Position numbers and translations under genes: made by a program. Positions 1 to 64,000 of a stretch of 64,000 bases of DNA are shown piece by piece. The notes under the pieces are model-generated. The model did not search any database and was not told where the DNA came from. It saw nothing but the letters and a program-made list of their open reading frames with translations. The first letter of the stretch is position 1. The number at the start of each line of letters is the position of its first letter. This stretch comes from Cyanophyceae cyanobacterium (GTDB lineage: Bacteria; Cyanobacteriota; Cyanobacteriia; Cyanobacteriales; JBHJGN01), in assembly GCA_050331735.1 (NCBI GenBank), contig JBHJGN010000037.1, positions 52,858 through 116,857 on the forward strand. Reading direction: 5' to 3'.

Positions 1-1065
1 TTTGCGGTGATGAATTAAATAGATGCAGGGGAAGAAGAGCGTATTCGCTTCATACTGGTGTCCCATTACTTCTACTTCAGAGCGAGCAATACGAGGAAAC
101 GTCACCGGAACCACGGGATAGATGCGCAGCGTTTCTTGGCAGACAGCGGTCAGATAGGGAAGACGGGCGATCGCCATTGGGTCTTCTACTCCATCTAGTT
201 CTTGCAGCAGCTTGTCCTGGACTTGAGGATGCTGGCAAATCCAGTAGAACGCCCAGGCAAGAGCCGTTGCCGTGGTTTCGTGTCCGGCAATGAGGAGCGT
301 GAGCAGTTCGTCTTGGAGTTCTTCGTCGGTCATGGCTTCACCCTGCTCATCTCGCGCCGCCATCATCAGGCTAAGCACGTCTGTACCGCTGCTATGGCAA
401 GCGCGGCGCTCCTCAATTTCTGCTTGCAGCAGAGCGCGAATTCGCTGCTGGCGCTGCTGAAACTGCTGCCAAGGACTCCACGCCCCCCACTTTTTTTGCA
501 GCCAGGGAAAGAATAGGGGACTAGAGCGCAGAGGCGAATCGAACATATTGAGCATTGCTGCCAGTAGTGGCTTGAGCTGCTCGTAGCGATCGCCTTCGGC
601 CAGGCCAAATACCGCCTGAAGAATTACCTCTAAGGTAATCTCCTGCATGGCAGCGCGAGCTTCAAACGGCTGCCCCACCTGCCACTGACTCGCTACCTGC
701 TCAGTAATCTGGCAAATAATATCGCTATAGGTGCGAATACTTTCACCATGAAAGGACGGCATCAGCAGTTTGCGATCGCGGCGGTGGCGATCGCCATCGA
801 GCACTATCAAAGAGTTTGCTCCCACTAGCGGCTCAACGATATCATTACCCCGTCCAGCATCAAACTGTCTGGCATCGACACTGAGGATTTCCTGGACCCC
901 TTGAGGATTACTCATTAGTACAAAGGGTTCAAAGTTGGCTAAGCGCAGGGTAAAGGTATCGCCATAGCGTTTGGCACACCTCTCCAAAAAATTTAACGGA
1001 TCGGCGACCCAGTAGATGAGCTGCAATAGGGAAGGAATTCTGGGACCACTTGGTAAATAACTCAT
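1..1065 (-). CDS. Cytochrome P450 (CYP110-like), 3' end runs off the window
   Basis: Not in the ORF track. Manual translation from ATG at 1065: MSYLPSGPRIPSLLQLIYWVADPL...LLIAGHETTATALAW (I-helix)...ETLR (ExxR), open to position 1. Confidence 0.92.
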   Translation of the reverse strand, partial: MSYLPSGPRIPSLLQLIYWVADPLNFLERCAKRYGDTFTLRLANFEPFVLMSNPQGVQEILSVDARQFDAGRGNDIVEPLVGANSLIVLDGDRHRRDRKLLMPSFHGESIRTYSDIICQITEQVASQWQVGQPFEARAAMQEITLEVILQAVFGLAEGDRYEQLKPLLAAMLNMFDSPLRSSPLFFPWLQKKWGAWSPWQQFQQRQQRIRALLQAEIEERRACHSSGTDVLSLMMAARDEQGEAMTDEELQDELLTLLIAGHETTATALAWAFYWICQHPQVQDKLLQELDGVEDPMAIARLPYLTAVCQETLRIYPVVPVTFPRIARSEVEVMGHQYEANTLFFPCIYLIHHRK

Positions 1066-1166
1066 CGTTGTTCTTTCTGAGGTCAGTATCTCTCTCTAAT
1101 CTAACGAACCAGACATAGACAAAAAAGGTCTACAAAATTGGGGACAATCGCTGAAGTGCCCAAGCG

Positions 1167-3893
1167 CTAAATACTGTATGATTTTGGTGCTTCGCAACAT
1201 ACGCGAAAGCCGAAGGTGAAGTCGCGGCTTATATGCGTTAGGTAGAAGCGAAAAGCAGAACGGCAAGATTCTGGACCATAGAACCAGCAACCGCCTCGCA
1301 GCACCTTTCTATTGTCCGCCGTATTTTTTTCTAGCCATGTCCTGCCGTCTTCTGGTGCTCCTTTGTAATTACTATGCCAGTCATCTTCGCACCACTCTGA
1401 TACGTTCCCATGCAGATCGTGTAATCCCCAATGATTGGCAGGAAAGCTTCCTACGTCAGTTGTTTGTTCCCGGTATTCGCCTTTCGGACTACCTTTGTAG
1501 GTAGCGTTTCCATTGTAGTTAGCGAGGTTTGTCGTTATTATTCTACCGAAGTGAAAAGGAGTATTTGTTCCGGCTCGGCAAGCATACTCCCACTCTGATT
1601 CACTGGGTAAGCGATAGTTTTTTCCTGTTTTGGCTGACAACCTCCTACAAAACTCTACTGCCTCCTCCCAACTCACCTCCTCTACCGGATGATTGTCTCC
1701 TTTAAAGTGAGATGGATCGAAGTCAAGCGCTCGATCGATTTGTGACCAGGCAGCGACAATACGCCACTGTGCCTGCGTTATTGGGTAACGTCCCAGGTAA
1801 AAGGCTGACAGAGTTACCTGATGTCGAGGTTGTTCCCGGTCACAATCAAGTTCTACGCCTTCAACTTCATTTCCTGGGGCTCCCATGACAAAGGTTCCAC
1901 TTGGTATAGAGATCATTTCTAGTCCAATCTCTTCATTAAGAACTTCAGTGTAGCCCCAGTTAGTAGCGCGGCGGCGAACGATTGCTAATTGTCCAACTTG
2001 ACTAGAGGGGGAACTGAACGAGCCTCCACGTCCTTGCCATTCTATCTGGGCTGTCTCAAACTCGAATCGCTCCAATATATGGGTAATTTTGGCTGGCTCG
2101 TACTCAAAATCTTGTAAAGGCGGAAAGTTAATGAATTCGGCGACTTCGTATTCAATATCTTCGAGGGGAAGCTCTTTGGTCGTAGTTGTGTTTCCATTGA
2201 GGAGAGAATAACGACGAGCCAGAGTCGCATAGTCGCCTCCAAGACGGCAGAGCGTATTAAGACCTACCCGTGCAAAGGGCAGCGCAGCTTCGCCCAAATT
2301 ATGCTCTGACTCCTGCAAGTAAACAAGAAATGCTTCAAAACTGTTGAGGCTGAGACCCGCTTTCTGACTGATGACCTGCGATAGACGATTGAGGACGCTA
2401 ACGGCTTTGTCTTCCGGCAATCCATCCAGGAGCAAATAGCGCACGCGATCGCTCGTATCTGTTGCTCCATCCCCGAAAAACTCATAGTGAGTTTCCTCAT
2501 CTTCTGTATCGCAGCGCCGCAGTAACCCGCTCAGCAATACTTCTGCAACATGGGCTTGCTGTGCTTCTGGGAGAAACTCATCCCGCAGGAGGTCGATGAC
2601 GGGCAAACTGACAGAGGTTGCCGCCATCAATCCGGCCAGTTTCTGCGCCGTTTGGGATGCCGTTGCCTGAAACAGGGCAACCCGCTGCCGTGCCGTCCGG
2701 GATGTCAGTGATTGCAAAGCGGGAGTTTCGGTAGCACGTTCTCGCACAAACGCCAGTTCAAAAGTTCGCCCAGGGATAGGTTCTCCTGTCCCTGCCACTA
2801 CCTGTGCCCAGCGATGAAGAGGATTCGGATCGAGGGTAACGATAGGCAGCGTCAGCAGGCGCTTGTCTATGGGTTGTAAGGACTCTTCCTCGTCTTCTGC
2901 CCACTCATCCCTGTCATCGAGGATTGGCAGCCCGTACACCTCTAGCTTGGCGTTGGGCGTTCCTGGACTGATTGAGCTTAATTGCACTCGATATCCATCG
3001 CTCAGTGCCGTTCGTCCCCATAGCCGCTCCGGGAGCATCTGTACAATGGCAATGGGCTGCACCTCCGACCATCGCCGCAGGGTTTCGTGAATTAGCCCCT
3101 GTCGCCACAGCGCTGACGTACAGTCAGTGACGAATAGCACCAGTCGTCTGCCGCTGGGGTCGAGGATTTCTTTGGGGTTCCGGGGGCGTTGACTCGTTTT
3201 GGATTGAGTTTTGAAGGTATTCCAGCGGGGAAAAAGTTGGACTGTGCTATTTTGTGCTTCGAGTCGCCAGGTTCGTACTGTCCGAAAGGCGCCGTGGTAT
3301 TCGGTGAGATGTTGCAGCTCAGCAATCGCTCTTTCCCACAGTACTGTCGTCTTTGAGCCTTCTACGACCAAATCTAGGTCAAGCCAGCGTTCGGGACGGG
3401 GGCGTTTTCTAGGCATCCACACGCGGGTTTCGGCAATTTGCGTGACGGTTTCCTCTTCATCGAGGTCGAACCTTACTTTCGACGGGACTTTTCGCATCAG
3501 GGGCTTGAGAGATCGCGCTAGGTCGAGGCGCGTCCGTAGCGCTGGCGCTGCTGTGGCTGGAAACGGCATGCCTGTGGGTTGTTCTGCTGAGCGATCGTCC
3601 TGAACTGAGGCTGGCTCTGAAACTGATTCCGATCCAGAGGGTCTGTCTGTGACTAGAGCGAAGTCTGATTGCTCGGCGGTTGACGTTTCAGTTATTTCAG
3701 GGAGTGGCGTTGTCTTCTCTCTCTTGGTTTGCTTATTGTCGATGTCCTGACGCACTGCTGCTCTCGGCTCGATAAACTGAGTGAGCCAGAGGATATCGGC
3801 AATATCTACGGCGTTAACGTCTAGCCCAGACTGCTTTAACCTGGACGCGAACTGTCCGATTGTTGGTCTTCGCTGCTGCTCAAATGTTTCCAC
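1167..3893 (-). CDS. vWA component (SAV_2336 N-terminal-like) of a VMAP ternary system, fused to a C-terminal FGE-sulfatase/CLec domain
   Basis: N-terminal DIADILWL, RSLKPLMRKVPS..LDEEETV, degenerate MIDAS LVVEGSKT and VTDC. C-terminal RLPSESEWEYACRAG, GLHDLHGNVSEWC, RGGCW...GFRV. Lies directly downstream of MoxR. Confidence 0.85.
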   Translation of the reverse strand: METFEQQRRPTIGQFASRLKQSGLDVNAVDIADILWLTQFIEPRAAVRQDIDNKQTKREKTTPLPEITETSTAEQSDFALVTDRPSGSESVSEPASVQDDRSAEQPTGMPFPATAAPALRTRLDLARSLKPLMRKVPSKVRFDLDEEETVTQIAETRVWMPRKRPRPERWLDLDLVVEGSKTTVLWERAIAELQHLTEYHGAFRTVRTWRLEAQNSTVQLFPRWNTFKTQSKTSQRPRNPKEILDPSGRRLVLFVTDCTSALWRQGLIHETLRRWSEVQPIAIVQMLPERLWGRTALSDGYRVQLSSISPGTPNAKLEVYGLPILDDRDEWAEDEEESLQPIDKRLLTLPIVTLDPNPLHRWAQVVAGTGEPIPGRTFELAFVRERATETPALQSLTSRTARQRVALFQATASQTAQKLAGLMAATSVSLPVIDLLRDEFLPEAQQAHVAEVLLSGLLRRCDTEDEETHYEFFGDGATDTSDRVRYLLLDGLPEDKAVSVLNRLSQVISQKAGLSLNSFEAFLVYLQESEHNLGEAALPFARVGLNTLCRLGGDYATLARRYSLLNGNTTTTKELPLEDIEYEVAEFINFPPLQDFEYEPAKITHILERFEFETAQIEWQGRGGSFSSPSSQVGQLAIVRRRATNWGYTEVLNEEIGLEMISIPSGTFVMGAPGNEVEGVELDCDREQPRHQVTLSAFYLGRYPITQAQWRIVAAWSQIDRALDFDPSHFKGDNHPVEEVSWEEAVEFCRRLSAKTGKNYRLPSESEWEYACRAGTNTPFHFGRIITTNLANYNGNATYKGSPKGEYREQTTDVGSFPANHWGLHDLHGNVSEWCEDDWHSNYKGAPEDGRTWLEKNTADNRKVLRGGCWFYGPESCRSAFRFYLTHISRDFTFGFRVCCEAPKSYSI

Positions 3894-4918
3894 AGTCGTT
3901 CGATGAGGTCGTCTGGAGTATGAACATTGTCACTTACGTTGGGTGCTCGTTCGCGGGTAACCAGATAGATAGCGTTGAGGAGCTGGTCTGTTGCTAAGTC
4001 GCCTTTGCTGCGGTCGTTGCGCTTGTTGACAAACCGCGTGATCAGCTGCTGGATCAGTTCTTCCGATTGGGCAATTAGCTTTTCCCCATCCTTTTCCTGC
4101 TTGAGGTGAGCTTTGACAATGGCTTCGAGGCGCTCTTCGTCGGGTTCTGCCATTGTTAGCCGCACGCAGCGACGTAAGAAGGGAGGCGGAAAGTCTCGCT
4201 CGCCGTTACTGGTTAGAACCATCAGCGGAAACTGCTGACTGGTAATTTTGCCCCCCTTAATAGTTGCTGTCGTATCGGCAAAGGTAAATTCTTGTTTGTC
4301 TTTATAAGCTGTTCGTACCGTCACCTCTGGCTTTTTCTCTTCAATTCGCACCAGTTCCGGTATTTCAAACTCCCCTTCTTCAAAAACGGTGAGCAGATCG
4401 TTGGGCAGGTCGATATCGCTTTTGTCGATTTCGTCTACGATTAACACGCGGGGCTTGTCAGAGGGGAGAAGGGCAGTTCCGAGGGATCCCAGACGAATAT
4501 AGTTGCCGATATTGTCGAAATTGCCCCGCTCTTTCTCGCCAACATCCTGCAAGCGCGCGATCGCATCGTAGAGATACAGACCGTCCTTGAGGGTAGTCCG
4601 GGTGGTGATCGGCCAGTAGAGCACCTCTCCGAGGTTCAGTTCGCGGGCGATCGCATAGGCGAGGGAGGTTTTGCCGCTGCCCGGTTTGCCCGTTACAAGC
4701 AAGGGTCGCCGCAGATACAGCGCCGCATTCACTAGCTCGATTTCCTGGGGCTGAGCCTGAAACGTTTTTCCCCGTTCCTGCTTGCGACGGTCAGACTGTC
4801 TCCAGGGAGGGGGAGGAGGTAGATGGGCGAGCGGGTCTAAGCCTGGATCTGGATTGGGTTCTCCGGTTCCTTTGAAGATGGGCTGAAAAATTGGCTGAAT
4901 CTTAGGCTGGTCGTTCAT
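3836..4918 (-). CDS. MoxR family AAA+ ATPase (VMAP-type)
   Basis: RRPLLVTGKPGSGKTS Walker A, LIVDEIDKSDIDLPNDLL Walker B, TSNGERDFPPPFLRRC, LATDQLLNA. Likely start ATG 4918. Confidence 0.92.
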   Translation of the reverse strand: MNDQPKIQPIFQPIFKGTGEPNPDPGLDPLAHLPPPPPWRQSDRRKQERGKTFQAQPQEIELVNAALYLRRPLLVTGKPGSGKTSLAYAIARELNLGEVLYWPITTRTTLKDGLYLYDAIARLQDVGEKERGNFDNIGNYIRLGSLGTALLPSDKPRVLIVDEIDKSDIDLPNDLLTVFEEGEFEIPELVRIEEKKPEVTVRTAYKDKQEFTFADTTATIKGGKITSQQFPLMVLTSNGERDFPPPFLRRCVRLTMAEPDEERLEAIVKAHLKQEKDGEKLIAQSEELIQQLITRFVNKRNDRSKGDLATDQLLNAIYLVTRERAPNVSDNVHTPDDLIERLWKHLSSSEDQQSDSSRPG

Positions 4919-4922
4919 GACC

Positions 4923-6713
4923 TTAACAAGCCTCCTGATCAAATTGCAGGTCCATCGTGGGCGGCACAATCTTCGCATCTTCCCAAACTAGACTAAGATG
5001 ACCCCCCAGGCAATGGTTGTCATCTTCCCTCAGTGCGTCGAGCCTTTCTTCATAAATTCGCTGAGGGAGTTCGGCTACGGTGCGGTCTAGGATACGATCA
5101 ACTTCATGACATAGTTTTGAGTGTCTTACCCACAGTGCAACAGGGAGTGCTGTTTTTCTAGCGATAAATTCAAAGACGCTCTCAACTTGCTCTGCTGATA
5201 AATTTTCCAGGATTGCCATCTCAGCAGTCTTTAATCCCAACAGTTCTGCATTTTTTGTTGTATCAACCCAGACGAATGTTTCCCGCGCAGTATGTTGTGA
5301 TTTCGCTTCTATATGCTGCCATTTATCTTGCCAGCGCCTAAAGTACTTCTTCCCCGTCGGTGATTGGTTGAGATCGGTTCGCATTACCACTTTATACTGA
5401 CTTCCCAGGGTTAAATCTGACAACGTTTTAGAGGAGTCGAAATCGCGATCGAGCCAAGCACGCGGCACAAAAAAGTGAACCATTGGCTCGTTTAAGGTCG
5501 ATTTCTCTTCTAGGCAAGTTTCAACGAAGTCTGGCAAATCTGCATAGGGAAGAGTATGTTCTTGCAGCAAGTAGGGCAATGGTTCTTGCGGGTTGTAGGT
5601 ATGGCGATCGCTAATCTCCCACATTGAGATCCAAACCTTTTCCTTGTCTTTTTCGTCTGGTCTCACTTCTACCACTAAATGTTCGGACGAGTCAGCGGAA
5701 GAAACGTTGCGCTCTCGTTTTTCTAAGATGGCGCGGCTCTGCAAGCTATCGAAGTAAAATCCGCGATACTCAACCCAATTTTTAATTTGTTGGTACATGG
5801 AACCCGATACCGCATCCATTGTTGCCAGAAAAATTGCAAACTGTGTCAGTCGATCAACGTTATCCCAACCGCGATTTCCTAACTGGCTCAAGCTTAGCAG
5901 CCGCGACTGCAACATCTTTTTCTCCCCCCAGACAGAACCAGAATCGCAGAGGCGAAAGGCGGTGGCGATCGCACTGCTGAGTTTCTGCTGGTTGTCATTA
6001 GAAAGTTGTTGCAGATGGTTTTCGATCAGATCGCACAGGCTATAAACACTAAGTTTTTTGAGAACGCCGTCTAGCTCTTTTTTCGGAATGGCGTATGCCT
6101 TGCTTCTTTGCTCATCTCTGGAGACTAACGCCGTAGCAATCATGCCAATGACGCAGGTTCGTTGTTCATTCCAAACAGGTGCGCCGCTAAATCCTGCTTG
6201 AATTGTTTCATCGTTGGGATTACCTGCTTTATAAAACTGAAAGCGTCCTCCAGCAGTGCGTATTTTGGGAATGTATGCATCTGAGCGCTCACCGTTTTCA
6301 TTGCTAAAGCCATAAACAGAATGTTCGTCGTTTTCAATATCTGACAAACTGACTTGAACAAGCGGAATTGGCTTAGATTCACTCGGTTCCGCTTTGAGTA
6401 GTTTTAACCCAGCAACATCCCCTCGACTGACGCTATAAGGGAGCCAAGCTACCACTTTTGCCTTAATTTTGTCCCCGTCAGCGAGAATAGGAAAATCGAG
6501 GAATACCAGTTCTTTAACGACTTCTTTGTAAGAAGCAGATTTTTGTTTGTCAAAGTCGATACCGACCGCCTGTAAGACAACGTGGGCGCAAGTCAGCACG
6601 TAACCAGGAGCCACTAGGAATCCCGTCCCGATCGCCGTCTCTGTGTCTTGGTAGAAAATCCGCGCAATAGATTGTTCGTAATCTTCCCAAGTGAAAGTCA
6701 CTTCTTCTGCCAT
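4923..6713 (-). CDS. Trypsin-like serine protease fused to vWA-MoxR-associated protein (VMAP) middle and C-terminal domains
   Basis: LTCAHVV, GDVAGL and GFSGAPVW form an intact His-Asp-Ser triad. C-terminal VHFFVP..., LPVALW and HLSLVWED match VMAP-C. Lies between Trypco1 and MoxR. Confidence 0.82.
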   Translation of the reverse strand: MAEEVTFTWEDYEQSIARIFYQDTETAIGTGFLVAPGYVLTCAHVVLQAVGIDFDKQKSASYKEVVKELVFLDFPILADGDKIKAKVVAWLPYSVSRGDVAGLKLLKAEPSESKPIPLVQVSLSDIENDEHSVYGFSNENGERSDAYIPKIRTAGGRFQFYKAGNPNDETIQAGFSGAPVWNEQRTCVIGMIATALVSRDEQRSKAYAIPKKELDGVLKKLSVYSLCDLIENHLQQLSNDNQQKLSSAIATAFRLCDSGSVWGEKKMLQSRLLSLSQLGNRGWDNVDRLTQFAIFLATMDAVSGSMYQQIKNWVEYRGFYFDSLQSRAILEKRERNVSSADSSEHLVVEVRPDEKDKEKVWISMWEISDRHTYNPQEPLPYLLQEHTLPYADLPDFVETCLEEKSTLNEPMVHFFVPRAWLDRDFDSSKTLSDLTLGSQYKVVMRTDLNQSPTGKKYFRRWQDKWQHIEAKSQHTARETFVWVDTTKNAELLGLKTAEMAILENLSAEQVESVFEFIARKTALPVALWVRHSKLCHEVDRILDRTVAELPQRIYEERLDALREDDNHCLGGHLSLVWEDAKIVPPTMDLQFDQEAC

Positions 6714-7015
6714 TTCAGCGTTATTTCGTAATTTGCCTCTCCGCCAACCTTGGTGAGTACCGCCCCTACTTCACCGTTGAGCTTAACACTAAACTTTACC
6801 TCTACCTCGTCTGTCGGCTCGATGACTGCATCTAGCTTTTTCTTGACCGATTGAATCATAGGCAGCAGGTTATCTAAAGCCTGAGCGAAAGTTTTTCTCG
6901 CAGTTGCAGCTATCTCGTTGGGCGCCCTCGAAATCGGTCGAATTTCTTCGACATCTTCAACTTCAACAAGAATTCTTCCGCCTTCACCCGTGTCGAATTC
7001 GACAAGCTGTGCCAT
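6698..7015 (-). CDS. Trypsin-co-occurring domain 1 (Trypco1/CU044_2847 family) protein
   Basis: 105 aa: ILVEV...PTDEVEVKFSVKLNGEVGAVLTKVGGEANYEITLKW. Overlaps the start of the trypsin gene. Confidence 0.85.
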   Translation of the reverse strand: MAQLVEFDTGEGGRILVEVEDVEEIRPISRAPNEIAATARKTFAQALDNLLPMIQSVKKKLDAVIEPTDEVEVKFSVKLNGEVGAVLTKVGGEANYEITLKWQKK

Positions 7016-7166
7016 TAGCTAAACGTCTCCTGAAATCACTTCGGCAGTAATACCTCAATAGTTTATACAGTAGTTGCCCCTGAATTTCCGTATTTTTTCT
7101 CAAAGGAGATCAAAAAATAAATCGACTCGCCGTTAGGTGAGAAATCAAAGGACCAAGAGAAAAGGG

Positions 7167-8042
7167 CTAAAGTGCCTGAGCGCCAAAAGTCCTCGGCATC
7201 TTGCAACACACTCGAACACCGATATCTTTGAGGCGGTAGTCACGCAAATCCCCGTAGCGGTTAGTAGAACGGCAATTCTTCGGATACACGAGCCAAGAAC
7301 CACCCCGCAGAAGCTTATCAGTATCTGTCGCGTTCTCCTCTATCCATGCGCTTCCATTCACTGGTGCTCCTCTATAGCTATCATGCCAATCATCTTGACA
7401 CCATTCCCAGACATTTCCGTGCATATCGTGTAGTCCAAAATTATTTGGGGGAAAGATACCTACTTCTGTCGTTTCTCTTCGGTATTTTCCCACTATGCCT
7501 TTCCCGTAAGTTCCTTTATAAAGAGTATCGCCAATCTTTTCGTCCTGAGCGCGATAGTTTGCTAGTTCGTCACTCAGTGTTTCGCCAAAATGAAAAGGAG
7601 CTTTTGTCCCCGCTCGACAGGCATATTCCCACTGCGCCTCGCTGGGCAGGTGGTAGGTTCTACCTGTTTTGACTGATAATCGCTGACAAAACTCTATCGC
7701 CTCTTCCCAAATCACATTTTCCACGGGACGGTTGTCTCCTTTAAAGTGCGATGGATCTGAGTTTAGCTTGCACTTGTCTTTGGGCCAGTTGGCAACGATG
7801 CGCCATTGAGTTTGGGTGACAGGATATCGCCCCATCAAAAACGATGAAACTATGACTTCATGTTGCGGTCGTTCATCGTTGTAACTTTCCAGTTCATCTT
7901 CCGGTGCTCCCATCAGGAATTTGCCACTAGGAATCAGCACCATATCCAAGCTAACTTCGTCACTGAGGGTTTCGATGAAGTGTTTGCCCCTGCGCCGATA
8001 GCGGCTGACGAGAATACGTTTTTCGGCGGTTTCTTCTGCCAT
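7167..8042 (-). CDS. Stand-alone FGE-sulfatase/CLec-fold protein
   Basis: LPSEAQWEYACRAG, FGLHDMHGNVWEWC, LLRGGSW, IGVRVCC. Likely start ATG 8042 (ORF open to 8117). Confidence 0.9.
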   Translation of the reverse strand: MAEETAEKRILVSRYRRRGKHFIETLSDEVSLDMVLIPSGKFLMGAPEDELESYNDERPQHEVIVSSFLMGRYPVTQTQWRIVANWPKDKCKLNSDPSHFKGDNRPVENVIWEEAIEFCQRLSVKTGRTYHLPSEAQWEYACRAGTKAPFHFGETLSDELANYRAQDEKIGDTLYKGTYGKGIVGKYRRETTEVGIFPPNNFGLHDMHGNVWEWCQDDWHDSYRGAPVNGSAWIEENATDTDKLLRGGSWLVYPKNCRSTNRYGDLRDYRLKDIGVRVCCKMPRTFGAQAL

Positions 8043-8228
8043 TTGTTGGAGCTGCGTTTTGGACCGGACCACTGAATTTAATGTCCGGTTGGATAACTCT
8101 TGGGAGTTTCCTACCAAGAAGCCCTAATCTTACCTTAAAGCGCTGGCGAATGAATTGGTGGACTACAAACCGTAATCCGCTATTAGAGTTTCCAATTTGA
8201 GGAAAGCGATCGCCCTGAGAAGTATATA

Positions 8229-8582
8229 TTACGGCTGCTGCTCTCCTGCTAGCCGAGAGAGCGATTGAGCAATGCTAGCCATGTTCTCAGCAAGCGTAAC
8301 TCTATCTTCATTGAAACCTTGAATGATTTCAAACATAGTTGCTTGATGAGCTGTTAATGCCGAAACATCTCTAGTTAACTGTGCTATTTGAGCATCGGTT
8401 CGCCGACGGTCACGAACGACATCTGAAGTTAAAGCCTCAATGGCCTTAGCATTAGAGTTAATCCTGGCATCAGTCTGAACCGACTGCTGAGCCAATTGCT
8501 CTAGCAAAGCTTCTATTCTGTCGAGGCGATCGCTTGGCGTTCCCGAAGGGCGATCGCCTCCATCGGGATTAGTTATCGGCAT
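8229..8582 (-). CDS. Small coiled-coil hypothetical protein
   Basis: 117-aa ORF with AGGAG RBS and heptad pattern (RLDRIEALLEQL...INSNAKAIEAL). Confidence 0.7.
   Translation of the reverse strand: MPITNPDGGDRPSGTPSDRLDRIEALLEQLAQQSVQTDARINSNAKAIEALTSDVVRDRRRTDAQIAQLTRDVSALTAHQATMFEIIQGFNEDRVTLAENMASIAQSLSRLAGEQQP
8526..8557. repeat. Small dispersed repeat-like insert flanked by duplicated HIP1
   Basis: GCGATCGC-TTGGCGTTCCCGAAGG-GCGATCGC, 24-nt period, in frame within the CDS. Confidence 0.6.
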
Positions 8583-8737
8583 ACTCCTAGCAATGTTTAC
8601 TGTCTGATTGTTGTCTATTTCCTTGGAGATAGCGATCGCCTTCAGAAGGTACGGTCTCGTATGTTTTCATCCTAATGCTTTCTAAAAAAAATTAGACTCG
8701 TCTAACGGCGAGATATCAAAGGGCTAACCCCTAAAAG

Positions 8738-9580
8738 CTAAGGGCTAAAGTGAAGAATCCTCGGCACCTCGCAACACACACGAAACCCAATATTGCCGTA
8801 GCGGTAGTAGCGTGGATCGCTGCGGCGGTAAGCAGAACGGCAATACCACGGAGCGCTGTTCCAAGCACCGCCCCGCAGCAGCTTGTTAGTCTGCGTTCCG
8901 CCTGCTCCCAGCCACGCCCTACCGTCTACTGGTGCCCCTTCATAGCTATCATGCCAGTCATCTTCGCACCACTCCCACAGATTTCCATGCATGTCGTGTA
9001 ATCCCCACCGATTGGCTGGAAAACTTCCTACATCCATCATCCCACCTCGATATTTTCCTTCGAGGCTGCCGTTGTAAGTTTTCGTAGTGTCGTAGCTCGC
9101 CAACTCTGCCGTAATCATTTCGCCATAGTGGAAGGGCGTTTCTGTTTCTGCCCGACAGGCGTATTCCCACTCGGCTTCACTCGGTAGGCGATAGCTTCTC
9201 CCCGTTTTCGCTGATAGCCGCCGACAAAATTCCTTAGCGTCTTCCCAGCTCACCTGCTCTACAGGTCGATTCTCGCCTTTAAAGGTCGATGGGTTTCGCT
9301 CTAGCTCCCGCTCAACTAGCGGATAACCTGCCACCACGCGCCACTGCGCCTGAGTCACCGGATACCGCCCCAGCAAAAACGACTCCAGCTTCACTCGATG
9401 TTGCGATCGCTCGGAGCCACTACTTTCTGGCTCACTCTCTGGTGCGCCCATCAAAAACTCACCCGCCGGAATAAGCATCAGCGTCAGGGTTACGCCCTCA
9501 GCCAGTTGTTCGTGCAGGCATTTATTTCTCCGTCTGTACCGATGGAGCATTAGGCCAGAACTGGCAGGAGCGTTAGTCAT
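8738..9580 (-). CDS. Stand-alone FGE-sulfatase/CLec-fold protein
   Basis: RLPSEAEWEYACRA, WGLHDMHGNLWEWC, LLRGGAW...IGFRVCC. ATGA overlap with the upstream Uma2 gene. Confidence 0.9.
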   Translation of the reverse strand: MTNAPASSGLMLHRYRRRNKCLHEQLAEGVTLTLMLIPAGEFLMGAPESEPESSGSERSQHRVKLESFLLGRYPVTQAQWRVVAGYPLVERELERNPSTFKGENRPVEQVSWEDAKEFCRRLSAKTGRSYRLPSEAEWEYACRAETETPFHYGEMITAELASYDTTKTYNGSLEGKYRGGMMDVGSFPANRWGLHDMHGNLWEWCEDDWHDSYEGAPVDGRAWLGAGGTQTNKLLRGGAWNSAPWYCRSAYRRSDPRYYRYGNIGFRVCCEVPRILHFSP

Positions 9581-10203
9581 CTACCAGCCCTTAACACTTG
9601 TTCAGCCGTCAGTTTCAAATCCGGGAAGGTTGGAGAGACAATGGTTTGCTTACCCCGAAGTTTCTGAATTTCATACTCCTCATTCACTAGCATACAAACA
9701 GAGAGGGTAGGCTGTTTGGGCTTGCCAATATGTCGAGTACCACCTAATCCGGCGTAGTCTGCAATCCAATATTCGGGAATACCTAAAACCGCGTAGTCTT
9801 CGACCTTACGGGCATAATCATTTTGCCAGTTGCTACTAACGACTTCCGCTACAAATTTAATCGAACTACCCAGCGTCAGGATCGACTGGTCAGACCAAAG
9901 CAGTTCTTTAGTCAATTCATCTCGATCAACAACTGCAACATCAGGTCGAAATGCTGTCATGCCAGTATTAGAGGGGCGAAATAGACCCCGCTGAAGAACA
10001 AACCAATCTAAGCCTATGCTGTCGATGTGAACACAGACCTTTGCGGTAATGAAGGCTGCAACCTCTTCGTGCAAGCCTGTTGGTTCCAAGTCGAACACCT
10101 CTCCATCGATCAGTTCATAACGGTTATAGCTACCATAACAAGCAAGAAACTCGTCAAAGCTAAGTGGCTTTTGCTGTATTGGTTGATTGATCGCAAGGGT
10201 CAT
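9577..10203 (-). CDS. Uma2 family (DUF820) PD-(D/E)xK endonuclease-like protein
   Basis: RYELIDG, RPDVAV, VAEVVS, KVEDYAVLGIPEYWIAD, SPTFPDLKLT. Confidence 0.9.
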   Translation of the reverse strand: MTLAINQPIQQKPLSFDEFLACYGSYNRYELIDGEVFDLEPTGLHEEVAAFITAKVCVHIDSIGLDWFVLQRGLFRPSNTGMTAFRPDVAVVDRDELTKELLWSDQSILTLGSSIKFVAEVVSSNWQNDYARKVEDYAVLGIPEYWIADYAGLGGTRHIGKPKQPTLSVCMLVNEEYEIQKLRGKQTIVSPTFPDLKLTAEQVLRAGR

Positions 10204-10428
10204 AGGTCAAATTAGCCTAATTATTGCCCTCAGTCTACCAAATTGAACATAGGGCAATTGAACTCCCGCTTTAGTCGGTGTGCGTAGGCATGAACGAACG
10301 CTATGCCACCTAATAGCTCACGCTTAACTACTTGATATTAAATACTGATCGCGATTCGATTCCGCGTACCACCCCAGCAAACTGTAAGATTTACTTAATA
10401 CTTGCAGCTAGAAGAGGTATTTGAACCG

Positions 10429-12627
10429 ATGACCGTTGCCAGCGCAACCCCTGCCTTTTGTCAAGGAATTCAGTATTTTAGTGAAACTCTGCCCCAACTC
10501 GACCAATATGGAACAGAACCAGTAATCAAGCAAGGAGAGACCAAAATTGCCTCTGCCACCGATCCAGGAGCCGTTTATCAAACTCTCCTCGCTGCCGATG
10601 CTTTGCGCTATTTAACTCTACAAACCACCGCAAGCAAAGCATCAGGGCATCCCGGCGGCTTTGCCAGTATTGCCGAGGGCATTGCGTCTCTAGTGATGTT
10701 GGGCTACAAAAACCTGATTACCGAAGTCGGCCATCATGCCCCCGGTTTCTACAGCAATATGTTTTTAGACCGCTCCCTAGAAGAGATGGGCATTGAAACC
10801 GTACAGCAGCTACGGGAACGGTTTCGGGAAATGCACGGTCTTCTGGGGCATCTTTCTGGGCAGATTCCCGGTTTGCTCAGTCCCGCCGGACCACTAGGGC
10901 AGGGGCAGCATTTTGCGATGGCGGGAGCGAAACTCCATCCCGACGTTCTCTTTCCGGTCACTATTGGCGATGGCGGCATCGGTGAACCCTACGTAATGAG
11001 CAGCTTCGGGCATTTTCATACTGCGTATCCCCACATCACCAACTTTCTGCCGATTCTGGTTTGGAATGGCTACTCTCAAGAACACCACAGCATGGTTTCG
11101 ACTAAACCTAATGAGGAGATGATCGAATACTGGGAGGGGAACGGATTTAAAGAAATTATCTTGGTGAATGCCAAGGACTACGACGATACGAATCAACCCG
11201 GTGATTATGTAGACAGCACCAAGTTCTCCTTTTCCAAGCGCCTGGAATTTACCCAAGCTGTCCTCGAGGCGACAGATAGGGCTGCTAAATCTGCCCTTGG
11301 CGGTACGCTGACGGTCCTCATTATTAAACAGCTTAAAGGCGCTGGAGTCCACGCGCAAGGCTCCAAATCTCACAACCTCTACGGCTACCATACCCTAGAT
11401 AACGAAGACATTGTTAGTGCCCTAAAAACTCGCGCCCTGCCGCCCCAAGCCTGGGAAATTGTCAGAACGAACTTTGAACGAGCAGGCGGTGGTCCGGCAG
11501 TGAGTCACGTGGTCACTGAAAAAGAGCTACCGCTCCCGGACTTGGGCAAATTACCTCTCCAAGAATTTGAAGTTAAAGGCGAGAAGCAGGTAGCAACGAC
11601 GGCAATGGGAAATTTAGTGGCTCATGTGGGCAAAAAAGACCCTAACTTTATCATTACCAATGCTGATGGCAATGCCGCTTCTGGTATTAACAACGTCAAT
11701 ATAGCGCTGACTATTCTGCACCCTACCTCCGACGATACTTACTACCAGGGACCAAAAGGACAGGTATATGAGCCGTTGAGCGAAGATGCCTGTGCCGGAC
11801 TAGCAGCAGGATCAGCTCTCTTTGGAGGACGTACGCTCTGGTGTTCCTACGAATCCTTTGCCGTCAACGGCTTACCGATTTGGCAAACCGTTACTCAGGC
11901 CATGGCAGAACTGCGCCGTGCAACGCCTTCTACCATTACTCTGTTTACTGCCGGGGCATTGGAACAAGGGCGCAACGGCTGGACTCACCAGCGTCCCGAA
12001 ATTGAAAATTACTTTGCCGCGATGATGCGCAACGGCAATATCTTCCCGCTGTTTCCCACAGATGCTAACAGTATTCAAGCCTGTTACGAGTGGGCGCTCG
12101 GAACGAAAAATAAGGGCATTACGATTACGGCCAGTAAGTCACCTCTACCCGTATTAACCACCTTCGACCAAACCAGACAGGCATTGCAGGATGGCGGCGT
12201 GGTGCTGCACGAAAGCGAAGGTCGGAAAAAAGTGGTGTTTGCCGTGATTGGCGATATGCCCCTCATTCCAGTATTTGATGCCGCTACCCATTTAGAGAAC
12301 GAAGGCATTGGGGTGCGCATTGTTTCCGTCATCAGTCCTCGTCGCCTGTATCGTCCGAGCGATGTTGCCTGGGAAACTTGCGCTGAAGCCGATAGCCATT
12401 TCCTGGATGATGAGGGGTTTGAGCGGCTATTTGGCGGGGATGGCTTAGTGGGAGTTACAGGCGGCGCTAGCGCCATGCTGGAACCCGTTATGCTCAGAAG
12501 TCCCGTCAAGCGAGATACATTTGCCTGGAAACGAGGGGAAACGGCATCGAGTGCCAGTCAAGTGATGGAGTTCAACGGGTTAACGGCGGAAGCGTTAGCC
12601 CAGCGAGCTGAGCAGTTAATTCAGTAG
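10429..12627 (+). CDS. Phosphoketolase/transketolase-like ThDP-dependent enzyme (cyanobacterial type)
   Basis: SGHPGG, GPLGQG, GDGG...N ThDP motif, SYESF, QGRNGWTHQRP. Likely start ATG 10429. Confidence 0.88.
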   Translation: MTVASATPAFCQGIQYFSETLPQLDQYGTEPVIKQGETKIASATDPGAVYQTLLAADALRYLTLQTTASKASGHPGGFASIAEGIASLVMLGYKNLITEVGHHAPGFYSNMFLDRSLEEMGIETVQQLRERFREMHGLLGHLSGQIPGLLSPAGPLGQGQHFAMAGAKLHPDVLFPVTIGDGGIGEPYVMSSFGHFHTAYPHITNFLPILVWNGYSQEHHSMVSTKPNEEMIEYWEGNGFKEIILVNAKDYDDTNQPGDYVDSTKFSFSKRLEFTQAVLEATDRAAKSALGGTLTVLIIKQLKGAGVHAQGSKSHNLYGYHTLDNEDIVSALKTRALPPQAWEIVRTNFERAGGGPAVSHVVTEKELPLPDLGKLPLQEFEVKGEKQVATTAMGNLVAHVGKKDPNFIITNADGNAASGINNVNIALTILHPTSDDTYYQGPKGQVYEPLSEDACAGLAAGSALFGGRTLWCSYESFAVNGLPIWQTVTQAMAELRRATPSTITLFTAGALEQGRNGWTHQRPEIENYFAAMMRNGNIFPLFPTDANSIQACYEWALGTKNKGITITASKSPLPVLTTFDQTRQALQDGGVVLHESEGRKKVVFAVIGDMPLIPVFDAATHLENEGIGVRIVSVISPRRLYRPSDVAWETCAEADSHFLDDEGFERLFGGDGLVGVTGGASAMLEPVMLRSPVKRDTFAWKRGETASSASQVMEFNGLTAEALAQRAEQLIQ

Positions 12628-12639
12628 TTTATGAGATTC

Positions 12640-12667
12640 TTGTTGATTGTTGATTGTTCATTGTTTT
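12640..12667. repeat. STRR-like heptamer tandem repeat (TTGTTGA)
   Basis: ttgttga ttgttga ttgttca ttgtttt downstream of the phosphoketolase gene. Confidence 0.6.
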
Positions 12668-12770
12668 TCTTAGCATTGCGCTATCAGCAATCAACTCCGC
12701 TTACGTGGAATAGACTGGCCCTTGCTTTTTAGTAAAAAAAGGTTGCATTAGGCAACAGTAGTGGGAATAA

Positions 12771-13790
<1,020 letters not shown>

Positions 13791-13865
13791 GTTGAGCTAG
13801 TCTCTTTTGGAAGCAAAATTTTCCGAGATGTCTCTCTACCAGACTATAGTTGAAAGAGAAGTTGC

Positions 13866-14141
13866 TTACTAAAAGTCAAGTATCAAAACGAAAGACTCTC
13901 TTTAAGTTGGCGACGAACGATTGTTAAACACCGTCGTCGCATATTACTGGCGCTTGAAGACAGTCCTAGCTTGAAAGCCCACCTCCAGGAAGTGTTTGAA
14001 AGGTGTTACGCTGCCGCCAGACAAGATGCCGCGACCGAAACTGGTTTGCCCCTTACGACTTTTCCAGTGCGATCGCCTTTCACCGTCAAATTTCACCGTC
14101 GAACAGGTTTTAGCGATCAATTTTCTCTCGGCTAAAATCTA
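13866..14141 (+). pseudogene. DUF29 family fragment (5'-truncated, frameshifted)
   Basis: Manual translation LLKVKYQ...SWRRTI...LEDSPSLK...AATETGLPLTTFP..PFTV. No start codon. A 13-bp tandem duplication at 14078-14103 shifts the frame. Confidence 0.75.
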
Positions 14142-14416
14142 GGGCTTCCAAAAAAGAGCTGAGCACCAATGCCCAGTAAGGCTGCTGATCAAACCGAGCT
14201 CAACGCCCAAATCTGATTTGTCTACGAGCCTTTAATCCTACCAACATCTTTAATAGCAGCAACCTTCTCTTCTAGCTTGGCTACTCCCACTTCAACCTTG
14301 CCGACTCTCTCTTCGAGCTTCTCAAATTGAGTGTTTAGCTTACTCTGACCTTCTATAGTTAGATCGAGTTTATCTTCAATCTTAGTAAGGCGATCGCTTT
14401 CGATTCGATTCGTCAT
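14132..14416 (-). pseudogene. Coiled-coil plus C-terminal TM protein (XhlA-like), with in-frame stops
   Basis: The 64-aa ORF continues in frame past TAG as TNQIWALSSV*SAALLGIGAQLFFGSPRF, a hydrophobic tail. Confidence 0.55.
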
Positions 14417-14418
14417 TT

Positions 14419-17046
14419 TTAATCACCAAAAATATCTAGCTGAGCAATCGACTGTCCTTGAGAAGTGGGGCGCGTTGAGGACTGAGTACTGATGCCCTGG
14501 CGCAACCCCAGCGCAATCTTGCTGTGCTTCTCGATTTGCTTCATCACCTGTTTAGCACGTCCAATCACTGAAGGGGGTAATCCGGCTAAGCGTCCGGCTT
14601 CAATGCCGTAGGAACGGTCAGCCCCACCGGGGCGCACCTGGTGTAAAAAGATAATCTGATCGGGCATTTCCTTGACCGTGACCTGGAAATTAGCCACGTT
14701 GGGAAGAATCGAAGCCAATTCGTTGAGTTCGTGGTAGTGGGTGGCAAAAATGGTGCGCGATCGCACCTCCATCGCCAGATACTCCGCTACAGCCCAAGCA
14801 ATGGAAAGACCGTCGAAGGTAGCCGTGCCGCGACCGATTTCATCGAGGAGTACCAAAGAGCGCGGCGTGGCGTGGTTGAGAATATTCGCCGTTTCGTTCA
14901 TCTCTACCATAAACGTAGACTGCCCCGTTGCCAGGTCGTCTACCGCCCCAACGCGGGTGAAGATGCGATCGCAGATTCCTAAGCTTGCCGTACTAGCCGG
15001 CACAAAACTACCGATCTGTGCCATTAGCTGGATCAGTCCCACCTGCCTCAAGTAGCAGCTCTTCCCGCTGGCGTTGGGACCGGTGAGAATAATTAAGTCT
15101 GGATGACCCTCCTGCCCCATCTGCGCTGAGTTAGGAACAAACAGGCCCATCGCTAGAGTTTGCTCGACGACCGGATGCCGACCGTCAATAATTTCCAACT
15201 GCCGTCCTGAGACAATGTCTGGACGACAGTATCCTTGAAACACCGCTACCTCTGCTAGTCCCGCCAAAACGTCGATGGCGGCAACGGCTTTAGCAATATC
15301 GCGGATTTCTTGGGCTCTTTCGCCCACCTCACCCCTTAAAGCAGCAAAAATTTCGTATTCTAAGTTGTTGAGATCTTCTTTCGCCGTCAGGATGCGCGTT
15401 TCCCGTTCCTTCAGTTCTGGGGTAATGTAGCGTTCCTCATTTGTTAGAGTCTGTTTACGGACGTAGTTAGATGGCGCTTCTTTGGCCCGAGAACGGGGCA
15501 TACTGATGTAGTAGCCAAAGGTTTTGTTATAGCCTACCTTTAGGTTAGAGATGCCGGTACGCTGCCTTTCGGTGACCTCCAGGTTAGCTAGCCACTGTCG
15601 ATCTTCTTCTAATTCGCGGCGCATGTCGTCTAGCTGGGCGTTAATGCCGTCTCGAATCATGCCTCCTTCTTTAAGATGAATCGGCGGCGTTTCTACGAGG
15701 TGCGCGGCGACGTAATGACCAAGCTGCTCTAGTTCTGGAGGGACTTTTTGTAAAGCTTTGAAATAGAGGGAATTTCCCTGTGCCGCCAATTCAACCAGTT
15801 CCGTCAACCGGAGCAAAGAATCAGCCAAAGAGAGTAAGTCGCGGGCATGCGCACTGCCGGAGCCCACGCGACCCGACAATCGTTCTAAATCGTAGATGTG
15901 TTTCAGCAAGGAACGCAAATCCTGGCGCAGCGCACTATTATCCATCAATTCTTGGATCGTTTCTTGGCGAGCGCGAAGGCCTTTTTCATCCACTAAGGGC
16001 TGCAATACCCAGCGGCGTAAGGCTCTTCCTCCCATTGCGGTACAGGTGCGGTCTAACGCCCACAGAAGCGAGCCGCTGTAGGCTCCATCTCTAACCGTCT
16101 GCGTAATTTCTAAGTTGCGGCGAGTTTGATTGTCGAGAATCAGGTAGTCTGCCAGTCTATAGGTGCGTAGAGGCTGAAGCGGCACTGCAAAGGCTTTTTG
16201 GGTCTCTTCGATGTAGGCAAGGAGACCTCCAGCCGCCCGAATGCCCAGAGGCAATCGTTCGCAGCCCATGCCTTCTAAAGAGCGAACTTTAAAATGAATC
16301 AGCAAGCGCTGCTTGGCTTCGGTAAGGGCAAAGGGAATTTGCGATCGCAGCGAGTAGCAAAACGTGTCCGGTAGATATTCCGGGAGCTGCTCGGATTTTT
16401 CACCCGGACGCAGCAGACTATTTAAATTGGGAGCATCTGTGGGAACCAGCACTTCCGATGGCTGAAGGCGCAGCAGTTCTGAAGCGAGGGCGGTTAAGTC
16501 CTGTCCTTGAGTGGTGAAATACTCTCCGGTAGAAATATCGGCATAGGCTAAGCCCCAGTGCTCTCCGGCAACAACAACCGCTGCCAAAAAATTGTTCTGC
16601 CTAGCGCTAAGCATCCCCTCGTCTGTTAGCGTTCCTGGAGTCAGCAGTTTTTGAATCTCTCGTTTAACTAAGCGTCGCCCCTCTGCTTTAGCAATCGACG
16701 CATCTTCTACCTGATCGCAAATTGCCACCGCATAGCCTTTCTCTACTAGTTGCCGACTGTAGCGCTCCAGAGCATGGTGCGGCACTCCCGTCATGGCCAC
16801 TCGCCCGATTTCTGGTCCCCCTTCTTTACTGGTCAGCATCAGTTCCAGTTCCCTCGATACTGTGACGGCATCTTGAAAGAAGCACTCAAAAAAGTCTCCG
16901 ACTCGATACAGCAGTAAAGCGTTCGGATTTTGCTCTTTCACCTCCACATAGTGCTGATGCATGGGAGTCAGCTTTTGAGTGTCGATAGTTCGGTAATCAG
17001 TATGAGGAGATTTTTTCGTCGCAATCTTCGGGTTTTGAGCACTCAT
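14419..17046 (-). CDS. mutS: DNA mismatch repair protein MutS
   Basis: [53 protein letters not shown]. Confidence 0.98.
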
Positions 17047-17278
17047 AGAAGGGTCAGAATTTCAGCACTTCTTCTGACTCTACCTTAAGGCAAAGGGGAT
17101 TGGCAGGGCAGCTTTCAAAAACTCCATAGTCTGCCGTATCGAATGGCTAGAGAACCACCAATTGAATCTCTTCCCTTGTATCGTGAGGGATAAAGCCGAT
17201 AGCGCTTCTCCCAAGCTCTAGATTTGAGAAACCCAATTCCTGGTAGGATTGATGGAAAGAAATTTGCTTGGTAAAGTT

Positions 17279-17680
17279 ATGTCTATAAAATACCTATCTC
17301 GTCTGTTAGCGTTAGTTCTGGCTGTAGTCGTCGGTCTCATGGGCTGCTCTACCAATGTTGCCGGACTCACAGGAAACTATAGCCAAGATACCATTACTGT
17401 TTTAGAAACGATCACGGCGGCCATTGACGCACCAGACGCAGACCCGAATAAGGAATCGCTACAGTCTTTAGCTCGGACTCAAATCAACGACTATGTTTCC
17501 CGCTACCGTCGAGATGTGAAAACAGCAGGATTGCGCTCCTTCACAACGATGCAAACGGCTCTTAATTCTCTTGCTGGTTACTATACCTCCTACGGCAATC
17601 GTCCCCTCCCAGAGAAGTTGAAAAAACGGCTCAAGCAAGAATTTAGACAGGTAGAACTGGCTGTTAAGCGAGGTGGCTAA
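17279..17680 (+). CDS. psb27: Photosystem II assembly lipoprotein Psb27
   Basis: Lipobox LMGC, LTGNYSQDT, SFTTMQTALNSLAGYY, RPLPEKLKKRL. Confidence 0.95.
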   Translation: MSIKYLSRLLALVLAVVVGLMGCSTNVAGLTGNYSQDTITVLETITAAIDAPDADPNKESLQSLARTQINDYVSRYRRDVKTAGLRSFTTMQTALNSLAGYYTSYGNRPLPEKLKKRLKQEFRQVELAVKRGG

Positions 17681-17720
17681 CCCAACTTGTGAATAATAGC
17701 CAAATTACTCAACCGTGAAC

Positions 17721-17758
17721 AAATCCTCATCTAAAGCGTCAGCATAGATGGGGGTTTT
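17721..17758 (+). terminator. Rho-independent terminator after psb27
   Basis: aatcctcatcta...tagatggggg stem followed by tttt. Confidence 0.6.
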
Positions 17759-17854
17759 GTGATCTGGAAAAGATTTCCTCACCCCAGCAAAAATGCAGCC
17801 AGGTGATCGGTAACGATGGCCTTTTTGGGTAACTTGAAATGAAAGGGAGATGCC

Positions 17855-19372
17855 ATGGTCGGAGATCCCGCTGATCGTCATAAAAGAGAGAAATTTGTGT
17901 TGAGATTACGGAGAACAACCCCTCGTCGCCTTTTATCAGCGCTGCTAGCTAGCGGAAGCGCGATCGCTTCATGGGGCTTTATTAAACCCGCCGCCGCCGA
18001 GCTAAACACCTACTGTCAATCCCCCCAAGAGTCCATCGTTACCAAGGAAAATCTGCTCCAGGCTTCTCTAAAAAACAACCTGGATGCCCAAAAGGAGTAT
18101 GAAAGTTTAATCAAAAAAGACGCTGAACAGCTTCGTCAGTGTCGCTCTCAAAACTGGCCGCAAACCCAGGCAATATGGCTGCGTCTCTACGAATGCGATG
18201 CCACTCCCGGAGCCCTGGAGCGCCTGCTGGACCGCATTGTTCACAAGGGCTACAACCAGGTCAATGTTGAGGTGTTCTTTAACGGGCAGGTTTTGCTGCC
18301 TGCCAGCGACAATCCGACGCCCTGGACTTCGGTGGTGCGATCGCCAGGGCGTGAAAACGCCGATCTGCTCGCCCAAATCATTGAGAAAGGACGCGAACGC
18401 GGGCTAAAAGTCTATGCCTGGATGTTTACGCTAAATTTCGGCTATGCCTATGCTCAACGGCCCGACCGCCAAGCAACCCTCGCCCTTAACGGGGATGGGA
18501 ACAACAGCTTGAGCGTTGTCAGCGATCAAGCTTTTGTCGATCCCTACAGTCGGCAAGCTCAGATTGACTACTACGATATGCTCAAAGCCGTCCTTGAGCG
18601 TCGTCCAGATGGGGTACTGTTCGACTACGTTCGCTATCCGCGCGGCAACGGCAGGCAGTCAGTGGCCAGTGACGTTAAAGATTTGTGGATCTATGGAGCT
18701 GCCTCTCGGCAGGCTCTTTACGAGCGAGGACAGAACAACAAAGGACGAGACCTAATCAAGCGATATCTGAGGCAGGGCAGAATTACGCTCAGAGATGTTG
18801 AGGAAGTCGACCGGCTCTATCCCCAAGAAGGAGCGCCTCTTTGGGAAGGTCGCTCTCCCGCTCCAGGAGAATCGAATGCGTCTCTGCAAGCTCGTTATCG
18901 ACGCTTTAGCTCGGACTTGTGGTATCTCAGCGTTGCTCATGCCGCTCAGGGAGTGATTGATTTTCTTGCCTTAGCCACTCATCCGGTTCAGCAGCAGGGA
19001 ATTCCAGCCGGAGCCGTCTTTTTTCCCGGAGGCAATCAGGTCGTTGGCCAGCAGGGGTTTGATTCGCGCCTCCAGCCCTGGAATAGCTTTCCCGCCTCTC
19101 TGGAATGGCATCCTATGTCCTATGGCACCTGCGGTCATCCTGGCTGCATTGTCGATCAAGTGCAGCGAGTGGTAGGGATGGCTGCTGAGCAAACGCAAAT
19201 CACTCCAGCCCTCGCTGGAATTTGGGGAGAATCCTATAGAAATCGCCCACCCCTAGAGGAGCAAATGCGGGCGATTTATCGGGCTGTGCCGGAAGTCAAA
19301 ACGGTGAGCCACTTTGCTTACTCTTGGCAAGAGCCACAAAGCGATAGCGCTCGCCGTTCTTGCCGCTCTTAA
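17855..19372 (+). CDS. Glycosyl hydrolase-like family 10 (GHL10) protein
   Basis: AIWLRLY, GYNQVNVEVF, GLKVYAW, PDGVLFDYVRYP; signal-peptide-like N-terminus. Confidence 0.8.
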   Translation: MVGDPADRHKREKFVLRLRRTTPRRLLSALLASGSAIASWGFIKPAAAELNTYCQSPQESIVTKENLLQASLKNNLDAQKEYESLIKKDAEQLRQCRSQNWPQTQAIWLRLYECDATPGALERLLDRIVHKGYNQVNVEVFFNGQVLLPASDNPTPWTSVVRSPGRENADLLAQIIEKGRERGLKVYAWMFTLNFGYAYAQRPDRQATLALNGDGNNSLSVVSDQAFVDPYSRQAQIDYYDMLKAVLERRPDGVLFDYVRYPRGNGRQSVASDVKDLWIYGAASRQALYERGQNNKGRDLIKRYLRQGRITLRDVEEVDRLYPQEGAPLWEGRSPAPGESNASLQARYRRFSSDLWYLSVAHAAQGVIDFLALATHPVQQQGIPAGAVFFPGGNQVVGQQGFDSRLQPWNSFPASLEWHPMSYGTCGHPGCIVDQVQRVVGMAAEQTQITPALAGIWGESYRNRPPLEEQMRAIYRAVPEVKTVSHFAYSWQEPQSDSARRSCRS

Positions 19373-19475
19373 ATGAGCTCAGCCTCACTGGTTGTTGATC
19401 CCCTAGCCGAGATAAAATCCTGAGCCAAAATCGCCTAATTACTCTTTGTCTCTGCTAGGATAGTAGACGTCTTAA

Positions 19476-19557
19476 GCGGATGTGGCGGAATTGGTAGACG
19501 CGCTAGATTTAGGTTCTAGTTTCTTCGGAAGTGAAGGTTCAAGTCCTTTCATCCGCA
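19476..19557 (+). tRNA. tRNA-Leu (anticodon TAG)
   Basis: GCGGATG...CATCCGC acceptor stem, D-arm GGAATTGGTAGAC, CTAGA-TT-TAG-GT-TCTAG anticodon arm, long variable arm, GGTTCAAGT T-loop. CCA not encoded. Confidence 0.97.
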
Positions 19558-19597
19558 TCAACAATCTTTAGCTAGCGCCTGGGAGGGCCACAGGCGT

Positions 19598-20218
19598 TCA
19601 GCTTCTTGCCTGCTGGGTAAACATTTCTTGTAAAACCAAAGCAGGATCGACATCGTTACCAGCGTACATTAATCCCCAATGGCGATGGGGCCCAGTTGTG
19701 CGTCCAGTCATGCCAATTCGTCCAATTCTTGTCCCTGCCGGAACTTGCTGTCCCTCCCACATTTGAACGCCGCCGTCATGGTCGATGACGTAGCGCCCGT
19801 TCGCGCTGGTTTCGACGTGCCCATCTAAGTGGCAATAAACATGCTGCCATTGCCCAGACTGAATTTTGATCGTCGTGCCGCAGGGCGTATTATCTGATAC
19901 CGAAACAATTTGTCCTGCCCACCAGTTACGAACATAGCTTCCAATTGGGGCCGCAATATCCAAACCACGATGAAACTGTCTTTTACCAGTGGTTGGATGA
20001 ATCCGGTACCCGTAGGGAGACGTATAGCCCTGAAAATTCTCGACAGGGAACGAAGCGTGTTGCCAAGCGTTAGCAACTTCCACCGGTTCTGACTGAGCCC
20101 AGAGGGGGCGTTTAAATTCTCCGATCCACAAACTAGCAACCGTGATCAGGAGCAACAAGAGATATTTCCATTTCCGTCTGAAGCGTTCTGCCTTGATTAC
20201 TAGCTGCATAAATGACAT
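19598..20218 (-). CDS. M23 family metallopeptidase
   Basis: HRGLD (HxxxD), YCHL, TGRTTGPHRH (HxH). Confidence 0.9.
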   Translation of the reverse strand: MSFMQLVIKAERFRRKWKYLLLLLITVASLWIGEFKRPLWAQSEPVEVANAWQHASFPVENFQGYTSPYGYRIHPTTGKRQFHRGLDIAAPIGSYVRNWWAGQIVSVSDNTPCGTTIKIQSGQWQHVYCHLDGHVETSANGRYVIDHDGGVQMWEGQQVPAGTRIGRIGMTGRTTGPHRHWGLMYAGNDVDPALVLQEMFTQQARS

Positions 20219-20319
20219 TCCTCTAATAAATAAAGAGTCGTAGGAGTACCAAAAACAACTAAAGATCTAAACAATCATAGCCAATCTTGTTCGTCTGTCA
20301 AGACTGGCGCCAGCGGCGC

Positions 20320-20518
20320 GGGGAAAGGGGCAATGGAAAGGGCCTTTGGTACGGGGAAAGGGCAAAGGGGAAGGGGAAAGGGGCTTAACCGCGACCAGTC
20401 ATCAGTTGAATGAACGAGTTTGGTTACTGCTCGCTGTTCACTGTTTTCCCATCGCAAACGCGACAGTTTCCCCTTTTCCCCGTCGCGAACGCGACAGTTC
20501 CCCGTCCCGGAGGGACTA
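20320..20518. repeat. GGGGAAA-type tandem repeats with embedded small hairpin repeats
   Basis: gggaaagggg/ggcaaagggg runs; two tcgc-aacgcgacagtt units; gtcccggagggac hairpin. Confidence 0.65.
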
Positions 20519-20588
20519 ACTTAACAACGGGATCAGTTCTGTTACAATTCACAAAAGATCGTTATTCCTGTTTACAGTGATCCTGCCC

Positions 20589-20969
20589 ATGCTGAGAGAA
20601 ATCCTGCCATTTCAGTTCGAGCTAGATACAGCAGCCATTGCCGGTAGCTGCCTGTGGTCGCTAGCGCTCTACTTAGGGTTTTCAGGCATCGGGGAGTGGA
20701 TTACTGATCAGCTAGACCGGTGGTTTAATTTTGCTGAGCGATCGCTATACACCTCAGCAGAAGAATTTGAAAAAACTCGTTCTGCCAGAGAATCACAAAA
20801 CGCCTTCTATGCCTCGGTTTTCAGCATCATTCCCTTTCTGATCGTGGGCGGACTGTGTAACTACGGAGTAGAACTTAGCTTAGGTCGCAGTTGGGCAGTC
20901 AGTATGGGAATACTAGCCTGTATGACGTGTGGCGTTTATGAGCTAGGACGGAGAAGCAGCGAATTATAG
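20589..20969 (+). CDS. Conserved cyanobacterial membrane hypothetical protein
   Basis: Three hydrophobic segments; WFNFAERSLYTS..EFEKTR..RESQNAFYAS. Confidence 0.75.
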   Translation: MLREILPFQFELDTAAIAGSCLWSLALYLGFSGIGEWITDQLDRWFNFAERSLYTSAEEFEKTRSARESQNAFYASVFSIIPFLIVGGLCNYGVELSLGRSWAVSMGILACMTCGVYELGRRSSEL

Positions 20970-20971
20970 AT

Positions 20972-21085
20972 TAAGTCCCTTCGGGACGGGAAAAGGGGAA
21001 ACTGTCGCGTCTGCGACGGGGAAAGGGGAAAGGGAAATCTGTCCCTTTCCCTAACGGGAACGCTCCGCGAACGGGATGGGAAAAG
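20972..21085. repeat. Inverted copy of the 20444-20518 repeat cluster plus an SDR-like unit
   Basis: agtcccttcgggacggg and gggaaaaggggaaactgtcgcgtctgcga match the reverse complement of 20444-20518. Also gggaacgctccgcgaacggg. Confidence 0.65.
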
Positions 21086-21243
21086 AACACAGGATGAAGG
21101 AATAAATTGATTGCTTCTTCTTTGCCCTTTGCCCGCAGCGTAAGCTGCCTTGCTGCTTGCTCAGGAATCTCTCATCAATCCCTCAGAGGAACTTCACGGT
21201 GCAATTGCATGTTGAGAAGTATCGAACGATAGTCGATTGCTCG

Positions 21244-21771
21244 ATGAAATTAGGAACCATTGTTAAATTGGCTGGCGGGACGGCAGCAGTAGTGATCGCG
21301 ACCCTAGCCGCCTTGGTTGTCCAGGCAGGCGGTTGGGAAAATTTTAAGCTGAAGCATTTTTATCTGACAAGTGTAGTTCACGATCAAGAGCAGGAACTAG
21401 ACGACCTCCGCAAACAGGTCAACCTCGCAGACGCCAGCCGCATCGACCTTGCGGAGCTTCTCAACGGAGGACCGCCGAAAGACGGCATTCCTAGTATCGA
21501 CAATCCCAAATTTGATACGGCTCAGACAACGCCTTTTCGTCAAGAGGATCTGGTGATTGGGATTGTTGTTAATGGAGAGGCGAAAATCTATCCGCTGGGA
21601 ATTCTCAACTGGCACGAACTGGTTAACGACCGAATTGGGGGGGTTAATCTGAGCGTCTCCTACTGTCCGCTGTGCGACACCATTGTTGCCTTTGAACGCA
21701 ACGAGACAACCTTCGGAGTATCGGGCAAGCTGTATCAAAGCTGTTTGGTCATGTACGACCGAGCTGACGAT
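21244..21771 (+). pseudogene. DUF3179 domain protein, 5' part, interrupted by IS
   Basis: GGPPKDGIPSID, WHELVND, SYCPLC, FGVSGKLYQSCLVMYDR; homology stops at the IS left end. Confidence 0.85.
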
Positions 21772-23431
21772 ACAGGAACCGTCGCAGTTTGATAGCCCAC
21801 GAGCTTTAGCCGTGGGTGGAAAAACGAGTTATCCCCCTTAGGGCAGTCAGACTTTTCCTTGTGCTTCGACATATTCTTTGATTGTTTCTAAGCTAACCTG
21901 ACCAGCGGTAGAAACAAAGTAGCTGCGAGTCCACATCGAAGGCAGCTTCATCAACTAAGGAAACTCTTTTCTTAAATATCTAGCCGATGCACCTTTAACT
22001 TTGTGCATGATAGCTGGAATGCCTAAGTGAAAAGGCGCGTTGATGAATAGGTGTACGTGGTCAGGCTCTATAGCTAGAGAGATTAATCGACAATCTAGAG
22101 CTGACAAGGCTTGATGAATTAGTTCGCTAAGCCTTTGCTTGATCTTCCCCTTCAAGACTTTTCTACGTCTTCTCGGTATCCAAATGAAATGATAGTTGAT
22201 ATCTGAAACGGTTGTATGAGTTCGTCTATATCTTTCCGTTATCTCTACAAATTATGTCTATCTAACGGTATTATAGACAGATGAAAACGTTTAAATTTAA
22301 GCTATATCACCAGAAGTGGAATCAACATCTACATCGCGCTATCAATGCAGCCAGCAGTGTATATAATCACTGCATTGCTTTGCATAAGCGCTATTATCGG
22401 ATGTTCAAAAAGCATCTAAACAAAAATAAGCTGATGAAGCATATAGCTAAACTAAAACGGAGCAATGCTTATTGGCTCCTGGTTAACGCCCAGGCTGTTC
22501 AAGATATCGTTCAGCGGATAGACCGAGCCTACGAGCTATTTTTCAAACACCACAAGAAGGGGGTTAGACCACCGAACTTTAGAAAGAAAATTAAGTATAA
22601 AGCTATTACGCTTAAGCAGAATGGCTATAAGTTTTTATCAGGCAATCAGTGCGGAATGCACCAAGCTTGCGACCCAAAATCGATTCCGGGTCGTTCCCGG
22701 TTGAGGATTGGAAAGCGAGTATTTAAATTCTGGCTCAGTCGAGAAATCCAAGGAAAGATTAAAACTGTCACTATCAAACGTAATGCTCTAGACGAGTTAT
22801 TTGTGTTTGTTGTGACTGATTTTGTAGATCGCCAAGTCCCAGTCATGACGGGTAACAGCGCAGGTTTTGACTTCGGCTGCAAAACATTTCTAACTTGCTC
22901 GGACGGCACGGATATCAAATCGCCATTGTTCCTTAAGCAATCTTTAAAGCAGCTAGCGTTAGCCAGCCGCAATCATTCCACCAAGAAACGAGGTTCCAGG
23001 AGGCGAGAGAAAGCAAGGGTAAATCTGGTGCGAGTCCATGAGAAAGTTGTAAACCGCCGCTCTGACTGGTTCTGGAAGCTGGCACATAGGCTAACGGACA
23101 AGTTTGATTACTTGTTCTTTGAAACTCTCAGTCTCAAGGGAATGCAGCGTTTGTGGGGTCGGAAGATCAGTGACTTGGCTTTTGCTGAGTTCCTGAAAAT
23201 CCTGGACTTTGTCGGCGAAAAGAAAGGCAAGGTGGTTAGCTATATTGATCGTTGGTTCCCTAGCTCTAAAACCTGTTCTGAGTGCAATTTTGTGGTAGAT
23301 AAGCTGGACTTGAACGAACGTTATTGGGTCTGTCCAAGCTGTTCGGCTAAGCATGGACGCGATGCTAACGCTAGTCGAGTAATTCTAAGAGTTGGGGCTA
23401 CAACTCTAAGGTTAGGAGATGTTAGTCTGCC
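21772..23431 (+). mobile_element. IS200/IS605-family element (divergent tnpA and tnpB), right end missing
   Basis: Left end with subterminal hairpin cccacg-agctttagc-cgtggg. tnpA on minus, tnpB on plus. No RE hairpin/TCAA before DUF3179 sequence resumes. Confidence 0.88.
21847..22242 (-). pseudogene. tnpA: IS200-type Y1 transposase TnpA, inactivated
   Basis: YHFIWIPRRR, PDHVHLF (HUH), KGAS, WTRSYFVST, IKEYV. In-frame TAG at 21955-21957 separates HUH from the catalytic Tyr; apparent start codon reads ATA. Confidence 0.88.
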
Positions 23432-23474
23432 AAACAGACGAGACGATTGTGTTTCGAGTGCGTCATCAAGATAG
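22281..23474 (+). CDS. tnpB: TnpB RNA-guided endonuclease
   Basis: RuvC I GFDFG, RuvC II FFETL, zinc finger CSEC/CPSC, RuvC III RDANAS. The last ~14 codons read into the flanking DUF3179 sequence. Confidence 0.92.
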   Translation: MKTFKFKLYHQKWNQHLHRAINAASSVYNHCIALHKRYYRMFKKHLNKNKLMKHIAKLKRSNAYWLLVNAQAVQDIVQRIDRAYELFFKHHKKGVRPPNFRKKIKYKAITLKQNGYKFLSGNQCGMHQACDPKSIPGRSRLRIGKRVFKFWLSREIQGKIKTVTIKRNALDELFVFVVTDFVDRQVPVMTGNSAGFDFGCKTFLTCSDGTDIKSPLFLKQSLKQLALASRNHSTKKRGSRRREKARVNLVRVHEKVVNRRSDWFWKLAHRLTDKFDYLFFETLSLKGMQRLWGRKISDLAFAEFLKILDFVGEKKGKVVSYIDRWFPSSKTCSECNFVVDKLDLNERYWVCPSCSAKHGRDANASRVILRVGATTLRLGDVSLPNRRDDCVSSASSR

Positions 23475-23739
23475 GCTCACGCTGCATCCGAAAGCCATTG
23501 TGAGCCATGTCTGGGAAGCAGACAATCAAATGCCCCACAACCGCTTCTCCGGTGACAGCCGGCAATTTCCCCACGAGGAACTTAAACAAGTAGAAGAGAA
23601 GGTGGTAGTCTTCAACGGACGCACCATCAAAGCGAGATGGGATCGCCAATTAGCAACGGTTGTTGTGACCGAAATGGATGGCACTGTGATTCCAAGTTCT
23701 ACGGCCTTTGCGTTTGTCTATCCAGCGTACTTTGAATAA
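23432..23739 (+). pseudogene. DUF3179 domain protein, 3' part
   Basis: TDETIVFRVRHQDR..LHPKAIV...IPSSTAFAFVYPAYFE*, on the same strand as the 5' part. Confidence 0.7.
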
Positions 23740-23856
23740 AAATCTGTGCCAAGGAAAGAAGCAGGAGAAAAGAGCAGTAACTTAAAAAAAAAGGCAAGCG
23801 CGATCGCCTAGCTCCTTTGATAAGATCTGCTACATATCTAGATCGCGTTGCTGTTC

Positions 23857-25206
23857 ATGCTAGCTTCTACCGTTACGCTCAAAAGTACCGTCAATCAACA
23901 AACCTTAATTATTGCGCCAGCGTCCGGGGTTTCTCTGCGAGGCAGATTTCGGGTTCCTGGAGATAAGTCTATTTCTCATCGGGCGCTGATGCTGGGGTCA
24001 ATTGCCGAAGGAGAAACAATTATAGAGGGATTACTAGTTGGAGAAGATCCTCGCAGTACAGCGCGGTGCTTTCAGGAGATGGGGGCTAAAATTTCTCCGC
24101 TCAACGCCGGCAAAGTCATTGTTGAAGGCGTTGGATTGGGGCAGCTCCAGGAACCAGAAAACGTTTTAGATGCCGGTAACTCTGGCACCACGATTCGCTT
24201 GATGATCGGTCTGCTGGCTGCAACCCCCGGACGGTTTTTTACCATCACGGGAGATCAGTCTTTGCGTTCCCGCCCCATGTCCCGCGTGGTCAAGCCGCTT
24301 CAGCAGATGGGAGCTACGATTTGGGGTCGTAAAGGAAATTCTCTAGCTCCCCTGGCGCTCAGAGGTCAACAGCTTCAGCCCCTGCACTATAGTTCTCCGA
24401 TGGCTTCGGCCCAGGTTAAATCCTGTGTGCTGTTGGCTGGGCTGATGGTTCCAGGAGAAACCACCGTCACAGAACCAGCCCTTTCTAGAGACCACAGCGA
24501 AAGGATGCTGAGAGCTTTTGGCGCTGACGTTCGGGTGGACCCAGAAACCCACAGCGCCACGATTACTGGTTACCCTCAGCTCAAGGGCCAACGGGTTGTT
24601 GTGCCGGGAGATATTAGTTCAGCCGCCTTTTGGCTGGTGGCAGCCGCGATTGTGCCCGGCTCAGAACTCGTCATCGAAAACGTGGGGACGAACCCAACCC
24701 GCATCGGTATTTTAGAAGTGCTAGAGCGCATGGAGGCAGACATTGAACGGGAAAACGAGCGCGTCGTGGCCGGAGAACCCGTGGCTGATTTGCGCGTACG
24801 GTCTGGACCCCTCAAAGGCTGCACCATCGAGGGAGAAATGATTCCGCGGCTGATTGACGAAATTCCTATTCTCGCGGTGGCGGCTGTTTTTGCCGCTGGC
24901 ACAACCGTGATTCGAGATGCCGCCGAGCTGCGCGTTAAAGAAAGCGATCGCCTCGCCGTGATTGCCTCTCAGCTAAACCGCATGGGCGCTAAAATCACGG
25001 AGCTGCCCGACGGTTTAGAAATTGAAGGCGGCACTCCTCTAGCGGGAACCGAGGTAGATAGCTACACCGACCATCGCATCGCCATGAGCTTGGCCATTGC
25101 GGGGCTGAACGCCACTGGGACAACGACGATTTATCGCGCTGAAGCAGCGGCGATTTCGTATCCAGACTTTGTGGCTACCCTGGAGCAGGTGTGTCAGCAA
25201 CAGTGA
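23857..25206 (+). CDS. aroA: 3-phosphoshikimate 1-carboxyvinyltransferase
   Basis: [44 protein letters not shown]. Confidence 0.98.
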
Positions 25207-25258
25207 TTAGTGATAGTTTAATAGCTGTTCGCTCTGAGAAAGCTAACAGCTTCTTTAA

Positions 25259-26077
25259 ATGACAGATTGGACAAAAATTATAGAGTTTGCGCAGGAGACG
25301 ACGGAGCAGGTTGGCAATCAGCTCGTTCGTTCTGATACGCGACAGGCGACCCATAAAGCTGATGGTTCTCTGGTGACGCAGGCAGATCGGTGGGCAGATT
25401 GTCAAATTAGGGAAGCGATCGCAGCTCGCTTTCCGGACCACGGTGTTCTTACTGAAGAAACGACTCATGTTTTTCCAGAACATGACTGGTGCTGGATTGT
25501 CGATCCGATCGATGGCACCACGAATTTTACCCGGGGTGTGCCGCTGTGGGGCATTTCCCTCGGGTTACTTTATCAAGGAACGCCAGTATTTGGACTGGTG
25601 CATCTCCCTCCTATCCAACAGACGTTTCACGGTTTCTGGTACGGGGACTCTGGGTTAACCGGACCCACGGGAGCTTATTTAAACCATCAACCGATTCACA
25701 CGAGTGCCGATGCTCCGAGCAACAGTCATCTCTTCAATATCTGCGCTCGCAGTACGGCCATTCTGCAACGCCCGTTTCCCTGCAAGATTCGCATGATTGG
25801 CGTTGCTAGCTACAATATTCTGCTGGTGGCTGCGGGAGCCACCCTCGGCGGGGTCGAAGCCACGCCCAAAATTTGGGACATTGCCGCTGTGTGGCCTATT
25901 TTACAGGCAGCCGGGGGAGTCTATATTGCTCTTGGAACAGAACCATTTCCTCTCCAAGTGGGTCAAGACTACGGCAGCCGATCGTTTCCTTGTTTAGCCG
26001 TCAGTCAGCCGAAGCTCGTGCCAATATTCCAGCCGCTAGTAGCAGCGATTGGGAAAAGAACCGAGAGAAGGACATAA
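25259..26077 (+). CDS. Inositol monophosphatase family protein
   Basis: LVTQAD, TEE, WIVDPIDGTTNF, WDIAA. Confidence 0.92.
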   Translation: MTDWTKIIEFAQETTEQVGNQLVRSDTRQATHKADGSLVTQADRWADCQIREAIAARFPDHGVLTEETTHVFPEHDWCWIVDPIDGTTNFTRGVPLWGISLGLLYQGTPVFGLVHLPPIQQTFHGFWYGDSGLTGPTGAYLNHQPIHTSADAPSNSHLFNICARSTAILQRPFPCKIRMIGVASYNILLVAAGATLGGVEATPKIWDIAAVWPILQAAGGVYIALGTEPFPLQVGQDYGSRSFPCLAVSQPKLVPIFQPLVAAIGKRTERRT

Positions 26078-26179
26078 CGAAGGGCTAATTCTGATAATTC
26101 TTCATCTTGGTTTATATTTCGTTAGAATTTTGGGCAATATAGCACCGTAGTACATAAAGAAAATCTTGAAAGTGGTGCG

Positions 26180-26953
26180 ATGAGCATAGGGAGAATCTGG
26201 GCGATCGCAGCCAACGGCTTTCGGGAGGCGATTCGCGATCGCCTTCTGTACCTCGTTGGTTTTTTTACAATTCTGCTAGGTATGGCTTGGCGATTGCTGC
26301 CGGAGATTTCGGCAGGAACCCACGAAAAGATTTTCCTCGATTTTGGATTGGGGGCTATGGCCGTTTTCAGCGTTGGGGTTGCCATTTTTGTCGGTACTGG
26401 GTTGATCAACAAGGAGATTGAACAGCGCACGATTCTGGTCCTCATTCCTAAACCTATGAGCCGCACTGAATTTATTGTGGGTAAACATCTAGGCTTAGTG
26501 GCGGTGCTGGCAGTGTTACTGTCTGTGATGTCCGGTGTTTACTTGGCTCTGTTGCAGATGTCAAATACGGCCTATCCTCTGGGCAGCATTATAGTTGCAG
26601 TAGTGTATCTGCTGCTGGAGACGATTTTGCTGAGCGCTGTTGCTGTTGTTTTGGGAGTATTTACGAGCTCCATCTTGGCAACCCTGCTGAGCTTTGGCAT
26701 TTTCTTAATGGGACACGTCAGCCGTGATTTGGTAGAACTTGGTGAACTCAGCCAAAATCGAACTGTGGAAAGGTTTACGGAGGCTCTTTATCTTATTTTG
26801 CCAGATTTGTCCCGACTAAATCTGAGAAACGAAGCCGTTTATGGTTTACTGCCTTCGACTCTAGAATTGTTTAGCCATGCTCTTTACGGCGTTTTGTATA
26901 CAATATTGCTATTGGCGGTCGCCGTCGTCATTTTTTCGCGACAAGAGTTTTAA
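26180..26953 (+). CDS. ABC transporter permease (ABC-2 type)
   Basis: Multiple TM helices; EIEQRT...KPMSRTEFIVGKHLG. Confidence 0.85.
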   Translation: MSIGRIWAIAANGFREAIRDRLLYLVGFFTILLGMAWRLLPEISAGTHEKIFLDFGLGAMAVFSVGVAIFVGTGLINKEIEQRTILVLIPKPMSRTEFIVGKHLGLVAVLAVLLSVMSGVYLALLQMSNTAYPLGSIIVAVVYLLLETILLSAVAVVLGVFTSSILATLLSFGIFLMGHVSRDLVELGELSQNRTVERFTEALYLILPDLSRLNLRNEAVYGLLPSTLELFSHALYGVLYTILLLAVAVVIFSRQEF

Positions 26954-27389
26954 GTCGCTGCTATCAGAATAAGGGCTAGCAATAAGAATCTGCTTAAAAA
27001 AGCAGGACAGGATTAAAAACCGAGTAATTTTTGATAAAAATATCCTCTTTAAAAATCTTTATCTATGTTAGAAAACAAAAACATGATTTTTTCAATAACC
27101 ATTTGGATAATGAGGGAATAAAAACGCCTCAATTGAGTAGCTCGCTGCTCTATTGACCGAGGTCTGTTAAAACATTGTCCCGTTGGTTCGCCACCGAGAA
27201 TCAAATTGCCTAATTTAGGCATCTCGCCTATGGATTGACCCACAAAGAGGCTCTTTTCTCCAAAAACGGCTTCATCGGCAACCTACCAGTAGAGCAATTT
27301 GGGAGACTTAACGCTATTTTTATAGAAGCTAATTCCGTCGCCGATTCTCTATATCCTAAATAGATTTTAGTGTTAACAGAGCAGCCTTA

Positions 27390-29057
27390 ATGCTTCGTGA
27401 TCGCACAGCCATGATAGAACAGCTCGTTCAAGTCACAGAATCTCCAGTCGAGAATATCCTTCAGTCTACTGTTGAGCTCATCGCAGAAACTTTCAATGCG
27501 GGATGCTGCTTAAGCTGGCAGCCTCAACGAGATAGCAAAGCGCGGGTGTGTTATTCGTCCAAGTCTGTTACCCAAGAATTACGGCAGCTTTGTCAAAAAC
27601 TCTGCCATTCCTACCGCTCTACTCTCGCAGAAGGAACCCTCAGAGCTTTAGCTCGTGGAGATTCACTGCCGCTCGTGGAAGTGGCTATGCGCGAGGCTGA
27701 TATAGACTCAGTTCTGCTCATACCGCTGTTAACCGAAAATACCTATAGCGGAGAAATTAGCCTGTATCGTCAGGCGATGCAGTGGACGGAAAATGAACGA
27801 CAGATTATTCGGGCGATCGCGTCTCAGTGCGTCAGAACCATTGAGCAGGCAACGCCCCCCTCTCCAAAAGCTCAGTCTCTACACGAGTTAAGCCAGCAGA
27901 TTTTTCGGCTGCTTAATTCTCCCCGTCAGCCAGAGCAGATTCTCTTAGAGATATTAGCCAAAATTGGACAAGGCTTTCAGATCGAGCGGGTTGTCCTATT
28001 GCAGCTCGTCGGAGAACAGCTCGAGGTTCATCAAGAGTGGCGGCTACACGACCACGTTCCTCAAATTCGGATAGGGTCATTTAACTTGGCCCCCCGCGAG
28101 CTGGTGTTCAACGGACGCGAGCGACAGTATGTTGCTACGGCGAGCGAAGCAGAAGCGATTTGGGGGGATCAATGTGTGCTGACGGTCCCGGTCTTCGTTC
28201 GCGGTCAGTTTTTTGGAGGAATAGCGCTGCAAACTCAGACAGCACGAACGCTGACGCAACCGGAACTTGAGCTGCTGGAGTGTACAGCGGAGCAGGTATC
28301 GGTCGCTCTAGAACGTGTTCAAACGAGCGATCGTATCGAACAGTTGGTGGCAGAAAAACAGCGTTCTGATGAAGCGAACCAAGCTAAAAGTCAGTTTTTA
28401 TCGGTGATGAACCACGAGCTACGGACACCTCTAACCAGCATTATTGGCTTTTCCAATCTGTTGATGGAGGAAATCTATGGTTCGTTAAACCAGAAACAGA
28501 TGCAGTACGTCAGCGCCATTCTAGAGTCTGGCGAGTATTTGCTAGAACTGATCAACGATCTCCTCGATATCTCTAAAATTGAAGCGGAAAAAGAAGAGCT
28601 GTTTTTAGAAAAAGTCCCGGTAGAAGAAATTTGTTTATCTTCGCTGTCGCTAGTCGCAGAAAAAGCTAGGCAAGAAGGGCTCAGGATAGAAGTTAACATT
28701 GCTCCCAACGTTGGTGTTTGTTTGGCTGACCAGCGTCGCCTAAAGCAGATTTTAGTCAATCTGTTGTCTAACTCTGTTAAGTTCACAAGTGCTGGAGGTT
28801 CAGTCACTCTGCAAGTACAGCAAGATACTGAAATCCGCTTTTCCATCATTGATACTGGAATTGGTATTAGCCCAGAAGATCAGCAGAAGCTGTTTCAACC
28901 CTTTGTGCAAATCAATAATCGTTTCAGTCGCAAACAGAAGGGAACAGGCTTAGGCTTAGCTCTCTCCCGTAAGCTCGCTCAACTCCACGGCGGGGATATT
29001 ACCCTTGTCTCAGAGGTTGGCAAGGGAAGCTGCTTCACGCTGCATTTACCGCTCTAA
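27390..29057 (+). CDS. GAF-GAF sensor histidine kinase
   Basis: Two GAF-like regions; H box NHELRTPL, N box NLLSNSVKF, DTGIGI, GTGLGL. Confidence 0.92.
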   Translation: MLRDRTAMIEQLVQVTESPVENILQSTVELIAETFNAGCCLSWQPQRDSKARVCYSSKSVTQELRQLCQKLCHSYRSTLAEGTLRALARGDSLPLVEVAMREADIDSVLLIPLLTENTYSGEISLYRQAMQWTENERQIIRAIASQCVRTIEQATPPSPKAQSLHELSQQIFRLLNSPRQPEQILLEILAKIGQGFQIERVVLLQLVGEQLEVHQEWRLHDHVPQIRIGSFNLAPRELVFNGRERQYVATASEAEAIWGDQCVLTVPVFVRGQFFGGIALQTQTARTLTQPELELLECTAEQVSVALERVQTSDRIEQLVAEKQRSDEANQAKSQFLSVMNHELRTPLTSIIGFSNLLMEEIYGSLNQKQMQYVSAILESGEYLLELINDLLDISKIEAEKEELFLEKVPVEEICLSSLSLVAEKARQEGLRIEVNIAPNVGVCLADQRRLKQILVNLLSNSVKFTSAGGSVTLQVQQDTEIRFSIIDTGIGISPEDQQKLFQPFVQINNRFSRKQKGTGLGLALSRKLAQLHGGDITLVSEVGKGSCFTLHLPL

Positions 29058-29091
29058 ACACGCTGAGGTTTAGTCGGGAAAGCTCGATCAG

Positions 29092-29507
29092 TTGACGCAC
29101 TCCCACCGATAAATCGAGTGGAATTCGGCGATCCTGGCGCAGATTGCTGCGGTCCGGCAGTCTGACATCTACTCTCACCCTAGACAACGCCCTGCCTAGC
29201 TGCATTACTTCAGGCAACCAGGATGGTTTTCCTTCTTTAGATCGTTCAGAAGCTCAAAACCTGGATTTTACCCCTAGCGAATTGATTGACCCATTCAAAC
29301 TGAAACGATGACATTCTCACAGTGCGTTCAAAGTTTTACCCAGACGACTTCTAGCCAGAACCCGCTACTTTGATTAAATCGGAGATTTTAGGAGTAAACT
29401 AGCATGAAGTAGCTTAAAACTACAGCTTTCCACGGCAGCTAAAGCTGCTAGCTCGTTTTCCCCCCAAGGCTGAAGCTCGTGGGCTATCAAACTGCGACAG
29501 TTCTTGT
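29092..29507 (-). mobile_element. Non-autonomous IS200/IS605 derivative (LE, non-coding core, RE)
   Basis: Minus strand begins acaagaactgtcgcagtttgatagcccacgagcttcagcc, near-identical to the LE at 21772. It ends gaattccactcgatttatcggtgggagtgcgtcaa (RE hairpin plus TCAA). No transposase ORF. Confidence 0.85.
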
Positions 29508-29817
29508 ATATTTTTCATGCCTGAAGCAGAGCTTAAGTGTGCCAAGAACGACAGGAAAGTAGGTAACGTCAGTTTGGGATCCCAATAGCGGCGGTTCCTC
29601 AAACCGACCATTTCTGTAGTCCGTGAAGACGGCCTTGGCTTGTGTAGCTGCAAATTCATTCGCCATGCGCTGCTCGGCTAGTATTTTTGTGCTCCTTGGT
29701 TTGCTGTTGACCCCTCTAAAGAAAGATGAAGGACAGTTTTCCGATCGCTACCTTGAGGAAAAACTATCCAAAACAGATCCTCAATCTCAATTCAGCAATA
29801 CGACAAGGAGTAACAGA

Positions 29818-30807
29818 ATGACAAAGGTTGCAATCAACGGCTTAGGAAGAATTGGCAGAGCTGCCTTTAAAATTATTCTTGACTCCCCCAAGCTTGAGCT
29901 AGTGGCCGTTAACGATTTAGTGCCGCCTGAAAATCTGGCTTACCTATTAAAATTCGATACCGTTTACGGACGCTATCACAAATCGGTAGACTACGACGAC
30001 AATAGCCTGAGCGTAGGTGGCAAAGAGTACAAAGTTTTTGGAGAAAAAGACCCTTCTAAACTTCCTTGGAAAGACTTAGACATTGATGTTGTCTTTGAAT
30101 GTACCGGAGTGTTTGATAAACGTGACGGGTTAGAAAAACATTTGCAGGCTGGGGCTAAGCAGGTTATTCTGTCTGCTCCGGCGAAAAGTGATGATATTGG
30201 TATGATTGTCTACGGAGTTAATCAAGAGCACTCCGATCCGGTTGTTTCCTGTGCGAGCTGTACCACGAACTGCATCTCTCCAGTCGTAGAAATTATCGGT
30301 CGTCGCGTGGGCATTAAAAAGGCAATTATGACGACGATTCACGCCTATACGGCTAGCCAAAGTATTGTCGATGGACCGAGTAAAAAGCTTCGTCGCGGAC
30401 GTGCCGGAGCGGCCAATCTCGTGCCGACTTCGACCGGAGCGGCGATCGCCACGACCAAAGTGCTCCCTCAGTATCAAAATCGGTTTGATGGGGTGGCTGT
30501 GCGATCGCCCGTTGCCGTTGGCTCAATTGCAGATATCACCTTTGTCACCGAGAAATCTGTTTCCCCAGACGAAATTAATCAAATTTTTCGCGAAGAAGCG
30601 CAGAGCGAAAAATATACGGGAGTGGTCGGCGTTTCGGATGAGCAGATCGTCTCGTCTGATATTATTCAAGACCCCCGCGCCTCAATTGTCGATTTAACCA
30701 TGACTCAAGTGGTTGACGGCGATTTGGTCAAAGTGATGAGCTGGTACGACAACGAGTGGGGCTACGCTAACCAAATGATTAGATATGCTCTTAACGGTCA
30801 TTCGTAG
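29818..30807 (+). CDS. gap: Type I glyceraldehyde-3-phosphate dehydrogenase
   Basis: INGLGRIGR, FECTG, SCASCTTNC, PTSTGAA, WYDNEWGY. RBS AAGGAG before ATG 29818. Confidence 0.95.
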   Translation: MTKVAINGLGRIGRAAFKIILDSPKLELVAVNDLVPPENLAYLLKFDTVYGRYHKSVDYDDNSLSVGGKEYKVFGEKDPSKLPWKDLDIDVVFECTGVFDKRDGLEKHLQAGAKQVILSAPAKSDDIGMIVYGVNQEHSDPVVSCASCTTNCISPVVEIIGRRVGIKKAIMTTIHAYTASQSIVDGPSKKLRRGRAGAANLVPTSTGAAIATTKVLPQYQNRFDGVAVRSPVAVGSIADITFVTEKSVSPDEINQIFREEAQSEKYTGVVGVSDEQIVSSDIIQDPRASIVDLTMTQVVDGDLVKVMSWYDNEWGYANQMIRYALNGHS

Positions 30808-30994
30808 ACAGTTGGGGAAACCAGAAAGAGGCAGAGGGAATCAACGATTCCCCGTTCCCTTTGACCCGAGAAGGAACGGGCTGATCGCAGCAGAAGCTTA
30901 CCGGGAAGACAACATCCGCAGGAGGATAGTCTCAACTGCCATCTCTCGAGTACAATCAGCCTAGTCAAGCGCCCGTGAATATTCCCTGACAATT

Positions 30995-31012
30995 TTTACA
31001 AATTTTTACAAA
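30995..31012 (+). promoter_or_regulatory. HLR1 (RpaB-type) direct repeat
   Basis: TTTACAAA-TT-TTTACAAA matches (G/T)TTACA(T/A)(T/A)-N2-(G/T)TTACA(T/A)(T/A). Confidence 0.5.
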
Positions 31013-31020
31013 AGAGAGTA

Positions 31021-31851
31021 ATGATTGAGTTTGGACAAGAACTAGCTAGACCGGTTACCCCCCTGGGCATTTTAGTCAAACAGCTTCACGAAACGGTAAA
31101 AATAGCTCAGTCGACGGAGGCTCATCCTCGGCTGACAGAATCGCTTCAGCAAGTCTACAGTTTAGCGGCTGGCTTAGATCCTTATTTAGACGAATGTACC
31201 ACCCCAGAGTCGTCTGCTCTAGTGAATCTCGACAGAAAAACGCGCGAGGAATCCTGGAACCAGCGCTTTTCTAATGGAGAAACCGTGCGTCATCTAGAGC
31301 AAGAAATGCTTTCAGGGCATTTAGAAGGACAAACGCTCAAAATGTTTGCCTACATGATGAGAGCAAAGCGGGTGCTAGAAATTGGCATGTTTACCGGATA
31401 CTCCGCCCTCGCCATTGCCGAAGCCCTGCCAGAGGATGGTAAAGTGATTGCCTGCGAAGTTGATCGCTACGTTTCTGAGTTTGCTCAAGCCTGTTTTGAC
31501 CGTTCTCCCCACGGCTATAAAATCTACATCGAAGTCAGACCCGCCCTCGAAAGCCTGCAAAAGCTGGCCGATGCTCGAGAAAGCTTTGAGCTTGTGTTTA
31601 TCGATGCTGACAAAAAAGAGTATGTAGACTACTTCAACCTCCTGCTTGAGGGAGACTTGTTAGCCCCGAACGGCGTAATCTGCGTTGATAACACGCTGCT
31701 GCAAGGACAGCCCTACCTTCCCCCCGGGCAGCGCAGCCCCAATGGAGAAGCGATCGCCCATTTCAACCGCGTCGTGGCCGACGACCCTAGGGTAGAGCAG
31801 GTTCTTCTGCCTCTCCGGGATGGCTTGACCGTTATTCGCCGCAAACAATGA
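31021..31851 (+). CDS. mysB: SAM-dependent O-methyltransferase, MysB-like (mycosporine-like amino acid biosynthesis)
   Basis: ARPVTPLGIL, LAAGLDPYL.ECTTPES, LEQEMLSGH.EGQTL are characteristic of MysB; LEIGMFTGYS, FIDADK, VDNTL. Confidence 0.8.
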   Translation: MIEFGQELARPVTPLGILVKQLHETVKIAQSTEAHPRLTESLQQVYSLAAGLDPYLDECTTPESSALVNLDRKTREESWNQRFSNGETVRHLEQEMLSGHLEGQTLKMFAYMMRAKRVLEIGMFTGYSALAIAEALPEDGKVIACEVDRYVSEFAQACFDRSPHGYKIYIEVRPALESLQKLADARESFELVFIDADKKEYVDYFNLLLEGDLLAPNGVICVDNTLLQGQPYLPPGQRSPNGEAIAHFNRVVADDPRVEQVLLPLRDGLTVIRRKQ

Positions 31852-31882
31852 ACAAGGTGAATCAACAAATCAGTGAATGGGG

Positions 31883-33511
31883 TCATTGCTTATTGTTTAT
31901 TGGTGACTGTTTGGCCACTGTCCACCAGGCGATCGCATAGGGTTGCGTAGCCTGATTCACTTGCTGGCGATACTGAACGCGAATTTTATAGCGTCCGGTG
32001 GCGGGAACGGGACAGAAAATATGCTCAACGCTGTCGGCTCGACTATAGGAGGCACAGGCGCTTCTCACTGGGTTTTCTTCGTCGAGGGGCATTAAATACA
32101 GGTCGAGGTTGTTCAAGCCGCGATCGCTAAATCGTTCTCCAATATCGAAGCGACCGTTGTCGTTGAGATCGACAAGCTCTACCACTCGATCCCAGGCTAG
32201 AGTAATGGCGGCAAAACTCCCTTGACGAAGCGGAGCCTCTAAGAGGTAGTCTTGGTGGGAGCGAGCCGCCACGGAGCGATAATCCCACCCTCGATTGGGA
32301 GCCGCATCGGGGTGGCCTTGGCCAGCACTGAAAAGCTGGTAGGCGCGGAGCACGTTGAGATGTCCCGTTCCCATCTGCATGTCGAGGGGAACTTTTTCGT
32401 TAATGTAGGCATCAGAATCGAGCCAGGTATCGTTGTGCTTGTTCAAAATGGTGCGGTTCATGCCAAGCATCAAACCGTCCCCACTGTCCTGGATTTTGTC
32501 TCCTGAAGTGAGTAACACCGCTTTCATAACTTCGTGCCGGCGAGAATCTAAACTCCAGTCTGGCCGAGATTGTTGCAGTTGGCGATCACCGTATTCTTGC
32601 AGGAGCGCCACCGAAGCCGTTACATGGGGAGCCGCAAAGCTGGTGCCGCTGACCTGACTAACTTTCCCACTGAGCGCTGGTAAAGAGATTTTGCTGCCAG
32701 GAGCAATTAGATTAATCGCGCGTCTTGCTCCCACGTTAATCTCTCGGGCTATTAAGCGCCGACCGATTCCTGTGGGTAAATCACTGAGGTTGGCAAAATC
32801 GACTTTTGTAAAGCTGCCTTGGCGCGTCGTGGTATAGGCAGCGGTAATGCCGTTGAAGTGATCGGTGGGAATGGGAATCCCCCCTTTGCCCTGGTTGCCA
32901 GCGATCGCGTACAGCACATCGTGAACTCGGGCTGACCAGTCTACACACTGGGTGAGCAGGGCATTGCCGTCTAGCTGAGCCTCTTTTCTAGAGTCTCTCT
33001 CCAAAGACTCGCCAAAGCTAAAGTTAATCGCTCGCACATCGCCGCTATTTTGCAGCGCTACATGCTGACTGGAGAGACATTCCTCCGGCTGTCCAGCTCG
33101 TCTGAGAGAACCTACGGCTGACGCATACAGCTTTGCCCCTGGGGCGACTCCTCGCAGGCGTTTATCTTGATTGACCATGACGGCAGCAACCATCGCGGCA
33201 TGATTGTCAACATTTTGGTTGGCAGCAGCCGGAGCATCGCGATAGAAAATACCGGCTAAGTTAATCGCTGGATTCCAAGATACGGCTTTATCGTAACCAA
33301 ATTTTCCCGGTCTACCGATTTCCACCTGACCGATGGCAATTTTACGACCTGTCAAATTGTAGGGAGCTTGATGGAGTTGGCGAGCATTAATGCCTTTGTC
33401 TCCAACAGAGTTTTCCAGAGCCGAAGCCGGAGCAAAAATTCCTGAAGCGGCTAAGCCCCAAGCTAACCATGCCAATTGTTTACTCATTGCTTTGAGAACG
33501 ACCGTAGCCAT
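31883..33511 (-). CDS. S8 (subtilisin-like) serine peptidase, exported
   Basis: Signal peptide; IAIGQVEIG, HAAMVA, AGNQG, SGTSFAAPHV. Confidence 0.88.
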   Translation of the reverse strand: MATVVLKAMSKQLAWLAWGLAASGIFAPASALENSVGDKGINARQLHQAPYNLTGRKIAIGQVEIGRPGKFGYDKAVSWNPAINLAGIFYRDAPAAANQNVDNHAAMVAAVMVNQDKRLRGVAPGAKLYASAVGSLRRAGQPEECLSSQHVALQNSGDVRAINFSFGESLERDSRKEAQLDGNALLTQCVDWSARVHDVLYAIAGNQGKGGIPIPTDHFNGITAAYTTTRQGSFTKVDFANLSDLPTGIGRRLIAREINVGARRAINLIAPGSKISLPALSGKVSQVSGTSFAAPHVTASVALLQEYGDRQLQQSRPDWSLDSRRHEVMKAVLLTSGDKIQDSGDGLMLGMNRTILNKHNDTWLDSDAYINEKVPLDMQMGTGHLNVLRAYQLFSAGQGHPDAAPNRGWDYRSVAARSHQDYLLEAPLRQGSFAAITLAWDRVVELVDLNDNGRFDIGERFSDRGLNNLDLYLMPLDEENPVRSACASYSRADSVEHIFCPVPATGRYKIRVQYRQQVNQATQPYAIAWWTVAKQSPINNKQ

Positions 33512-33809
33512 ATCATATCAGTATCCCCAAACCAGTCGCCATTGCAGACTCACAATCAAAAATGCTTTTCTCCTCGGGCCATAGGTTTAAGTCTTCCCGA
33601 TTCGTCTTCCTGCCGTCCCTCAGAGGTAGTAATTACCGCACTTTTTGAGCAAAAACTTGCAAAAGAGTAGTCTGCTGCGGTAAAACTATAGTAAGTGTGT
33701 AAAGACTTCCCGACTGTCTAAACTTCGATATCGGTAAAGCCTTTTTGGGAAGCAGAGCCTGCCAGTTATTTGCACAATTCATCAACTTTTAAGTAAATTT
33801 ATAGCATCT

Positions 33810-34028
33810 ATGACTAATACAGTTGCTCACCCGATGGTGAAGCTACAGCGCAAGGTGTCTTCTTTGGTAAAGGCAAAAGTTTTGAAGCCAAGCGACAGTA
33901 TCTGGAAAATCGCTCTACTGTATGGAGATAGCTGGGCATACTGGAAGCAAGAACTCCAGGAGTTTGGCTTTACAATGCAAGATCCGGTCAGTGAGTTACT
34001 CCTGGTAGAAGCCTGGGACGAGGAATAA
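33810..34028 (+). CDS. DUF4327 family protein
   Basis: HPMVKLQRKV.SLV...KPSDSIWKIALLYG..W..WKQEL.EF.F.MQDP...WDEE. Confidence 0.8.
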   Translation: MTNTVAHPMVKLQRKVSSLVKAKVLKPSDSIWKIALLYGDSWAYWKQELQEFGFTMQDPVSELLLVEAWDEE

Positions 34029-34230
34029 GCTGAACAGCCAGCCTCTGCAACGGTTTGGCCGCCGCCGTCTCACTGCCCCTCTAGCGCCCCGTCGCTATGC
34101 TCTTCTAAAGACGCTGCCAACCTCGGTCGGCCCCTCCGTAGAGCCGCGGCCTGGATTCTCCGAGGCGGAGTTCTTGATGACTCTCAGCGCCTTGCCAACG
34201 AAGCCAAGCGGAGTCGGCTTGGGGAGGTTG

Positions 34231-36072
34231 TTATCTGGAGGTAGGCTCTAGTTTGGGCTGCACCTTCACTCTAACAACGACGCCAGTCAGATTGTCGTGA
34301 CCATTGTGTTGGTCGGCAAAGTCTATCAGTTTGTGTAATCCCTGCTCCAAATTTGCTCTAGAACTGAGCAAAGGCAAGAGAGATTCATCGGCAGCTTCCA
34401 ACAGCTCGTTGTCAGACAGCCCATCAGAACAGAGCAGCAAAAGAGTATCCTCCGTGGCTTTAAAGAAATGAAGATCTGGTGACACAGATTGGCGATCGCT
34501 CGGTCCTAAGGCTTGAGTGAGCTGATAGGCATCAGGGCGCGAGTAAGCCGTTTCTGGCTCAACTCCTCGTAAAACTTCCTGCTGGCCAACGGTATGGTCT
34601 AACGTCAATTGCTCGACACCGCGACGAGTCACGCGGTAGATGCGACTGTCGCCAACAGTAGCAACCGCTATTTGAGTATTTTGGACTAGCGCCATTGCCA
34701 AAGTCGTTCCCATGCGCTGGTTGCCCGTTCGCCGATTCTCTTGGTTAACCTGATAGATCGTTTGATTGGCAAGTAAAATTCCCTCTTTAATGGCTTGGGC
34801 GCTCGGAAATTCCTCTTGCCAGTGAGTTTGAAAGTATTCCTGGAGGGTTTTGACAGCTAGTTTGCTAGCCAGCTCTCCGTCAATATGGCCGCCCATGCCG
34901 TCACAGACAATATATAGCCCGCGAGCCTGTACTGTCTGACCGTAACAGCTTTCTTGCTTCTGGCATGAGGTTTCGATCCAAAAATAGTCCTCGTTGCGAT
35001 CACGTTGACGACCCACATCTGTTGCTCCCGCATCGCAGAGGCTACGCAGCTCCATGGGCAAAACTACTGTGGGCATTTCGTCTTGGTTATCGTCTGGTGT
35101 CTCTAAGTCAGCCGAGAGAAAAGGGGCACTGCTAGCGGTCGTCGTGGGTTCCCCAGCTAGCTGGTTTAGCTGCGCTCGCAAGGAGTCTGCCTCCAGGCCA
35201 TTTTGAGCAGCCTGTACTAGCTCGAGGAGTTCTGGCTCGGTTCTTCCAGCCTGTTCTAACCAGGTTTGCCACATCTGCGCTAACTGAGTTAGGCTGGGAC
35301 GTTTGTTAGCAGGATCGCCATAGAGCTGCTGTAGGGCTAACGCTTGCTGTTCGTCAAGCCGCAGATTTGTGGCCACCAGCAGGCTTTGACAGCAGTTCTC
35401 CTCCGCTAAGAAGAACCAAAGCTGCACCATTCGCTCTAGATATCGGCAGATCTGTGATACAGACAATTGGGTGAACTCCTCTGTTAATAGCGACCACTGA
35501 GAGCGATCGCTAATCAGGACGACTTCTCTGGCTTCTTCTCGCCAAGCATCCTGAATCTCTGGAATGGTGGGAAACTGTTCCTGAAGGTTGATGTATAGTA
35601 GAGCACTTTGGGGCAAGTTGCCCCGCAATCCTTCATCGTTATCGGTTGCTAACTGCTCTTCAAGAAGATCTAACTGCTCTTCTAGTCTAGTTTTCTGCCA
35701 CGGCTGCAGGTCTGTTACTTGACAGCCAAAACTGTTTTTAGACTTAATATCAAGGCTGTTTCCGTTGGCTAAAAGTCGATAACGCTTTTGAGAGTCTAGA
35801 TAAGTTTCATCGTAACCGGGCTCCGATGTCGTTGTTTGCGCTCTAGAACTCTGAGCGGAATTGGATAATTGTTCTTCTAGTGGCACTGAAGACTCGCCCA
35901 TTGTTTCTTCTGATTGAGCTTGCTTAAAGCCGCTGGAACTTGTTCCGGCAGAACTCTGAGAAATTGCCCACCATACGTTATCCATATTCATCTGTCGAAC
36001 CACATTAGATTTTTTTGACAAGACGCGATCGCAATCCGCCTGCTGAATTCGACCGCTTAACGGGAAGCCCAA
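34231..36072 (-). CDS. PP2C-type serine/threonine phosphatase with long N-terminal region
   Basis: TDVGRQRDRNED, VCDGMGGH, MGTT, VGDSR, LTQALG, CSDGL, GHDNLT. Start uncertain (ATG at 35991 plausible). Confidence 0.9.
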   Translation of the reverse strand: MGFPLSGRIQQADCDRVLSKKSNVVRQMNMDNVWWAISQSSAGTSSSGFKQAQSEETMGESSVPLEEQLSNSAQSSRAQTTTSEPGYDETYLDSQKRYRLLANGNSLDIKSKNSFGCQVTDLQPWQKTRLEEQLDLLEEQLATDNDEGLRGNLPQSALLYINLQEQFPTIPEIQDAWREEAREVVLISDRSQWSLLTEEFTQLSVSQICRYLERMVQLWFFLAEENCCQSLLVATNLRLDEQQALALQQLYGDPANKRPSLTQLAQMWQTWLEQAGRTEPELLELVQAAQNGLEADSLRAQLNQLAGEPTTTASSAPFLSADLETPDDNQDEMPTVVLPMELRSLCDAGATDVGRQRDRNEDYFWIETSCQKQESCYGQTVQARGLYIVCDGMGGHIDGELASKLAVKTLQEYFQTHWQEEFPSAQAIKEGILLANQTIYQVNQENRRTGNQRMGTTLAMALVQNTQIAVATVGDSRIYRVTRRGVEQLTLDHTVGQQEVLRGVEPETAYSRPDAYQLTQALGPSDRQSVSPDLHFFKATEDTLLLLCSDGLSDNELLEAADESLLPLLSSRANLEQGLHKLIDFADQHNGHDNLTGVVVRVKVQPKLEPTSR

Positions 36073-36297
36073 GATAAAAACGCAGTCTCCTAGAGCAGGT
36101 ATGCAGGTATCGCTGAACAGGCGTTAGAATCGCTGTTGCAAGAGCGCCGTGTGTGCTATCAGTAGTATGCCCGTCCGGGGGAAAAAAACATCAAACCGCA
36201 GCAAAATGCGCTGTCAGCGTAGTTGTTTGACCAACTGAGGCGACAGTCCACAGCAAATAGCCTGGGGAAAAGGCAATCAAGTATCCACCCCAGAGAA

Positions 36298-36981
36298 TTA
36301 CAGCGAGTCTCCACGTCCTGTCAAGCTTTTTTGCGAGGGCTGTAGGTAAATTTGCCGAATATCTTCAGGGATTCCGGCTTGAAGTGCTTGATATCCCTGG
36401 TCCACGTAACTTTGAATATCTTCTGGGGTTACTCCTGATGGAAGATGTGGGATGATTTGTTCGTTGCTCCAGCCGAATTTGTTGCTCATTACCAACACAA
36501 AGCGCTGTCTCGGTGGCAGTTGCTCTAGCGAGCGGTCAACGTAACACCATAGCGGCGGTGATATGGCTAGCTCGTCGCGAATGAGTTCATCCTCGAGATG
36601 AGGGTGCTGAATGAAGGTGGCGGCTGTATGAATCAGCCAATGTTGAAAAGAATCGAAAGTGGTTTGGTCTTCTCGCATTTGGGAGAAAATGCGTTGCCAC
36701 GTTAGCGCATGCAGGTAATGTGCCTGTTGGGCAGAGTGGGCGGCTGAAGCGACTAAAACGTACAGGGTCGAACTGTAGCGGCAAAAAATGGCGGTGAAGT
36801 ACTTTCCTTGTTGCGGATAGCGCTCAAATAACGCTAGCAGTTCGCGATCACTATAGTGAGACAGCGACTGAATTAGGGGATGTGAGGATTCCGAAAACTG
36901 GGGAATTTGCACGAGAGAGCGATTAGCTTTGTTGAGTGAGGAACAGAACGCCGTTACTTCCTGGCGCAACTGCGTCTTCAT
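36298..36981 (-). CDS. Sigma-70/ECF-like domain protein (conserved cyanobacterial)
   Basis: SDRELL.LF...GKYFTAIFCRY, PPLWCY, LEQLPPRQRFVL region-4-like segment. Confidence 0.65.
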   Translation of the reverse strand: MKTQLRQEVTAFCSSLNKANRSLVQIPQFSESSHPLIQSLSHYSDRELLALFERYPQQGKYFTAIFCRYSSTLYVLVASAAHSAQQAHYLHALTWQRIFSQMREDQTTFDSFQHWLIHTAATFIQHPHLEDELIRDELAISPPLWCYVDRSLEQLPPRQRFVLVMSNKFGWSNEQIIPHLPSGVTPEDIQSYVDQGYQALQAGIPEDIRQIYLQPSQKSLTGRGDSL

Positions 36982-36996
36982 CGTCGATATTTAAGT

Positions 36997-37016
36997 TAGC
37001 CTATAATTATAGGCTA
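36997..37016. promoter_or_regulatory. Perfect 20-bp palindrome carrying TATAAT on both strands between divergent genes
   Basis: TAGCCTATAA|TTATAGGCTA. Confidence 0.55.
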
Positions 37017-37077
37017 CATATTCTATCTGTCCCAACGGGCCAGCTTTTCGTTCCTGCTCGCAATTTTACTTTGGTCT

Positions 37078-37662
37078 ATGACTCTAGCAGTAAACTTTAA
37101 TTTAGCTATCCCATCCCATCTTGCCGCTTTTTTTCCAGCGCTAGATAGTTTATTTTCCACTCAGGGCATTATGGTCATGTTACTGGCTGCCTACGCCGTG
37201 GCGATGTGGATGTTTCTCACTAGCGCCCCTAAGGTACACACCGTCATGGTATCTGATCTTAAAGTAGCTCAGCAGTTTTATGAAGGTTTACTCGATTTGC
37301 CAGTTGCCGATGTTCCTTTAAGTTATTACTACAATTATGAGCAAACTATGGGGGCTGGTAGTCTCGATCCTCTTTATCTGTCTACGAGTCCGAATGTAAC
37401 GACAGCCGCTGGTCCAAACGGTTCAGAGGGACTTTGGTATCAGCTTAAAAAGAATACTCAGCTCCACGTGATTGCCGGAGCCAGCATCGGTCGCAAAGAG
37501 CGTCAAAGACACGTTTGCTTCGACCGCGATTGTTTAGAGGAACTGTTGCTCAGAGTCCAATCCAGACGATTAAAGTACAAAATTCGCCGGAATAAACCTC
37601 TGAACTTTCTGGTCAAAGACTACGAAGAACGAGTTATTGAGATGGCAGAGGTGTCCAACTAA
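37078..37662 (+). CDS. VOC/glyoxalase-like domain protein
   Basis: VHTVMVSDL..AQQFYEGLL, LWYQL, QLHVI, RHVCF; N-terminal TM segment. Confidence 0.78.
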   Translation: MTLAVNFNLAIPSHLAAFFPALDSLFSTQGIMVMLLAAYAVAMWMFLTSAPKVHTVMVSDLKVAQQFYEGLLDLPVADVPLSYYYNYEQTMGAGSLDPLYLSTSPNVTTAAGPNGSEGLWYQLKKNTQLHVIAGASIGRKERQRHVCFDRDCLEELLLRVQSRRLKYKIRRNKPLNFLVKDYEERVIEMAEVSN

Positions 37663-38393
37663 GGCAACGCTAGGCACTGAAAAATCATCAGGTGTTGTTG
37701 CGGTAACGCTTTTGTTTCCTGCCACGTCAACCCAACTGCCGCCATCTCTTTTTTAGCCTGCTTTTCGGTCATCTTATGGAGAGCTTTGATGGGAATGAGG
37801 GGATTTTCCCGTCGATACTCAACCAGAGCCACTTTCCCCTCTGGTTTAAGGGTCTTCACAACTTGCTCCATCATTTCTCTAGGATATTCAAATTCGTGGT
37901 AGGCATCTACCATCAGCACCCAATCTACACTGCTAGGAGGAAGATGGGGATTTTTGAGGCTGCCCAGGACTGTGGTAACGTTCTCAACGCGATTGTCTTT
38001 TAAAAACTCAATCGCGTTCAGCATTTCTGGCTGAATATCAACCGCAAAGACTTTTCCCTGGGGTACAAGGGGAGCCAGGCGAAAGCTAAAATAGCCGGTT
38101 CCAGCACCCAGGTCAGCGACGACATCAGTCGGTTTAAGCTCAAGAGACTCAACCACTCGTTCAGGCTGTTCAGTAGATTCTCGACTTGGACGTTCTAACC
38201 ACAGCATCTCTTGATGTCCCATTACTTGAGCAATCTCTCGTCCCAGATAAAATTTGCCAATGCCGTCTCGGCTATGGATAGCTCGTTCCTGATAGTATTG
38301 GCCGACATCGGTTGCTACTGGGGAAATCCTAAAGCTCATCACCCCCAGCAGCAAGATGGTGCAAGCCGCCGCTACTCCATAAAAATATTTCAT
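37659..38393 (-). CDS. Class I SAM-dependent methyltransferase
   Basis: VADLGAGTGY, AVDIQPEM, VDAYHEF. Confidence 0.88.
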   Translation of the reverse strand: MKYFYGVAAACTILLLGVMSFRISPVATDVGQYYQERAIHSRDGIGKFYLGREIAQVMGHQEMLWLERPSRESTEQPERVVESLELKPTDVVADLGAGTGYFSFRLAPLVPQGKVFAVDIQPEMLNAIEFLKDNRVENVTTVLGSLKNPHLPPSSVDWVLMVDAYHEFEYPREMMEQVVKTLKPEGKVALVEYRRENPLIPIKALHKMTEKQAKKEMAAVGLTWQETKALPQQHLMIFQCLALP

Positions 38394-38543
38394 ATCCTGG
38401 GTTTTTTGACGACGGTTTTCTCGATCCGTTTAACTATGGTAAAAAGAGTCAAGCAGGGAAATTTTCGTCTCTGGTGAATCCCTTTGTGCTGGTATGCTTC
38501 CCAGTTAAAGGGAAGTCAATCCGCTGCTAACTGAGTGAAACAA

Positions 38544-39008
38544 ATGATGGCCAATCGAGTGAGAGTTGCGAAAGATAAAGCCGAATTAGTACAGAGTTTG
38601 ATCGCAACGAATAATCCTCATAGTCCTTTTCAAACCTATGCAGATGTGTTGGCGTTTGCGGCAGCTATCGGGGCAAAATACCACAAGCAGGTGCCTCTAG
38701 AGAGCGTATCTACCCATGAACCGGGTCCAGTCAGCTTAGACGTATTTATTTCTCGCGGGTACGACTTAACGCTCAAGCTATTGGCAATCGCTCATACTCG
38801 CGATCTTCAAGTCCTCGCCGTTCTCGATCCAGAAGCGGAAGAACGCAGAACGGCTATTTTTGAAGAATACGCTAACGGCGGACTAGAATGGTTGCGGGAT
38901 GAGTTAAGAGGGGCCGTTGATTACTCTGAAAGGCTATTACTAATTCTGAACAAAGAACGACTTGACCCAAATTCTCAAGCAGAATTTGATCTGAGTCGTT
39001 TTTTGTAG
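38544..39008 (+). CDS. DNA phosphorothioation-associated protein 4
   Basis: NRVRVAKDKAELV, FQTYADV..FAAA.G, IFEEYANGGL, EFDLSRFL. Confidence 0.75.
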   Translation: MMANRVRVAKDKAELVQSLIATNNPHSPFQTYADVLAFAAAIGAKYHKQVPLESVSTHEPGPVSLDVFISRGYDLTLKLLAIAHTRDLQVLAVLDPEAEERRTAIFEEYANGGLEWLRDELRGAVDYSERLLLILNKERLDPNSQAEFDLSRFL

Positions 39009-39182
39009 ATGTTAGTCCATCGTTCAGACAAGCTCAGCTTAGGATAGAGGAAAAGACAGGAAAAAAGCTCTCTGTTTCTCCTTTACTCTTTACCCCCTTA
39101 GAGTGAGTCCTCTATTAGGGAGCCGTCACTAACGCTCGACGCTCAGATGTTCGTTAACCTCATGACTATGACTGGCTCACTG

Positions 39183-39419
39183 TCAAAACTTACTCAAATC
39201 TAGACCCGCTTCATTAGCCATTGCCTGTAAACCTTTCTTTTCTAGGGTTTTAATGGCTTTAGTAGAAAGGCGTAGTTTGACCCAGCGATTGCCTTCTGGC
39301 CACCAAACTCTTTTCGACTGAAGATTCGGCTGCTGGAGTCTTTTGGTGCGGCGGTGAGAGTGAGAGATAGAGAAAGCATTGTTAGCCTTCTTCCCGGTGA
39401 GCTGACATCGACGAGACAT
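39183..39419 (-). CDS. rpmB: 50S ribosomal protein L28
   Basis: [33 protein letters not shown]. Confidence 0.97.
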
Positions 39420-39487
39420 GATTATTTCCTGTTAACCAATAACTTATTGATTGTAGCTGATGAGCCAAATAAATGAGAGGCGATCGC

Positions 39488-40186
39488 CTAAGAGCGCGTT
39501 CGGCGCCGAATTTCGCTAGCGCGACGGCGAGGAGAACGCTGGGTTGGACCGCCTAGCTGACGGCTCACCTCGGCAAAGATATCTCGCTGTAGCAAGGGAT
39601 ATTCGCCAATCCAGAGGTTGTGTTGAGGAATATAGACATCGGTAATTTTATCGATGGGAGCTAGCTCTGGCTGCTGAGACAGCACGACAAGTTCCGCGAC
39701 TTGGCCAGGAGCGACGGCTTTATGAATCCGGCGCAGAGGAGCCTGAACGGTCGCCCGAAAACCTGTTTCGTCCCCGACTTCTAGATTGATGCGGCGTTCG
39801 CGGTTTTCAATGATAACCAGTTCACCTCGCTTGTTGACGGTTTCTTCTTCACTCACCAGCTCTTCGGTCAGATAAACATCCAGCACTTGCCCTCTGAGAA
39901 AACCGCTATAAGGATAACGCCGATAAGCGGCATTTCGCAGGCTGGCCCAATAGACAGGCCCCCAAAGCCAATAGAGTCCAGCGCTAAGGCACAAGATTAG
40001 AGTAAGTGATTTTCCTCCGTCGCCTAGCAAGCTGCCGAGGATGAGCATGACAACAACGGCCACGACTGAAATCAATAGCTGCTTGAGGAAATTTTGCACA
40101 TTCTTCCAGTGATGGGCATACTGAGGCCCTGTGGCAATGAGGGGAACAATTTGTTCAAATTTCTCGCGAGTGAGGGGAATAAGCAT
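39488..40186 (-). CDS. Conserved cyanobacterial membrane protein
   Basis: MLIPLTR.KFEQIVP.IATG.QY; two TM helices; GELVIIENRERRINLEVGDETGF. Confidence 0.75.
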   Translation of the reverse strand: MLIPLTREKFEQIVPLIATGPQYAHHWKNVQNFLKQLLISVVAVVVMLILGSLLGDGGKSLTLILCLSAGLYWLWGPVYWASLRNAAYRRYPYSGFLRGQVLDVYLTEELVSEEETVNKRGELVIIENRERRINLEVGDETGFRATVQAPLRRIHKAVAPGQVAELVVLSQQPELAPIDKITDVYIPQHNLWIGEYPLLQRDIFAEVSRQLGGPTQRSPRRRASEIRRRTRS

Positions 40187-40309
40187 CAGCAGTTATTAGT
40201 GAGCAGTGACCAGTGCAGGAAATCGAGCAGTAGATTCGCGTTCACAATCAATGATTAACCATCAACAAAACGCTAGCATGTAGCCAACAATTCTGTTAAC
40301 CAAGAACGG

Positions 40310-41134
40310 CTACAGAATCTTTTCTAGCCCATAAACGAGGGATTTAAGCTGGGTGACTTTACGGATGGCCAGTAAGACGCCAGGCATATAGCAGGCACGG
40401 TCAGTGGTATCGTGGCGGAGGGTATAGAGTTCACCGGGAGCACCAAAAATGAGCTCTTGGTGGGCAATCAAGCCGGGTAAGCGGATGCTGTGAATGGGGA
40501 TATTGGCGTCGGCCAGTCCTCCTCTCGCTCCCGGCAGTTTTTCAGTGGCTTCCACAGCGGCGGGATTATAGCTTTTCCCAAGTTCCGCCAGCATTTGAGC
40601 CGTTTTGAGGGCGGTTCCGCTAGGAGCATCAGCTTTCTGGTTGTGGTGCAGCTCGATAATTTCTACATGGTCAAAATACTGGGAAGCAGCGATCGCTGCC
40701 TGCTGGAGGAGCACCATCCCAATCAAAAAGTTGGGGATGATCAAGGCTCCGGTGCTGGCTTTTTCGGCAAAGTCGGCCAGCTCTCCGAGCTGTGTGGGAC
40801 TCAACCCGGTGGTGCCAACAACAGGTCGCACTCCGTAGGCGATCGCCGTGCGCACATTTTCATAAACGCTATCGGGATGGGTAAAATCCACCATTACCCC
40901 CTGAATTGTTTCCTGAGTTGCCATCACCAGAATTCCCTGGAGATCGTTGACAATCGGCACTTCTACAGCACCAATCCCGACGACTTCCCCCACATCTTGA
41001 CCCACCGTTTCCGGGTGGCGAGCTACTGCTCCCAGAAGCATCAGATCTTCTGCTCGAGTAACGGCTTTGATGACCTCACGTCCCATCTTTCCGGTAGCGC
41101 CGTTAACCACTACGGGAATGCGATCCTTCGTCAT
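40310..41134 (-). CDS. dapB: 4-hydroxy-tetrahydrodipicolinate reductase
   Basis: [31 protein letters not shown]. Confidence 0.97.
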
Positions 41135-41344
41135 TCGTGATTTGTCCTTTGTCCTTTGTCATTAGAATAACAAGAACGAGCTAGAGAAAATAAACCGCTT
41201 CGACGGTAATCTGTTCTGCTTCCGGCCTTAGCCTGACAAAGTAAAGGCCAACGACAGGGGACTCATCACTGATTTTTTGCTGTAGTCTTGGCTGCCGTAA
41301 ATGAGAATGATATACTAATTAGACCAAAAACCGGGCATCCCGCG

Positions 41345-42478
41345 ATGGCTACAGCAACGGAGCTAAAACAGGTCTGGCGCTCTCGTTTGGGGCAGGAGTG
41401 TTCCGACCAGAGTCAGCAGGCGCAAATCAGTATTGTATGTTGGCTACTGGGGGAAACGCCGTTTGAACAGCTTGAACCGCATCAGGTGATAGTTGCTCGA
41501 CAGGCAATGGAGCATCGCTATCGAATTCTGCGCCAGCGCTACTTAGGAGTATCCTCCTCCCAGGCTTATCGTCATCTAATGAATCGTCTGGGGAGCTTAA
41601 CAGTGCTGCGTAGCAAGATCTATCGGTGGGTTGCTCTCAGTCGTGATCGCCAACGAGCTGTCACCGATGTTCTTGAAGAACTGATTCAGGAAATGCTCAA
41701 GCGCGATCGCTATCTGCAACAGCAGATGACTCGTATTGCTCAATATACTCAGGCTTTACCAGCGCAAGAGCAGAGGCGACTGCGGGATAGTCTGTTGCTA
41801 GCTACGGTTGAAGAATACTGCTTGCGTCCTATTCATCATCAGCCCCTCGTTGTCTATCGCTTTGTTAACTACCTGCGTCGTCAGGAACGCAGTGGCATCA
41901 CTCAGGTTCCCCGTCAAGAAACAGTCCGCACAATTTCGGAAGAAACGAATTCTGAATCTGCCGTCAGTCTGCTGGATATTGCCGCTAGCACTCCCGGTCA
42001 GGAAAAAGCTTGGGAGGAACAGGTGATGCGAGCGCAGGTGCAGCAGGAGTTTGAAGGCTATCTATTCAAGCAGCTAGGAGAGAGGGCGGTTCAGTGGCTC
42101 AGGCTTTATCTTCAGGGACAATCTCCAGAGGCTATTGCAAGAGCGCTCCAGTTACCGATTCAGCAGGTTTATCGCTTACGGGAAAAGGTGATCTATCATG
42201 CCTCGCGAGTTGCCATTAAAGTGAACCCAGAGCTGGTTGCAAGTTGGCTAGAAACCTCCCTTCAAGACCACAGCTTAGGGCTTACTCAATCCCAGTGGCA
42301 GGAGTACTGGCAAAGCCTCGATGCTGACCAACATCAACTGCTCGCTAGCCTGAAGCTTGGCATTTCTTTAGAGAAGATCTCTCAAGATTTTGACTGGAAA
42401 ACGAGCAAAACCGTACAAGAGTGGAGTAAGCTATATCAGGCCGCTCAGCAGTTGCGGAATGCTTCAGCTAAGCTCTAA
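41345..42478 (+). CDS. HetZ-related protein
   Basis: WLLGE, AMEHRYRILRQRYLG, WVALSRDRQR, EEYCLRP, LYLQG.S.EAIA HTH, YRLREKV. Confidence 0.75.
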   Translation: MATATELKQVWRSRLGQECSDQSQQAQISIVCWLLGETPFEQLEPHQVIVARQAMEHRYRILRQRYLGVSSSQAYRHLMNRLGSLTVLRSKIYRWVALSRDRQRAVTDVLEELIQEMLKRDRYLQQQMTRIAQYTQALPAQEQRRLRDSLLLATVEEYCLRPIHHQPLVVYRFVNYLRRQERSGITQVPRQETVRTISEETNSESAVSLLDIAASTPGQEKAWEEQVMRAQVQQEFEGYLFKQLGERAVQWLRLYLQGQSPEAIARALQLPIQQVYRLREKVIYHASRVAIKVNPELVASWLETSLQDHSLGLTQSQWQEYWQSLDADQHQLLASLKLGISLEKISQDFDWKTSKTVQEWSKLYQAAQQLRNASAKL

Positions 42479-42601
42479 AGCTGCTGACTCAATGATGGGG
42501 AGCAAAGCTCGTCGCTTATTCGGATTTACTCCCCGCTAGCCCAAAAACTCCATTGTTACTAAAAGTAACAGCTCCCTTGACGAATCACTCGCTTCAGCTT
42601 A

Positions 42602-43036
42602 CTATTCTTGATTCTCTCCGACAACTTGAGTTTTCAGAGCATCAAACTCGGCGACTAGCTCCTGACGAGTCGAGGCTCGCAGCAGGTAGCGATAGGTGAA
42701 CCACGCGCTATATCCCAGTCCAACAAGCTCAAAAACGGGTGCCAGCAACGGAATATTATTGATAGCATCCAAGACTGCTAGCGTAACGTAGACAGTGACG
42801 GCAACGGACAGCAGTAGCAGCAGATTGAGGAGGGGCTTGCGATAGTCGGAAAAGAAATTAGCAATTTCCTCAGTGATTCGAGATAAATAGCCAACAGCAA
42901 TGTCAACCCACTCCTGCCATACTGGTTCTGTAGAGGGAGCATCAGCCGGAACAATAGCTCCGGTTTCCGTGTTGATCGCTGCCGACTGTTGCGCATCTGC
43001 AACTGTCGTTTCGGTTGGTTGAACTTTAGATTCCAT
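42602..43036 (-). CDS. CAAD domain protein (CurT/CURT1-like thylakoid membrane protein)
   Basis: AVLDAINNIPLL..VFELVGLGYSAWF.YRYLL...RQEL. Confidence 0.85.
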   Translation of the reverse strand: MESKVQPTETTVADAQQSAAINTETGAIVPADAPSTEPVWQEWVDIAVGYLSRITEEIANFFSDYRKPLLNLLLLLSVAVTVYVTLAVLDAINNIPLLAPVFELVGLGYSAWFTYRYLLRASTRQELVAEFDALKTQVVGENQE

Positions 43037-43328
43037 CGTTAACCTCTTATACGATTATGAACAGTATTTTACTAAGAAGACAGTCAGAGAGAAATTTAAC
43101 CTGACTGGCTTTTGCCCATATTACCAAACCCGTTTAGTTGCTTCATCTACCTGCGTATTTAACGATTAGTCGTCTTTTTCGTCAGCGCTTAAATCGTTAG
43201 CTTAGCTGGAGCTGAGTCGATTCTTTTCCTTAGGCTACTCTTTGAGTCACAATTTTTCTCTCTTTCAAGGGAAAGATTTTAGCTCGCGACCAGCAATACC
43301 AACCCTCTCTAGAAAAGGCATTTTTAGA

Positions 43329-44192
43329 CTAAACCAAAATGGGTTTTTGGTCAAAAAAACTATTCTGCTGCAGCTCCGATTGGCGACAGTTAATCTCGCA
43401 AGAATTATTGGGGCTTTCGATTAGCTTGACTTTTTCCAGCTCGACTCCTAGCTCCTGTACAGGAGACTGCAAAAGCTGAGCGATATGGAGAGCGATGTTT
43501 TCGGCAGTGGGAACTACCTGAGCAAAGTGAGCGATGTCTTTGTTGAGAAAGGTATGGTCGAAGGGATCGATAACGCGATCATCAATTACTTTCTGGAGAG
43601 CAATGAGATCGACAATCATGCCTGTACGGGGAGCGATTGGGCCAGTGACCGATATCTCCAAATGGTAGTTGTGCCCGTGGCCATGAGGTCGTGCGCATTT
43701 CCCATAAATTTCCACGTTTTCTTCATCACTCAGTTCCGGCAAAGCGAGCCGATGAGCAGCACTAAAGTGGGTACTAACCGTTAAAGTTGCTTCCATAGTT
43801 CCTCGATAATCAGCCCAAAGTTCAGCGTTTTCATATAAGCGAATGTTGACAAGCGGTAAATGAGCCGCCAAGCGCTGCCAAATGACTCTGGCAAGGTTTT
43901 CGGTCGTTGGCAAAGTCTGTTGAAATTCCGGCCAGACTTCATTTAAGTAGGAAAAATCTAGTTGACTGGTTACTTCATCTTTAATAACTTGCTTCACCTG
44001 GGACAGGTTTTGCACCATGCCGTAGCGATCGATGTCGCCAGCCAAAGAGACATAGAGAACGTAATTGTGTCCGTGTCCTGGAAACCGGCTACAGGGTCCG
44101 AAACGCTCTCTATTTTCTGCCGGAGCGAGTTCAGGCAGCCAGTAACGATGGCTGGCCGAAAATTGTGCCCGTCGGTTGATAGTACAGTTCAT
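43329..44192 (-). CDS. Tandem-domain 6-pyruvoyl-tetrahydropterin synthase family protein
   Basis: Two repeats of FSA.HR...C....GHGHNY...PT.EN.A. Confidence 0.9.
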   Translation of the reverse strand: MNCTINRRAQFSASHRYWLPELAPAENRERFGPCSRFPGHGHNYVLYVSLAGDIDRYGMVQNLSQVKQVIKDEVTSQLDFSYLNEVWPEFQQTLPTTENLARVIWQRLAAHLPLVNIRLYENAELWADYRGTMEATLTVSTHFSAAHRLALPELSDEENVEIYGKCARPHGHGHNYHLEISVTGPIAPRTGMIVDLIALQKVIDDRVIDPFDHTFLNKDIAHFAQVVPTAENIALHIAQLLQSPVQELGVELEKVKLIESPNNSCEINCRQSELQQNSFFDQKPILV

Positions 44193-44347
44193 CTCCGCTG
44201 TCGTTGATACATTAGTAATCAGTAAAGCCTTTCTCAGGATAAACGATTCTCGCTCTCTTCAACTAGCTCTGTAGCTGGGAGAGAACAGCCGTGAAGGAAT
44301 CCTGCTTACCGTTAATAGCTGGCTCTCGACCGGCCAACCACAACCGC

Positions 44348-45037
44348 TCACAAGATGATCGCTTTTGCTGTCGCCTGGGCTTCGCCATAGAGTCGGTGAG
44401 CGATCCGAAATAATTCTTTCCCCGTATGCAGGTAGTGCTCGTCATAATTGAGGGTAAACCATTTCAGCTCATCGATGCCATCGCTAATTTGATTCAGGCA
44501 GAAATAAAGATGGGCAGCAATATTGGCAAATTTAGCCGGATTTGGCTGAGAGGCTAGCACAAGCCGAGCCTGTTCGAGAGTTTCTCGGCATTCTGTTAAA
44601 TAGTCTTCAAACTCTGCTACGAGAGTGTCATCAAAGGGATCGGCAGACAGAGCCTCTAATTGAGGGTCTAGAGAATTAAGAATAGACGTGACAATGCGAC
44701 CAATTGGCCGATAAACCTGCTGGAGCCACTGGTGCTGAGAAAAGTTTGATTGGCGTTGCCGCTGTTTTCGGTAGCTGTTTTGAGCTTCGCTAGTGCGCTG
44801 CTGTCTTTGAGGAGTAGCGTCAACCACGAGCTGCCGGTCGTAGGAACGACGGCGCTGGGGATCTTTGAGCACTTCGTAGGCTCCGTTGATCGAAACAATC
44901 CGCTGGCGATCGCCCCCATCGCCCTGGGCATCTGGGTGAAACTGCTTGACCAAGCGTCGATAGGCTTGCTTGATTTCTGTCTGAGTGGCCGTTTGACTTA
45001 CCTCTAAGACCTGGTAGTGATTATCCTTGGCTATCAT
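44348..45037 (-). CDS. DnaJ-domain protein
   Basis: HYQVLEV...IKQAYRRLVKQFHPD...AYEVL.DP.RR..YD. Probable start ATG 45037. Confidence 0.9.
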   Translation of the reverse strand: MIAKDNHYQVLEVSQTATQTEIKQAYRRLVKQFHPDAQGDGGDRQRIVSINGAYEVLKDPQRRRSYDRQLVVDATPQRQQRTSEAQNSYRKQRQRQSNFSQHQWLQQVYRPIGRIVTSILNSLDPQLEALSADPFDDTLVAEFEDYLTECRETLEQARLVLASQPNPAKFANIAAHLYFCLNQISDGIDELKWFTLNYDEHYLHTGKELFRIAHRLYGEAQATAKAIIL

Positions 45038-45122
45038 GAGAGGCTGTCTGGAGGGCGTTGTGTTTCGCTTGTTCACCGTTCCACAGACTCAGGTTCTGGC
45101 GGAACTTCAAGCTTCAGCGGGG

Positions 45123-46091
45123 TTAACTCCCCGACAGGGCTACCGGCACTCGCGGCTCTAGGTTTTGATAAAGCGGCGTACTCAAGTAGCGCTCTCCAAA
45201 GCTGGGCTGAATCATCACGATGATTTTGTTTCGATTTTCGGGGCGTTGAGCCACTCGAATGGCCGCACACAGAGCAGCTCCGGTCGAAATACCGGAGAGA
45301 ATCCCTTCTTCTCTAGCTAAACGACGACCATAGGCGATCGCCTCATCATCGGAAACGGTGATCACCTCGTCGATCAACTCGACGCGCAGCACATTAGGAA
45401 TAAATCCAGCACCGATCCCCTGAATTTTATGGGGTCCGGGACGACCACCGGAAAGAATGGGGCTACTCACGGGTTCAACGGCAATCACCTTAAAATCTGG
45501 CTTGCGTTCCTTAATCACCTGAGCTACTCCGGTAATCGTGCCTCCGGTGCCAACGCCTGCGACAAAGAAATCAATGTGTCCGTCGGTATCTGACCAAATT
45601 TCCTCTGCTGTCGTTTGCCGATGCATCTCTGGATTCGCAAGATTGTTAAACTGCTGTAGCATATAGGCTTCAGGGACAGACTGCACAATCTCATAGGCTC
45701 GTTGAATACAGCCACTCATGCCTTCAGCCCCCGGAGTCAGCTCTAGATGAGCGCCATAGGCCCGCAGCATTGCTCGCCGTTCGCTACTCATCGTTTCCGG
45801 CATAGTCAAAATCAGAGCGTATCCCTTAGCTGCCGCCGCCATCGCTAGAGCAATCCCGGTATTTCCCGAGGTTGGTTCTACGAGCGTTGTTTTGCCAGGG
45901 GCAATCAGTCCTTCGGCTTCAGCCATATTAATCATATTAACGCCGATGCGGTCTTTCACCGAAGCCGCTGGATTCATGCCTTCTAGCTTGACCAATATTT
46001 GAGCCTCACATCCTTCTGACTGAGGCAGGCGATTTAACTGGACTAAAGGAGTGCGTCCAACAAGTTCTGTAATATCTTTAGCAATTCGCAT
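45123..46091 (-). CDS. cysK: Cysteine synthase A
   Basis: [38 protein letters not shown]. Confidence 0.97.
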
Positions 46092-46108
46092 AGCGTGGTT
46101 GGAGTTGA

Positions 46109-46540
46109 CTAGATGTAGTACATAAAATCTGATTGAGATTGAGCTTTTCGTTTGTCACTTAAATCCTGGAGAGTGTAGTTTTGCAGCACTTCTAGAGCAC
46201 TTTGATATACCTCGCGCCACACTTCCTGAACAACATTTTTTTCAACTGTAGCAACATTGCCATCCTGGGAGCCTGTAGATTCTGACCCTTCTAAACAGCT
46301 AATGACATCTAGAAGCGTGATCCGTCGAGGGTTTCGTGCTAACAAATACCCTCCTTTTGCTCCTCTTTGACTTTTGACTAAGCCACCTCGTCTTAGGGTT
46401 GCTAGCAACTGTTCTAAATAACGGTCTGAAATATTTTGCTTCGCTGCAATCTGTCGAATTTGCAGCGGCCTTTGCTGATACTGGTCCGTCAATTCCAAAA
46501 GAGCAAGCAGAGCGTATTCCGTTTTGCAGGAAAGTTCCAC
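46109..46540 (-). CDS. Rrf2 family transcriptional regulator (CymR-like)
   Basis: [31 protein letters not shown]; directly upstream of cysK. Confidence 0.9.
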
Positions 46541-46777
46541 AAATTTATTTTCAGAGCCACTGCCTCTAGTATACTCCGGTTCTCCACCAGAGATTCGGAG
46601 TTCCTGTATCGGTCATGAGTCGACGGTTTTCTGTTGCTGGCTGTCGGAATAGTGGTGCTTCAAGAGCCCATGAGAAGCTCAATTCGCTAATGCTCGAGGA
46701 CAAATCATGTAGAAGACCTGCCACTACAGGAGAAGAATGGGCTTGAATATCGTTAACTATTTTCGCTCCATAAACTA

Positions 46778-46830
46778 TCCGCTCCTACAAAGCACTACCG
46801 GAAATTGAGGTAGCGTTTTGTAAGAGCGGT
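46778..46830 (-). terminator. Long inverted repeat or terminator
   Basis: ccgctcctacaaagcactacc...ggtagcgttttgtaagagcgg. Confidence 0.6.
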
Positions 46831-47040
46831 GTAGTGGGTCTTCTAGTTAACACCTGACTGCCGGGAGGAACCCATGCAGCCCTAACGCGAGTTGGCTTCC
46901 GAAGAAGCCATTAGCGACTGCTAGAGAACAGCCCCGGCACACAGCCGGCTAGCGTCAACCAGGAGACCCATAATTTTACTACTTTCAATCATGGGCATCA
47001 CCTCCTTTGTTGCCTGAGCGGTCTGTTTCTCAGTGGGTAC
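46778..47040 (-). ncRNA. Candidate small transcript (sRNA and/or 23-aa small ORF 46992-46921)
   Basis: Extended -10 TGcTAGTAT at ~47047-47055, AAAGGAGGTGAT SD, ATG ORF MIESSKIMGLLVDASRLCAGAVL, several hairpins and a terminal long stem. Confidence 0.5.
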
Positions 47041-47083
47041 TCGACTATACTAGCACGCTCATTTTGAATTGGGAAGAAGTCGG

Positions 47084-48460
47084 TTAATCGGGCTTGCTGT
47101 TAACTCGAAAAGCCTTACACTGCTGGAGAAACCTTGCCAGATAGCGTTGATACTCGCCGAAATGAACGTGAATGTAAGAGGCGTGCAGATGCTTGAGCTG
47201 CCAGCCGTCATAACCAACGAAGCTAGATAAGGAGCGGGTCTCAAACAGGGGTCGAGGTGAAGCCATTGTCAATTGGGAGCGGTGAAATTCGTGTCCCCAA
47301 ACCCTCTCTTTTGAACGCAACAGCAGGCTATTGGCGAGAGTGGTTGCCCGACGATACCCTAAAGTCAGTCGGTTTGTCATCACGGTGGTTGTTGGTAAAA
47401 CTCCGGTCATTGGCCAGCTTTGGCCCGTAAAATCAATAAGCTGTTCGCACAGATACATCAAGCCGCCGCATTCAGCGTAAGTCGGTAGCCCAGTCTGAAT
47501 TGCCGAGCGCACTGTGTCTAAAGCTGGGCGGTTTTGAGCAAGCTGCTGGGCAAAGACTTCAGGAAAGCCCCCTCCTAAGTACAGCCCGTGAATCTCAGAC
47601 GGCAAGGATTCGGTGAGGGGACTCCAGAAGACAAGTTCAGCGCCCTGCCTGAGAAGATCGAAGTTGTCCTCGTAGTAAAAGTTGAAGGCGCGATCGCGAG
47701 CAACGGCCAAACGAATCTCTGGAGAACGGCAGGCCAGTAGCGGGGAAGGGCTGGAGCGAACGGCGGGCAATTTGAGCAGCGGGAATAACCGGTTCCAGTT
47801 GAAAACCTTGCCAATCTGGGCCAACTGGTCGAATCGCTGCTCTAGCTGAGTCAGTTCAGCAGTGGGCACTAAGCCCAAGTGTCTGCTAGGCAGGGATTCA
47901 TGGCGGCGTAGAATGCCGATAACGGGTAGCTGTAGAGGTTCCAGGGCATCTTTGAGAAGCTGGAGATGGCGATCGCTCCCGACTCGGTTGAGGACAATTC
48001 CAGCAATAGTAATTCGAGGGTCTAAGGAGCAGTAGCCGTGTACGAGAGCGGCAACCGACCCCGATAGCCGACTTGTATCAACCACCAGCAGCACGGGCAG
48101 GTTGAGTAACCGAGCGACATGAGCAGTGCTAGCATAGTCGTTTGGTAAATCAGCAGACGACAAGGATTGCCCGGTTTTGACCCCGTCAAACAAACCCATA
48201 ACCCCTTCGACCAAAGCCAGTTCAACGCTCTGACAGTGGCGGGCAAAGCAAGATTTGACGTAGCTAGAAGAGGTGAGGACCGGGTCTAAATTGCGGCAGG
48301 GACGACCGGTAATCGCGGTGTGAAACATCGGGTCGATGTAGTCTGGCCCGACTTTAAACGACTGCACTCGCCGACCCTGCTTGGCTAAATAAGCAAGGAT
48401 GGCAAGCGTTACGGTCGTCTTGCCCACTCCACTTCTTTCTCCGGCAATGATGAGAGCCAT
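47084..48460 (-). CDS. cobB: Cobyrinate a,c-diamide synthase
   Basis: SGVGKTT, FKVGPDYIDP, EGVMGLFDG, SRHLGL, AECGG, GHEFH. Confidence 0.93.
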   Translation of the reverse strand: MALIIAGERSGVGKTTVTLAILAYLAKQGRRVQSFKVGPDYIDPMFHTAITGRPCRNLDPVLTSSSYVKSCFARHCQSVELALVEGVMGLFDGVKTGQSLSSADLPNDYASTAHVARLLNLPVLLVVDTSRLSGSVAALVHGYCSLDPRITIAGIVLNRVGSDRHLQLLKDALEPLQLPVIGILRRHESLPSRHLGLVPTAELTQLEQRFDQLAQIGKVFNWNRLFPLLKLPAVRSSPSPLLACRSPEIRLAVARDRAFNFYYEDNFDLLRQGAELVFWSPLTESLPSEIHGLYLGGGFPEVFAQQLAQNRPALDTVRSAIQTGLPTYAECGGLMYLCEQLIDFTGQSWPMTGVLPTTTVMTNRLTLGYRRATTLANSLLLRSKERVWGHEFHRSQLTMASPRPLFETRSLSSFVGYDGWQLKHLHASYIHVHFGEYQRYLARFLQQCKAFRVNSKPD

Positions 48461-48480
48461 CCAGAATGCTGAAGGTTAAC

Positions 48481-49830
48481 TTATTCAGCAGTCGCTAGTC
48501 TCAAAATTCCTGTCGTGACTTTCATACTTTCGTGATAGAGCAGTTCGCGTCCACCACGCTGAAGCTGTCGTCCGAGTAATTTTTCGGTATCTTGGTCAAA
48601 CAGAGAAGTCACCTGCTGAATGCGGCAGGATTGAGCCCCGCCGCCAGCTTCCATGCGCATACAGCCTGTTGTTTCCGAACAGAGAACTGTACAGCAGTCG
48701 GCATCAAGATTAGTAGAAGACAGACGTAGACTAATCAGATCCCCCTGCACATCTCCGGTATCGGCGGTAGGAACTCCAGCTAGTTCGGCTTCGATGGTGC
48801 GCTGCTCAGCGGTGGTGAATTTGACCCGTCTAATGTCGTAGTCGCCTCCTTCGTGCTCGTACGATACAGGATGCCACTGAAGACGACTCGCCAACCACCC
48901 CAGATACATGAGAGCCTGAGTCTGATTTCCTTTTTCGTAGTCAATTGTTACCCGGTCAATTTCTGTGAGAGCAGAACGACGTTCTGGAGGATCGAAAGCT
49001 TCAGCCGCTAGCTCCTGCCAAGCCGCTAACCGTCCCCAGTTGAGATCGGCAATGGGCAGCTCTTTTTCAATCAGTTCTCCGATGCGCAGGAGGTCAGCTT
49101 CGGGAGCGGTAAATTTACTAGAGTCGATAATGATGCTGTTGCTCTCGCTCACCAGCCGCTTAAAGAGTCCGTATTCTGGTTCTGGGCTGGCTTTCCACCA
49201 CACAAATTGAGGGAGTCCGCTAATCGTGAGCGCCGAGATCATCCCGCCGATTCTTTCTAGGGCGGCAGCGGTTCCTCGCAGCGTAATATATTCGCAGCAG
49301 ACTAAGGAACTTTTGTTGGCTTTTTGAATCGGGCAATAGGCAGAGACCTGGGCCGATACTCCTTCATCAGGGCCAACCGTTGGACAGAGGGTAATAATCC
49401 GACAAGGATTAGAGGCCGCGATCGCATCAGCCACTCCCGATCCTTCTAGATCTGGCGAGAACTGCTTGACATCTCCTCCATTCTTCGATTGAGCGTTAAA
49501 TTCGCTCTGTAACTTCGCTAACAGCTCTTGATTTGATTTGCCGGTTGGTTCTACTCCATAAGCTTTTTGAGCTGCCTTAATCGCTGCTGTCGTGCGCGGA
49601 CCAGCAATGCCATCAACGGGACCAGTGTAAAACCCCAAAGCGGCTAGCAGCGGCTGTGTTGGTTCTGGTTCGTACACAATAAAGCTAAAGGTTGTTGCTC
49701 TAGAGGCGGCGGGTCCATCTTCTCCGCTATAGTGTCGCCAAATTTCCTGAAGTTCTCCCTCGATTTCATCAATGGAGATGTCTTTTGGGGCTTGTAAAGA
49801 GACTAGAGGAGGAGAATCTGTGATTGCCAT
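48481..49830 (-). CDS. opcA: Glucose-6-phosphate dehydrogenase assembly protein OpcA
   Basis: NPCRIITL, AYCP, VCCEYI, ADLNW.RL; follows zwf. Confidence 0.93.
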   Translation of the reverse strand: MAITDSPPLVSLQAPKDISIDEIEGELQEIWRHYSGEDGPAASRATTFSFIVYEPEPTQPLLAALGFYTGPVDGIAGPRTTAAIKAAQKAYGVEPTGKSNQELLAKLQSEFNAQSKNGGDVKQFSPDLEGSGVADAIAASNPCRIITLCPTVGPDEGVSAQVSAYCPIQKANKSSLVCCEYITLRGTAAALERIGGMISALTISGLPQFVWWKASPEPEYGLFKRLVSESNSIIIDSSKFTAPEADLLRIGELIEKELPIADLNWGRLAAWQELAAEAFDPPERRSALTEIDRVTIDYEKGNQTQALMYLGWLASRLQWHPVSYEHEGGDYDIRRVKFTTAEQRTIEAELAGVPTADTGDVQGDLISLRLSSTNLDADCCTVLCSETTGCMRMEAGGGAQSCRIQQVTSLFDQDTEKLLGRQLQRGGRELLYHESMKVTTGILRLATAE

Positions 49831-49859
49831 GCTGATAGTCCTTAAACGAGTAACAATTA

Positions 49860-49980
49860 TCAATAAACAATGATTAGTAACCAGTTATCGATTATTAGTG
49901 CTGAGTATTCAGGCAGAGTGCTTAGTTAGTGACTAGTTACCAGTTATCTAACCCAGTTAATTTGCTCACTAGTCACTGAT
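49860..49980. repeat. Degenerate STRR-like heptamer repeats
   Basis: Recurring ttagtga/ttaccag/taaccag/tcactag units in the zwf-opcA spacer. Confidence 0.45.
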
Positions 49981-49981
49981 T

Positions 49982-51511
49982 TTACAGTCTTCGCCAGTGG
50001 CGACCATCGCGATTGATCAGAAATTCCGCTTCTGTCGGTTCCCAGGTTCCCGCTTCGTACTGCGGAATCGAGGCGGGATCGGCGGGGGCTTCCCAAGCTG
50101 TTAGGATTGGGGTGACGACTCGCCAAGCTTCTTCGACTTCATCTCCTCTTGTAAAGAGAGTTTGATCGCCGAGCATACAGTCTAGCAGCAGCCTATGGTA
50201 AGCGTCGGCGGTAGCCATGCCAAAGGAAGTCCCGTAGCTAAAGTCCATATCTACTGTCCGCGTCCGCAGTTCGGTTCCCGGCATTTTGGCTTCAAAGCGC
50301 AGGGAAATTCCTTCGTTGGGCTGAATTCGCATGGCGAGAACGTTTGGACTCGTTTGCTGAGACGCCGACTGAAAGATCAGTAAGGGCACGTCTCGAAACT
50401 GAATGGCAATTTCCGTCACCTTCTTCGGCAGGCGCTTGCCTGTGCGCAGGTAGAATGGCACTCCCTGCCAGCGCCAGTTATCGATCATCAGCTTGAGTGC
50501 TACATAGGTGGGAGTGGTCGAATGGGGATTAACCCCCGATTCCTCCCGATAGCCCGGCACTGGCTTGCCTTTCATCCAGCCGGAGGCATACTGACCGCGA
50601 ATGGCTGCTCGCTCTAGATTCTCAGTATCGGCGAGATGAGTTGCTTGCAATACCTTCACTTTTTCGGTGCGGATGCTGTCGGCATTAAGGGCGTTCGGCG
50701 GCTCCATCGCGGTCAGACACAGCAGCTGAAGCAGATGGTTTTGCACCATATCCCTTAAGGCACCGGACGTGTCGTAGTAGCCAGCGCGGTCTTCGACCCC
50801 AACTGTCTCTCCGACGGTAATCTGCACGTGATCGACAAACTGCCGATTCCACAGCGGTTCAAAAATGGCGTTGGCAAAGCGGAACACCATCAGATTCTGA
50901 ACGGTTTCCTTTCCCAGGTAGTGGTCAATCCGGTAAACCTGTTCTTCTTTGCAGACTTGCTGCACCACTCGGTTGAGAGACTGAGCCGAGCCTAAATCTT
51001 TCCCAAAGGGTTTTTCAATGACCACGCGGTTTTTGTAGGAATCGGTCAGCATTCCTGCTGCACCCAACTGCTTTAACCCTGGCTTGAAAAATTTAGGAGA
51101 GACAGCCAGGTAAAAAACCCGATTTCCCATCGTCCCTCGCCTGCCGTCTAGCTCCTCTAAAAAAGCTTTCAGCTTTTGGTAGCTTTCTTCGCTATCCATA
51201 TTTCCGGAGCAGTAGTATAGCCCCTCGGCAAAATCTGTCCAGATGTCTTCTGACCGGATTCCGGTCGAGAATTCCTCGATCCCCTGGCGCATCTGCTCTC
51301 TAAAGTAATCGTGGCTCCAGTCTCGACGGGCGACCCCGACGATAGTCAGTTCCGCCGGGAGACGGCGCTCCTGCTTGAGTTGATAAAGAGCCGGAACGAG
51401 TTTGCGCTGAGTTAAGTCACCAGACGCACCAAAGATCACCAAGATTAGTGGTTCTGGGGTTCTTTCCTGGCGAAGACCAACGCGAAGGGGGTTTTCCTGT
51501 AGGCTAAGCAT
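49982..51511 (-). CDS. zwf: Glucose-6-phosphate dehydrogenase
   Basis: [37 protein letters not shown]. Confidence 0.98.
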
Positions 51512-51602
51512 AGCGATGAGATGCAGGGACGATGGAGTTAACAGAGGCAGGTTGCTTGGGGTGTACGAGTACTAGCAGCCTGCCCAGTGCTGAATGCTGA
51601 CT

Positions 51603-52754
51603 CTATACCGGAGCCAACTGCTTCACTTTTTCTTCTAGAGAGGACATGAGAGACTCAAAAGGCTTCACAAATTTGTCGATGCCTTCGTCGAGGAGTTCGC
51701 TCATTACCTGGTCGATGTCGATATTTACGTCGGGATCTTTGAGAGACTCCATGAGTTTGTAAGCCTGATCGACATCGGTTTCAATCCGGGAGGCGGGGCT
51801 ACAGTGGTCGGCGCAGGCTTCAATGGTGTTGGGAGGCAAGGTGTTGACGGTATTAGAACCCACTAGCTCGTCAACGTACATAACATCGCTGTAGTCGGGG
51901 TTTTTGGTACTGGTGCTGGCCCAGAGCAAACGCTGGACTTTTGCGCCTTTTGCCTCCAGTGCTTCCCATCGCTCGCCACTAAAAATCTTTTTGAACTCTT
52001 GGTAGGCAATTTTAGCGTTAGCGATCGCCACTTTCCCTTTGATGTCTTTAAGCTTACTCTCTTTTTCGAGCTGGTCAGCTCCCTTGAGCATTTCGTCAAG
52101 CTGGCCGTCGACCTTCACGTCGATCCGGCTTAAGAAAAAGCTAGCGACCGAGGCAATGTTACTGATATCTTCTCCTTGCTCGGCTCGCTTTTCTAAGCCC
52201 TTAATATAAGCCCAAGCCGTTTCGATGTAGCTGTCTACTGAAAACAGCAGAGTAATGTTAACGTTGATGCCTTCGCTAATGGCTTGTTCAACGGCAGGTA
52301 ACCCTTCATTCGTTCCCGGAATCTTGATCATCACGTTGGGACGATCGATTTCTTGAAAATAGCGACGGGCTTCCTCGATGGTTTTTTGGGTATTGCTCGC
52401 TATGTTGGGCGGAACTTCGATGCTTACGTAGCCGTCTAGACCGTTAGTTTCGTCGTAGACGGGCTTGAGAATATCGCAGGCGTTGCGGATATCTGTGAAA
52501 ACGAGAGATTCATAGATTTCCTCGATAGAGTGTCCGGCCTTGATGCCAGCTTCAATATCGGCATCGTAAATTTTGTTGCCGGCGATCGCTTTTTCAAAGA
52601 TAGTGGGGTTGGACGTAATCCCGTGAACGCCGCGACTCGAAATTAACTGTTTTAATTCGCCGGACTCGATAATGTCGCGACTGAGATTATCCATCCAGAT
52701 ACTTTGACCATACTGTTGTTCAATCTCGAGAATGGGATTATTTGTCGTTGCCAT
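51603..52754 (-). CDS. tal: Transaldolase
   Basis: QSIWMD, GITSNPTIF, VMIKIP, NITLLFS, RLLWASTS. Confidence 0.96.
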   Translation of the reverse strand: MATTNNPILEIEQQYGQSIWMDNLSRDIIESGELKQLISSRGVHGITSNPTIFEKAIAGNKIYDADIEAGIKAGHSIEEIYESLVFTDIRNACDILKPVYDETNGLDGYVSIEVPPNIASNTQKTIEEARRYFQEIDRPNVMIKIPGTNEGLPAVEQAISEGINVNITLLFSVDSYIETAWAYIKGLEKRAEQGEDISNIASVASFFLSRIDVKVDGQLDEMLKGADQLEKESKLKDIKGKVAIANAKIAYQEFKKIFSGERWEALEAKGAKVQRLLWASTSTKNPDYSDVMYVDELVGSNTVNTLPPNTIEACADHCSPASRIETDVDQAYKLMESLKDPDVNIDIDQVMSELLDEGIDKFVKPFESLMSSLEEKVKQLAPV

Positions 52755-52905
52755 AGTTTTTCTCCTATAATACAGTTCAATTTGACACACTTTGCTGTTT
52801 CAGTCTGTATGCGGTCTGACAAGATGAACACAATTTAGTCAGCTCCCCGTTAGACTGCTTCAGGATTGGGTCTTGTCTTCAATGCTAGCGGATGCACCGC
52901 CCATT

Positions 52906-53976
52906 CTAGCGCTCAGCAGGAGAGATCGCCGCCTCTGTATCTCGTCTAGAACGGTCTTGAATAAAAGACTCTACCAGCTTGACATCTTCTTTACTTCCAA
53001 TAACTAGCGGAGTGCGAGCGTGAAGGCGGTCGGGGACTACATCTAGAATGTCTTGAGTGCCCGTGCTCGCTCTGCCTCCGGCTTGCTCAATGAGGTACGC
53101 CAACGGGGCAGATTCGTAGAGCAGCCGCAGCTTTCCCTCTGGCTTTTTAACCGTACCAGGATAGAGAAAAACTCCCCCCTGCAGGAGAATGCGATGAAAA
53201 TCCCCCACTAAAGCACCGCTATAGCGAGCAGTGTAGCCTTCGTGACGGTGAACGTAGCGAGTATAATCCCGAATGGCTTCCTTCCACTGCCAAAAGTTGC
53301 CCTCGTTAGTACTATAGACCGGTCCGTGGTCTGGAATCCGGATGTTCTCCTGAGACAGAATAAATTCTCCTAGACTGGGATCGAGAATAAAGGAGTGGAC
53401 TCCGTTGCCCAGAGAATAAACCAGTATCGTACTGGGACCGTAAAGAACATATCCGGCGGCAATCTGCTGGCGACCATTTTGCAAGAGGTCGTTAGCTTCG
53501 CCACTTTGATCGTTGCCTTCCTGCTGACGAATGGCAAAAATTGAGCCAACGTTCAAGTTAATATCTACATTAGAAGAACCATCGATGGGATCGTATAGAA
53601 GAGTGTAGCGACCGATTGGACAGTTTTCCGGGATATAGTAAGGTTTATCCATTTCCTCCGAGGCAAGGCGGCAAACCAAACCGCTTTGCTTAAAAACGGA
53701 GATAAATACTTCATTGGCATAAACGTCCATCTTTTTGACGGACTCGCCTTGAACGTTAACTTCTCCTGTAAATCCGAGCGCTCCCGCCATCAAACCAGCG
53801 CGGCTTAAACGGCGAGATACGAGTTTCGCTGCTAGGGCAATGCGGTTCATAATTGCGCTCAGATCCTGCGCCTGATCGGAAAAGCTCTGAAGCTGCTGGA
53901 GTACGTGACGGGATAAGGTGGTACAGTCCCGATCGAGGCTATGTTCGGTGGCAACAGGCTGCTCAGTATTTACCAT
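52906..53976 (-). CDS. fbp: Fructose-1,6-bisphosphatase class 1
   Basis: [36 protein letters not shown]. Confidence 0.96.
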
Positions 53977-54129
53977 AATTGTGTCCTCGTTGACCTTCTG
54001 TGTTTTTCCCACACTCTTTTAGGAAGAGATGAGCTTCGTCTGCTCAAATTAGAAGCCAATCCTTTGCTGAGAAGACCTCATTAAAAGACTTTCTCTGTTA
54101 GGTGCTTATCGTCTACCTCGGGTGGGCCT

Positions 54130-54342
54130 CTACTCAATAGAAATAGACTGAGGACGGCTGCTGTGACCGTTTGGATGAGGTTGAGTAGCTGTGTAAGGAC
54201 TCACGCCCTGTCGTTCCAGCCAACTCTTCAGCGGATCTTCGTTAAGATTTAGCCGTAACACCCCCGAGAAAAAGCCGCCTAAAAAAGCCGCTGGCTGTTT
54301 GGTTAACTCTTGAATAACTGGAGATAACTCTTCAAGGAACAT
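54130..54342 (-). CDS. Conserved cyanobacterial hypothetical protein
   Basis: MFLEEL...P.AFLGGF.SG.LRL.L.EDPL.SWL...PQSISIE. Confidence 0.75.
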   Translation of the reverse strand: MFLEELSPVIQELTKQPAAFLGGFFSGVLRLNLNEDPLKSWLERQGVSPYTATQPHPNGHSSRPQSISIE

Positions 54343-54535
54343 AGATTCTGAATTTCCGCTCTGTTATTACTGTCAGTTTACCTAAGATACTAGCGTGAAG
54401 ACTCTTAAGATAGAATCAGCCGCTACTAATCGCAATTTTGACAGCGCTCAGGGATAGACTGATATAAAGAGAGCGGTCAGCACTGTGCTACCGCTCCTGA
54501 GATTTTTCCGAGTTTAGAAGCCCGTTTGCGCTTGA

Positions 54536-55135
54536 TTAACGGGGGTGATTGTTGTGGTTATGATCGCTGTGGTGCGGTTGAATCACACCGTAACCGCCGT
54601 GGTTGCGCACGTAGATCACGTTGATTTCGTTCGTTTCGCTGTTGCGAAACATATAGAAGTCGTGATCGACAAGCTGAAGCTGCTCTTTGGCTGCGGCAAT
54701 GGTCATCGGCGGCATCGAGAAGTATTTCATTCTCACAACTTCGGTCGGCAGTTCAGGGGCGCGATCACCGACGAGGTTCGTTTCCACTGAATCGTGGGGT
54801 AAAACTTCTCCCACCTTGACGTGAGCGTGAGTTTTTTGAGTATGCTTCTCTTTGTACTTCCGCAGTTGACGAGCAATTTTATCAGCCACTAAATCGATGC
54901 TGGCATAGAGGCTCTCACTGCCTTCTTGCGCCCGAATCACCGTTCCGTTAGCGTAGACCGTTACCTCTGCTTTGTGGCGGTCCTGCTGACGCGTATGATG
55001 AGCAACGGATAAATGCACGTCTACCTTGCTGGTCATGTTTTGAAAGTGCTTGACGGCCTTTTCCAGTTTTTGATGCACGTAGTCGTCGATTGCATCGGTG
55101 ATGGCAATGTTATTGCCCTGGATCAAAAGCTTCAT
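54536..55135 (-). CDS. hpf: Ribosome hibernation factor LrtA (long HPF)
   Basis: [55 protein letters not shown]. Confidence 0.95.
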
Positions 55136-55601
55136 ACTCAATACTCCGTTCTACAAAAAATGATGAATGGCAGAGGAGATGAATGGGCTAAGCTAGAGTC
55201 GAAGTAACGTTAAGGCTCTGTTCCTCTCCTCTCACCTTGTTTTCAACAGTAAAATTGATAGTTGTCTGGGAAGAATTAGCCCTGATGATAACTACTTTTA
55301 CCTCTTGACTTTTGAAAAAAGCAGACGAAATTACCCCTTCAATTTATAGGTAGCTACAGCAACTAATAGCACTAAACTGGTTGCTTTCATTGACTTAACC
55401 AAAGGCAGTGAAGCTTGAGAAAACAGCTCTATTTTTTGTCGCTTTTAGGCATTTGGGTTTACGAATGCCTAAATAAAAAGCTATAGGAAGCGGGTAAATC
55501 GAGCGCTTGAAAAGAGACCTCCTCGCAACTTTTTCTGTTGTCTTTAGATTAGCACTCTGTAATCTTAAAGACATTGTCTTTCAACTTCTTTTTATCTTCC
55601 T

Positions 55602-56345
55602 TTGCATCCCTTGACATTTCTTGACACAAAATTTCATTCGTCTCGCCAGTGCCTCCTAGACAGCCGCGGAATCGTTTCCTATACGGCGGCCTGGGAGGAG
55701 CAGCGATCGCTAGTGGCGCAAAAGCTGGCCGACCCCAGCATTCTAGATCGCCTCATCTTACTAGAACATCCCCCCGTCTATACTTTAGGAACAGGGGCTA
55801 GCCAGGAATTTTTAAAATTCGAGCCAACACAAACAAACTGGGAAGTGCATCGCATTGAACGAGGGGGGGAAGTGACCTACCATTGCCCTGGTCAGCTTGT
55901 CGGCTATCCAATTTTGGATCTGCACCACTATCGACAAGATTTACACTGGTATCTGCGTCAGCTTGAAGAAGTGATCATTACTGCATTGAAACAGTACGGA
56001 CTGACAGGAACGCGCCTAGCGGGCTTAACCGGAGTTTGGATAGAGGGACGTAAAGTAGCTGCCATTGGCGTTAAAGTCCGTCGCTGGGTGACGATGCATG
56101 GTTTTGCGGTTAATGTTTGCCCAGACTTAAGCGGATTTAGCTATATTGTTCCCTGCGGTATTGCCGACAAACCCGTCGGCAGCCTCGCTCAGATGATTCC
56201 TGAAATTAGTGTAGAGCAGTTTCGTCAAGATATTGCCAGCGCTTTTGCAGAGGTTTTCCAAGTTGAACTGCTCTCAAAATTAACTCAAGGCGTCACGTCA
56301 TCGAGGCGGCCACCCAAAATAAACCATCAACAAACAGAGTACTGA
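55602..56345 (+). CDS. lipB: Lipoyl(octanoyl) transferase
   Basis: [37 protein letters not shown]. Confidence 0.95.
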
Positions 56346-56994
56346 GGATAGCACCGCCAAAAGCCCACCAGTGCAGCGGCTGCTTTTGCAGGGACCAGAT
56401 TCCAAGACCGAGAAGCAACAACACTAAAACAGCGGCCCAACTGATTCCCCAAGGCGTTTGCATTTGAGCGATCGCATTTTGAAAAATCGGCGTGTACAGT
56501 TCAGGGTCTGAAGCCATTAGCTGGCGCCAGTAGGGAATGAGATCGACAAGGTAAAAATAGAGGTCTGTGATGGCGGTGCCGATGAGAGAACCAAGGTAAA
56601 ATAGGTTGCCAATTCGCCCCCAGCCACGCCACAAACACCACAGCGCAAAGGGAAGACCAATCGCTTCTACCGGTAGATGAATCAGTGGTTCCCAGCGCAG
56701 CCACCCCCAGTAGATTGAACCAGCCAGCCAACTCCAGCTAAAGCCTAACAGCAAATCTCCCCAGAGCCGAGATTGAGGATGTGACCATAAAATGAGCGCC
56801 AAATAGACCCAGCCCGCCGTCAGCAGGAGACTAAAGGTTGGCAAGGTCCGTACTAAAGGCGCTTGTATAAAGACCGGAACTGATACTAAGAAAGCAGCGG
56901 CTAAGAACATGAGCCAAGCCTGACGCGTCATCCGCTCGATGAGATGGAGAGGATTGGTGCTTGTGCGGGCTAAATAATCGGGAGTAGAAGTCAC
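56293..56994 (-). CDS. DUF3120 family membrane protein
   Basis: [39 protein letters not shown]. Confidence 0.8.
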
Positions 56995-57285
56995 AGGTAT
57001 TGAATCGTTAGGTGTCGGGTTAAAGAGAAATTTAAGTTTCTTTACTTATCTTTACACTAATTGTAGGGGATCCGTCAAAAAATATCCCCCCTGGGGGCAT
57101 TAGATCGGGCAGATTGCATCGTAACCCGATCTTCAACGATTGGTCAATCAGTTCCTGTGGAGTACTGAGGTTTCAGACTCGCTCTCATGACTCAGCGAGC
57201 ATCAGATTTCGCCTAGGCAATAGCAGAAAACCTTTGTATACTCAAAGCGGCAAGGTGCAAAACTTTATTTGGATAGGGTGCATTA

Positions 57286-58335
57286 ATGTCGAGCAGGACG
57301 CAGAAACGGAAAGACTGGGTGAGCAAAACGAAGAGGTGGCAGTATAGAGGATTATCCGTTGTCGGTGCGCTGAGCTTAGGCGCAATGCTAGTTGCTTTCT
57401 TAGGTCGTTTAAAAGTTGCGTCAGCTAGTGTTCGTGGAGTGACTGCCATTGATAGCTGGAGTGTGAGTCAAACGCCGCCGGCAGCAGCGATTGATCCAGG
57501 AACGCAGTTTAACTGGTTTCGAGCGATAGTCCTTGGGGCAGTGCAGGGATTAACGGAGTTTTTACCGATTAGCAGCACGGCCCACCTCAAAGCGGTTCCC
57601 GTTGCCCTGGGATGGGGCGATCCGGGAGTAACTTTTACGGCTGTCATTCAGTTGGGCAGTATTGTCGCCGTGATTTGGTACTTCTGGGAAGATTTGGCCA
57701 ATGTAACAGGAGGGGCCGTGAGAGCAATTCGCAAGTCGGATTATCAGTCCCAAGAATTTCGTCTGGCGATGGGAATTATGTTGGGAACGTTTCCGATTGC
57801 GTTCTGTGGCCTGCTGATGAAAGCGCTTATCCCCGACTTAGACAACTCGCCGCTGCGGAGTATGACTACCATTGCCATTGTTTCTATTGTGATGGCGTTG
57901 CTGCTGGCGCTATCGGAATTTGTGGGCACCCATAAGCGGAATTTCGAGCAGTTAGGCTGGCTGGATGGTGTGTTAATGGGGTGTGCTCAAACTTTAGCTT
58001 TGATTCCTGGAGTATCGCGTTCTGGCTCTACTTTAACGGCTGGTTTGTTTATGGGTTTAGATCGGGCAACGGCGGCTCGCTTCTCTTTTTTGCTCGGGAT
58101 TCCAGCGATTACCCTAGCTGGAATAGTAGAATTAATTGGGGTGTTTGAGGAAGGCTGGTCGAGGGCCGAGACGGTGCCCTTAATCGTCGCGGTGATTTCT
58201 TCGGCGGTGTTTTCCTATTTGGCGATCGCCTGGTTAATTCGCTATCTCCAGCGCCATAAAACCTGGGTGTTCGTCTGGTATCGGCTCGGATTTGGGCTGC
58301 TGATCCTGGCGGCGATCGCTCTAGGAAGACTCTAA
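57286..58335 (+). CDS. uppP: Undecaprenyl-diphosphate phosphatase
   Basis: QGLTEFLPISSTAH, IQLG, PGVSRSG, AARFSFLL. Start uncertain. Confidence 0.95.
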   Translation: MSSRTQKRKDWVSKTKRWQYRGLSVVGALSLGAMLVAFLGRLKVASASVRGVTAIDSWSVSQTPPAAAIDPGTQFNWFRAIVLGAVQGLTEFLPISSTAHLKAVPVALGWGDPGVTFTAVIQLGSIVAVIWYFWEDLANVTGGAVRAIRKSDYQSQEFRLAMGIMLGTFPIAFCGLLMKALIPDLDNSPLRSMTTIAIVSIVMALLLALSEFVGTHKRNFEQLGWLDGVLMGCAQTLALIPGVSRSGSTLTAGLFMGLDRATAARFSFLLGIPAITLAGIVELIGVFEEGWSRAETVPLIVAVISSAVFSYLAIAWLIRYLQRHKTWVFVWYRLGFGLLILAAIALGRL

Positions 58336-58387
58336 AATAGATCTAAGAGCCAACAGCTAGCCCTGCGTCTTCCATTTCGCATTCCAC

Positions 58388-59722
58388 ATGAACGTTTTGC
58401 CTGCCCGCATTTCCAAAGTGCTTGCCGACTCTATTGCTGCCGAAGTTGGTTTTGAGCCGGGAGATGCGATCGTTTCTATCAACGGAACGCGTCCGAGAGA
58501 CTTGATTGACTACCAGTTTCTCTGCGCTGATGAAATCTTAGAGCTAGAAGTCCTAGATAGTGCAGGAGAGGTTCACTTCGTTGAACTAGAGAAAGACACC
58601 GATGATGATTTGGGGCTAGAGTTTGAAACGGCTCTGTTTGATGGCTTAATTCAGTGCAACAATCGCTGTCCTTTTTGCTTTATCGATCAGCAGCCGCCGG
58701 GGAAACGAGCGAGCCTTTATCTTAAGGATGATGATTACCGCCTCAGCTTTCTCTACGGCAGCTATTTAACCTTAACGAATCTGTCTCAGCGAGAATGGCG
58801 GCGTATCGAGCAGATGCGACTGTCTCCGCTTTACGTTTCTGTTCACGCCACCGAGCCAGAAGTCCGCACACGGCTATTGAAAAATCCCCGCGCCGGACAG
58901 ATTATGTCTCAACTGCACTGGTTTCAGGAAAGGCGCTTACAAATCCATGCTCAAGTTGTCGTCTGTCCGGGAATTAATGATGGAGTTCATCTAGAAAGAA
59001 CGCTACTAGACTTGGCCTCCTTTCAAACAAACGACATTCCGGCAGTGATTTCCGCTGCCGTGGTTCCGGTCGGGTTAACGCGCTTTCGCCCTCCAGACGA
59101 CGAGTTGTCTCCCGTCAGTCTCGAAAAAGCGTCTGAAGTGATTGCTCAAGTACAGGCGCTCCAAACAAAGTGTCAACAGCAGTTTGGCAGTAATTTTGCT
59201 TGGCTCGCTGATGAATGGTTTTTAATTGCCCAGCAAGAGCTCCCTCCAGAGTCTCACTATGAAGACTATCCCCAAATTGGCAATGGGGTCGGTTCGATTC
59301 GCCAGTTTATCAAGCACTTTCAAAAAATGGCTTTAGACCTGCTCCCCCCTCGCGTAGAACCGCGTCAAATGACCTGGGTTGTGGGAAATGCCGTAGAAAA
59401 AGCCTTCCAACCTTTAGTACAGCAGTTAAATGAGGTAGAAGGATTAGTCATTAATTTAGCTGCTTTACGCAGTCAGTATTGGGGACAGGAAATTACGGTC
59501 ACTGGCCTGTTGACTGGTCAAGATTTATTGTCTGGGTTGGCAAACCGAGATTTAGGAGATGCTATCCTGTTGCCTGCGGTGATGTTGAAGCACGACGATA
59601 CAAAATTTCTAGATGATTTAACAGTGGCACAGGTCAGCCAGCAGTTGAGAGTGCCAATGGTACCAGTTAAGAATGTAGAAAAGTTGCTAGCTGCCTGTAT
59701 AGAACCTCGCTGTTTTAGCTAA
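58388..59722 (+). CDS. PDZ plus radical SAM protein (TIGR03279-type)
   Basis: N-terminal PDZ-like segment; CNNRCPFC (CxxxCxxC); KDDDYRLSFL. Confidence 0.88.
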   Translation: MNVLPARISKVLADSIAAEVGFEPGDAIVSINGTRPRDLIDYQFLCADEILELEVLDSAGEVHFVELEKDTDDDLGLEFETALFDGLIQCNNRCPFCFIDQQPPGKRASLYLKDDDYRLSFLYGSYLTLTNLSQREWRRIEQMRLSPLYVSVHATEPEVRTRLLKNPRAGQIMSQLHWFQERRLQIHAQVVVCPGINDGVHLERTLLDLASFQTNDIPAVISAAVVPVGLTRFRPPDDELSPVSLEKASEVIAQVQALQTKCQQQFGSNFAWLADEWFLIAQQELPPESHYEDYPQIGNGVGSIRQFIKHFQKMALDLLPPRVEPRQMTWVVGNAVEKAFQPLVQQLNEVEGLVINLAALRSQYWGQEITVTGLLTGQDLLSGLANRDLGDAILLPAVMLKHDDTKFLDDLTVAQVSQQLRVPMVPVKNVEKLLAACIEPRCFS

Positions 59723-60260
59723 ATGGGAATTAGAGGTTTAATGTACTAAGCATTATCAAGGCTCTGTCGCAGACACGACTAAAGCTTCTAGCTCGCGCTT
59801 GCTTGTCGCCTAGAGATATCCCAGTGAGCAGAAGCGCTTGCGTGAGTAGGAATAGTTGGGATAGGGAAGCCTGAAGTTTTTTCAAAGAGGGCATTTTGCA
59901 GAGGTTCCGCTTTGACTCTACCTTTCAACCCGGGAATCATCGTTGGTATTATTGCGGGCTTTAGCAGCAACTCTGTAATCAGTAGCCTGAAAGTCAGTGT
60001 TTTTTCGGTACTCAAAACGTTACCCAAAAGTATTAGATAAGTAACGTAAAGACTAGATTTTGCAGGTGTTTTTCTGTATTTTCACATCAAACCTACAAAA
60101 TCCCTGTTGAATGTCTTTTTTTCAGTGAGTTTCTATCGAGGGATAAAAGTTCCGACCCCAGAGAAGTTAGCTGTCGGGGCTGTAGCCCTAATTAATTGTC
60201 CAAAGAGGACTCTATACGTCATGAACAAATTGTGTTTTCCAACTAAGAGGAAGAGTAACT

Positions 60261-63200
60261 ATGGATTCTGCTAATTCGCTATGGCAGGAATACTTCGATG
60301 ACCTAGCCAATCAAACTAAGTTCGATCAGGGCAAGACAGCGTGGAGCACAGACACGTCTCTTGCTCACAACCCTATTTTTGAGGTTAAAAACGGCAAATT
60401 CCTTGCCCAAAATACCGATGGAGTGGCAGTTTGGAAATCTGAGAAAATTGATATTTCCTCGGCAGAGACCGTTGATTTCTCCCTTGATGTTTGGAGCCAA
60501 GGGGATCTAGAATCCTCGGGAAAGTATGCAGATTTTGTCGAGGTTTCCTACATTCTTGATGGCGGCCAGGAAATTTCCTTGGCTCGTCGGGATGGCATCA
60601 TCAAAAACGGTCCATCTGAAATAGGAACGAAAGGACTTGATGGCAAAACGTTACAGCTAATAGTTCGTGCTCAGACAACTGGCAGCAAAGAGTCTTATCT
60701 GTGGGACAATATCGCTGTGACTGCCGCTGCTTCCAAGCAACCTGATGAGCCCGATAATCACGATGGTGGGGATTCAGGGCATTCGGATGACCTGACAGGA
60801 GGCCACACCGACCCTGCTAAAATGGGCGAGCATGCCTCTTTGCTTAAATTAGTTCCTCACTCCGCTGCAACCCACGTGGCAGTTAACGACGGTTCCTGGT
60901 TTGATGCAGGCACTTGGAAAGATGGCGCGATCCCAGACGATGATGCTGATGTATTGATTCCGAAGGGCACAAAGGTTGTTTATGACGGCAAAAGCGATGC
61001 AAGTTTGCATACGATTCGAGTTGATGGTACGCTGCGCTTTGCCCATAATGCCGACACCAAAATGGTCATCGATACGTTTATCGTTGCTCCAGAAGGAACT
61101 TTAAACATTGGGACAAAGAGTCAGCCTATTCAGAAGAATAAAACAGCCCAGATTATCATTGCCGATAACGGTGCCATTGATTTGAAGTGGGATCCAGATC
61201 AGCTCAGTCGAGGGCTTGTCAGTCACGGTCAAGTCACCATGCATGGGGCGGAAAAAACGGTTCACCTCAAACTCTCCAAGGATGCTCTGGCTGGGGATAA
61301 GGAACTGTTTCTTAGCGAAGCTCCTCAAAACTGGCAGGTCGGCGATCGCATTGTCTTGACGGGCACTCACCAGATACCAAGAACCGCCTCCGATCCTAAA
61401 AAAGATTTGGGAACTCAGGACGAAGAATTACGAATTGCCCAAATCGACGGTAATCGAATTGTTCTTGACCGCGCTCTGCAATATGACCATGATACGCCGC
61501 GTAGTGATTTGCGAGCTAGCGTAGCGAACTATACACGAAACATCGTTTTTGAAACTGAGAACTACCAAGATATCCCCAACAACCAGAGGGGACATATTAT
61601 GTTCATGCATTCTGATGATGTTGACGTGCGCTACGCCGAGTTTTTGGAGCTTGGCAGAACGGACAAGCATAAAGCCTTGAATGATTTTCGCCTAGAAGGT
61701 GCTAGAAACAGTGAGCGAGTACTAGATGCCAACGGAGATCCAATTCCAGGTGAACGCACAAATATCCGTGGTCGCTATGCGTTTCACTTTCATAGAACAG
61801 GTGTTGATTCCGCTAATGACCCAGCGGTAGCGATAGGAAATGCGGTCTGGGGTTCTCCAGGATGGGGCTTTGTGCATCATGATAGCCATGCTGTGATGAA
61901 TAATAACGCTGCCTACGATGTTTTTGGCTCTGCCTTTGTTTCTGAAACGGGCAATGAAACTGGAGAGTGGAAAAATAATATAGCGATCAACGGTCAAGGC
62001 CTTCTTCGTAACATTAAATTCGGCGGTTATAACCAGGATTTCGGTATGCAGGGTAATGGCTTTTGGTTTCAAAGCCGCACGATCGAAAATGTCGGCAATA
62101 TTGCTGCTGGTATGAGCGGCATGGGAATTGCTTATTTTCACCGAGGCATTGACAATATCGATCCACTGGCTGAGAACTTAGCTAATCCTGAGATTGCTCG
62201 CTATACAAAACAAGTCGAAGGTGAAATACCACCACTTGAGCTGTTTACAGACAACGAGGTTTTTGCTTCTGGCAAAGCATTGCACATTGCCAAAAAAGAA
62301 CCCAACCAAGGTCATGATATCCGTAATATGGTTACTGACTTTACCGGATGGGAAGTAGAGGATGGAGTACACCTAGAATATACTCGTCACTACACGTTAG
62401 AAGATCTCACTCTGATTGCTTCAGAAGCGAGTCGTCAAACAGATAACATTGGCGTTCGTTTCGGTAATCGGACAGAAGACATGGCGATCGCCGATTTCCA
62501 GATTGATGGGTTTGATAAAGGCATTTCTCTTGTAGAAGGGAAAGACAACGGTAGCTTTCTATTCATGGATGCGAAGCTCACAAATAACAGTAACAATCTT
62601 GTCAGTGACACAACAAAAACTTCAGACTTTGTTTCATCTGATAGTTATTTACGTAAAGGCGACTTAGTCTTTGAAACGGATGCAGACAAATCATTCAGCG
62701 CAGGCTCAAAGCTGAACATCAAGGGTGAAAAGATCGATAGCTTGGGTCGCAGTGAATACATGGTTGGTGGAGATCGGATTCTATTTGAGGATGACAATAT
62801 TTCCAATCGTCTGGAGAAGGGTTATTACACTCTTGAGGATGGTACGCCGATTTTGACCGTAGAGATTTTTGTCTCAGACCGGCTGACAGGTAACTTTAAA
62901 GAAGCTGCTATTCCAGTTCGGTTAAATGATGTTAACGTTAGTGAAAAAACTCATTTGGGAGTTTATGATCCCAGCGACAATGCTGATGGGGCTAGCCAAG
63001 ATTTAATTATTAGGCAATTTGTCTCCCGCCAAGACAGTATCATTGTCGGCACTAGTAGCATAGATGAATTTCATATTGACCCAACGAATCTCAGCAACTA
63101 TGCCACGGTTTATGCCTTTGAGGACGACAAAGATAAACTTTCCCTGTCTTCTGACAAAGACTACACTCTCTCCGATACACAGTTGAAACTCGGAACTACT

Positions 63201-63308
63201 TCTGTTGAGGCAACAAAAGTATCTTTTCCCAATAATGAAGCGGTTACCGTCATTGGTGTTACAGCAGAAGAACTGCTGAACGATATTATGCCAGCGGCAA
63301 GCACATAA
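60261..63308 (+). CDS. Large G8-domain/right-handed beta-helix extracellular protein
   Basis: GSWFD..TW..G.IP...ADV.I (G8), W.VGD.IV, GRY..HFH, acidic Asp/Asn-rich composition. RBS upstream of ATG. Confidence 0.8.
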   Translation: MDSANSLWQEYFDDLANQTKFDQGKTAWSTDTSLAHNPIFEVKNGKFLAQNTDGVAVWKSEKIDISSAETVDFSLDVWSQGDLESSGKYADFVEVSYILDGGQEISLARRDGIIKNGPSEIGTKGLDGKTLQLIVRAQTTGSKESYLWDNIAVTAAASKQPDEPDNHDGGDSGHSDDLTGGHTDPAKMGEHASLLKLVPHSAATHVAVNDGSWFDAGTWKDGAIPDDDADVLIPKGTKVVYDGKSDASLHTIRVDGTLRFAHNADTKMVIDTFIVAPEGTLNIGTKSQPIQKNKTAQIIIADNGAIDLKWDPDQLSRGLVSHGQVTMHGAEKTVHLKLSKDALAGDKELFLSEAPQNWQVGDRIVLTGTHQIPRTASDPKKDLGTQDEELRIAQIDGNRIVLDRALQYDHDTPRSDLRASVANYTRNIVFETENYQDIPNNQRGHIMFMHSDDVDVRYAEFLELGRTDKHKALNDFRLEGARNSERVLDANGDPIPGERTNIRGRYAFHFHRTGVDSANDPAVAIGNAVWGSPGWGFVHHDSHAVMNNNAAYDVFGSAFVSETGNETGEWKNNIAINGQGLLRNIKFGGYNQDFGMQGNGFWFQSRTIENVGNIAAGMSGMGIAYFHRGIDNIDPLAENLANPEIARYTKQVEGEIPPLELFTDNEVFASGKALHIAKKEPNQGHDIRNMVTDFTGWEVEDGVHLEYTRHYTLEDLTLIASEASRQTDNIGVRFGNRTEDMAIADFQIDGFDKGISLVEGKDNGSFLFMDAKLTNNSNNLVSDTTKTSDFVSSDSYLRKGDLVFETDADKSFSAGSKLNIKGEKIDSLGRSEYMVGGDRILFEDDNISNRLEKGYYTLEDGTPILTVEIFVSDRLTGNFKEAAIPVRLNDVNVSEKTHLGVYDPSDNADGASQDLIIRQFVSRQDSIIVGTSSIDEFHIDPTNLSNYATVYAFEDDKDKLSLSSDKDYTLSDTQLKLGTTSVEATKVSFPNNEAVTVIGVTAEELLNDIMPAAST

Positions 63309-63411
63309 CCTAGTCCTCACTATCGGCTGTTTCCTACAGTCCATCCTATTAAATTCCCCTCCCTAGAAATCCTAGGAAGGGGAAAACTTGTTAACAATAT
63401 TTGACTACTTA

Positions 63412-63788
63412 ACGTGAGTTCGGGATAAGAAAAGGAGGGGAGTAGTAAGCTGAAAAATGCGACTAATTCAGCCTCCCCATCCTATGTCTAGTTTAGAAGA
63501 ATTATTTTGTGACATTGACGATTTTTGTCTCAAGTTTGAACCGAAGTGGGACACTCAGCTACTCTCTCAAGGACTAAAAACCCGCAGACGAACAAGGAGA
63601 CTGAGATTAAGCGAAATAATGACGATTCTAATAGCGTTTCACGCCAATCATTACCGCAACTTCAAACACTACTACCTGGGTCATGTTCAGGTCCACTGGC
63701 GACAAGCTTGTCCGGGACTGCCTAGCTACCAAAGGTTTGTCGAATGGATGCCCTCAACTCTACTGCCGCTGTGTGTTTACTTAAAACA
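63412..63788 (+). mobile_element. IS982-family element, left IR and truncated transposase
   Basis: IR acgtgagttcgggataag at 63412; MSSLEELFCDIDDFC...LSEIMTILIAFH..YRNFKHYY...LPSYQRFVE. Homology ends at 63788. Confidence 0.85.
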
Positions 63789-63860
63789 ACCTGAGTTCGG
63801 GTTAAGCTGGCTGAGGCCAAGCCCAATCAAAACGAAGCGATGGCTTCTTGGGTTGATGAG
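63789..63860 (-). mobile_element. Right end of a second IS982-family copy in inverted orientation
   Basis: IR acctgagttcgggttaag. Minus strand encodes HQPKKPSL...A*, the typical IS982 transposase C-terminus. Confidence 0.7.
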
Positions 63861-64000
63861 CTGGTTGACTGACAAAACTAAGAAGCTGGAATACGTCTGA
63901 GGACAGTAAATTCACGCAGGAAGACGCGCTCGTGTTGTCGTTGGGAAGCCATAGCAGGTTGAGGGTCAGGCAGACTTGGTAGAAATAGCTGAACTTGGAT

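Follow-up and report, generated by a model that had tools for sequence, protein, structure and literature searches.

A protein-free IS200/IS605 mini-element of a cyanobacterium that probably carries a stand-alone TnpB omegaRNA with an additional conserved 5′ domain

In the stretch of cyanobacterial DNA analysed here (64,000 nucleotides, referred to as the window), the minus strand between a GAF histidine-kinase gene (27390–29057) and a glyceraldehyde-3-phosphate dehydrogenase (gap) gene (29623–30807) holds a protein-free mini-element of the IS200/IS605 type, which occupies 414 bp at 29092–29505. The comparative data make it likely that this is a non-autonomous, PATE-like IS200/IS605 element without a gene, and that its RNA is a stand-alone TnpB omegaRNA. 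The order of its parts would be a left end (LE), the remnant of a tnpB promoter, an RNA gene of approximately 290 nt and a right end.

Boundaries and copies of the mini-element

The genome carries three full-length copies of the mini-element, located in the window (100% identity), on contig C43 (96%) and on contig C11 (82%). Their surroundings are unrelated, and no repeat indicating a target duplication is seen in the flanks. All three copies start directly 3′ of the tetranucleotide ATAC and terminate with GTGCGTCAA, the end of the window copy being at 29092. The original prediction had described a canonical right end at this position and a span of 29092–29507; the hairpin followed by GTGCGTCAA at 29092 agrees with it, while the other border probably has to be moved. 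Since ATAC is found immediately 5′ of all three mini-elements and also of the IS at 21774, the mini-element proper probably starts at 29505 instead of 29507, and ATAC (29506–29509, minus strand) would, by analogy with IS608, be the insertion target and the predicted TAM of TnpB. Seven of the eight LE copies in the genome follow ATAC, and TTAC precedes related elements in other genomes. When the copy of a relative was compared with 39 genomes of its genus in search of an empty site, its left and right flanks were recovered only on separate contigs and no empty site was found.

The LE with its subterminal hairpin (29431–29505, minus strand) showed 88–92% identity to IS left ends over 52–77 nt in blastn searches, and it is common to the IS at 21774 and to four further LE copies in the genome. 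The likeness to the left end of this IS, which the original prediction had placed at 21772, was thus borne out, with 88% identity over 59–62 nt. Comparison within the family assigned the adjacent segment (29383–29430, minus strand) to a second LE hairpin and a degenerate remnant of the −10 box of the family promoter. The right end, composed of a hairpin and TCAA, is homologous to that of a sister IS on contig C15. Both ends, which have subterminal hairpins and no terminal inverted repeats, are common to the mini-element and the tnpA/tnpB-carrying ISs of the same genome. Positions 29510–29622 separate the LE of the window copy from the gap gene, the LE being approximately 115 nt upstream of its annotated start.

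No coding potential was detected in the mini-element. None of the four small ORFs over it gave a Pfam match at E ≤ 1, the best tblastn match to TnpB had an E-value of 0.038, and a TnpB profile run over six-frame translations reached 0.58 at best. The possibility that the element is a decayed gene was pursued with the C-termini of seven TnpB proteins (tblastn) and with the TnpB profile on six-frame translations of 27 elements, and it was rejected, as only matches at chance level were obtained. The absence of tnpA or tnpB coding similarity from the core, noticed in the original prediction, therefore holds. The local copies have diverged from each other by 4–18%, so they are not recent.

The same sequence of approximately 22 nt was found about 10 nt from the ends of contigs C4, C21, C29, C43, C53, C58, C62, C73 and C75 of this genome; presumably it is an unresolved repeat that breaks the assembly.

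A structured RNA family with a TnpB-type core and an extra 5′ domain

Approximately 300 nt of the element constitute an RNA family. When 400 other genomes of the same cyanobacterial order were searched with the element, 17 gave a match; the matches covered element positions from about 140 to 416 at 68–80% identity, and the 17 genomes span eight GTDB families besides that of the window genome (nine in all). Three more of the 400 genomes matched the LE only, and a phylum-wide sample of 400 other genomes yielded a single match, in a genome that belongs to the same order. The family is present in at least three named records (Symploca sp., Spirulina subsalsa and a Prochloraceae MAG); a scan of a genome collection with an unspecific 17-nt motif returned three family members in 80 loci among the matches listed. 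In the genomes of the order, the matches occupy intergenic gaps. Within one genus, 6 of 39 genomes carry it, a patchy distribution of the kind that mobile elements show, and together with the three local copies bearing IS ends this distribution supports a repeated element with a history of mobility, as had been proposed. Some members carry two LE-like units in tandem, each 3′ of (T)TTAC, approximately 100–200 nt upstream of the RNA (L045 and L049 in genome G223), which suggests that left ends were exchanged and that insertions were nested or serial.

A covariance model of the family (R1), run on five genomes, gave a bimodal distribution of scores. Fifteen copies scored 182–317 bits, and none of them was overlapped by an ORF on the same strand; the three local copies scored 270–287 bits. 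The weaker matches fell between 25 and 70 bits, and seven of these overlap the 3′ end of an ORF of 361–431 codons. The Rfam scan suggested along with the original prediction returned nothing at the gathering score in this region, the best matches by E-value (0.85–1.9) being unrelated snoRNA models.

The covariation proposed as a check of the structure proved to be strong. In an independent MAFFT alignment of 18 members, 37 of the 64 consensus pairs showed compensatory double changes. In the alignment of 30 members, 95.6% of the pair cells were standard pairs compared with 32–46% in slid controls, and changes on both sides were seen in 42 of 66 pairs (9–15 in the slid controls); none of 500 shuffles reached the observed values of pairing or covariation. 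The larger alignment was fitted to the model, which inflates its pairing values, and the independent alignment points in the same direction. Beyond the hairpins at the ends, 11 further helices covary across approximately 300 nt, and the right-end hairpin does so too. Several of the helices read from the single sequence in the original prediction recur here, as covariation supports the hairpin with the GTAA loop, the one before agatgtcagactgcc (the agatgtcagac motif) and that of the right end. The pairings ctag/ctag, ccagg/cctgg and cttct/agaag lack such support, and the two stems that they make up in the original prediction are wrong: they were paired in 74.2% of the cells against a shuffle mean of 73.2%, their covariation was reached by 103 of 500 shuffles, and they clash with strongly covarying helices. 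The window copy taken alone did not fold more stably than its shuffles (z = 0.17).

The last approximately 108 nt of the element (omegaRNA core and right end, 29092–29199, minus strand) are homologous to the omegaRNA at the 3′ ends of tnpB-linked elements, which the family model matches at 50–70 bits. The core consists of a hairpin (29199–29180), three nested helices, the right-end hairpin (29123–29101) and the TCAA end at 29092, and covariation was observed in all of its helices. An alignment of the last approximately 125 nt includes seven tnpB-linked elements and two elements of the own genome. As the ORFs of the seven tnpB-linked elements are 59–79% identical to the TnpB encoded in the window, the stand-alone RNA and the gene-linked omegaRNAs of one TnpB family are relatives. 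The original prediction had based this relationship on a parallel between the element and the 3′ end of tnpB at 23390–23431. This parallel is real; it is weak when taken alone (22 of 29 columns, score 30 compared with 22 ± 4 and a maximum of 37 in shuffles) and carries conviction once the 3′ ends of the sister IS (contig C15) and of a tnpB fragment (contig C87) are added, which match the family covariance model at 67 and 50 bits, respectively.

The core also includes a 4-bp pseudoknot between positions −6 to −3 (29097–29094) and a hairpin loop approximately 100 nt upstream (29191–29188, minus strand). It was found by scanning for partners of the variable base at −6, and this one pair covaries (AU in 16, GC in six, UG in five, UA in one and another combination in one sequence, that is, paired in 28 of 29), flanked by invariant G-C, G-U and C-G pairs. 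By eye, the pseudoknot holds in the tnpB-linked sequences as well. It takes up all four bases of the 4-nt loop, a sterically tight arrangement unless the hairpin opens at its G-U-rich top. A long-range 3-bp helix between the 5′ domain and the 3′ end, suggested by RNAalifold, was dropped in favour of the pseudoknot because its 3′ bases show better covariation with the hairpin loop.

By position and by analogy with ISDra2 (PMC10097598, in its account of the omegaRNA), the 16 nt of flanking DNA 3′ of the right end (29076–29091, minus strand) are predicted to be the guide, which would directly adjoin the scaffold with its pseudoknot; the flank after TCAA begins with the bases that the original prediction had given as the start of the guide. 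For each of the three local copies, the only perfect match of the 16-nt guide in the genome is its own site, and the sites with one mismatch found in the genome lack ATAC and TTAC. The core and right end are 98–99% identical among the three local copies, while other parts are down to 68–81%; in the most divergent pair, 106 of 108 positions are identical in the core and 127 of 187 (68%) in the 5′ domain. Such identity of the core amid a diverged remainder argues for continuing selection or homogenisation.

Upstream of the core lies a structured and conserved domain of approximately 180 nt (29200–29382, minus strand), defined by projecting the covariation of the 30 members onto the window copy. 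Its helices are 29373–29367/29334–29328, 29359–29352/29346–29339, 29296–29291/29226–29222 and the GTAA hairpin 29213–29200. A separate model of this 5′ domain (R2) found it in 15 of 15 stand-alone copies in five genomes and in none of seven tnpB-linked loci, so that, within these five genomes and seven loci, the domain appears to be specific to the stand-alone lineage. Its translations showed no similarity to TnpB at the protein level. Being noncoding and yet conserved, it is probably under selection for something at the RNA level, the likeliest options being stabilisation, processing or loading of an RNA that has become separate from the tnpB mRNA.

Since the domain covaries, is unseen by the model at tnpB-linked loci and has its first two helices in common with a second family, a further reading may be considered, although we regard it as tentative and rather doubtful. 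The 5′ domain could be a functional module that evolved in, and was exchanged among, RNA-only IS200/IS605 elements, giving their RNA an own start, stability, processing or competitive loading onto TnpB; such elements would be long-lived "guide-only" hyperparasites of TnpA and TnpB across the order. The second family, found in genome G340, also comprises protein-free IS200/IS605-like mini-elements (for example L065 on G340:C110 and L068 on G340:C211, with about 25 more places). It has the promoter region and the first two RNA helices in common with the mini-elements, with compensatory changes, and differs in the 3′ part and the right end. A TnpB of the window's family was not found beside it in the five loci checked.

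The neighbouring IS, its TnpB and the promoter

The nearest cognate element is a 3′-truncated IS605-type element (21774–23432, plus strand) which, as judged by comparison with its sister copy, contains the LE, a tnpA pseudogene, tnpB and only the first part of the omegaRNA. The tnpA gene (Y1 transposase, 21859–22212, minus strand; PF01797, 131 bits) has one in-frame TAG as its single internal stop, while tnpB is an open frame of 397 codons (22281–23474, plus strand) with matches to the Pfam families OrfB_IS605 and Cas12f1-like_TNB. Approximately the first 383 codons of this frame are native, and its tail is read-through into DUF3179 DNA. The IS interrupts a DUF3179 gene, which is split into 21157–21773 and 23433–23739, and about 60 profile positions of DUF3179 are missing at the right junction. 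The similarity to its 83% identical sister on contig C15 breaks off after 23432, midway through the omegaRNA region. From this break, and from the resumption of DUF3179 with approximately 60 positions missing, we concluded that a deletion took the 3′ part of the RNA together with the right end and the host DNA next to it. At the 3′ end of this IS, no omegaRNA was found by nhmmer or by the covariance model. All of this is in accordance with the original claim that the TnpB 6 kb away has no right end of its own.

The sister IS on C15 has kept its right end, and its tnpB is frameshifted and its tnpA contains a TGA. In both ISs, tnpA is divergently oriented. As both cognate tnpA copies (21859–22212, minus strand, in the window and C15:47718–48071) carry exactly one in-frame stop, the present mobility of the mini-element is doubtful. 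The genome has five other Y1 tnpA matches without an internal stop, three of which span the full profile.

The window tnpB is the only copy of its family in the genome with a frame that is neither shifted nor truncated; the other relatives are fragments. Its product matches ISDra2 TnpB over residues 2–374 (E = 4e-40), and in one alignment with its top match, the designed nuclease 9yyg, the motifs GFDFG, FFETL and GRDAN align with GVDLG, AVEDL and DRDEN. These motifs presumably represent the Asp-Glu-Asp triad of the RuvC domain. Judged by the sequence, the catalytic motifs of the window TnpB are intact. Across the order, a TnpB of this family was found in 12 of the 17 genomes with the mini-element and in 78 of the 383 others; these are rough counts in related genomes, with the best two or four candidates scored per genome.

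A −10 box is located at a fixed distance upstream of the RNA in the family: it is exactly TATAAT in 15 of 29 members and matches at least five of the six bases in 24 of 29. The three local copies are the poorest in this respect (at most four of six), and a scan for sigma-70 promoters flagged nothing inside the window element. In genomes G185 and G340, the LE and the promoter region of the mini-elements are homologous to those ahead of tnpB in ISs of the same genome, from which the layout of LE, tnpB promoter, RNA and right end follows. A more distant relative of the LE, which has the second LE hairpin in common with the mini-elements, was seen in the window genome at C45:165–237 (L008). It is followed by a TGATATAAT box and by a tnpB-like gene of another family (PF07282 match), and a right-end-like sequence ending in GTCAA lies approximately 18 nt upstream of it.

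Proposed working, alternatives and comparison with known systems

According to the published model of IS200/IS605 persistence, at least in the outline given in PMC10055086, TnpA excises the element and the flanks are rejoined, then TnpB loaded with the RNA of the element cuts this empty site, and recombination restores the lost copy. For the mini-element, we propose that a Y1 TnpA acting in trans excises it and inserts it 3′ of (A/T)TAC. Its transcript would run past the right end, so that the next approximately 16 nt serve as the guide, and the 3′ approximately 108 nt, comprising the hairpin, the pseudoknot, the three nested helices and the right-end hairpin, would be the core bound by TnpB. 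The RNA would be loaded in trans by a TnpB of the same IS family, which would cut the empty site formed by rejoining, where ATAC precedes the guide match, whereupon recombination restores the element. A gene-less element with such an RNA would keep this protection provided that TnpB comes in trans. The uniqueness of each guide match, the co-occurrence with the TnpB family and the near identity of the local cores agree with this scheme; the broken cognate tnpA genes, the weak promoters and the divergence of the copies speak against current activity in this genome. On sequence grounds, loading by the local TnpB, as put forward in the original prediction, is plausible. Because the 3′ portion of the omegaRNA belonging to the TnpB with the intact frame (22281–23474) is lost, the only guides for this TnpB would come from the RNA ends of the two broken ISs and from the three mini-elements.

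It is possible, though in our estimate considerably less probable than not, that the family is or once was functional elsewhere and the three local copies are inert relics, immobile, poorly transcribed and unused by TnpB. The in-frame stops in both cognate tnpA genes, the frameshifted tnpB of the sister IS and the 4–18% differences between the copies would fit such relics, as would the local −10 box (four of six bases, against at least five of six in 24 of 29 family members) and the lack of a flagged promoter. This explanation is at odds with the near identity (98–99%) of the core and right end while other parts have drifted to 68–81%, and with the 270–287 bits that the local copies still reach on the family model. 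Moreover, the genome has a tnpB of the cognate family with an open frame and catalytic motifs, and the five stop-free Y1 tnpA matches, three of them over the full profile, are candidates for recognising these ends.

Two other explanations would separate the conserved pairing from a guide function. The pairs may be structures of single-stranded DNA formed for transposition, or be merely tolerated, in which case the element is a plain MITE or PATE without a guide RNA. IS200/IS605 transposition proceeds on a single DNA strand, and a hairpin is required at either end (PMC10055086, in its description of the mechanism), and the strand-specific wobble pairs are indecisive because G-T wobbles are allowed in single-stranded DNA too. 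However, this model needs subterminal hairpins only, as far as PMC10055086 sets it out, and here 11 more helices covary over approximately 300 nt, the 3′ part is a homologue of tnpB-linked omegaRNAs with a pseudoknot of the omegaRNA type, and the −10 box of the family is kept at a fixed upstream distance, all of which makes this explanation very improbable. We attach hardly any weight to a takeover of the RNA by the host, where it would act as an antisense regulator of the convergent histidine-kinase 3′ end or as the guide of a TnpB-derived repressor. The RNA would indeed be directed at the stop codon of the kinase (29057), which lies 35 nt beyond the right end, and TnpB-derived RNA-guided repressors exist (PMC10705468); yet the three copies stand in unrelated contexts, each guide perfectly matches only its own site, the distribution within the genus (6 of 39 genomes) resembles that of a mobile element, and the catalytic motifs of TnpB are kept. 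We retain, as the likeliest interpretation, a gene-less element with a stand-alone TnpB omegaRNA.

Although stand-alone omegaRNAs are known, little work has been done on them, and PMC10691335 calls their biological role unknown. The present family offers a comparative case, in which gene-linked RNAs and a conserved lineage of RNA-only elements with an added domain would both serve a single TnpB family, and in this genome a TnpB deprived of its own guide stands beside three guide-only elements. If the 5′ domain is functional, it would show how guide RNAs can become independent genes, a step from a transposon RNA towards tracrRNA/crRNA-like systems, and it could offer a layout taken from nature for the expression of TnpB guides in trans; otherwise, the element is one more PATE.

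Within the genome, the closest comparison is with the IS at 21774–23432 and its sister on C15; these have the LE and the ATAC target in common with the mini-element, and their omegaRNA core and right end are homologous to its own. They carry tnpA and tnpB, both of which are absent from the mini-element, and they have nothing that corresponds to its 5′ RNA domain. Mobilised stand-alone omegaRNAs that have neither effector nor transposase were identified and shown to act in trans (Altae-Tran et al. 2021, as summarised in Altae-Tran et al. 2023, PMC10691335). As described in that summary, they resemble our element in the lack of an effector or transposase gene, in the presence of effector-bearing loci in the same genomes and in an RNA meant for a compatible nuclease in trans. 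The present element differs from this description in that its RNA is of the TnpB type, comes from a cyanobacterial order and is known from sequence alone, and in that its family has mostly kept a tnpB promoter and has a conserved, structured domain of approximately 180 nt at the 5′ side which the model did not see at tnpB-linked loci. PATEs, which "often encode omegaRNAs" requiring TnpB in trans (Meers et al. 2023, PMC10055086), are likewise protein-free, have IS200/IS605-type ends and are mobilised in trans by TnpA. In contrast to the PATEs portrayed in that text, about three-quarters of the 414 bp are RNA gene here, and the lineage extends across nine GTDB families and is not a recent deletion derivative of a local IS.

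In the omegaRNA of ISDra2, as presented in the main account of Nakagawa et al. (2023, PMC10097598), the functional scaffold is 116 nt long and has a pseudoknot between −5 to −3 and −103 to −105, while the dispensable 5′ region (−231 to −117), which has an overlap with the tnpB ORF, is removed by trimming. The core of the mini-element RNA is similarly formed by the last approximately 110–116 nt before the guide, has a pseudoknot to a loop approximately 100 nt upstream and is followed by a (predicted) 16-nt flank guide. Relative to that account, the difference lies in the 5′ region, which is noncoding here and nevertheless conserved and covarying. The term "extended" used in the original prediction applies in a relative sense only, since the scaffold of approximately 300 nt compares with 231 nt in ISDra2. 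As judged by Rfam, of which no family matched the mini-element RNA, no sequence similarity between it and the ISDra2 RNA was seen. The open-access main texts on TnpB, omegaRNAs, PATEs and cyanobacteria that were covered contained no description of the cyanobacterial family or of the 5′ domain. Thus, as far as these sources go, the kind of element is already published, as stand-alone omegaRNAs and omegaRNA-bearing PATEs, and what is new is a cyanobacterial family with an extra conserved 5′ RNA domain.
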